A program made the translations under genes and the position numbers. The notes under the pieces are model-generated. The model ran no database searches and was not told the origin of the DNA. It worked only from the letters and a program-made list of their open reading frames with translations. DNA of 63,909 bases, counting the filler, from Octopus bimaculoides (taxonomy: Eukaryota), in NCBI RefSeq assembly GCF_001194135.2. It is 9 parts of 7 records of this genome, joined end to end, with 100 filler letters (N's around TTAATTAATTAA, not from the genome) between each part and the next. Parts side by side here need not be neighbours in the genome. Positions count along the whole stretch, not along the records: positions 4,536 to 23,506 come from NC_069005.1; 8 more parts are not named here. The stretch is one strand, 5' to 3'. Positions 1-63,909 of this stretch are shown here, in pieces. How positions within the stretch are numbered: the stretch's first letter is position 1; each line of letters opens with the position of its first letter.

Positions 1-91
1 TGTATATTTTATACTGTGAAACTTAATTTAATTTTAATTTTTAAAAAATTGATTTTAATTGAGTTTTTACCTGTAATTTTGGATCTTATCC

Positions 92-138
<47 letters not shown>

Positions 139-280
139 GTCGATGCACACACACACCCGGTGCCTAAACACGCACCGACACATGTATTAACACCCCCCAC
201 ACACACAAGCACACACGCAAGAGCGCGAACGCACGCGCATGCGCACATACACACACGCACACAAACACACACACACGTAC
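92..280. repeat. Compound (AT)n/(CA)n microsatellite, representative of dozens in the window
   Basis: Direct dinucleotide runs; the overlapping ORFs are IY/HT/CV low-complexity artefacts. Confidence 0.95.
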
Positions 281-1083
281 AGGGACTGGACAAAATAAGG
301 GAAAGATCTAACAGCACTACTCACCGGAATCGATTCTGGATACAGACCAAAGAAGTAAGAAGTCAAAAAAAGCATTGACGCTAATGGGGTTACACAAGAA
401 AGACCACAACCCTTGGCTAAACCAATAACGGTGGAATAGAAAAAAATTTACTCTTAAGGTCCTAAAATATAGCGAAAAGCAGTGCAGACGATTAAATTAA
501 AGGGTACTTATTTAAGTGATTCTTCAAAGATGAAAGACAGTTTTCCCTGTTGGGATGCGATACCAAAACGGTAAATGTACGAATAAATAAATTAGTAATT
601 AAATAAATAAATAAATAATAGAATTAAATTAAATTTCAAGCAAAATTCCACGGCATGTTTGTTTCCAACAGAAAAAAATCGATAAAATAATAGAAATGGT
701 GCCTTTTAGATATTTTTATGTTGGAATGTCTGTTTAATGTCTGTATTTGTTGTTTAGCTGCATAAATAGTTTAAAACAAGTTAGAGTGTGGCTTGATAAC
801 TAGTGCACCGCTGGCACACTTCCTCATCAAGATTCGAACACAGTAAATTTGTTGTTGTTGTTGTTGTTGTTGTTGTTCTTCTTCTTCTTCTTCTTCTAAT
901 CCTCTGCTGACCTATTTCCTCTCTTGTTGGCCTACTTCAATATAAAACTTGGCATCTTTTTCGTTCTGTAGCATAAGAATATTTCTCTTGCTCTCTCTCT
1001 TTCTTCCATTTTTTCTACTTTATAGATTATATTAAATGGTTTGTATTTATTTTACCCTCACGGAAAATCAGAAGTTGGTGTTG

Positions 1084-1086
<3 letters not shown>

Positions 1087-1156
<70 letters not shown>
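1087..1156. repeat. (TTA)n microsatellite running into a gap
   Basis: Direct trinucleotide run. Confidence 0.95.
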
Positions 1157-3812
1157 NNNNNNNNNNNNNNNNNNNNNNNNNNNNNNNNNNNNNNNNNNNN
1201 NNNNNNNNNNNNNNNNNNNNNNNNNNNNNNNNNNNNNNNNNNNNNNNNNNNNNNNNNNNNNNNNNNNNNNNNNNNNNNNNNNNNNNNNNNNNNNNNNNNN
1301 NNNNNNNNNNNNNNNNNNNNNNNNNNNNNNNNNNNNNNNNNNNNNNNNNNNNNNNNNNNNNNNNNNNNNNNNNNNNNNNNNNNNNNNNNNNNNNNNNNNN
1401 NNNNNNNNNNNNNNNNNNNNNNNNNNNNNNNNNNNNNNNNNNNNNNNNNNNNNNNNNNNNNNNNNNNNNNNNNNNNNNNNNNNNNNNNNNNNNNNNNNNN
1501 NNNTTTTGGGGATACTTCCCTATGAAAGCTTATATTGAACAAAGCAACATGAGCTATCGAGCAAAATGTAAAAAATATATGAAAAAATGTATAAACACAT
1601 TGCAGAGAATTATACGGATTATGACATTTCCACAAAAGAAAACACCACACACACACACACACACCCATAAACACACAGAAAAAATACATTGTAGAATAGA
1701 CATGTTTGGAAGCATTTAGAGCAAAAGTATAAATGAAAAATATACATCAAACGAAAATAAGGTTGTGAAGCACTCTTTTTAGAAAATATCTTTCCCAACA
1801 AAAAAGTGCTTAAATATGGAGAATTTTGCTGAAAGAAATAAAACTTAGAAACAATTTTGTGCACAAGACAAATTCCAATCTAGCCTAAGTTATCAGAAAT
1901 TTGCGCGAGAACTAAAACGGGCCATTTCCATGCTTTGTTAAAGCCATGGGGTTTATTCTACGCAAACAAATTTACAGACATGAAGTGAAATCTTCTTCAT
2001 TTGACGACAGTGCGCATATAGTGACATTTATATCATCTTTTAACAGGCGAACGGTCTACAACAGCGCAAGCCCAAATTATCCGAGACACATATCGCCCAA
2101 AGTGAATCCTTCGATATTTGTCAAGAAGGAATACGGGATCCACATCGGGGATATCGGTAAAGATGTCAAACGATTGCCAGTAATCATTTTGGTGGCACAG
2201 TAACGGAAAATGGTTACTATTAGTGTAACTGTGGGTAACAAACGATGTTCAAGAGCACACATGTCCTCGTGATCCTGCAAGCCACAAAACAAAACGAGAA
2301 TTATGTCCTGTAGAGGCTGATGAGAAGACTTTCAAAGCTAGCAAGGAGGGTGGGTAGAAAACAAAAGGCAGAAAGCAAAACTGCTGCACACGTGGCTGTA
2401 AAACTCATTTGAGGGTTTTCTACCTAGAATGCTTAACGAAAAAAAAAGGGTACTAACGAAAATAAATCGCAGACGATGATGGTTCAAAGGCGGTACTTGA
2501 AAAACTTCTAGAATCACAAAAATAATGCCCCTTCCTGGCCAAAACTCCTAAGCCCTTCTCCAAGGCACAAGTGTTGGACAAAATTTATCATCTGCAACAA
2601 CAATAGCGAAACAACCAATTAGGCCTTCACAGTAGCACTGTCCCAACCACTTATGAATATTGGGGGTCTAAACTGATACCTAATGGAATCGATCGGTCCT
2701 TTTCGAAAACAGAGAAAAAAAACACAAAGACCAAAAAGGACACAAATAAAACAACCGAAAAGGGCCGTAAAAACCGCGATGATCGACACAACCTTTGTGG
2801 ATAAGAACCTGTTTTTTTCCTGAATGAAATAAAGTTCACTGCTTGTCGCAAAACGAACAAGAATTTAATAAAACGATTATATGAAATACACCAGCATTTC
2901 CTGAAAAAGTGCGGATTCGGAAGAACATGAGATCATCTCATTCAAAGAGAATGTAATGAAAGAATATTAGCAAAAATTATGAGATGCTATATATCAACAG
3001 TATGAGGTGTTATGTATCAACGAGTTATATGGTATGAGCCCTCACTTGTTCACTGTAACGCAAGATTAAGTAATCTCATACTATCAACAATACAGACAAG
3101 TAGAGACATTTCTTAATCAGGAACACGACATACTCTGATTAAAGCAGATGCTAAATGTTAACGACTCACAGGAGTTAGATCTCTTTTGCTCACTGTAATC
3201 CAAGAGCTCTGCAATAATATTCTAGAACATACACAAAAGCAGACATGGCGCGTTGTCATTAATCCTAAGTAACAGTTTTCCACCGATATTTAAGTGGTTG
3301 ACCGTAGATGATGTCCTGTATTTCGACAACAATGTCGGTGCATGGTGACAATAACATATAAGTTCAGAACAGATACTTTGGATAGATTTATTATCGATAA
3401 ATATATTACTATTATTTTTTACTTAGAGTTAGACGAATCCCAGACACTATTAACCAGGGTGTGATGTTTGGCGCTTTTTCTCATATATTCCAAAATAATT
3501 TAATAGTTTTTGACATTGATATGACTTACCCGCTAGATGTACTTCGATAAACCCACAGAAAAGAGCTTTCAAACCCTCCGAAAATATATTTATGTTGATT
3601 AAATCATAACTTAAAAGGATTTCAGGTTACACCGATATAATCAATAGAAACCGAGTTATGAACTATAAACACTTTCGCACAATAAATCGTCGATTTCAGA
3701 AGACATAAATTATTGAATGGGCAACATTTATTGTCAATGAATATGAAATGTATTGTTTCTTACATACATACACGCAAACACACAAACACAGAGACACACA
3801 AACACACGCGCG

Positions 3813-3849
<37 letters not shown>

Positions 3850-4479
3850 CTGTGTAGACATATATACATATACATGAAGAGATGTATATGTGTTTTTACA
3901 TATGTATGCATGCATGTAATACATATATGTGCGTGTGCGTATACATACATATATATATTTATTCAAATGCGTATATACATGTATTATATATGTAATGCAT
4001 CAAAATACAATATATATTAGTTAACATTAAACATTATCCAATCAATGATTTCTGTCTTCCGAAATCGATATTTTATTGTGCAAAAGTATTTCTAGTTAAT
4101 AACTAGTTACTATTGATTTCATCAAGATAACTGAAAATCCTTTTAAGTTAAGATTTAATCATCGCAATGTGTTTTCAGAGATTTTGATAGATCTTCTAAT
4201 ACAGGTTTATCGAAGTACGTCTAAAGGGTAAGTTATATGAATGTCAGAAAGTAATTGGAATGTATACGAACTAACCGAACTTCATATATGGCAATAGTGC
4301 TTGTGGTTTGTCTAATTCTAAGAAAATGAAAGTTATATATTTTCCACAGTAATCCTCTCATACACGTGCCTCCTATGTTGATACATTTCTGTTACTAAAA
4401 TGCATATTCATGTAATACATACATACATATATATANNNNNNNNNNNNNNNNNNNNNNNNNNNNNNNNNNNNNNNNNNNN

Positions 4480-4491
4480 TTAATTAATTAA
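4480..4491. other. Assembly linker TTAATTAATTAA inside an N gap (also 23551-23562, 38060-38071, 43133-43144, 46217-46228, 58100-58111, 61127-61138, 62744-62755)
   Basis: Identical 12-mer with stops in all six frames, always centred in ~100-nt N blocks. Confidence 0.95.
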
Positions 4492-4535
4492 NNNNNNNNN
4501 NNNNNNNNNNNNNNNNNNNNNNNNNNNNNNNNNNN

Positions 4536-4567
<32 letters not shown>

Positions 4568-4959
4568 GCACACGTGTATATATATATATAAATATATATG
4601 TGTGTATGTATGTATGTATAAATAGATAGATATACACGTACATACATACATACATGCATACATACATACATACATACATACATACATACATACAATATAT
4701 ACATGCATTTATATATACTCTCGAAACATAAATTCAATTAAAACGTCGATTCTCCTACTTTAGCGTATATTCGTTGCTGCGCTGGTGCTGTCGTTTATTG
4801 TTACTGTTGTCGCTGTTGTCGTCTGATGTTGATGCTTGCTCTTCCAGTTTTTTTTTTTTTTTCCTTTTTCTTTTACTTCTCACAAAATTTCCTCCTTTAT
4901 CAAACTTTGACATCGAGTGCCGTATAAATTCAATTACCCGTCTGACTTCGAACACCACT

Positions 4960-5135
4960 ACCAGCACCAGCACCACCATCACCACCACCACCACCACCAC
5001 CAGCACCAGCACCACCACCACCACCATCACCACCACTACTGCTACTATACTGCTACTACTGCGACTACTACAACTACTACTATTACTTTTATTAATACTA
5101 ATAAAATACTAATAATAATCATTATTCTAAAGCCG

Positions 5136-5171
<36 letters not shown>

Positions 5172-5175
5172 ATAC
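4960..5175. repeat. (CAC/CAG)n, (TAC)n and (AAT)n compound microsatellite
   Basis: Direct triplet runs; source of the poly-H/T/V/L ORFs. Confidence 0.9.
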
Positions 5176-6071
5176 AGCTGCTGCTATCACACTTCATCTT
5201 TTCCTTATTATTGTTGTCGATTTTTTAGATGGGAGAAGCAGGATACGACCCCAAACTTTGAACTGATTTCGGTATATAACTAACCGGGGATTACTTAATC
5301 TAATGAGCAACGAACTAATAAGGGACCTCTACGTTTGTCCTTTGAAAAATAACCGTGAAATTTCCCTAATGGAAGGACACATAGAATAATGTAGTTCCAG
5401 ATACACTATGTCCGAAAATAAGATGCCAGACATAGATTGTACGTCATAAAATATAGATTTTCTAGATCAAGACTGACCTACTCCTAAACAACAATAGCAA
5501 CTACAACAAAACCAAAAAATATAAAAGAACCGAATTAGTCAATGTACTTTTGTGTGGCTGCTCGATCTTTCAGTTCTAGAAGCTAATTATTTCCTCAAAT
5601 AACAGCCTATCGTCTTTAAGGAAAAGTAAGTTGTATTGGACAATTTATATAGTCGTTGATGACGGATGGACACTGATGGGTAGACACTGATGGTACACAT
5701 TGGTCTCCTAGATCAGGATGGAACTGAAGCTAAACAGCATCAACTCCACGACAGCTAAACAGGTCCACAATGGTCACTTGTATTAGCAATTAATAAAATA
5801 CTGTTTATCAACTAATTCTATTGTTTGTTAAATGATTTCTTTTACTGCAGAGATGAATACATTTTGGTTGTTTAATATTCCAGCCGTTAAATATGATTAC
5901 AGCTCGGCTGTCTAATTACCATATGTCAGGAAAGAAAAAGGAAGGAAAATTTCTAAGTATTTTCCTGAAATCTCAGTTCATAACAGATCCCGATTCACTT
6001 CTCGACTACCGCTACCACACACACACACACGCACGCAAGCACGCACGCACTCACGCACGCACGCACACACT

Positions 6072-6143
<72 letters not shown>

Positions 6144-6229
6144 TACCAGCTACACCAGCAGATTATGCTAAATTCATGCTACATCACACTATCAAATGAA
6201 GTTAAGTTTATCAACTTACATTACCAGAA

Positions 6230-6357
6230 CAAGCTAAGCTCACCAGCTCATACAAATTGATCAAGCTGAGCTCATCAGCTCATACTAATAGATCAGGCTA
6301 AGCTCACTAACTCATACTAATAGATCAAGCTAAGCTCACCAGCTCACACCAGATAAA
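6230..6357. repeat. 32-bp minisatellite x4 (caagctaagctcaccagctcatactaatagat) within an AGCT-rich degenerate tract (~6140-6800)
   Basis: Four adjacent near-identical 32-nt units read directly. Confidence 0.85.
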
Positions 6358-7059
6358 GAAACTAATTTTACGCCAGCTCACATCAGCAGGTAAATCTTAA
6401 AGACGGTAGACTTTGATTTGAGGAAAAAAATTAGTCACAAAGAGGTACTTTGATTAGTTCGGTTGCTCTTTTTGGTTTTACTCCCGTTGCTGTTGCTATT
6501 TAGGCCTAGGTCACCAACATACACTAGCAGATTAATAGACAGCTCACACTACCAGCTTACAGGAGTAAATCTTGCTAGGCTCATGCCAGCTAAGGCCAGA
6601 GCATCAAACTAAGCTCACAACAGTTCCCTTCCACAGATGCTAGTAAGATCACAACTGGAAAAGCCTATCAAAACAAGCCCATACGGGCTGAAGACCAGCA
6701 AATCAAGTCAAGTTTGTACCAACTCACACTAGTTCATACCAGCTGATACCAGTAAGCCAAATCTAGCTTATACCGGTTCACACTCGTTCACTCAAAACTG
6801 CTCCCATAGTTCAACAAACTCCAATGGTATATGCACAGAATTCAGATCAAATAGTCTTTACATGTTGCTTGATGTTCACTCCGCAATCATTTCTTATCCC
6901 TATTATTGTACGCGCTTTCGCAGCAATATTTTTCAAATGTAAACATTTAATCAGAGAAGCCATAAAGGCAAATGCACTTTAGTTACCGAGGAGAAAATGT
7001 CTCTTACAGTAAAAAGGTGTGAAAACACTCAGTCCGTTCAATGTCGCCATTTGTTAGGA

Positions 7060-7104
7060 ATCTCAGACATCGATGTTTCGAGTTTTCTGACTTGTCAATG
7101 AGAT
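7060..7104 (-). ncRNA. Type I hammerhead ribozyme motif, family A copy 1 (U3-A8 core, stem II damaged)
   Basis: Minus strand reads AUCUCA-UUGACAA-GUCAGAAAACUC-GAAAC-AUCGAU-GUC-UGAGAU: perfect 6-bp stem I, palindromic stem III, GUC site. Confidence 0.7.
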
Positions 7105-7374
7105 GTACCCAAGAGAGGCAAGTCTGAACAAACTTAATAAAGCTGTAGCTTTATATATATTTGCTCTAGTAGATCGCCCAATCAAGGTAAATAACGAAGC
7201 ATTGGCGCAAAGCAGTGTTTAGGTATCAGCAGAACTTAGGTTAGTTGAAATATGTTTGTTACATTCTTCAACTGCTAAAAGGCAAATACACTGCAGTTAC
7301 CGTGGAGAAGAATCTCTCTTATGGTAAAAAGGTGTGAAAACACCCAGTTTGTTCAGTGTTGCCATCTATTAGGA

Positions 7375-7421
7375 ATCACAGACATCGATGTTTCAAGCTT
7401 TTTGACTCTTGTCAATGAGAT
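7375..7421 (-). ncRNA. Type I hammerhead ribozyme motif, family A copy 2 (U3-A8 core)
   Basis: Minus strand reads AUCUCA-UUGACAA-GAGUCAAAAAGCUU-GAAAC-AUCGAU-GUC-UGUGAU: stem I 5/6 bp, 4-bp stem II with wobbles, palindromic stem III. Confidence 0.75.
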
Positions 7422-7676
7422 GTACCTAAGAGAGGCAACTCTGGATGAACTTAACAAAGCTATAGCTTTATATATAATTCAGTCATACCTAAACATTGCT
7501 TTGTGCCAATGCTTCGTTATTTACTTTGATCAGGCGATCTACTAGTGCAAATCAGTCAGCGTGTTGACTGAATTATATTGAAAGCTACGGCTTTATTAAG
7601 TTGAAATATTTGACAAACAGATTCCAACTAACCTACGCTCTGCTCATACCCAAACACTGCTTTGAGCCAATGCTTC

Positions 7677-7710
<34 letters not shown>

Positions 7711-8189
7711 AATGAATAGCAAAGATATATAAGTGTCAATTCATGAATTGACACTACATCTTACTTATTTATCATTTATAAATTTTACTCATTTATATTT
7801 CACTCACCTACCACGGAATCTGCACTTCCGAAGTATTATGGAAAGTATCTTTATATAAAGTACATGTCTGAACAAACAAGAGAGCATTTATTCACTAAGT
7901 TGGATCGTGCTGTATGCAAGAATATCAGGGGAAAAAATTCTGCGTAGAGTTTGATACTCATCTCATATTATCTGAGTATGCAAATTACTTCGTCCTAACA
8001 AGGTGCCTCAGTTTAAGTACCTAATTCAACTGAATCTAAATTACATTTTAGATAGATAGATAGAGAGATACAGATGTGATTTAATACACACACACATATT
8101 TATATATTCATATCATATTTATATACATACACATATATAGATGTGTGTGAGGGGGTGCGTGTGCGTGTGTGTATGATGGACTCTCCCGT

Positions 8190-8770
8190 CGGTTTCGTTG
8201 TATGAGGCTCCGATAACGTACTCTTTGTTTGTCATTCATAATGCTTTTGTCGAATGTGACATTTGCAAAGAAGGCCACAGGTATTGCAAGTATGAGGATT
8301 ATGGGTCAATGCAAGTGGTATATTTGCAGCCGCTTTTCTTCTTTGCCTTGCAACCCTAAGCCTGTTAATACTGATTCAAACAAGATCTCTTATACAATTT
8401 TGACATGAAGGTCACTATTCTGTTCGCTCCAATATTGTTTACCCAAAGGTGTTATGAGCTATATTGACTTCGGAGATGTTACTCTTCAGCATGTCCTTAT
8501 ATCTGAACAATGGTCGACCATCATTCCTGTGCCCACAATGAAGCTGGCTGTACATGAGGACTTTGGGTATTCTTTCGTCACTCTTTCTGACGACATGACC
8601 TGCCCAGCGCAATTGCGACTGCATAAGTAAAATCTCTATTCCACAGATCTTACACTTGCTAAACAAGTTGATATTAAACACTCTGCTTTTAGTGAATAAC
8701 CGCAGATTGTCATGAGACAGCCTTTGTAGAAGACGTCCAATTTCTTAATGTGCCACCTGTAAAGTGTCCA
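8190..8770 (-). mobile_element. RTE-clade LINE fragment, C-terminal ORF region
   Basis: ORF 8439-8681 reads QLRWAGHVVRKSDERIPKVLMYSQLHCGHRNDGRPLFRYKDMLK, a typical RTE post-RT motif. Confidence 0.85.
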
Positions 8771-8811
<41 letters not shown>

Positions 8812-9060
8812 AGCTGTTCAATGTTTTAATTCTTTCTGTTTTAATCGCATACTGTTTTTCTCTGTTCTCTTATTTCTAGCATGTAGATGCTTGTTAAGCA
8901 TCATTACGCTTTGTGCAAATTTATAATTCATAGCTATTTAATGTTATTACACCTGTGATCCACCCATGTCACTGCTGGTGATATCATCAATTTTAAAATT
9001 TATCTACAGATGATATGAACAGTAGTAACATCTGATTTCAAATCTCAGTGTTTGAATGTT

Positions 9061-9106
<46 letters not shown>

Positions 9107-10479
9107 TTTATTAGAAAGCAGCAAAAATATCACAAAAACTGTTCCCGTTGGTCGGACAGTTTTGTTTAGAATGGAGCAAGATCAAGTTATATGCAGAAAT
9201 ACAATTACTTTGATAGATACACATTTGAAAATGCTTTTGTTTCATTGGTCCTTTCAACTAACGGTTTTTCAATAACCGGTTGCATGAAATAACAAATTGT
9301 GGTTTAAAATCATATTATTATAAAAATAGAAAAAAACTTTAATCAAAAACAGTTTTTAAAGAAGGACAAAGGCCTGAATACCCAGGGAAAATAATTAGAT
9401 ATAAAAATAATAATAAATTAATAAATTAAAAGTTATATCAGTTTAAAAAATTTTGACGCTAGATTACATAAACACTTAGCAATATATACACCTACCAAAC
9501 AATCTATAATATACTTATATACACTAAACATGCAGATGTAGGTACATGGCTACATACATATACAGACATATATAGGCAAAACATAAATATATACAAATGC
9601 ATATATATATATATGTATGCACGCACACACAAGTACGCGTACAAAATCACCTGGTGTATGCTTATAGAAGTTAGTTGTTACAGACGAAAGAAAGGAAAGG
9701 AAAAAACCCAGAGAATAACAAGTGGGAGGAAAGAAGAAAAGGGAACAGAAAATTAGAGAGAGAAAGGGACTAAATAGATAGAGGTAGAGAGAATGAAATG
9801 ATGGTGTTCCAGTATCTAACGAAGGTTAGATAGATCGTTCAGCTTGCAAAACGCACACATAAAATTACATGTATATCTACATAAATACAAACATATATAC
9901 AAATACACACACATATAGACACGCATACAAAGATACAAATAAATATGTACGCAAATATATGCCCACATATGTAAATGTATATACACATATACATACACAT
10001 ATATATACATATATATAGACATATACATACATGTACACGTACACACACATACATATACATACTCAAACACACCTACAATACATACATACACATAAATATA
10101 CAGAGACATATCTTCACATCAATATAAATATATACATCATAATGTATATACGCAAACATTAAAAAAAAAATTGTCTGGTATATATAATATCAAAATGTTA
10201 AAATAAGGAAATTGCACAATAAATTAATATAACATAATTAAATGCGTGAGTGAACAATAAAAATAAACCTCGGCGAAGCTTAAGCTTAAATGTGTAAAAC
10301 AGTCGAAGGCTTCCTTAAAGGTGAAGTCGAAATAAGCACTAGCATTGTAATACAAAATAACTATAAGGTGTAAAGTCAAATTCAAATGCGACAGTCAAAA
10401 TTTTCTGAAAGTTAAAACATTTTACCCAAACGTATTTTATCGGTTGACATTTTAGACCTCGCGCGTGCCTGCAGGAATT

Positions 10480-12450
10480 TAAGAGCTCACGTCTCTGGTT
10501 CAAAGCATGTTAATCCTGGAACAGGGTGAAGAACATTTCAGAGAGGCAAAGATTCCTTCCCGTTCCACTACACGTTGCTTAGCACTGACTACACATCCTT
10601 CGTTTTTAGCCTCGAGGTGATGGTTAAGCGCCATTCTCGCAGCTAAAACTCGAAGCGCGGAGCCAGATTCCAGTGCTTTGTCTAGGGCTCTAACTAAAGT
10701 CCTTTCTACTCTATTTTTCTTAGCTACTAACTCTTTGCTATACCTAATAGACTCAAATTCTAAGGCTCTTTTGAGGGCATACCATCATTTGTTGTTAATA
10801 ATATCACTACACAATGCCCTCATCACTAACTGTCTAATGTGACTCCTGTACTCTTCATAAGCCAAAAGTGACTTATTGAGTTTCCAGTAGCCGGATCCCT
10901 GTCTACGCAACTTATCTAAGTCCAGCCTACAGGTCACAAATTTGTGATCACTGCAGCTGACATAGTGAAATTGTGGACGACTAACTAGGTTTTTGTCTAT
11001 TTCCCTAATTAGAACCCTGTCTAAATATGCTCTAGATGACCCATCGCTATTCGTCCATGTCAACAATGGAGCATCTAGGACATCTAGTCTGTACCCAGCT
11101 GAAATCGACTGAGCAGCTTATTAAAGCACGGGTTTCCCCTCCTATCAACAGACGAGCCAACGTAATAGACGCGTGCATCGCAGATTACGTTAAAGTCACC
11201 TAATATTATTATGGTGTGAGACGTCACAAGAAAGTTCTCCAGGCTTCGAAAGAAATCAGACTGTCCAGTTCCCGTGGGAGTATAGACAGCTAACAGACTG
11301 AAGATCTTACCGCTGCTTAGTGTCATGTCAAGGACGACCAACCTACCTTCCGGGTCGATGAAGATGGTTCTTGTCTCTAAATTCAGGTTTTACTTGAGCA
11401 ACACAGCGACGCCTCTCCCTCCTCCAGGTAGGCATAGAGGAATAATTTTCTCGTAGCCATTTAGCAGGGGTGAAAAGTCTCTTTGACTACTCAGTCTGGA
11501 CCCTGTGGCAACTATAATATCCATTCTCTGCAACCTGAGGTCATTAAGGAAATGACCTTGTTTCCACTCTGACCCCTGACCGCGTACATTCAAACACCCT
11601 ACATTAAGAATATCCATAATGGCTATGCTTACAGTTTGAGATAGGGTGGTACACTTCACTCCTCTTATGAGTATGCCACGTCGTTCTAGACTGAACGGAG
11701 GAACAGCTCCACCGCCTCGTGTTATCCAGTTTTTTTCTTTTTACTTTGGTCACAAATGATTTGTATATCACGGTGCACCGCAGTGCATTATGTGTCGTTT
11801 CACTGTTTCGCTCTCCTCCCTTTTCATCACACCTTTGTATTTTCCGAGTTCGTCGCTTCCACAGTTTATCGTCTTTTTTGAGACGCCGGCCGCTGCTGCA
11901 AAATTGCTAGCTTTTCTTCCTTGAATAAATTCTTCTTCTGTCGGAATGCTATTTAAAACTGTACTGCCTTCTCCGCTATTGATATCTTTCCATTCACTTG
12001 TACCAGGTTTACTACTGGTCTTGGCTTTAATAGGTGATTTGTCCATTTTTTTGTTGTTTTTGAAAAATACGACGATATTTTCCCCCTTCACACAAGGGGG
12101 AAAACGTTAATAAAGGGCTGCCACAAGCAGAAAAGTAGGTGTTTAAAAAACACTCAACAAAAGTTAAACAACGTAGTAATTCAACAGCACAAATTCAACA
12201 AATTAACCAAAAGTATTACAACTTACGCCAAACCTTTCGAACAACGCACAAACAAAATTCACGATCAAGTCGGTCAGAGATGACTGTAATAAATTTCTTT
12301 ATTGACAAGGGTCTTACGCAGAAGGGACAGCATAAAGACAGACAAAACAGTACAAAGTGGGGACAAAAACGTGAATCGATTGAAGGTGAATTTATACAAT
12401 AATGGGGGTGAAATGGCCACCTGAGCCCCACTCTCGAGTGGTTACATTTA
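10480..12450 (-). mobile_element. Tx1/L1-like LINE 5' part: 5'UTR, deleted ORF1 and APE endonuclease; ends before RT
   Basis: Frameshifted ORFs carry APE motifs LNVRG, GVAVLL, ILGDFN, TW...YLDRVL, SDHK and YWKLNKSLL. The ORF1 remnant reads MDKSP...NFAAAAG. Confidence 0.85.
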
Positions 12451-12489
12451 ACTAAAGTTTTAAAATCTTATTTTAATCATATATTTTAC

Positions 12490-12823
12490 TTACTTTGCCA
12501 GATGACGTATGTCATTAGATCGTCGTAGTTCACGACCGGAAAGTTGAGAGATACGACAGGTTAGCTTGGGAAGTAAAGCAGTTGTGGTCGATGAAAAAGG
12601 TAGCAGTAGTACCAATAATTGTCGGAGCCCTGGGAACAGTGGGCAAAAATCTCGAGAAGGAGTGGCTGTGTGGTAAGTAGCTTGTTTACCAATCACATGG
12701 TTCCGGGTTCAGTCCCACTGCGTGGAACCTCGGGCAAGTGTCTTCTACTATAGCCCCGGGCCGACCAAAGCCGTGTCAGTGGATCTGGTAGACGGAAACT
12801 GAAAGAAGCCCGTCGTATATATG

Positions 12824-12874
<51 letters not shown>

Positions 12875-13263
12875 TTGTGTGCCTGTGTTTGTTCCCCCAA
12901 CATCGCTTGGCAACCGATGCTGGTGTGTTTACGTTCCCGTAACTTAGTGGTTCGGCAAAATACACCGATAGAGTAAGTACTAGGCTTACAAAGAATAAGT
13001 CCTGGGGTCGATTTCCTCGACTAAAGGCGGTGCTCCAGTATGGCAGCAGTAAAATGACTGAAACAAGTAAAAGAGTAAAAGAGTAAGTACGTGGAACAAA
13101 TAGGGGCTGCAATAAGGGTGGAGCACTTGCAGAAAACAGCACTGCTTGGAACCGCTCGAATACTCCGAAAGGTGCTCGAAAAATAAGAGGTGTTACCTTA
13201 GTTCACTGGTAGTGAACAGCTGACACTGTAGTGCATCTCCAGTGTTAGAAGCTGTGCAAAGAA

Positions 13264-13340
<77 letters not shown>
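12490..13340 (+). mobile_element. R4/Dong-like LINE 3' end with (AAT)n tail, interrupted by a SINE
   Basis: VVPIIVGALGTVGKNLEK resumes after the SINE as YVEQIG...LQKTALLGTARILRKVLEK*; (AAT)n follows at ~13264-13340. Confidence 0.85.
12660..13087 (+). mobile_element. tRNA-derived SINE family S1, full length, internal (AT)/(GT) tract
   Basis: A-box TGGCTGTGTGG, B-box-like GGTTCAGTCCC, CORE-like GGGCAAGTGTCTT, (AAGAGTA)n tail; many copies in the window. Confidence 0.9.
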
Positions 13341-13343
<3 letters not shown>

Positions 13344-13404
13344 CAACAACAACAACATCGAAAAATACCTTAGGAATGAGAACCCATTCTCGAAGTTTCC
13401 CCAA

Positions 13405-13450
13405 AACACCTGATGAAGGCTGTAGGGTATATCAGCTGAAACCTTGTGTT
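13405..13450 (+). ncRNA. Degenerate type I hammerhead motif, family B, in a Penelope-like terminal fragment (~13350-13500)
   Basis: AACAC-CUGAUGA-A-GGCUG...CAGCU-GAAAC-CUU-GUGUU. Stems I and II pair; the site reads CUU where GUU would restore an ACGU palindrome. Confidence 0.6.
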
Positions 13451-13566
13451 AACAACAAACAAGATGAGGACAAATATCCGTCAATTGTAAATAATGTTAA
13501 ATTCAAATTACGACAAACGTAAACAAACAAACGAAGTTTGCTTTTTGAAGCGTTGAGATGTCTTAG

Positions 13567-13747
13567 AAAGTTAAAGAAGTGATTTTAAATTCTCAATCGC
13601 AGGATAATGCTAATAATATAGCCTGAACAGGATAAACTACCCCTCCGCCTACACTTTTTTCTGCAAAATAGGGGTAGTTTATCCTGTTCAGGCTATATTA
13701 TTAGCATTATTCTGCGATTGAGAATTTAAAATCACTTCTTTAACTTT
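13567..13747. mobile_element. Foldback/MITE-like element: 78-bp arms with one mismatch and a 25-nt loop
   Basis: 13567-13644 is the reverse complement of 13670-13747. Confidence 0.85.
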
Positions 13748-13749
13748 AT

Positions 13750-14140
13750 GTAAATAATGTTTCTTCTCCTGTCGATAAAAGTTGCCTCCTCCATTACTGG
13801 TAGCAGGCAACTTTCAATCTCCTTTTCAGTCGCCATTCCGATTTTCTTCGATGTGGCCGCTTGCGTTCTGTATACTATCATTCCTCTTTTTTGCTTGACG
13901 CTTTCTTCCGGAGGTACCACCTTCAACGCCGTTCCCTTTTTCTTGATGAACTGCTGGCACGCATCCAGTGTCTTCTGGTCTATCTGCAGCGTCTTCACCT
14001 CCAGCAAGGCACCAACATTCTTACCGGTTCCTGCGGCAACCGCATAGTTTGGTTTGGTGTCCACCTCCATAATGAGACGGAGACCAATTTTCACCCCGAA
14101 ATGGAGGGAAAAAACCACAAACAAAACTGCCAAACGGGCT
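13750..14140 (-). mobile_element. Gag-like LINE ORF1 N-terminal fragment (element E2)
   Basis: MEVDTKPNYAVAAG...IVYRTQAATSKKIGMATEKEIESCL is homologous to the ORF1 at 17.2-17.9 kb. Confidence 0.7.
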
Positions 14141-14149
14141 ATATGTAAC

Positions 14150-14630
14150 AAGATTAACTTCTTGTACAATTTTGGAGGCACATCCTTTTGATGTGCCCCT
14201 TCTGGTCGCAACAATAGCAGGTGGGAGGTCTCCCTTCCACTGTCACCTTCAATTTTATATCGTCCGACAACTCGATAATTTCGTGGACCTCATTTAGGTC
14301 CGATTGGGTGGCCTGGATAATTAATTCCAGGCCGAACTGTTGTGTTCGAGTTGCCTGAACAACTTTTGCCTCATCCTTTGTACCAGTGAGCATAACATCT
14401 CGCATTTCCAACTGTCTTCGCCATGTTCCGATTTCCAGCTACAGACGGGTAGCTTCCAACCCGCGCGCTCTATGTCCATTTCAGACAGTTTTTCCACCCC
14501 GAATTGGGGAAAGTATATACAACAAAAAACACAAGCTTGCTGAACAAACTACGTGTTTTTAACAAACAGCAACAAATTAAATAATAAATTCCAACAATTT
14601 CAACAATTCACAATACTGGGCAGAAGCCTT
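14150..14630 (-). mobile_element. Internally deleted gag-like ORF1 with CCHC zinc knuckle (element E1)
   Basis: GRPPTCYCCDQKGHIKRMC fits C-X2-C-X4-H-X4-C; it has its own 5' leader and ATG at 14479. Confidence 0.8.
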
Positions 14631-15575
14631 TAGACAAAATCTCTCATGCTTGATTTACCCCTAACCTGCTGTCCACCACTACTTAACCTGCCTTCCTCTA
14701 AATTTGAAATTACTACTATCCCTCCAATTAGATTTTAAATTCTTGTTTGATTCACTTGTCTGTCAAACAGCAGTATAGTGGAGATGTGTTTTCTTATCTT
14801 ACTCTTGTTTTTTGCAAACATCTTCAAAATGACTTTCTAAAATGAAATTCCATTATGCAGCTGAGGAGTACATTTTCATTGTATTTTCTGTGGTGTTCTC
14901 ACTACATGAATAAATGGAGCTTGTACGAAACGTACGTACTGCTATAACCTATTGAANNNNNNNNNNNNNNNNNNNNNNNNNNNNNNNNNNNNNNNNNNNN
15001 NNNNNNNNNNNNNNNNNNNNNNNNNNNNNNNNNNNNNNNNNNNNNNNNNNNNNNNNNNNNNNNNNNNNNNNNNNNNNNNNNNNNNNNNNNNNNNNNNNNN
15101 NNNNNNNNNNNNNNNNNNNNNNNNNNNNNNNNNNNNNNNNNNNNNNNNNNNNNNNNNNNNNNNNNNNNNNNNNNNNNNNNNNNNNNNNNNNNNNNNNNNN
15201 NNNNNNNNNNNNNNNNNNNNNNNNNNNNNNNNNNNNNNNNNNNNNNNNNNNNNNNNNNNNNNNNNNNNNNNNNNNNNNNNNNNNNNNNNNNNNNNNNNNN
15301 NNNNNNNNNNNNNNNNNNNNNNNNNNNNNNNNNNNNNNNNNNNNNNNNNNNNNNNNNNNNNNNNNNNNNNNNNNNNNNNNNNNNNNNNNNNNNNNNNNNN
15401 NNNNNNNNNNNNNNNNNNNNNNNNNNNNNNNNNNNNNNNNNNNNNNNNNNNNNNNNNNNNNNNNNNNNNNNNNNNNNNNNNNNNNNNNNNNNNNNNTATA
15501 TATATATATATATATATACATGTGTGCGTGTGTGTACATGTGAGCCAGTGTCTATGTACCTACAGAAAAACACAC

Positions 15576-15606
<31 letters not shown>

Positions 15607-16111
15607 CATACACAAACGAAGCTATACAATTACTCAGTACTGTTATCACGCACAGTGCCACGTAATAATGTTCAAATAGAAATTTGGGGAACATGCTGAG
15701 AACCAATAACATTTATACTGGATAATCGATCTGATTGATTTTCTTGATATATAATTTTTTTCAGCCTTTCCTTTCCACATTGGCTCCTGGTTCACATGTC
15801 GACTCTTTTTCCATCCTTATTCCACTTCTGATACACTGTCGACAGGTGTGTTAAATTACACATTTACAGATATGTATAAGTAACATTACGACATTTATAC
15901 ACATGTATACATATAATTATATATATAATTATGTGTATTTCTTCTATCTTAATGAATAAAAATTCTTCTGATAGAATAAATGGTTTAATAGAAACCAATG
16001 TGGCAAAGAACACAAAATAACTGTGGTTTAGTTCCGGTTTTTAAGGCAGGAACTCCTTGAAATTTTGGGTATTTGAGTATATTTAATATATATATTTATA
16101 CNNNNNNNNNN

Positions 16112-16147
<36 letters not shown>

Positions 16148-16978
16148 AACAATCGAGAGATTCACTTGACAATCCAGTTATTTATTTATAATATAACATA
16201 ATGTACTATGAATATAACATATAAGATCATTTATTTGTTAGCTACTTTAAATAATTTCTTTTTATATCAGTAACCTTAAATAAAAGAGAAGAGTCGTTAT
16301 ATATTACCAATATAATAGTATATCATCATATATATTTACACTTTTTATTACTGATACTTAATTTATATACCTATATATTGTTGTTGTATATTATTATAAT
16401 AGCCAAAGATTGTCTTCGGCCTAAACGAATTTAGATTAATATGATTTGAGATATATATAGAAATATATTTCGATAGTTGTAGATTCTATTAACTTAATTA
16501 TTTTGTCCTTTATAATTTTGTTGTTTTTTTTAATTGTAATTGTTATGTAGTTGAAAAGTTAACGCTCACGCTCATAATACATACGTATTTGAGTTAATTT
16601 TTTTACAATCCAGCCGTCCTTTCACATGGAATTTCGTCTGTCTCTGAAGAAACTTATATAAGTGGATATATATTGTTCATAAATCAAATAATATATATAA
16701 GTCGAAATAAGTTGTTGGCAATTTTGTTTTTTTAATGATTGTTTTAAATTTTATCTTATATTATATTCTATTCATAGTTTATTATGTTATATTATAATAT
16801 AAATAAATTATTGGATTATTAATTGAATCTCACTATTTAATTTATTGTTTGTAATTTGCATTATACCCAACTTTATGTGGTATTCAACTAACGTACCAGT
16901 GAATTGGATGTTTTACACACCCCTTTGAAGAAACTCCTTTCTTTAGTTTGTTACTATATATATATACATATATATATA

Positions 16979-17211
16979 GGCGCAGGAGTGGCTGTGCCGT
17001 AGGTAGCTTCAGTCCCACTGCGTGGCACCTTGGGCAATTTTCTTCTACCATAGCCTCGGGCCGACCAAAGCCTTGTGAGTGGATTTAGTAGACGGAAACT
17101 GAAAGGAGCACGTCGTATATTTGTATATGTATATATATATATATGTATATGTGTGTATGTGTTTGTGTGTCTGTGTTTGTCCACACCAACATCGCTTGAC
17201 AACCGATGCTG
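16979..17211 (+). mobile_element. SINE S1, 3'-truncated, abutting element E3
   Basis: Matches the 12660 copy. Confidence 0.85.
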
Positions 17212-18000
17212 TGGTAGCAGGTGGGAGGTCTCCTCTCCACCACCACTCACAGCTTCACTTCTGGCAGCTCTATCTCTTTCACAATTTCTTGCAATTCCTG
17301 TGAAGTGGCCTGGATTATAACTTCCAGGCCATATCCCCAGCAGTTCAGTTGCTTTGTCCGACTCCCCTGCAGCACTTCTGGGTTCTCTCTTGTTTCCGTC
17401 AAGATTGCTGCAAGCAGCCACATCTCAGCAATCTCAGGGGGCACTCAGCCAATCTTTCCTCTCGCCAGTCGTTCATCGAGATATGTTGGCAGAAGTACCT
17501 ATTCCTCCGTTCTCAATGTTGTAGTGCAGTGCTTTATTGCCTCCTCTATGGTATCAAAGCGCACTTCCACTGTGCCGAATTTTCTTCCTCTACAGAAAAA
17601 TTTAATGTAGTTTCTTATTTCTTTCAGGCACTCTTCTATTGCTTCTTTACTTGCCATCTCTATTTTCTTGCTTGTAAGTGATAGGGTTCTGCACACCACC
17701 ATTCTTTCGTTTTTCATTCTTGTTACATCTTCAGTGGGAGGTCAACTTTAGTCTTGACCTTTCTCTTTGAATTAATTCCTTGCTGCTTTTTAATATTTCT
17801 AACTCCACAGTTAACTCGTTCATTTCCAGCTGGTTAACAGTCACTGTTATATTTTCACGACTTGCTACTGAAGCGTAGCTCCCGACATGTGTTTGCAACA
17901 CTTCCGTTGCTTACTGCTATTTTCGCCCCTACTGGGGTAGAAAACAAAAACAAAACACAAACAATACAACAATCAATCAACAATGGCTTAACGGTACCAA
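17212..18000 (-). mobile_element. Gag-like LINE ORF1, nearly complete up to the knuckle but disrupted (element E3)
   Basis: GSYASVA...RMVVCRTL...KEAIEECL...RGRKFGTVEVRF...GYGLEVIIQAT...RRPPTC, with stops and frameshifts. Confidence 0.8.
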
Positions 18001-18887
18001 CAATAGGTAACACCGCTATGGAGGACCTTCAGCAAAGGGTAACTTGTCCGCAACGATAATGATTAATCAAGCTCACCAACTCTCTCCCCATACTCTTTGC
18101 GGATGTCCATTGGTATTGTAGCACATACCATTAGGAGCCAACTAAATAGGGGTGTTCTACTTCCACACAACATATTGATAGATAGATTTATAGAGATACA
18201 CATATAAATAATATATATACATATACATACATATATATATATATATANNNNNNNNNNNNNNNNNNNNNNNNNNNNNNNNNNNNNNNNNNNNNNNNNNNNN
18301 NNNNNNNNNNNNNNNNNNNNNNNNNNNNNNNNNNNNNNNNNNNNNNNNNNNNNNNNNNNNNNNNNNNNNNNNNNNNNNNNNNNNNNNNNNNNNNNNNNNN
18401 NNNNNNNNNNNNNNNNNNNNNNNNNNNNNNNNNNNNNNNNNNNNNNNNNNNNNNNNNNNNNNNNNNNNNNNNNNNNNNNNNNNNNNNNNNNNNNNNNNNN
18501 NNNNNNNNNNNNNNNNNNNNNNNNNNNNNNNNNNNNNNNNNNNNNNNNNNNNNNNNNNNNNNNNNNNNNNNNNNNNNNNNNNNNNNNNNNNNNNNNNNNN
18601 NNNNNNNNNNNNNNNNNNNNNNNNNNNNNNNNNNNNNNNNNNNNNNNNNNNNNNNNNNNNNNNNNNNNNNNNNNNNNNNNNNNNNNNNNNNNNNNNNNNN
18701 NNNNNNNNNNNNNNNNNNNNNNNNNNNNNNNNNNNNNNNNNNNNNNNNNNNNNNNNNNNNNNNNNNNNNNNNNNNNNNNNNNNNNNNNNNNNNNNNNNNN
18801 NNNNNNNNNNNNNNNNNNNNNNNNNNNNNNNNNNNNNNNNNNNNNNNNNNNNNNNNNNNNNNNNNNNNNNNNNNNNNNNNNNNNNNN

Positions 18888-18926
<39 letters not shown>

Positions 18927-19378
18927 GGTAAAATTAATTAATTAATTAATGATTAATAATTATCAATTTTACCAAGTAGTCAATACGTTAAAAAACCCTT
19001 TTTAGGTGAATTATACAAAATATTATTATATACGTAATTATAATCAGGTTTCAGCTAAGTGCCTCGTCAGAAAAAACTGCAGTTTCGATCGTGGAGTAAA
19101 TTATAATTTTAATAGGGTAAAATTAATTAAATAATTAAAAAATTAATCATTTTACCAAGTAGTCAGTACGTTAAAAAAAACATTTTTAGGTGAATTATAC
19201 AGAATATTCTGTAATTGTATACATAATTATCATCAGGGTTCAGCTAAGTATCTCGCAAGTACTGAATTAGAAATAGATGCTAATGTCTTTTCAACTACCA
19301 TAAGAATCTCCGAGACAGTCACACACTTTTATATGTAGGTAAAAAGAAAAATGATGAATACACAACGACTTAGGTTAA

Positions 19379-19438
19379 CCACAGACGCGGTTCGAATTTA
19401 AAGTAAATTATATTTACCTATTAATCTCCTCAGTGTGG
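19379..19438 (-). ncRNA. Type I hammerhead motif, family C, minus copy (GAAA core mutated to GAAC)
   Basis: CCACA-CUGAGGA-GAUU...AUUC-GAACC-GC-GUC-UGUGG. Confidence 0.7.
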
Positions 19439-19614
19439 TATTCATCATTTATTCCATGATCGAAACTGCAGTAACATACACGTGCGTATAAAAGATAAAT
19501 ATGTATCACATTCGGCTATATATTTTGGGGAGTGTGGTTGAATATTGGTTATGTGATGACGCTTGCTCGCATACAAATTTGATCCCAACACTCGCAAATT
19601 TATAAATTGGAGTT

Positions 19615-19674
19615 CCACACTGAGGAGAATAATAGGTAAATATGATTTACTTTAAATTCAAAACGCGTCTGTGG
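19615..19674 (+). ncRNA. Type I hammerhead motif, family C, plus copy (G12 to A)
   Basis: CCACA-CUGAGGA-GAAU...AUUC-AAAAC-GC-GUC-UGUGG; stems I and II perfect, ACGCGU palindromic stem III. Confidence 0.75.
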
Positions 19675-20341
19675 TTAACTTAAGTTGTTGTGTATTCATC
19701 ATTTTTCTTTTTACTTACATATAAAAGTGTGTGATTGTCTCGGAGATTCTTATGGTACTTGAAAGGACAGTAGCGTCTATTTCTAATTCAGTATTTTGCG
19801 AGGCACTTAGCTGATCCCTGATTATAATTATGCATATAATTATAGAATATTANNNNNNNNNNNNNNNNNNNNNNNNNNNNNNNNNNNNNNNNNNNNNNNN
19901 NNNNNNNNNNNNNNNNNNNNNNNNNNNNNNNNNNNNNNNNNNNNNNNNNNNNNNNNNNNNNNNNNNNNNNNNNNNNNNNNNNNNNNNNNNNNNNNNNNNN
20001 NNNNNNNNNNNNNNNNNNNNNNNNNNNNNNNNNNNNNNNNNNNNNNNNNNNNNNNNNNNNNNNNNNNNNNNNNNNNNNNNNNNNNNNNNNNNNNNNNNNN
20101 NNNNNNNNNNNNNNNNNNNNNNNNNNNNNNNNNNNNNNNNNNNNNNNNNNNNNNNNNNNNNNNNNNNNNNNNNNNNNNNNNNNNNNNNNNNNNNNNNNNN
20201 NNNNNNNNNNNNNNNNNNNNNNNNNNNNNNNNNNNNNNNNNNNNNNNNNNNNNNNNNNNNNNNNNNNNNNNNNNNNATATATGCGTGTGTATGTGTATTT
20301 ATATATATATATATATATATATACACATACGTTATATATAT

Positions 20342-20372
<31 letters not shown>

Positions 20373-20373
20373 T

Positions 20374-20407
<34 letters not shown>

Positions 20408-21687
20408 GTATGTATATATATATACATACATATGTATGTATGTATGCATGTATGTATGCATGTATGTATGTATGTATGTATATGCGGGCTATATCATTTT
20501 CCTTACGTTCGCTTAATTTAGTCATTGTATAACCTGATAATTATGTAGGTATGTGTAATAATGTACGTATACGTGTATGTTTGTGTGCTATGTATTTGAG
20601 TGAGAGTGTGCAAGGTAGTAATTTATGTATGTATGTGTGTGTTTGTATTTCGATTTGTTTTTCACCCCGCAGGAAAAAAAGACAAAACCTTAAATTAGCA
20701 AGCAATATATATGTATGCATACATATATATATATAAGCGCCCCCTCATATATACATCATCCAATTTTGTGTAATTGTCATTCACAATAGTTCCCAATTTC
20801 AGGTCTTTGTGTCATATATGTATATACATAAATGTATAAAGACAGAGAGGGAGAGTGTGTGTGTGAGAGAGAGAGAAATGCACATATATAGATGTGTATA
20901 TNNNNNNNNNNNNNNNNNNNNNNNNNNNNNNNNNNNNNNNNNNNNNNNNNNNNNNNNNNNNNNNNNNNNNNNNNNNNNNNNNNNNNNNNNNNNNNNNNNN
21001 NNNNNNNNNNNNNNNNNNNNNNNNNNNNNNNNNNNNNNNNNNNNNNNNNNNNNNNNNNNNNNNNNNNNNNNNNNNNNNNNNNNNNNNNNNNNNNNNNNNN
21101 NNNNNNNNNNNNNNNNNNNNNNNNNNNNNNNNNNNNNNNNNNNNNNNNNNTATATATATACACACATATATATACATATATATACATATATATACACATA
21201 CATATATATACATATATATATATACATATATACACATATATGTGTGCATGATACTTATATTATTTATACATTTACGTATACATGTATATATATATCTATA
21301 TGCATACTTATGTGTGTGGATGAGTGTGTGCGTGTGTATATGTGTGTATATGTGTGTGTATGTGTGTGTATGTGTGCGTGTGTGTGCGCGCACGCGTACG
21401 TGTGCAATCTAATTTTTAATGTTGTTGCTGTTCTTGCTACTGCTATCTATCTTTCGTTTATCGTTTTTTTTTTGTTGTTTTTTTTTGTTTCTTTCACTTC
21501 CATTCTCAATTCTGTCAATTTTTGATGAAGACTCTTTTGAAAGCGCTACGAATTTTCGGTTGAAGAAACACATAGATAAATAGATAAAGTAAATAGAGAA
21601 ATAAGAAATAAATAATCGTAATGACGATGATGATGATGAGGATAAAAATAAAAGAAGAAAAAGTAAAAGGGGGAGTACTTACGAAGA

Positions 21688-21734
<47 letters not shown>

Positions 21735-21948
21735 ATAGTAGTAGTTATTATTCATATACACGCAACAGATTAGACTGCTGGAAATGAAAAATTCCTAACA
21801 TCAGGCTACAAGTAACCTTAGATGCCAAGAACCCACCTAAGTATCCTAGCTGTCCCTAATAACACTGTTTTCTGGAGCTGTACTAAATAGAGTTTTATGC
21901 CTATTTCCTCTATCCATCTGTTCAAATGTTCAAATCTTTAGGGATTGT
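21688..21948 (-). mobile_element. R4/Dong-like LINE 3' terminal fragment with (TAC)n tail, fused to a 5S copy
   Basis: Homologous to 22381-22560; encodes TIPK.LNRWIEEIGIK...LQKTVLLGTARILR. Confidence 0.8.
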
Positions 21949-21953
21949 GAGAT

Positions 21954-22070
21954 GCTTACAGCACTAGGTTTCCCAAGCGGTCACCCATCTAAGTACTCAC
22001 TAGGGCAGACGTTCCTTAACTTCGGTGATCGGACGAGAATCTGTACATTCAACGTGATATGGCTGTAAGC
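21954..22070 (-). pseudogene. 5S rRNA-derived copy, full length (117 nt), no oligo-T terminator
   Basis: Minus strand reads GCTTACAGCCATATCACGTTGAA...CTCGTCCGATCACCGAAGTTAAG...GTACTTAGATGGGTGACCGCTTGGGAA...GCTGTAAGC, collinear with metazoan 5S rRNA. Confidence 0.9.
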
Positions 22071-22074
22071 TTGA

Positions 22075-22206
22075 GAGATGCTTACAGCACCTAGGTTTCC
22101 CAAGCGGTGACACATCTAAGTACTCACTAGATTCGATGTTGCTTAAATTCAATGATTGTAAGTTAAGCAACGTCGAGCCTCGTGAGTATTTAGATGGGTG
22201 ACCGCT
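22075..22206. pseudogene. Partial 5S copies: minus-strand 3' half (22075-22149) plus an inverted plus-strand internal control region (22160-22206)
   Basis: AAGTTAAGCAACGTCGAGCC...TAGATGGGTGACCGCT on +; its diverged reverse complement is at 22103-22149. Confidence 0.85.
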
Positions 22207-22289
22207 ATTATTATCATTATTGTTATTATAACAATAATAATATTTAAAAAAAACTTAATAGTGAAACCCTTAGTAATTATATTGAAAAC

Positions 22290-22297
22290 AATTAATA

Positions 22298-22383
<86 letters not shown>

Positions 22384-23460
22384 CACTTAACAAATTACAC
22401 TGTTGGAAAAGAAAATAATCCTATACAGCAAGTATCCTTGGATACCAAGAACCCCCCTAAATATCCTAGCTGTCCCTAATAACACTGTTCTCTGCAGCTA
22501 TACTAAGCTGGGATTTATGCCTATTTTCTCTATCCATCTGTTCAGATTTTTAGGGTTAGTTCCCAATTTACCTATATCTCCATAGTCTCTTTAATTAAAT
22601 AACTAGGTCTTGGTACTTTGCTACTTTTTCTATACTTCTCATATTTATTTTATCATCACGTTCCCACGGTAAAGTCAATTATCTGGCACTTTCTATTGTT
22701 TGTATCAGGCCATCTAGCTTCTATTACTCTATCAGTCTGAATGTTAAAGTCCCACAACATATTACATTTCTTACTTTCTAGTGCTTTCTAGGTTAATGTT
22801 CACACCATTTATCAGTATGTTCAAATCCTAGCTTTCTACATAGCTCCCAGTGGATTGCTCTCCCTAGATTGTCATGTCTTTTCTTGTATTCTTTCTGTGC
22901 TAACGTGCTACATTCGCTTACTATATGAGTAACGCTTTCTTCTTTTGAGTTGCATAATCTACATTGCGATCTACCTCATTTTTGTGCATCTTGGCTTTAT
23001 CCAATTAATCCTTAATGCTTGATCCAGTGCGGCTACTAACACACTTTCTGTCTCCCTTTTCAGCTTTCTTTTCTGCAACCATAACCTTGTCTCACTACTA
23101 CTATTTGCTGCAGCTATCTTTGGGAATCTACCATGCAATGTCTTCCCCTGCCAATCAGATAATTTCTGTTCTTTTTTCTGATTTTTAAGTTCGCTTGGTG
23201 TTTTGGTTTCCCTATGTCTTGCTGTGACTCTACTAGCTTTTAATAAACTTTCTTCACTATTAAGTACATAGAAGTCTATATCAACTCTAGCTAACACCAT
23301 GCAGTCATCTACTGATATTAATCCTATTCCACCTTCCTTTCTAGGTAGGTATAATCTTACTACTCCTGCCCTTGTGTGGAGTCCTCCATTCATACTGAAT
23401 TCCGTCCTAGTTCTTCTGTCTACCGTTGCTATTCAGTTTTTGTCCAATGTACAAAGGCTA
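22290..23460 (-). mobile_element. R4/Dong-like LINE 3' ~1.1 kb with (AAT)n tail
   Basis: RLYLPRKEGGIGL, WLQKRKLKRETESVLVAALDQALR, and a C-terminal LQ.TVLLGTARI motif, followed by TAA-type repeats. Confidence 0.9.
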
Positions 23461-23746
23461 CTACACATACATACACATATTTATATACATACATACATAC
23501 ATATATNNNNNNNNNNNNNNNNNNNNNNNNNNNNNNNNNNNNNNNNNNNNTTAATTAATTAANNNNNNNNNNNNNNNNNNNNNNNNNNNNNNNNNNNNNN
23601 NNNNNNGTGCCTCTCTCATTTTTATTCACCTTTTGTTATCATCCTCATCTCATTAATGTCCGTGTCCAGCCCGCAGCTACTTTACGTTTGTCTGTCCTTG
23701 TTTGTCCTCTCTTTGTAAGGCATTAATGGCCAATCTAATGAAATAA

Positions 23747-23886
23747 AGTAGCTTGCTTACCAACTACATGGTTCCGGGTTCAGTCCCACTGTGTGGCACC
23801 TCGGGCGAGTGTTTCTACTATAGCCTCGGGCCGACCAAAGCCTTGTTAGTGGATATAGTAGACGGAAACTGAAAGAAGCCCGTCGT
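23747..23886 (+). mobile_element. SINE S1 5' half
   Basis: Matches the 12660 copy. Confidence 0.85.
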
Positions 23887-23929
<43 letters not shown>

Positions 23930-25499
23930 CGATGTAGAATAAAGCAAACTTTTGAGTTTACAATTACAATTACATCATGTCGCATCCCATTCGTTCCTGT
24001 GGTTAAACGTGCTAATGCATTTCTTGTTTAATGTATTAAACGTACTGGATTTGCGTACCTGTCTATGTTCCGACAATATCATAAATGTGTGACGAAATAT
24101 TTTGTGCATATGATGAGATTTCCAGAGTAGTCCATTTAGTTATCAAATCAAATATCCTTGGACAAGTTTGTCGATAAACTTTTATCCGGATTCTCAAAGA
24201 AATGAAAAGAATCGAATTTTTAATTCATTCTCAGTCAATACAATGTAATTCTTTGGCATATTACAATTGTCTAGTTGTACTTAATTGCAATAAAGTTAGG
24301 ATTTCGAAAGGCAATTACCGATGGGGAATAACTTTGCTTGGAGCAATATAGTTTTGATTAGATAAAGGAATTCTAATATTGTTAAGAGGACTTTTTGAAA
24401 TGAAATGTCAAACTGACCTAGCATGATTTTACTACATGAATAGTTAAACTCAATTGAATTTCTGTTCAAGATCTTATGATATCTATAATTTGTCGTGAAA
24501 TGAAAACCTGTTACGTTTAGGAAATCTTTGATGCCATTTGTTCTTACGTTTAAACTATAATTTAGATTATACCACAAAATCTTTCCATGCCCAATTTTAT
24601 ACTAGGAAATGTTAGATCAGGTTATGCATTTTATTTTACCTGAAAAGCTGCTATTGAATAGGATTTAATTATGATAATATAAAGCACTAACGAATCTGTC
24701 TTTAACAGAAGATACAGATTTATTAATATTAAGGATTACATTTCGTTATAATGAGAGAAAACGATAAAGTGGCACGAAACAATAAAAATAGAATTCTATA
24801 ATTTTGCTGCAAAAGTGTCATCTTCCTATAATTTAAATATGCTGGTGTTCAGTATTCGTGCTGAAAAGATCGGCAATAAATTCGCTTGCAAGATAGCAGT
24901 TTCCTATGTCGCTATTTTAAGCAACAAATCCACTGTGACTGAGCAGACATATTATCAAAGATGTCCAGACATTACTGTCTAATTTATGTATTTGTGTTTA
25001 GGTATTCATTGTATCTCTAGGGATATATTAATCAGAGTATATCTCCTTATTTAATAGGGGACGGTTTGGCAATTATTTCTAGTATGTCGAACAGCGACAT
25101 AAAGACTTTCACCGCTGTCTCATTGGCCCTATAACTGATATAACTTTAATTCGTTTCATCCTATAAATAGATACTTCTATCACGGTTCCTCACAACTTAT
25201 AGTAGTGTTGTCACTGCATTCTGGTTATTATAAATAATGCTCTCTAAGATAGCAATAACTGACACATTAATGGAGTTAATAAGTTACTGATGCGTTAACA
25301 CGGTTTTATTCTAATGCTTTACTGTACAACAGAATCTGTCTATCAAATTTCAACTAACACTGTAGATATAGATAGATGCAAACACTCTATCTTAATATGC
25401 AAAGAAATATTGTTTCACAATATAATCATAACCAGATAGGTGTCGAAGTATAATGTTAACTGCTTGAAAACTTTCATACTTCGTCGTTTTAATGTGTTT

Positions 25500-26260
25500 A
25501 TATAGAGCCCTGGTCAAAAGTTTGAATTTACTAGTTCACAAAGTTTTATACAGTAATTGATGTTGAGGAAAAGCAAATAATATATCTACTGATAAAATAA
25601 GCAGATAAACTAAGAATAATTTACAAAAATACAAATATCTGTGCTATATATTCTGTGCTCGGTTTGATACTCTTTTACCTCCAATACAGCGTCAATAGGA
25701 TCAGACAAGCATTCGGTCAAACTTTTGCAATAATGTCGCATTGTCTCCTGTGTCCTGATCTGCAGTATCTTCCGAAATTGATGAAGCATTATGAGCTTCG
25801 ATGTCCCGTTTCGTATCATGCTTTTCCACAGGGTTCCAATCGGGTAATGATCTTGCCATTTAACCAATAGAGTAACACCATTAGCTCTAAGCTAATTTCT
25901 CACAGTTTACAGATGGTGGGTGCACAATACACTTGAAATACAAAGCAATAATGGGTGATCATATGAGTGGGTGTCTTCCTCATACTACCCATGGTTAGCT
26001 AATACATTATGCAATTACCAGCTCCTCCAGCCATATCATAATCGATGGATACTGCTTAATCCTTGAAAGTGTATACATAGAATCGGAACTTGAGATTTAA
26101 AGATGACGAACGAAAGGAGCATTAGCTGTAAATTGCTTAATAGAAGTTTTGTATTTACCTTCGATTTACGTCCTTTCTCCTTCGTTCAAATTTTATGATC
26201 CCTGTAAAATTGTAGACGATCCTCGATGCTCTATTTATTTATTTATTTATTTATATATTC

Positions 26261-26294
<34 letters not shown>

Positions 26295-26640
26295 TTAATT
26301 ATTTATTTCCATGATAGTCTTTTTGTTCTTTTACTGCTGAACGTATTGCAACACGATGTAAGTCTTACAATAACTGATTTCTCATTTTCTTAGTGCTGCA
26401 TTTTATTGTTACTGGCGACTGTGTTTGTATGGCACTGCTTGATGTAAGTCTGACTGTAACACAAAGACGACAAAGCATGAGGTCTTTGTCATTGACCAAA
26501 TGGTTTTTATCCATCTGTCGGACGAAATTGCGACAAACCATTTTGAACAAGGAAACATTTAGCTGAGTTGATATATTCCTGAAAATAAGTCCATGGCTGT
26601 GTAAAGCTTCAATCTGAATTCTTTTCACTGATGACAGTCC
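25500..26640 (-). mobile_element. Decayed Tc1/mariner transposon
   Basis: HTH-like IEALHSHGLIFRNISTQLNVS, C-terminal YPIGTLWKS...SDPIDAVLEVKEYQTEH (cf. NPIENLW...RIEAVIKAKGGHTKY), and a TIR-like TA-TAGAGCCCTGGTCAAAAGTTT at 25499. Confidence 0.6.
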
Positions 26641-26658
26641 AATTAGTTTAGAAAATAT

Positions 26659-26945
26659 TGATGTACATTACAGTGTTGTGAACGCAAAATAGTTGACGAA
26701 ATTAGGGAATATGACATCATTCTTATACAACAAATAATAAACATAATATTAATTAATTAATTAATTAACTTAGTTGGTAATTACTTTCTGTTTTTACTGA
26801 TGTAGATTACAGTGTTGCGAACGCGAAATAGTGGACGAAATTATCGAACATAACTTTATTCATATAAAACAGAAAATATTTATAATATTAATTAATTAAT
26901 TAACTTTGTTTCTTGCAAATAATTAGTTAATAATTACTTTGTGTT
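26659..26945. repeat. ~140-bp tandem duplication
   Basis: tgatgta(c/g)attacagtgttg...aattacttt occurs twice in succession. Confidence 0.8.
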
Positions 26946-27072
26946 TAACCACATGGTCCCGGGTTCAGTCTCACTGTGTGGCACCTTGGGTAAGTGTCTT
27001 CTACTATAGCTTCGGGCCGACCAAAGCCTTGTGAGGGCATTTGGTAGACGGAAACTGAAAGAAACCCGTCGA

Positions 27073-27107
<35 letters not shown>

Positions 27108-27311
27108 TGTCTGTGTTTGTCACCTCACCATCGCTTGACAACCGATGTTGGCGCGTTTACATCCCCTTAACTTATCAGTTCACAAAAAAAAAACCAATAG
27201 AATAAGTACTAGGCTCACGTAGGGTAAATCCTGGGGTCGATCTCTTCGACTAAAGGCGGTGCTCCTGCATGGCCGCAGTCAAATGACTGAAACAAATAAA
27301 AGAATAAAAGA
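26946..27311 (+). mobile_element. SINE S1, near full length
   Basis: Matches the 12660 copy. Confidence 0.9.
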
Positions 27312-27637
27312 ATAACAGAATATCTTTATAGTCGCACTTTTGGCCAAGACTGTAGATATAAATTATCATTCTTCCAAGTAATTTATTGCAGCAAAACTAC
27401 CATGAGTACTTTATAGGCCATATATACCGCTTATTGTTTACATATGCATCGAATTACATCAATATACGGTAATGAAATTTGTTTGAACGATCTACTTGAT
27501 GTTCCAAATATCTTCTAAACATTTTGTATAAGATTTCAAGAAACATAATCCGAAAGATAGATAATAGGAGTTATCTCCCTTGCATTATTCTGTTATTTAT
27601 CATTGCTATATTGGTAATGAAATATTTAAGCAGTTTC

Positions 27638-27871
27638 TTATTTCTTTACTGCCCACAAGGGGCTACACACAGAGGGGACAAACAAAGACAGACAAACGGA
27701 TTAAGTCAATTATATCGACCCCAGTGCGTTACTGGTACTTATTTCATCGACCCCGAAAGGATGAAAGGCAAAGTCGACCTCGGCAGAATTTGAACTCAGA
27801 TGGTAGCGGCAGAGGAAATACCGCTAAGCATTTCGTCCGGCGTGCTAACGTTTCTGCCAGCTCACCGCCTT
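27638..27871 (-). mobile_element. tRNA-derived SINE family S2 (Meta-domain-like core), full length with 20-bp TSD
   Basis: Core GCCTTTCATCCTTTCGGGGTCGAT on the minus strand; TGAAATATTTAAGCAGTTTC at 27618-27637 and 27872-27891. Confidence 0.9.
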
Positions 27872-28199
27872 TGAAATATTTAAGCAGTTTCGAGGTCAAT
27901 AAATTAAGTACCGGTTGCACACTTATCGACTAGATCCCTCTACCAAAATTTCGGGCCTTGTGCCGAGAGTAGAAAAGAATACTTAAGCAGTTTATACTCA
28001 TAAGTAAATGTTAAAATTAAAATAAGTAAGCGTGTGTTTATGAGTGTTTATGTTCAATTTCATTTGTTTCTGTTTAATTATAACTGTACGTAACGAAGAA
28101 TGTATTAATCTTGCTGTACGTGTGAGAAGTTAGCTGCTGGGTTGAGAGCCAACGATGTGTTGATTCAAATACGAACTCATTAAGCTGGGGGAGAAGTAT

Positions 28200-28400
28200 T
28201 ATTGGTTTCAAAGTTTAGCACAATGCTAGCAGCTTCGGGGCAGAGGTTAAGTAGATTACTTATCAACTGGTACTTATTATATCGACCTCGAAAGGATGAA
28301 AAGCGAAGTCAAACTCGGCAGCATTCCAGCTCAGAACGTGAAGGCGGACGAAATGCCGCCAGACATTTTGCTCGGCTTGTTAACAATTCTGCCCACTAGC
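28200..28400 (-). mobile_element. SINE S2 diverged copy with a different 3' tail
   Basis: Shares head and core with the 27638 copy. Confidence 0.8.
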
Positions 28401-29599
28401 AACCCTGGGACGAATTATTATTAACAGAAAAACATTGGAAAAGTTATGTAAAAGAGGAAACTCTAATTGATATTTAAGTAACGTTGCAAGAGATTTTTTT
28501 CAATGAACCAGCTCTNNNNNNNNNNNNNNNNNNNNNNNNNNNNNNNNNNNNNNNNNNNNNNNNNNNNNNNNNNNNNNNNNNNNNNNNNNNNNNNNNNNNN
28601 NNNNNNNNNNNNNNNNNNNNNNNNNNNNNNNNNNNNNNNNNNNNNNNNNNNNNNNNNNNNNNNNNNNNNNNNNNNNNNNNNNNNNNNNNNNNNNNNNNNN
28701 NNNNNNNNNNNNNNNNNNNNNNNNNNNNNNNNNNNNNNNNNNNNNNNNNNNNNNNNNNNNNNNNNNNNNNNNNNNNNNNNNNNNNNNNNNNNNNNNNNNN
28801 NNNNNNNNNNNNNNNNNNNNNNNNNNNNNNNNNNNNNNNNNNNNNNNNNNNNNNNNNNNNNNNNNNNNNNNNNNNNNNNNNNNNNNNNNNNNNNNNNNNN
28901 NNNNNNNNNNNNNNNNNNNNNNNNNNNNNNNNNNNNNNNNNNNNNNNNNNNNNNNNNNNNNNNNNNNNNNNNNNNNNNNNNNNNNNNNNNNNNNNNNNNN
29001 NNNNNNNNNNNNNNNNNNNNNNNNNNNNNNNNNNNNNNNNNNNNNNNNNNNNNNNNNNNNNNNNNNNNNNNNNNNNNNNNNNNNNNNNNNNNNNNNNNNN
29101 NNNNNNNNNNNNNNNNNNNNNNNNNNNNNNNNNNNNNNNNNNNNNNNNNNNNNNNNNNNNNNNNNNNNNNNNNNNNNNNNNNNNNNNNNNNNNNNNNNNN
29201 NNNNNNNNNNNNNNNNNNNNNNNNNNNNNNNNNNNNNNNNNNNNNNNNNNNNNNNNNNNNNNNNNNNNNNNNNNNNNNNNNNNNNNNNNNNNNNNNNNNN
29301 NNNNNNNNNNNNNNNNNNNNNNNNNNNNNNNNNNNNNNNNNNNNNNNNNNNNNNNNNNNNNNNNNNNNNNNNNNNNNNNNNNNNNNNNNNNNNNNNNNNN
29401 NNNNNNNNNNNNNNNNNNNNNNNNNNNNNNNNNNNNNNNNNNNNNNNNNNNNNNNNNNNNNNNNNNNNNNNNNNNNNNNCGCTAGCTGCTGCTGCTGTTG
29501 TGTGGTACACGGAACAGTTCTCAAAGAGAAACTGGACCGAGACAAATTTGGTTGCCGAGTTAAAGCTATTTATAACAAACTATAGGCTCCCGATGGCTT

Positions 29600-29810
29600 C
29601 AGAATTTTACTCTATCGCGTGACCTTATTAGGGGCCGTGATTGGTCAGTTTGCGTTCTGGCGGGAAAGGTTCGAAGAAGTTGCCGATTCGAATAATAATC
29701 AGTCACGTGATAAGGAATGGGTTCTCTACTACGCTCGCATTTATTTATATTTAAATGAGAAGATTGTATGTAATGGCGATAGTAGTTTGTATCTAATGGC
29801 GGGAGGTAGT
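29600..29810 (+). promoter_or_regulatory. CpG-rich promoter-like cluster
   Basis: ATTGG (inverted CCAAT) 29640-44, E2F-type GGCGGGAAA 29659-67, E-box TCACGTGA 29703-10, ATGGCG (YY1-like) at 29773 and 29796; donor GTGAGT at 29898. Confidence 0.55.
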
Positions 29811-30132
29811 TTCACTATATATATATATATATATATATCCGTTCATCTCCCGGGGATTTCATATTCAACGTTATAAATAAATGCTAGTGATCGACCTGTG
29901 AGTTTATCATCATTGTGTACACGACGAAGCGGATCATTTATAGTCTAACTTCTACTTTCATTTCTGATGTCATTTATGAGAGGCAACTTTCAGATATGTT
30001 TCTACAGCATAACTTTCTACCCACCCGCCTCTCTTCTCTCCCTCTTTTTCTATCTCTCGCCTTATATGTATAATGTGTATATGTACAAACAAATACACAT
30101 ACACGCACATAGACACACATCAAAATCAAAAT

Positions 30133-30382
30133 CAAATGCGCCCTTTTAAAGCCTAGCCAGGCTCATGGGCCCGGTTTCCAGGTTTCAATGGCGTACGTGT
30201 TCCCCCGGTGGACGGAACGCCAGTCTATCGCAGCATTACTCCTTTTTGCCAGCTGAGCGGACTGGAGCAACGTGAAATGAAGTGTTTTGCTCAAGAACAC
30301 AACGCGTCACCTGGTCCAGGAATCGAAACCACAATCTTACGATCTTGATGCTGATACCCTAACCACTTGGCCACGCGCCTCC
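30133..30382 (-). mobile_element. tRNA-derived SINE family S4
   Basis: A-box TGGCCAAGTGG, B-box GGTTTCGATTCC, (TTTGA)n-type tail. Confidence 0.85.
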
Positions 30383-30387
30383 ACACA

Positions 30388-30429
<42 letters not shown>

Positions 30430-30467
30430 TATATATACACGCACGCGCACGCACATACCCAGACACG

Positions 30468-30499
<32 letters not shown>

Positions 30500-30519
30500 C
30501 ATACATACATACATACATA

Positions 30520-33480
30520 CAAAACCAGAAGATGTGTGGCCAGAACCTCCTGCAAAGAAACCATAGCGTAGATCATTCCACAGGTGAGTCGGAATAGCTG
30601 GGAAAAGAGAATGGCATGAAGAAGCCAAAGATTAAGTAGCCGAAGGCAAATGATGCAGGTAATCTTAAGAAATTCGACCACCAAATTCGAAGATGACGAT
30701 GAACAAAAGCTCGAGAACTTGGCTAACATAATCTATCGGGAAGGAGAGAAAAGATTTGGACCTGAAGCAACGGGGAATGGAAAATCATCGGGAAAAGGCG
30801 GACCATCGAGGAGAGAAGGACGGATCACAAAGTTACGAGAAGAGAAGAAAATACTAAGAACCAGATGGAGGGATGCAAAGGAGGGAGAAAGAGAAGGGTT
30901 AAAACAACTATATGAAGAGATAAAAAAAAGAGGCATCGAGACCAACTAAAGAAGGAAAGAAGGAAGAACAGAAGAAAGGAGGGAGAAAAGAACTATCGTA
31001 GTTTTGTAAACAATCCATATCAATATGCTAAACGTTTGCTTACTGAAAGTAAGAGCGGAAGATGAGATTGTACTAAAGAAGAGCTCGAACACCATCTTAA
31101 AGAGACAAACAGCGACGCTGATAGGAACAAAGTATTACCAGAAATGCTCGGGCTGAAGAAACCACCTGAGCCAAGAGTACCATTCGATTTGAGTGACATC
31201 AGACGGAAAGAAATGGATAAGTTCATTAGACAAGCAAGAGCATAAAGTTCACCAGGGAACGATGGAGTTAGCTACAAGGTTTGTAAGTATTGCCCGAGAT
31301 TGCGTTTACGACTATTTGCATTGATAAAAGAAATGTGGAAGAAGAAAGACGTAGCAGAGCGATAGTATATAACTGAAGGTATCTATTTGCCTAAAGAGAG
31401 GTAGGCAAAAAAATTGGGGCATTTCAGACCCATTTCACTGCTAAATACCGATGGGAAGATCATGTTTGGAATTATTGCCAGTAGAATCATAGGATTCGTA
31501 CAGTATAACGATATGTTAAAGAAGTAATCCAGAAGGCATAGAACATGCATTTGCCATCTGGAAAGCTATCAACAGTGCAAAACAACTGAAGAAAAACCTG
31601 TACATTATATGGCTAGATCACGCCATTACATGTGGATCTGTTCCACACGCACTAATTCAAGCAGCTATGGATTTCTTTTGGATTCCTGGATTCCAGATGT
31701 TCAACGAATGCTGGTGTGTTACTACGACAAATTGGGGATGAGATTTACAGCAGGAAAATTCACAATGGGGTGGCAACGGCTAGAAGTAAGTATTGCAGCT
31801 GGATGCACGATATCACTCATCATATTTGTGCTAATCATGGAGATGTTACTAAGATCAACAAACTCTGAGAAAGCTGTTACAAAGACACTATTAAGGGCTT
31901 TTATGGATGACATTACAGTATTATCAGAGAGTAGAGAAGCAGCAGATGGAACGTTAGAGCGGTTGGACGATAGTGTATAGCTGAAGGTGGGGACTAGAGG
32001 CTTCGTTGAAATGAAAATGGCGATGTTATTTAAAAGGCTTGCATTTTCGAGCTCAGAGCTAAGAAAAGTAGTAAGGAGGATACAGGAGGCAATCGACAAA
32101 GCCAGCTTCTATATATGGCTAAAGCGAGAAGACCCTAAATGGGCGAGAAAGAAATTCAAACCAAGAAATCTCGAAGTGTGGCATTCGTGAAAGGAGTCAT
32201 AACAGAAATGAAGTTCAAGATAGGGGATGAAGATATACCAACGGTGAAAGAACAACCAGTAAAATGTCTCGGCAAATGGTACAGAGATTTATTAAATGAT
32301 AAGAAGTAAAGCAAAGAAACACACGATTTAGTGAAACAAGGGACTAAAGGCAATTGACAGAACAACATTACAAGGGAAGTTCAAATGCTGGATACTGAAA
32401 TTTGGACTGTACTCAAGGATAATGAAGCCATTGCAAATGTTTGAAATAGCCTCGACTAGAGTAGAAAGGATGGAACAAAGATGCGGTGTGTTTATCAGAA
32501 AATGTCTTGGTCTTCCAAAACCACTGAATACAACTGCATTATATGGAAAGCCTGTTCTGCAACTACCGATAACATCAATCGTCGAAGAGTATAAGGCGGG
32601 AAAGGCGAGGACAGTAATGATGCTAAAGTATTCGAGAGATCAGAACATCCAAGAAAACCCCACAAAGGTATGAACAGGGAGGAAATGGAAAGCGGAAGAA
32701 GCAGTAACCAACGCGATCAGAAAGCTAAGGCATGCCGATATAGTCGGAACGATGCAAGAAACAAGAGCCGGTCTTTGGTTGTAAAATTTCAAAGCATTTC
32801 GCATGAGCAGTGTAAAAGTGATGAAAGAGGCAGTGCTACATGAAGTGGGAAAGGTGAAATGTACACTTGGTGCAATGTAATCAACAGGGACGGTGCCTGA
32901 GATAGGGGAGAGTATCCAGAGGAAAAGCGCAAAATGATATACTTCCAGAAGGAGGAAAAAGGACATAAGACCAGGCCTTCAGAAAAAGTATACGAGACAG
33001 ACAAAAGATGGAAGGGATACTGGGAGCTGGCCGCGAATTTGGAAAGACTTAATATTTCCACTCATAAAACAAGAAAATGACCGGACTTAATCCTATGGAA
33101 CACAGAACGAAAAATTGGAATTTTGCTAGAGCTGACAGTGCCATGGGGTGAGAACATCGCTAATGCAGAGCAACGGAAGCAGAGGAAGTATGAGAGATTA
33201 ATCGAAGAGTGCGGGGAACAGGGGTGGATTGTCGAGTATTACCACCTGGCAGTGGGGACAAGAGACTTCGTTGAAAGGAAAACCAAAGAACAAAAGCCAA
33301 AGAAAAAATATTAAAAAAAACCCACTCAATACCAGAGTTGAAAACATCTCCAAAAGGTGGGGTGGGGTCCCGCCACGTTGAAATTCGTAGAAGAGTAGGG
33401 GCTGAAACCGAACGTGGTTCCTCCTGATGAAATCCTTAACCACTGGATCAAATCGGCTGTTGAGATAACGAATTACGGAA
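30520..33480 (+). mobile_element. HERO-like (R2-group, RLE-type) non-LTR retrotransposon, ~3 kb, pseudogenised
   Basis: SSPGNDGVSYKV, FRPISLLNTDGKI, IAAGCTIS, RAFMDD, EEYKAGKAR, LELTVPWGEN, KQRKYERLIEEC and VGTRGF motifs, with many stops. Confidence 0.85.
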
Positions 33481-34174
33481 CGTGGTTGAAACTTCTTAGG
33501 CAAAGGTAAGTAATTCTGTAATATAACTTACAGAGTTATGTCCCATTTCTAAAATACCTTTTATTTTATTATAATTTGCACAATAATTTTTATCGTTGCT
33601 TTAATAGTCATCGTAGTTAAATATTTTAGATAATGATAATAGTAATTACTCAGTACCAAAAGGATTTTTTCTTACATCAGAATTTCAATAGATTCGTTTT
33701 TAATATGTGGTTCGTTTTCCATTGCTGTATGATGTTTCTTTTGTTTCAATGACATAACTATGGAAGGGTGGAAATAACTTGCAAAAAAAAAAACACTAGA
33801 AAAAAGTAACGAAAATATTTGTCTTTAATTTATTTATTTTTAAATAAAATTCCTTCTTCCTGAGTTTTTAGTCGGTTTTAATAATCGTGTATAAAGTTTA
33901 GCAATTTTGTAAGCTTGATTGTCATTGGATCTTTAACAGTCATGTTGTATAAAACGCATTTCTATTGGCTAAAATTGAAAACAGTGGCAAAATGGATACT
34001 TTTTGAATGAGTCCGATAGTTTTGACCAAGACTAAAATAATTACCAAATAAGATCCAGTAATTAACATCTCGTTTATAAATCTTTGATTAGATTTTGCTT
34101 AATTTATGTTTCTGTCCTTAAGGTTCGTTTTACACCATTAAGTCTGCTAATTATACCATTTTCATTTCATTTTT

Positions 34175-34935
34175 TGTACGTAATGTCAACAATCTTTTAT
34201 TAAATAACAACTTCAAAAAGTTTTAACTTGTGTCTCTTAGTAATGTTAAATCATATTTAAATCAATTCTGTGCTATTTGTTTTGGAATTATGTTCACTAA
34301 TTTCCACTTTCTCATATCTAAATTGTCAAAATACCATGTGAGGGATATAAACTTTACAAGTTTCCCAAACAATCTAGGGGCTTTTCTTTCTAAGTGGACC
34401 ATGGATATTTTTAGTTCGCTTACTAAATGGGAATATTTATCACGCCGAACTTTATTGTTTCGATGGTGAAAAAGAAAACAACTGGCACATGTTAATAATA
34501 AATAGTCAAAATAAAAATACATACTCCACCAAATCACTATTGTCAAAGTCTGTGTGGTAACACCAGCTGCTTAAAATAGCTGCCAAATTTCTTTAAATTT
34601 CCTACAATGTTAAAATAACGGACGATTTTATTTAATCCCAAGTAAACTTTACTTGAAAAGAGATGGGATAATCACTACCTGAATACTGTTAATCATATTT
34701 CTTTGCTTGAGTCGAAACTATAAAGCTTGTTTCATATATCGTTTGCATTCCATTATTTGTACGTAATGTCAATAATGTTTATTATATGACAGCTTCAAGA
34801 AATTCTTACGTGGATTTCTTATTAATGTTAAACCATGCTTAAATCAAATCTACGGTATTTATGTTGGAATTATGTTCTCTTATTTCCACTTTTTCCTATC
34901 TAAATGTGATAACGAAATCGTCAAAATACCATGTT
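34175..34935. repeat. Diverged ~170-bp direct repeat (34175-34340 vs 34757-34935)
   Basis: Both copies run ttgtacgtaatgtcaa...ggaattatgttc...gtcaaaataccatgt. Confidence 0.75.
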
Positions 34936-34970
34936 TAACTTGATCATCTCATCGATCACTACTCTTTCAG

Positions 34971-34988
34971 ATGGTGTTGGCCTGAAGC
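34971..34988 (+). CDS. Candidate 18-nt micro-exon (phase 1-1, DGVGLK)
   Basis: actactctttcag acceptor and gtatcc donor (weak); frame-compatible with the downstream exons. Confidence 0.25.
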
Positions 34989-35079
34989 GTATCCATAACT
35001 ACGTTATCCATTGTTTTCATTTTTAAGATAGTAGACTGATTTGGCTTTTTTTTTAAAAAAGTTTGAATATTTGTAACAG

Positions 35080-35106
35080 TGGATTCCGCAGAAGAGTGGT
35101 CCTCAG
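35080..35106 (+). CDS. Candidate 27-nt micro-exon (phase 1-1, DSAEEWSS)
   Basis: tatttgtaacag acceptor and CAG/gtagac donor; joins in frame to the 36463 exon. Confidence 0.35.
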
Positions 35107-35594
35107 GTAGACACCACAACCACACACACTCACAGAAGTAAAAAAAAAAAAAAAAAACCCTGCTCTCTCTCTTTCTCAGTGAGATAAAATATATTTTACA
35201 TCCATATAAAACTTCTTGCCAAAGTGTTTAATGAGTTAAAAAAAAAGTTGGAAACCACTTTAATTTTATTAAAAATAGCAATTCATATGTCAAGCTGAGA
35301 GTTCTCTTTACTGCTTTAACCACATGCACACACACACACACACATATCATTTAATGTCCCTTTTTTGATGCTCGCGTGAATGAAACCAAATTTTTTGTGG
35401 CACTTTCTCTACAGCTGACCACTTTTCTTGTTGCCAACCCTCACCTGTTTCCAAGGAAGGTGATATTTTCCCAGGACTAGGCATGTTTTCATGAAGATAA
35501 ACAGCACCTTTTCTATGACTGATGCTTGTTTACAGCCATCACATGATGTTAAAACAAGGATACTCACAAACACACACTTTCATCTATATTTATG

Positions 35595-35738
35595 TATATA
35601 CGATGGCTTCTTTCAGTTTCTTAGTACCAAATCTTCTCACAAGGTTAGGTTGGCCTCAGGCAATAATAGAAAACACTTGCCCAAGGTGCTGTGCAGTAGG
35701 ACTAAACCTTACAACACAAACTTCTTAACCACATAGCC
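35595..35738 (-). mobile_element. SINE S1, diverged
   Basis: Reverse-complement match to the S1 5' half. Confidence 0.7.
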
Positions 35739-35810
35739 ACGTTTTCTTTGTTTTTCAATGTTTCTGAATGTGTAGTGTGCTTATTCATAGGAACATTATT
35801 CCATTATACA

Positions 35811-36397
35811 AAAGAAGACCTGGGATGGAGTGGTGAAGCACGACCTTTGAATGTTGGGCCTCACAGTTGCAATAATAAGTGACTGAGATCTTTGGTGATA
35901 TGCTGTGCTTGAGAAGACCCGGCAAGCCAAGTGAGACCGTAGCCGTGGCCTATGCCAGTGTTGCATAACCAGCCCATTTAAGAGTACCATTCAATTATTG
36001 GGCAATATACTGTGCTTGAGAAAACCTGTTGAGTTAAAAAAAATCATTGTCATGGTCAATGCCAGTACCGCTTGACTGGCACGTGTGCCAGTGGCATGTA
36101 AAGAGCATCATTTGAGCATGGTCAATGCCTGTCCCACCGGACTGGCTCCTGTGCCGGTGGCATGTAAAAAGCACCATTCAAGCGTGGTCGAAGCCAGTAC
36201 TGCCTGACTGGCCCCCGTGCCGGTGACATGTAAAAAGCAACCACTACTCTCAAAGTGGTTGATGTTAGTAAAGGGCATCCAGCGATAGAAACTTTGCCAG
36301 ATCAGATTGGTGTCTGGTGCAGCCTCCTGGCTTGCCAGTCCTCAGTCAAACCGTCCAGCCTATGTCAGCGTGGAAAGCAGAGGTCAAAAGATGATGA
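35811..36397 (+). mobile_element. RTE LINE 3' end with a ~67-bp x3 internal repeat in the 3'UTR
   Basis: KTWDGVVKHDL*MLGLT...DLW*YAVLEKTRQAK*; tandem units at ~36049-36245; GATGATGA tail. Confidence 0.8.
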
Positions 36398-36462
36398 AAA
36401 GGAAAGAGTGTATTCTGTTTCTTTTATTTTATTCTCTTTTGTATTTCTCACATTTACTTCAG

Positions 36463-51570: not shown

Positions 51571-52592
51571 GTTGCTGCTACTACTACTTCCTGGCAGAAG
51601 CCAGTGGAATGGCAAAATCGCAAGTCTGGCGGGGAAAAAAAAAATTTAAACGCTAGCGTTATTTCATTACAAGCTTTTAATTTTTTAGTTCAGATTTTGC
51701 CGGTGTCAACTTTACTTTTCATCTTTCCTTTTCCTGAACGATTAGAATTAATTTGCAGTCAAATCTTGAGGACAATTAAATCTGACGAAATTGCAGCGTT
51801 GTGTCAAAACTGAAAGTCATTACTATCTTCTGTTCCAATCTCAAACAGAATATATACCCGAGAAGATTCTGTGAGTAGAGTAAAGAATCTCATTCAGACT
51901 TAATTGGAGAATGAATTGAAAGCGAGCAACCAGGCGGAAGTGGCTAATGTTTACATTATGGTGGTTATTACAACTGTGTATTGATCCACGAAATACCTCA
52001 CCAGATTGGCACGTGTGCTCCTTTGCTAAAATATCTCTCTGTTGCTAACTCCGCTGAAAAATGAGTGATATCAAGATGGCTGACGATACATAAATATGCG
52101 CTGAGAATGCAATGTTTGTACAGAGGCTTATTCAACAACGTCGAGAAGAGGTGGTTGTTATTTATAAGACAAGACTTCCTACGATTCATCTCTTTCATTA
52201 TGGCTTCATTTCTGGACCAATCACAAACTGTGTAATCTTTGGTATCTAGAATCTTTCTAAGCGCTCACTACACCCCTGTTAATGCATGAAACAAGTATCA
52301 ATAGACCGTTTCCACAGTATCTGGCACAAACAAATACGAAAGTCACTGTAAAAGACATCGTTGACAACGTTGATCCATGACTTGCAGTTACTTTTGTAAC
52401 ATTATTAAGGTTAATCGTGAGCGCTCATATCAATTTTTCAGCAATGACACTGGTTGAGCGCCAAATTCTGTATTCTATACTGAGACACTGGAGCGTATCA
52501 GCATCGATTGCAAGGGAACAATTACCAATATGTTTCGATCTGACACTACATTTGGTAAGTATTTCTTTTTCTGGATAAACACTATAAGCGTG

Positions 52593-53256
52593 GGATCTAT
52601 GTTAAAACGGGGGCGCCAGTATTTTCTTAACGAAACACTTTGAAACTTGGGACACTGGTAGAATGTGTCATATAAAACATCTTTTACTCTTAGTCTTCTT
52701 AACAAAAAAAAAAGGAATTCGCAAGTTATTCCATGTTAAAGTTGTCGTATTTCTGTAATTTCAACCAATCACTGACGTCTATTCAGCTGAATAGAGTTAC
52801 TGCTTGGCGGTCATAAAAATGTTATTCCCTGTGACATATTTCATCCGGTTTAATCGTAATTTATACGCATATATTGTTTATATAATAAATTACGCCGTGC
52901 GTATCTGTGTGTGTAACAATTTTAGAGTTCGGATTCTCGAGTTAGGGTTAGTTTTAGGGTTAGGGTTAGGGTTAGGGTTACGGTTAACAGTCTAGTTAGG
53001 GTTAGTGTTAGAGCTAGGGGATTAATACGATATACACCGTTACAGCGCTAACTGTTTTCAACTGAATAGACGTCAGTGATTAGTAGAAATTATCGAAATA
53101 AGACAATTTTTTACATGAAATAAATTCGAATACAAAAATATTTTTCTGTTCTATAACACAAAATAGATAAGTATGCGAAGTTTGAAAGTCTTTCGGTACC
53201 AAAAACACTACATAAAACATAAATGAAAACTGGCGCCCCCGTTTTAAAATAGACCC
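52593..53256. mobile_element. Non-autonomous DNA transposon (664 bp; 28-bp TIRs, 8-bp TSD, GG termini, Merlin-like) with internal (TTAGGG)n
   Basis: TSD TAAGCGTG at 52585-92 and 53257-64; TIRs GGATCTATGTTAAAACGGGGGCGCCAGT / GGGTCTATTTTAAAACGGGGGCGCCAGT (2 mismatches). Confidence 0.85.
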
Positions 53257-53460
53257 TAAGCGTGACCCACATTGGAGCCACTAGTAACTAGATCCGTTCG
53301 AGATAAGCACAATGCCTCAAAAGTTTACAAAATTCAAAATCTTCACTGCTACTTGTACTGGCATCAATGAACTGGGTTAGTCATAGGTCGCCCTCCGTCA
53401 GTCGAACAGTGCGGTCAGTGACAATTCCACGTTAGCAATATATATTAATAAATGTCAAGT

Positions 53461-53650
53461 AAGGCAGCGAGCTGACAGAATTGTTAGCACGCCCTGCAAA
53501 ATATTTAGCGGCATTTCGTTCGTCGTTACGTTCTGAGTTCAAATACCACCGATGTCGATAAAATAATTACCAGTTGAGAAATGGCATTAATGTAATCGAC
53601 TTGCCCTCTCTCCCGAACTTGCTGGGCTTTAACCAAAATTTCAAACCAAT
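53461..53650 (+). mobile_element. SINE S2, diverged
   Basis: Match to S2. Confidence 0.75.
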
Positions 53651-54272
53651 TTGGAACCATTATATAAAGATCAAGTGATGGGTAACAGCGACGACGTTCC
53701 TGTGGAAACTATGCGATGTCGAGGACAAATTACCTCATAATTTTGGGCCTGACACTACTATGGAAAATTTCCCAAAATCCTTGAGCTAGCAATGCTGTCA
53801 AGGTATACTGCCTTTAAGCTAACTTTCCAGGCATTAAGAACCTCGAGATGAGACTTTCTGAGATATGCACAAAGTATCGAAACAGTACAGCATGAACTCT
53901 TGAAGTGTTCGAGAATTGTGGAGTTATGTCGAACCGTTGGTTTCTTTTTTTTAACGTATTTTTCTTTTGCAGTGTTCAGTGTTTAGCATAAGTATGTATG
54001 GAAACCATTTTGGATGAGTGTGTTATGTTAATAAAAATTTTTCAACTTCGTTAAACAAATTTTTTTCTTGTTGTTATCTACCCACGGGTATTGAGAGCAA
54101 GATTTTCTTGAATAATTATGGTTCTTTTTCACAAGTTCTCCAAGGAAAATTTCATTTGGTAACGCTTGAATTAATCATGTCTCGAAGAGAGAAGGAAAAA
54201 AACAAAAACAAAAAAACTAACGACGTCACACTACGAGAATAAACTAAAAACAACCACAAAATAATAGTAGTA

Positions 54273-54324
<52 letters not shown>

Positions 54325-54495
54325 TAAATGTCAAAGAAAGGAAGACGAAGGACAACGAGACATTGAAACAGAACTAGAAATGGAGAATGAATGCGAAACC
54401 AGTGGGTTGGGCAGAATTCAGTCAGGTGTAACAAAACACACACAAATACACACACACACATATATATGTATATGTGTGTGTGAGCGTATATAAAT

Positions 54496-54539
<44 letters not shown>

Positions 54540-54643
54540 NNNNNNNNNNNNNNNNNNNNNNNNNNNNNNNNNNNNNNNNNNNNATATATGTATATTTACT
54601 ATACATATATATGTATATATGCATATAGATATATATGTTTGCA

Positions 54644-54678
<35 letters not shown>

Positions 54679-55713
54679 GACAGATATGTGTGTGTGTATA
54701 CATTTGTATATATATGTATATTTAGACATATATATATCTTTGTATACATGTATGTATGTGTGTTTGTGAGCATGTCTATGTGTGTACATGAATTCATATA
54801 TATACACTGCGGTCGGTACCGTCGAAAAAGTAATCTGAGAAAGGGGAAAAGAGAGAATTTTAAAAAGAGGAAAAAGAAAGAAAAAATAGAAAAGAAACAT
54901 GTATTTGGGTCCAACAATGCAAACTAATATCAAGAAATGAAGTGACCCCCAGCAAAATAGCAGAACGAGAAAATTAGAAAATCCTTGAAATCGCGCAAGC
55001 AAGTGCCAACCTCTGGTTAAAATATTACTGAGCTGCACATAACATAAAACAAGGGCATTTAGTTATATGCTGTAAGCAAAAACCACTATAGGAATACCAT
55101 GCAACATCGGTATTAAATAGCACGTTGAAAATTCACTGAAAAAAATTAATAATAAATACATTGTGAGCTTGATATTATTATTTTCCATGGAGCAAAACAA
55201 TATGTTTGAAGTATAAAACTGGTCTGTCTTTTGGTTAAACAACACCGGTGACAACAGCTCTCACGCATACAGTGTTATTTCCATTTTCTTTTAGAAGGGG
55301 CTGTTTTTACTATTGGAAAATATATTCCAGACGGTTTGAATTTTTTCCCTTTACTATATGTATGTGTGTGTTTTAGTAAAACACGACGATTTTTCGAATT
55401 GGATTCTTTTCCTGGCAAGCAAATTTTAAAAAGCTGTGAAATATGTACATGTGCGTCTTGGTGAAGATATGGTTGCCTGATTCAGTATTTCATTTCGTAA
55501 CAACGGGGTTCTGGTCTCGACACTTATTGTACGGTAGCTTAAGCAAGTGTTGTGTTCTCCCACACCGCCAGATCAACCACTGCTGTATGAGTAATATATA
55601 ATTGTCGGAAACTGTTCAGATTAAGATGTGTGCATGTGTATATCTATGTACACGCATACTTATATATACGAGCTGGTATCAAAAGGTTTCCGGACACACG
55701 TATGCATATTTAC

Positions 55714-55769
<56 letters not shown>

Positions 55770-56431
55770 ATATATATATATATATATATATACATACATA
55801 CATACATACATACATACATACATGCACACATCCAACCATCCCTCTATTCATTCATAAACACATACATGCAAACATACATACACACATGCAACTGTAATAA
55901 CGTAGGAATGCTACTCTACATGCACGTTACCGCCAAATTCTGACTGCTTCAATAGAAAACTCTCTGGCACTCACATCAACCTCTATCCGTGTAAGGAAAA
56001 TGACAATGAGAAAACGCTGTGAAAATTTAACTTGCTTGAGAATGAATTTTGTTGGAGAAAATGAAAGAAGTCAATCATACACGCGGTGTTGAAGTCGATC
56101 ACGTGAAAGGTTGAATATAAACATACCCAACACTACGAAGAGCGGACATAAATATCATACTTCCTTCAATAAATTCTGTTCACAGCAGCAAAATCCAATA
56201 TAACAACAGAGTGGATCGTCTGATTTATTCAGTATTATTTGGAATGAGGGAAACTACGTTTGGTTCTAACACGGGGAGATTGTCAACTAAATCCAAGCCA
56301 AATGATCGAGAAGAAAATGTAATACATCAAATTTGTAATAGATTAAAGACATATCTTTACTTAGCAAAATGGAAAAGGAGGGGATCCAATAGGAAAAAGA
56401 GATAAACGATAGAAATGAGAAAAAAAGTGTG

Positions 56432-56775
56432 TGTTGGCACTCCGTCGCTTACGACGTCGAGGGTTACTGGTGATCCGATCAACAGAACAGCCTGCTCGTG
56501 AAATTAACGTGCAAGTGGCTGAGCACTCCACAGACACGTGTACCCTTAACGTAGTTTTCGGGGATATTCAGTGTGACAACAGAAACAAGAAGTAAGAGTG
56601 AGAGAAAGTTGTAGTGGAAGAGTACAGCAGGGTTCGCCACCATCCCCTGCCGGAGCCTCGTGGAGCTTTTAGGTGTTCTCGCTCAATAAACACTCACAAC
56701 GCCCGGTCTGGGAATCGAAACCGCGATCCTATGACCACTAGTCCGTTGCCCTAACCACTAGGCCATTGCGCCTCC
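56432..56775 (-). mobile_element. tRNA-derived SINE family S3, near full length
   Basis: A-box TGGCCTAGTGG and B-box GGTTTCGATTCC on the minus strand; unique body. Confidence 0.85.
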
Positions 56776-57997
56776 ACGAGGAAAAAAGTATAATATCAAT
56801 AAAAAATATATCTTGGAAGCAATAGAAAGGTTTAAACAAAGCATGGTAACGAAGACATAGTTCTCTTCTTCCGTGCATTTTCTTGCAATCACAAACTTGC
56901 AATTAATGAAGAGGAACTCTAACATCATCTATCTCAACGATCTCAGAAGCTCTACAGTGGTTCTACAGAGGCCAAAGACGGGGCTCTTGACATTCAAACC
57001 AAGTCCATACAAAAGATCTTCTGGATTTTCAGTGCCCAACCTCCATGGCTACTGGTGTTGGTAAGTAGTAACGATGAAGTGACTGCGCGATTTTGCTTCA
57101 GCCATCTTAAGAACAGTCACCGGTGGTCTTGTAGCAGCATCAATAGCTGCCATTTTCTCCATGTCTGTAGTTTGTACCTCAGCAATCCGCTCTTATTGTA
57201 TCTTCTGCTCTCTACTGTTAAGTTCATTATTTCTTATGCTTTTGTATTATTAAGTAGAAAGCTCTCAACTGGTTTCTGTTTCCACTTATTTAGCATTCTA
57301 GCTTTTTACTCCTGGAGCACTGAACTGATCGACCTTCTTTCAACTGGTACGATGGCTGGATACATGCGAGATTCAAGGACAGTAGCTCGCTGTAACTCCA
57401 TCAGTCAGCAACACTCAAATGCTGAACGAGAGAGATGTGTGCAGAACGGTTTTGTCTTCCAGCCTGACGCGCGTCACGAACAGGTCCAGATCACAAGCAT
57501 TATTACTGTGAACGAACAAGAGAAAAAAAACAGCAACTATAGCGACATAAATAACGATAAAATCAATGAAAAACATCTCAGACGAGAAAAGGGGAAAAAA
57601 AAGCACCAATACAACAAAAAACAAGAACATTAACAACGACGATGTTGAGAAAAACATCAATAATAAAATCAACTTTAACAACGACAGCAACAATAGCGAG
57701 ATATAAAGGTTTAGCATTTCGCGCTAACAGGCTAATGATAGTTATTGTAAGTGAAATATCGAATGTTTCGTACATGTTTCGGGAATTAATTTAACACTAC
57801 CTTATCAGTGACAGGAAACAATCAATTGTTCAGTGATATATATACATACATGCACACACTTACACGAAGGACTTCAAGCGCACACACACGCACGCACGCA
57901 CACACACATACACACACACGCACACACAAATATATATATATGTGATATGTGTATATATGCATAGATAGATATAGATAGAATATCTATTTATCTACCC

Positions 57998-58036
<39 letters not shown>

Positions 58037-59399
58037 TATATATATATATATATATNNNNNNNNNNNNNNNNNNNNNNNNNNNNNNNNNNNNNNNNNNNNT
58101 TAATTAATTAANNNNNNNNNNNNNNNNNNNNNNNNNNNNNNNNNNNNNNNNNNNNTATCATATACTGTAAACACGAAAGGATTGAAGATGATGGTGTTCC
58201 ATACGACTATTAAATGTGTCGATCGTTTTCATAGCTAGTGGCACCATTTCATAGGTTTCTATATATGCAAATTATGAAAATCCAAACAATAATTAATTCA
58301 TGGATATGGTTACCGCTTGCCACCTCATCAGACCAGTGGAAGTTAAAGTAGATTTAACCAGCCCGGTCATGTAGAAGTGGTAACGTTGTTCATGAATTGT
58401 TTAATATGGATTGGATTTACGTAAATCGTAAATGTACGCACCATTGTGAGCATGAATGAAATGGCTCCACAAGCTATCGAAACGATCGACACTTTTAATA
58501 AAGATATGGAACACAATCAGCTTAACTCTTTCTTCTGTATGAAAGTCCACTGGATTAAATTAATGCAGATATTGATTCACCTTCTTTGACATTCTGTTAG
58601 GTTTTTTTTTGTATGGAAAGCTGACCGAGGCATTCACCTGAATTTCTTTAATTCCTACTTTCCCTATGTGTGTGTATGTACGTATGTGTTGTGTGCGTAT
58701 TAGCAAGAATAACTTCTAAGTTTTACCTACTGACCTATTGTGGCTCTACAAACTATGTGCAGGCATTTGTATTCGTGTGTAATTATATGCGTAAAATGTA
58801 ATTATATGTGTTTAATGCCAGATACACAAGCGCTCGAGGGTACACAGTTTTAGAGTAGACTTCCGAAATGGCGCTGCATAATCAGTGAATTTGGAGTTAA
58901 TGAGATTATATACTTAGGGTGTTTTGAGTGAGGAGAAATAGAAGTGTGAGTCAATGAGCTTGTAGTGGACAGAGGTGGCAATAACGTTGGAAGCAATTAA
59001 GAAACAAACTGAGTATTAGATGCAGTAAGATCTACAGAATGAACAAGGTTAGTGTGTGACAGTCTTTGGCAAACTGTAGCCTGTGGGACTTTCTGAATAG
59101 CACGTCAACGGAAAAGTACCTCGAATTCTTTAGTAATGCGGATCGCTTGATGATCAGTCATTTCTCGCGTGGGCCATTTCTCGAAAAAGGTTGCCCATGT
59201 CTAGTGTAAGAGATTAAGCTATTGAGTCGATATGGTGGATCCGATGCTATCGTCCTTATAGAGACCTTATAGAGCACTGTCGTCCTTATAGAGCACTTGA
59301 GTTCTCCGATCTCAAGACAGATGCCTCTCCTTTTCTTCTTTCCCTTCCTTTTCTTCTTCTTTTCCCTCCTCATTTTCTTCCTCCACTGATTATGTGAAA

Positions 59400-59640
59400 G
59401 TACCCGCTCTAACATCTCTTAGCACCACATTTTCAATACATTGTATTACACTTCCAACTTATACCACATCTTTCACCTACATCCGTAACTCCGCCTTACA
59501 CAGACCAAACAAGCAGCTCATCTCTTAGCTATTCACACACCACACCATTCACTAGTCTTACGCCTTCTCTGTTTTAGCACATAGCGTCTCACTCTTCAGA
59601 GGTGAAAGCAAACAAAATTCCATGTTGTCCGTTACCAAAA
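59400..59640 (-). mobile_element. Possible old RTE fragment
   Basis: Faint SETW/RMVRW-like traces in broken frames. Confidence 0.35.
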
Positions 59641-60089
59641 AGGCAGTTTGCAGAGCGATAGCTTATCGGTGTAGATCTTTGTTCTCCTGTTAAATCCATT
59701 ATCAAACATGCTCATGAAATATATAGCATTACAAATGAATACAGTGTATCGAGAAAAATCTCTCACAATTTTTCTGGATGCCCAGAAACTGAGTACGATA
59801 TTCATAACACTAAAAATGAAACTTTTTTCAGAATAATAGATGATACTTCATCACAAAAATAATCTGGCAAATAACCTGGGAAATATGTGACGTGCGAAAA
59901 AGTATTCAATAATTATTCAAATCCAGAGAATCGGTATATTGAATGTCACCGACAAAAATCGAATTAACCTTCTAAATAATGATATAACTGTACATAAAAA
60001 TTTCTGTACAAAAATCATTGCTGTCATGTTGGTCTCTGTGATGACGAATATAATAGCAGAGTGAGTATGAAATATAAAAGCTGTCATGG

Positions 60090-60126
<37 letters not shown>

Positions 60127-60429
60127 NNNNNNNNNNNNNNNNNNNNNNNNNNNNNNNNNNNNNNNNNNNNNNNNNNNNNNNNNNNNNNNNNNNNNNNNNN
60201 NNNNNNNNNNNNNNNNNNNNNNNNNNNNNNNNNNNNNNNNNNNNNNNNNNNNNNNNNNNNNNNNNNNNNNNNNNNNNNNNNNNNNNNNNNNNNNNNNNNN
60301 NNNNNNNNNNNNNNNNNNNNNNNNTATATGGTGGTGGTGGTGCTCCAGCATGACCACGGCCGCATGGCTGAGACGAGTAAAAGAGTAAAAGAGTAATATA
60401 CAAGCACACATACAACACCATTTCTGTTA

Positions 60430-60860
60430 CTATCTCTGCTTGGATCAATCCGAAACTAATGCAGATATTACGACCAGAGTTGCCGGAGAAATAGGATCGA
60501 ATTTGTTTTGAGGCAAATTTCTTAACGAATTCCGCGAAATGCTCTGTTCCGCCCATTAACAGAATAGCCTCCATTATTTCCTACAAAAGCTTGCTTTTCA
60601 TAGCTATGAGATATTATTAAAGCTTTTCTTCTATTAAATTGAGGGTTGGAAGAAGGAGGTGGAGAAGAACTGATATCTGTGGCTTTGCGGAGATTGGTAA
60701 AAATCAATTGATCGATTCCATTAACATTGAGCTTCAAACCTTTGTAGGATTACGCCTTCAGGAAAAATTCAAGTCAGCATCGACTTCCATAGAATGGGTA
60801 TCGAAGAAGAAAGGATTGGAGAAAGTGTTTGGTGGGCATGACGTGTGAGAGAGACGAGTG
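60430..60860 (+). mobile_element. Possible old RTE fragment
   Basis: DITTRV..., LFFY*IEGW and VFGGHDV traces resemble the RTE post-RT region. Confidence 0.35.
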
Positions 60861-61404
60861 CATCAAATTAAGTTAGGGAGAGATGGTATACAGCTTGATA
60901 GTTCAGAGGGAAAAAAATTGGTGTAGTAGAAGTAAACGAAGAAGAGAAGAAGAAATTATGTCTGTGAATCGAAATTGTGATATATTGGTGAATGGGCATT
61001 AGCCAATTAGTAGCACGGCATTATTTTCTTTGCTGATTGTGAGTATATCAGCAATGCTTTATATATATATATATATATATATNNNNNNNNNNNNNNNNNN
61101 NNNNNNNNNNNNNNNNNNNNNNNNNNTTAATTAATTAANNNNNNNNNNNNNNNNNNNNNNNNNNNNNNNNNNNNNNNNNNNNACTGAGATAATATTAATA
61201 TATACATAAACTTATATATATATATTATTTAAAAGAGTTCCAACTCTGTCTGTTTTTTATGTTTTATTTATATTCTTATAAAATTAATGTGGGATATAGA
61301 ATATGGAATATATAATATAATATAGATGGTAAAATGAAATGAAGTGTTGAATGTCTTATTGAATATATGAAATATTGAGTACTAAATATACAGAATCAAA
61401 TTTT

Positions 61405-61688
61405 AGTGTGTGTGTGTTGTGTGTGTTGCGTGTGTGTTGCGTGTGTGTTGTGTGTGTGTTGTGTGTGTTGTGTGTGTGTTGTGTGTGTTGTGTGTGCATG
61501 TGTGCCGTGTATGTGTGTGTTTTTGTCCACCACCGCTTGACAACCAGTGTTGGTGTGTTTACGTCTCTCTTATCTAGCGGTTCGACAAAAGTGACGGATA
61601 GAATAAGTCCTGAGGTCGATTCATTCGACTAAAAATTCAAGGCGATGCCCCAGCATGGTCACAGTCTCGAAACTGAAACAAATAAAGG
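61405..61688 (+). mobile_element. SINE S1 3' half preceded by a (GTGTGTGTT)n expansion
   Basis: Match to S1 from ~61500. Confidence 0.75.
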
Positions 61689-62119
61689 ATATAATCTAAA
61701 TGATTACAAGTCAAATACGTTGAATCCCTTCGGCAATCTGAACACAATTTCTAGTCGAATGGCAACAAATATAGATCTTCGTAAAGGACTGCGGCGGCCA
61801 TTTTGTTTGGTTAACATCACGGTTAACAAAATATCATTTTGACAATGTTACCAGTTTATTAAGAGAACATCTTGGATTGCTAAAGGTGTTTTCCAAACGA
61901 CGACAAGGATTTCAATGGGCAAAAATCGCAGAATGTAGGGCAGTTATTATTTTCAACTGAAAATCAAAACAAACAATTTTGCACTCGTTTTCAGCTTTTA
62001 GTCGATTGTAATCGATTTTCAATTTCTTAAACTTTTCCAATTTAGTTTTGTCAATAAACGGAGGTTTTTCCTTTGCCCTTATTCCAGATAAACGTATATA
62101 TAGTTATTGTTCTTTACAA

Positions 62120-62540
62120 GTTTACCGAGGAGAGGAATTGAGAAAGAGGGGGAAGGAGGAAGGAGAGGGGGAGAGAGATGGAGAGATAAGAGAAAGAGGG
62201 GAGGAAGAAAGAGAAAGAAGAAAGTAAGAGAGAGAGAGAGAGAAAAAGAGAAGAGACAGAGATAGACTGGATGAGAGTAAGGAAGACAGATAGGGAAGGA
62301 GAGAGAGAGAGAGAGTGAGAGAGGGAAGAGAAAGAGAGAAAGTGAAAAAGTGAGAGTGAGTAAGAGAGAGAGAGAGAGAAAAAGAGAGAAGGGACTGAGA
62401 AACAAGATAGATAGAAAGAAGTGAAGAAAGAGACATAGAAAGAGAGAGAGAAAGAGAGCGAGAGAGAGAGACTGAGATAGTGGGAGAGAGACAGAGAGAG
62501 AAAGAAAAAGAAAGAGGAGGGAGGGAGGAAGGGCAGAAAG
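62120..62540. repeat. GA-rich polypurine/polypyrimidine tract
   Basis: Direct; source of the Ser/Leu ORFs. Confidence 0.9.
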
Positions 62541-62799
62541 ACATTTTTCTTCTTCAAAATATTGGTTGCGAAACTAATGGAGCGAACTCTGTATCTCATA
62601 ACAACTGGAAATTTTATCATAATTTGATTATAATAATTATAAAATAAATAAATGAATGAAAAACTAACTCCATGAAAATTGTTGGTTTTGTAATGGTTAN
62701 NNNNNNNNNNNNNNNNNNNNNNNNNNNNNNNNNNNNNNNNNNNTTAATTAATTAANNNNNNNNNNNNNNNNNNNNNNNNNNNNNNNNNNNNNNNNNNNN

Positions 62800-62834
<35 letters not shown>

Positions 62835-62859
62835 GCATACATAAATACACATACAGAGA

Positions 62860-62896
62860 TAGATAGATGAATAGATAGATAGACAGATAGATAGAC

Positions 62897-62930
<34 letters not shown>

Positions 62931-62935
62931 GTAGG

Positions 62936-62980
<45 letters not shown>
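62860..62980. repeat. (GATA)n microsatellite
   Basis: Direct tetranucleotide run. Confidence 0.95.
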
Positions 62981-62981
<1 letters not shown>

Positions 62982-63909
62982 CATTTCTTTTATTAGCCAC
63001 ACAGGGCTCAACGAAGATGGGACAAATACAATGTAGAGCTTTTCTTTTTGGGAGGGGGAAGGAAAAAAAAGGGGGGGTCGATCAAAAGGGATCGTAGGAA
63101 GGAAAAGGGGGTAGTTCGTAGATAGATAGATGGGAGGATAGGAAGCGAGATAGTTTGAAAGATAGATACAAATGTGTTTGCACATTAATGCGCATATGTT
63201 TACGAGAATCGGTGAAGAGAGGAAAAGGATGGGGAGCAGAGCTAAATGAAAGGCAACTGGAAAATCAGAGACGAGGAAAATAAAGAACTTAGATATGGTT
63301 AAGAGCATATGTAAGATATATTTTCGGAATATTAATGTTGACGTGTACGCAATAGTAAAAATAAGAGATATTTATATGTATATATACATACATATATATA
63401 TATATATATTTTATTTATTTATTTATTTTATTTATGGGTTTCAGCCAAGTGGCTGTGGTCATGCTGGAGCACCACCGTGATTTTCTGTCTTTATGCTTTG
63501 CTCTCTTCACGTTCCTTGTGTATATATATATATGTATAAATATGTATGCATATATATGCATATATATACATATATATATATTCATATACATATATGCATA
63601 TGTATAGATACAAACATATACACATTCACACATACGCACGCACACACACACACATTCACACACAAATATATATACACATAGTGAAAGACATTGAGGGAGA
63701 CAAGCAGAGACAGAAAGAGCGAGATACATTGGCTGGGTGAAAACGTATTTGGTAAAATAAGGTTGGAGTGGCAGTAAGGAAGATTGGCCGTGTGCCATTT
63801 AAATATAATAGCTAGACTGATTCAAGATGATGCACTCGTGTACTTGTATCTGTTTGTTCTTGACTGTTGATGCATATGCGCATATATATATATATATATA
63901 TATATATGT

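What the first reader, a model, noticed from the sequence alone, without database searches (positions are those of the whole stretch)
21688..22075. 5S rRNA head fused to an R4/Dong LINE tail: candidate SINE3 or template-jump chimera
Seen (minus strand): a full 117-nt 5S copy starting at nucleotide 1, then ATCTC, then ~190 nt matching the extreme 3' end of the neighbouring R4/Dong-like LINE, then (TAC)n. No T-run follows the 5S, and the first T5 lies at 21787-21791, predicting a ~280-nt Pol III transcript. Established: SINE3s pair a 5S promoter with a LINE-derived tail, and R2-group RTs jump end-to-end between RNA templates. Inference: a 5S SINE mobilised by an RLE-type LINE would be an unusual pairing.
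Basis: partly seen in the sequence, partly recalled or inferred. Interest (0 to 1): 0.75.

Follow-up and report, generated by a model that had tools for sequence, protein, structure and literature searches.

The report
5S rRNA fused to Dong-LINE tail
A decayed retro-copy joins a complete 5S rRNA sequence to the last ~194 bases of a Dong-type LINE and carries an extra hairpin of 5S pieces in front; it is either one copy of a 5S-headed SINE or a one-off template-switch product, and these tools could not tell which.

Summary
On the minus strand a full 5S copy (22070-21953; Rfam 75 bits) is followed by TCTC. Then come 194 nt (21948-21755) that match the 3' end of the neighbouring degraded LINE (82-87%), then (TAA)2-(TAC)19. 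The LINE is Dong-like: its tail region carries a CCHC knuckle and a restriction-like endonuclease, and it ends in (TAA)n.

An inverted 5S piece (~44-95) in front of it forms a 50-bp hairpin. The whole 451-bp block lies between TAA-like repeats, so it looks like one Dong-type insertion with at least two template switches at its 5' end.

Both 5S units carry TCTC where a U-run terminator should be. That points to a terminator-less 5S source, which favours a SINE lineage (about 0.5). A single multi-template chimera remains plausible (about 0.35). Against a working SINE, a T5 lies inside the tail, 32 nt before its end.

The host is probably an octopus. An Octopus vulgaris repeat annotation lists 9.8 Mb of 'SINE 5S' and 93 Mb of Dong-R4.

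The parts
22380..23445 (-). LINE-A: a 5'-truncated, degraded Dong-like LINE fragment (RT thumb, CCHC knuckle, RLE, C-terminus, 3' UTR ending in GTGTATA). It belongs to the same family as the tail of the chimera.
   Evidence: Conceptual translation across frameshifts. 202 homologues, best E=7e-82 at 45-47% identity. Weak zf-RVT match. Homologue P0004 aligns to R2 proteins 9nl2, 9nl3, 9dou and 8gh6 through the RT and the CCHC+RLE region.
22291..22382 (-). (TAA)n tail or target microsatellite of LINE-A, about 31 units.
   Evidence: Tandem Repeats Finder. Sequence read.
22206..22290 (-). AT-rich spacer ending in a degenerate TAA-like repeat (aataacaataatgataataata). This is the 5' flank, and presumed target, of the composite insertion.
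   Evidence: Sequence read.
22154..22205 (-). Inverted (antisense) 5S piece, about 5S positions 44-95. It is the left arm of the hairpin.
   Evidence: Hairpin fold z=-7.2. Rfam reports only spurious miRNA-like hairpin hits here.
22079..22158 (-). Partial sense 5S copy, about positions 40-118. It is the right arm of the hairpin plus the 5S 3' end. The hairpin turns at CAATCATTG (22158-22150).
   Evidence: Rfam 25.8 bits, E=0.006 in the local search. 85% identity to the full copy over 86 nt. Alignments.
22071..22078 (-). TCTC+TCAA linker between the partial 5S and nucleotide 1 of the full 5S.
   Evidence: It is 7/8 identical to the 8 nt that follow the full 5S.
21953..22070 (-). Complete 5S rRNA-derived unit, 118 nt from nucleotide 1. 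Helix I is 9/9 paired; 6 of 34 consensus pairs are broken.
   Evidence: Rfam RF00001 75.3 bits, E=1.2e-14, model 1-120. Pair count. Genuine 5S genes in L001 score 104-115 bits.
21949..21952 (-). TCTC: a 3' extension of the 5S that is not a U-run and is not LINE-derived. It is shared by both 5S units.
   Evidence: LINE-A has ..TTGGGA at the homologous place. The outgroup 5S gene has T8 at this position.
21818..21948 (-). LINE-derived tail, coding part. These are the last 41 codons of the LINE ORF (TIPKDLNRWIEEIGIKLYLVQLQKTVLLGTARILRWVLGI, stop at 21820-21818), with an 8-bp duplication TTTGAACA within 21934-21919.
   Evidence: Translation. Alignment to LINE-A. Homologue C-termini.
21755..21817 (-). 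LINE-derived tail, 3' UTR, ending in GTGTATA as in LINE-A. It contains the T5 at 21791-21787.
   Evidence: Fold.
21688..21754 (-). TGAATAATAAC followed by (TAC)19: the 3' microsatellite, a short TAA-like stretch and then TAC repeats.
   Evidence: Tandem Repeats Finder. Sequence read.

Best explanation
The 451-bp block 22205-21755 is one old, dead retro-insertion. It was made by the reverse transcriptase of a Dong-like (R4-clade, RLE-type) LINE at a (TAA)n microsatellite.

The main RNA template was most likely a transcript of a 5S-headed, Dong-tailed non-autonomous element, that is, a SINE3-type lineage. Such an element would consist of 5S nucleotides 1-118, a terminator-less linker TCTC, the last ~194 nt of the LINE, and (TAA)n.

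In such an element (all steps here are inferred):
1. The internal 5S promoter (box A / IE / box C) would recruit TFIIIA, TFIIIC and TFIIIB.
2. Pol III would start at 5S nucleotide 1 and read through the dead terminator into the tail.
3. The Dong protein would bind the tail, nick a TAA repeat and prime reverse transcription on it.

At this insertion the enzyme reached the 5' end of the RNA, which is 5S nucleotide 1. It then switched to a second 5S-bearing template with the same TCTC extension and copied it back to about position 40. There it snapped back on its own cDNA to about position 95, before joining the upstream target. This produced the partial 5S and the hairpin.

- **Shown:** the anatomy, the LINE type, the TAA context, and the two 5'-end template switches.
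- **Inferred:** that the 5S-tail junction was inherited from a multi-copy family rather than made in this event.

This copy cannot be a source element, because of its T5, its 8-bp duplication and its 6 broken 5S pairs.
For: 1. **Shared TCTC extension.** Both 5S units are followed by TCTC+NCAA, 7/8 identical (about 4e-4 by chance). TCTC is neither LINE sequence nor a U-run, whereas a genuine 5S gene (L001) runs straight into T8. Two separate templates therefore carried a terminator-less 5S, which is what a SINE head needs and what mature 5S rRNA is not expected to be (general knowledge of Pol III termination).
2. **Possible shared junction.** The ACA that follows TCTC is the first LINE codon (T of the GALG-T-I/T-P-K motif). 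The upstream unit shares CAA with it, which hints that its template also carried the junction.
3. **Head and tail fit a SINE3.** The head is complete from nucleotide 1, with the box A to box C region largely intact. The tail is shared with a LINE family present next door.
4. **One insertion.** The block is flanked by TAA-like repeats on both sides, and no LINE sequence lies upstream of it.
5. **Base rate.** The host is probably an octopus (SINE at 12650-13090, identified from memory). An Octopus vulgaris repeat annotation lists 'SINE 5S' at 9.83 Mb in 4 families and Dong-R4 at 92.7 Mb in 51 families (PMC13282606). A random 19-kb window is therefore far more likely to hold a family copy than a one-off 5S chimera.
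Against: - No second copy of the junction was seen anywhere. There is none in the 19-kb piece and none in the viral, metagenome or prokaryote collections. A six-frame protein search also found none. The host genome appears to be absent from all of these collections, so this is absence of data, not of copies.
- The tail has T5 where LINE-A has TTTTCTTTT. A Pol III terminator therefore probably stood 32 nt before the 3' end in the ancestor too, which would cripple a Pol III-driven SINE.
- Polarised by an outgroup, the full 5S unit has no more private changes than the two hairpin arms. The 'head' had thus hardly diverged from the second 5S template, which fits two copies of cellular 5S as well.
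- The 'SINE 5S' class in the octopus paper comes from an automated pipeline. Its one recently active family averages 6 kb per insertion, which is not SINE-like. The tails of those families are not described.
- Host identity rests on my memory of a SINE sequence.
Confidence: 0.5

Rival explanations
1. One-off multi-template chimera. In a single Dong-type target-primed reverse transcription, the enzyme copied the last ~194 nt of a (broken) LINE RNA. It then jumped to the 3' end of a free 5S transcript and copied it to nucleotide 1. It jumped to a second 5S transcript, stalled near loop C (about position 40) and snapped back. The 5S-LINE junction would then be unique, and the product never propagated. 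A variant: 5S and a LINE RNA fragment were first joined by an RNA ligase and the ligated RNA was copied.
For: - The locus directly shows serial template switching: nucleotide 1 of the full 5S abuts the 3' end of another 5S unit, followed by an inverted repeat.
- It has the same architecture as known chimeras, which join a full-length small RNA in sense orientation to a 5'-truncated LINE 3' end. Known examples are U6/L1 and 5S/L1 in primates, where each junction is unique and the 5S is often cut at positions 46 and 90 (bioRxiv 10.1101/2025.02.02.635956).
- Tripartite chimeras from double jumps are known in Magnaporthe (PMC2104539). RNA ligation before retrotransposition is known for U6/L1 (PMC6789731).
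- R2-group RTs jump end to end between templates (established knowledge).
- The T5 inside the tail argues against a Pol III-driven family.
- The three 5S pieces form a near-star tree with similar branch lengths.
Against: - Both 5S units carry TCTC instead of a U-run. Mature or nascent 5S RNA is expected to end in U's, as in the L001 gene, so two independent cellular 5S templates should not share TCTC unless that is the host's natural trailer.
- By base rate such chimeras are rare: 253 in total, about 10% with 5S, in primate genomes. 'SINE 5S' annotation in octopus amounts to megabases.
- The model needs the LINE RNA to end or break exactly at an in-frame codon about 194 nt from its 3' end.
Confidence: 0.35
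2. DNA-level juxtaposition. A severely 5'-truncated Dong copy and 5S pseudogene material came together by separate insertions, tandem duplication (127-bp spacing), deletion between tandem copies, or palindrome formation, not in one reverse-transcription event.
For: - The two 5S units are spaced 127 bp apart as a direct repeat (D14).
- Dong-type elements pile up head to tail in each other's (TAA)n tails, as in the homologue locus L002. Later deletions between neighbours are therefore conceivable.
- Short 5'-truncated Dong tails exist on their own (L002 7320-7430).
Against: - The repeat junction falls exactly at 5S nucleotide 1, and the 5S-LINE junction exactly at the end of a 5S unit. RNA ends explain this; random DNA breakpoints do not.
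- The 5S block has no LINE tail or microsatellite of its own between it and the truncated LINE.
- The whole block sits between TAA-like repeats.
Confidence: 0.08
3. Assembly artefact: a mis-join or hairpin chimera in a draft, gap-rich assembly.
For: The piece has five N gaps and is very rich in simple repeats.
Against: - 21151-23506 is free of gaps.
- The hairpin arms are only about 82% identical and the two 5S units about 85%. Assembler artefacts give identical arms.
- The junctions fall at RNA ends.
Confidence: 0.03

Closest known systems
SINE3 (5S rRNA-derived SINEs: zebrafish SINE3, AmnSINE1/DeuSINE, HaSE3 and other lepidopteran SINE3, SINE3-1_TC)
   Same: A 5S-derived head carrying the internal type-1 Pol III promoter, with no terminator after the head and a 3' tail taken from a LINE of the same genome. 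These SINEs are thought to be born by template switching from a LINE or SINE RNA onto 5S RNA (PMC3272025; PMC10886601).
   Different: - Known partners are APE-type LINEs (CR1/L2, RTE). Here the tail comes from an RLE-type LINE that homes to TAA repeats. I found no paper reporting a Dong/R4-tailed SINE.
- The head here is a whole, well-folded 5S rather than a diverged promoter region.
- The tail is long (194 nt), keeps 41 ORF codons and contains a T5.
- Multi-copy status is unproven.
Template-switch chimeric retrocopies (U6/L1 and 5S/L1 in primates; MINE and tripartite chimeras with the MGL LINE in Magnaporthe)
   Same: A small RNA is fused directly to a 5'-truncated LINE 3' end and inserted as one unit. 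More than one switch per event is documented. The 5S breakpoints fall near loop C (about position 46) and about position 90, matching the hairpin limits here of about 40-44 and 95 (PMC2104539).
   Different: - Those chimeras were made by APE-type LINEs (L1 in primates, the MGL LINE in Magnaporthe); the L1 ones carry poly(A) tails and TSDs. Here the enzyme would be an RLE-type Dong element acting at a microsatellite.
- In primates the 5S part is usually antisense and truncated. Here a full sense copy is present, plus a sense/antisense palindrome of the same segment. That fits a snap-back, not classical twin priming.
- Both 5S units lack the expected U-run.
Dong (Bombyx mori) and other R4-clade LINEs, annotated 'LINE/Dong-R4' in cephalopods
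   Same: Domain order of RT, then CCHC, then RLE. The 3' end abuts (TAA)n. Insertions nest in each other's TAA tails. The class is abundant in octopus (92.7 Mb in O. vulgaris).
   Different: Placement in an RT phylogeny was not tested. The window copy is a 5'-truncated, frameshifted fragment.
R2-derived SIDEs (short internally deleted elements)
   Same: Non-autonomous elements mobilised by an RLE-type LINE through its 3' end.
   Different: SIDEs are internal-deletion derivatives of the LINE, transcribed with the rDNA. They have no Pol III head (from the literature as cited in PMC11481361).

Membership tests
SINE3 (5S-derived SINE) | Head derived from 5S rRNA with the internal promoter region (box A, IE, box C) | tested here: met
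   Rfam 5S match at 75.3 bits covering model 1-120. 28 of 34 consensus pairs are kept. The region 50-97 is nearly identical to a genuine 5S gene.
SINE3 (5S-derived SINE) | 3' tail shared with a partner LINE of the same genome | tested here: met
   194-nt tail is 82-87% identical to the 3' end of LINE-A, 430 bp away.
SINE3 (5S-derived SINE) | Multi-copy family: many dispersed copies with the same head-tail junction and different flanks | not testable with these tools
The host genome is absent from the protein and DNA collections (18, 20, 21, 30, 31, 69, 70). There is no second copy in the 19-kb piece.
SINE3 (5S-derived SINE) | Pol III can transcribe head and tail to the 3' end (no terminator after the head or inside the body) | tested here: not met
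   No T-run follows the head (TCTC instead). A T5 at 21791-21787 lies 32 nt before the end of the tail, and LINE-A has TTTTCTTTT at the same place. This holds for this copy; the state in a family consensus is unknown.
Template-switch chimeric retrocopy | Small RNA copy fused directly, in sense orientation, to a 5'-truncated LINE 3' end and inserted as one unit | tested here: met
   5S nucleotides 1-118 + TCTC + LINE codons to the stop + 3' UTR. TAA-like repeats lie on both sides and no LINE sequence lies upstream.
Template-switch chimeric retrocopy | Junction unique in the genome (each chimera is an independent event) | not testable with these tools
   Same limits as for the copy count.
Dong / R4-clade LINE (for the partner LINE) | Restriction-like endonuclease and CCHC motif C-terminal to the RT | tested here: met
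   The window fragment reads CRLCNSKEESVTHIVSEC ... RWPD ... IIDF ... EKVAKYQDL. Homologue P0004 (46% identity, E=5e-80) aligns to R2 proteins through the RT and the CCHC/RLE region (9nl2, E=1.5e-21).
Dong / R4-clade LINE (for the partner LINE) | No APE endonuclease; single ORF | tested here: inconclusive
   The window copy is 5'-truncated. In homologue locus L002 the ORFs upstream of the RT give no Exo_endo_phos match, but that element is frameshifted.
Dong / R4-clade LINE (for the partner LINE) | Insertion in, and 3' end abutting, (TAA)n microsatellites (Dong) | tested here: met
   LINE-A is followed by (TAA)31. LINE-B is followed by (TAA)n at 13264-13355. L002 is followed by (TAA)n. The Dong target is given in the literature (PMC3812793).
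Dong / R4-clade LINE (for the partner LINE) | Placement within the R4 clade in an RT phylogeny | not tested
   No reference R4, Dong, R2, NeSL, Hero or CRE sequences were at hand. The window copy lacks most of the RT.
Functional 5S rRNA gene | Intact structure, T-run terminator, tandem rDNA context | tested here: not met
   75 bits against 104-115 bits for genuine genes. 6 pairs are broken. There is no terminator and no rDNA array.

The most novel reading that the evidence does not exclude
This is a copy of a previously uncharacterised SINE3 family whose partner is an RLE-type, TAA-microsatellite-homing Dong LINE. It would be the first 5S-headed SINE driven by the R2/R4 supergroup and a target-specific SINE. 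It might also account for part of the ~9.8 Mb annotated only as 'SINE 5S' in octopus genomes.
Probability: 0.4. Interest if true: 0.6.

Novelty: new variant of a known kind. Interest (0 to 1): 0.4.

Why it matters
**If it is a family.** It would extend SINE-LINE partnerships to the restriction-like-endonuclease LINEs. It would also show that a Pol III head can ride a microsatellite-homing machinery. That in turn would explain some of the unclassified 5S-type repeats in cephalopod genomes, where Dong-R4 elements are among the most active LINEs.

**If it is a one-off.** It would be a natural in-vivo record of the serial end-to-end template jumping and snap-back that R2-group reverse transcriptases show in vitro. 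It would also be a snapshot of how a SINE3 is born.

**Either way** it is a dead, neutral insertion with no sign of host function.

Tried and rejected
**Searches that could not answer the copy-number question**
Copy number, junction variants and transcription could not be checked.
- Exact-pattern scans found nothing. I searched for the junction, a conserved tail 24-mer, the 5S 3' end plus TCTC, and a 32-mer of the inferred ancestral 5S. These went to viral contigs, metagenome contigs (cap reached) and genome contigs (cap reached).
- Protein-space searches found no copies either. A six-frame query over the 5S plus junction returned only 5S rDNA arrays of other organisms (Eumeta japonica, and an ENA contig fetched as L001). 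A tail-peptide query gave at most 57% identity.
- Look-ups of three window ORFs were not on record. I conclude that the host genome is not in these collections, so these negatives say nothing about copy number.
- Rfam found no small-RNA chimera in the two homologue loci L002 and L003.
- Literature searches for a Dong/R4-tailed SINE, for an octopus 5S SINE description, and for printed sequence strings gave nothing specific. Three papers were not held.

**Readings considered and rejected**
- A functional 5S gene: no terminator, 6 broken pairs, no array.
- 5S inserted into a longer LINE: no LINE sequence lies upstream.
- Classical twin priming for the inverted piece: the inverted and direct segments cover the same 5S positions, so a snap-back fits better.
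- The miRNA-like Rfam hits on the hairpin and on the microsatellites are below threshold and are artefacts.
- The repeat finder 'inverted repeats' I1-I12 are runs of N.

**Comparison that gave no answer**
- The synonymous/non-synonymous pattern between the tail and LINE-A (about 4:10, counted by eye on the alignment) is neutral. It does not separate the models.
Full report
**1. What is there**

Read on the minus strand, the region contains the following, in order.

- **LINE-A (about 23445-22380).** This is a 5'-truncated, frameshifted LINE fragment. Its conceptual product runs from the RT thumb (..VDRRTR..RLYLPRKEGGIGLISV) through a CCHC knuckle (CRLCNSKEESVTHIVSEC) and a PD..D..K-type nuclease motif (RWPD..IIDF..EKVAKYQDL). 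It continues to a C-terminus of the form ..LQRTVLLGTARIFRGVLGI and a 3' UTR ending in GTGTATA.
- **(TAA)31 (22382-22291)**.
- **An 85-bp AT-rich spacer** ending in a degenerate TAA-like repeat.
- **An inverted 5S piece (22205-22154)**, about 5S positions 44-95.
- **A sense partial 5S (22158-22079)**, about positions 40-118.
- **TCTC+TCAA (22078-22071).**
- **A complete 5S (22070-21953).**
- **TCTC (21952-21949).**
- **194 nt of LINE 3' end (21948-21755).**
- **TGAATAATAAC and (TAC)19 (21754-21688).**

**2. Is it more than chance?**

Yes.

- The full 5S is a full-length Rfam hit: 75.3 bits against a gathering score of 38, E=1.2e-14.
- The partial copy is recognisable only locally: 25.8 bits, E=0.006. 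It is 85% identical to the full copy over 86 nt.
- The tail aligns to LINE-A with E=9e-39 and at 87% over 122 nt (D11).
- The hairpin formed by the inverted and partial pieces folds at -51 kcal/mol against -26±3.5 for shuffles (z=-7.2).
- Genuine 5S genes in an unrelated rDNA array (L001) score 104-115 bits. The window copy has 6 of 34 consensus pairs broken, but helix I is 9/9 paired. It is a decayed copy of a properly folded 5S, not a gene.

**3. The LINE**

- The conceptual C-terminal 313 aa finds 202 homologues, the best at E=7e-82 and 45-47% identity. The few that carry names come from a sea urchin and an ascidian.
- One homologue, P0004, has the RVT_1 domain. In the PDB it matches R2 retrotransposon proteins best (9nl2, E=1.5e-21). 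The alignment runs through the RT and again through the CCHC knuckle and the nuclease (..RRPD..IIDFAV..EK..KYQDL..GALG).
- In homologue locus L002 the ORFs upstream of the RT give no APE match.
- LINE-A ends directly in (TAA)n. So do a second, different Dong-like 3' end in the window (LINE-B, + strand, ending at 13262 before (TAA)n at 13264-13355) and the L002 element.
- In L002 another 5'-truncated tail sits inside that TAA run. This is the same nesting as seen in the window.
- TAA microsatellites are the published target of Dong elements (PMC3812793, citing Kojima & Fujiwara 2004 and Xiong & Eickbush 1993).
- I therefore accept 'Dong-like, RLE-type'. No RT phylogeny was done.

**4. The tail**

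- Once an 8-bp duplication (TTTGAACA) is removed, the tail reads in frame as TIPKDLNRWIEEIGIKLYLVQLQKTVLLGTARILRWVLGI-stop. It matches the family's C-terminus (..GALGT[IT]PK....IGI......QKTVLLGTARILRKVLEI-stop in the homologues) and stops at the same place.
- The LINE part therefore begins at ACA (21948). TCTC is not LINE sequence: LINE-A has ..TTGGGA there.
- The 3' UTR (63 nt) ends in GTGTATA as in LINE-A.
- The only T run of four or more in the whole element is the T5 at 21791-21787, in the UTR 32 nt before its end. LINE-A has TTTTCTTTT at the same place.
It would lack the terminal hairpin, the GTGTATA and the TAA repeats.

**5. The 5' end of the block records template switching**

- Nucleotide 1 of the full 5S abuts, with no spacer, the end of another 5S unit that also carries TCTC. 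An RNA 5' end joined to the 3' part of another template is the signature of a jump by the reverse transcriptase, not of a DNA breakpoint.
- The inverted piece covers the same 5S positions (about 44-95) as the start of the partial sense copy (about 40-118). The turn is at CAATCATTG.
- This is what a snap-back of the nascent cDNA gives. The cDNA 3' end folds back near position 40-48 and copies itself to about position 95. Classical twin priming would instead invert a different, adjacent segment.
- The limits (about 40-44 and 95) are close to the recurrent 5S breakpoints at 46 and 90 in primate 5S/L1 chimeras (bioRxiv 10.1101/2025.02.02.635956).
- TAA-like sequence lies immediately upstream of the inverted piece and immediately downstream of GTGTATA. 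No LINE sequence continues upstream.
- The 451-bp block therefore behaves as one Dong-type insertion.

**6. Family copy or one-off?**

This is the question that matters, and it could not be answered directly.

- Exact-pattern scans of the viral, metagenome and prokaryote collections found nothing.
- Protein-space searches returned only distant LINEs and foreign 5S arrays.
- Window ORFs are not on record.
- The host genome is simply not in these collections.

*Indirect evidence for a family*

(a) Both 5S units are followed by the same TCTC+NCAA, 7/8 identical (about 4e-4 by chance). TCTC stands exactly where a genuine 5S gene has its T-run. Two templates with a terminator-less 5S are expected for transcripts of a SINE lineage. 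They are not expected for cellular 5S RNA, whose 3' end is a U-run (general knowledge). TCTC(T)C looks like a T-run interrupted by C's; that is inference.

(b) The CAA shared after TCTC overlaps the first LINE codons. This hints that the second template also carried the junction.

(c) Base rates. The window holds a ~440-bp SINE (12650-13090) that I recognise from memory as the abundant octopus SINE. In Octopus vulgaris, 'SINE 5S' covers 9.83 Mb in 4 families and Dong-R4 covers 92.7 Mb in 51 families, with 1129 recently active insertions (PMC13282606). In primates, one-off 5S chimeras number in the tens.

*Indirect evidence for a one-off*

(d) The terminator-like T run inside the tail is probably ancestral.

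(e) There are two further switches in the same event, which shows a jump-prone reaction with 5S-type RNA at hand.

(f) Polarised with an outgroup, the full 5S has no more private changes than the two hairpin arms, roughly 4-6 per 55 nt each. The arms share only three derived changes, next to the turn. The 'head' was thus hardly diverged from the second 5S template.

(g) The octopus 'SINE 5S' class comes from an automated pipeline. Its one recently active family averages 6 kb per insertion.

*Weighing.* I put a family copy at about 0.5, a one-off (including an RNA-ligation variant, PMC6789731) at about 0.35, DNA-level juxtaposition at about 0.08 and an assembly artefact at about 0.03.

**7. Age and state**

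- Pairwise differences among the 5S pieces are 15-22%. The tail differs from LINE-A by 13-18%.
- With about 8% per lineage, the insertion is old. On the calibration used for O. vulgaris (JC 0.09 is about 25 My) it would be a few tens of millions of years old, if the host is an octopus.
- This is inference. The tail's most conserved 14 residues are untouched, which may mean less decay than the 5S pieces suggest. I could not resolve that tension (note 4).

**8. Comparison with what is known**

- 5S-headed SINEs (SINE3) are known from fish, mammals, beetles and moths, with CR1/L2 or RTE tails.
- Chimeric small-RNA/LINE retrocopies, including tripartite ones, are known for L1 and for a fungal LINE.
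- I found no report of a SINE with a Dong/R4 tail, or of natural chimeras made by an RLE-type LINE, in the library searched. That is not proof of absence: Repbase and Dfam were not available.

**9. Verdict**

- The feature is a dead retro-insertion of moderate interest.
- It would become a good small finding if the junction proves to be multi-copy, as a new SINE3 variant with an RLE-type, microsatellite-homing partner.
- A single BLAST against the host genome settles it.

Noticed in passing
window 12650-13090 (+); second partial copy at 17008-17211 (+): A ~440-bp SINE with a tRNA-like 5' end and an internal (TA)n(TG)n. From memory it is the abundant Octopus SINE, which suggests the host is an octopod. 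ARAGORN calls no tRNA there.
   Followed up: partly
window ~12480-12649 and 13091-13262 (+), with (TAA)n at 13264-13355: A second Dong-like LINE 3' end (LINE-B) of a different subfamily from LINE-A. It is split by the SINE above and reads ..VVPIIVGALGTVGKN / ..LQKTALLGTARILRKVLEK-stop. Like LINE-A it ends in a long TAA microsatellite.
   Followed up: partly
window 10788-11740 (-): ORF pieces of an APE-type LINE endonuclease, with weak Exo_endo_phos matches.
   Followed up: partly
window 8442-8744 (-): An ORF with a ..LRWAGHVVRKSDERIPK.. motif, which I recall as typical of the C-terminus of CR1/L2-like LINEs. It has no Pfam match.
   Followed up: no
window 13735-14438 (-) and 17250-17741 (-): Related ORFs. 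The first has a CCHC knuckle (CYCCDQKGHIKRMC), so they may be gag-like parts of an unidentified retroelement present twice. The one ORF scanned (13735-14289) has no Pfam match.
   Followed up: no
window 14957-15536, 18212-18924 and other N runs: The longest 'inverted repeats' and the 276-nt 'direct repeat family' reported by the repeat finder (I1-I12, D1) are runs of N (assembly gaps at 14957-15496, 18248-18887, 19853-20276, 20902-21150). They are artefacts.
   Followed up: yes
window 19257-19443 / 19610-19796, and 13567-13644 / 13670-13747: Two real inverted repeats: 187 nt at 92% with a 166-nt loop, and 78 nt at 99% with a 25-nt loop. They may be foldback or MITE-like elements.
   Followed up: no
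window 6184-6349, and 6996-7162 / 7311-7479: A 32-bp tandem repeat (4 or more units), and a ~316-bp tandem duplication at 86-89% identity.
   Followed up: no
L002 7250-7430: In a distant host, a Dong-like LINE ends in (TAA)n and a ~110-nt 5'-truncated tail of another copy sits inside that TAA run. Head-to-tail nesting in TAA tails therefore seems a general habit of this LINE group.
   Followed up: partly
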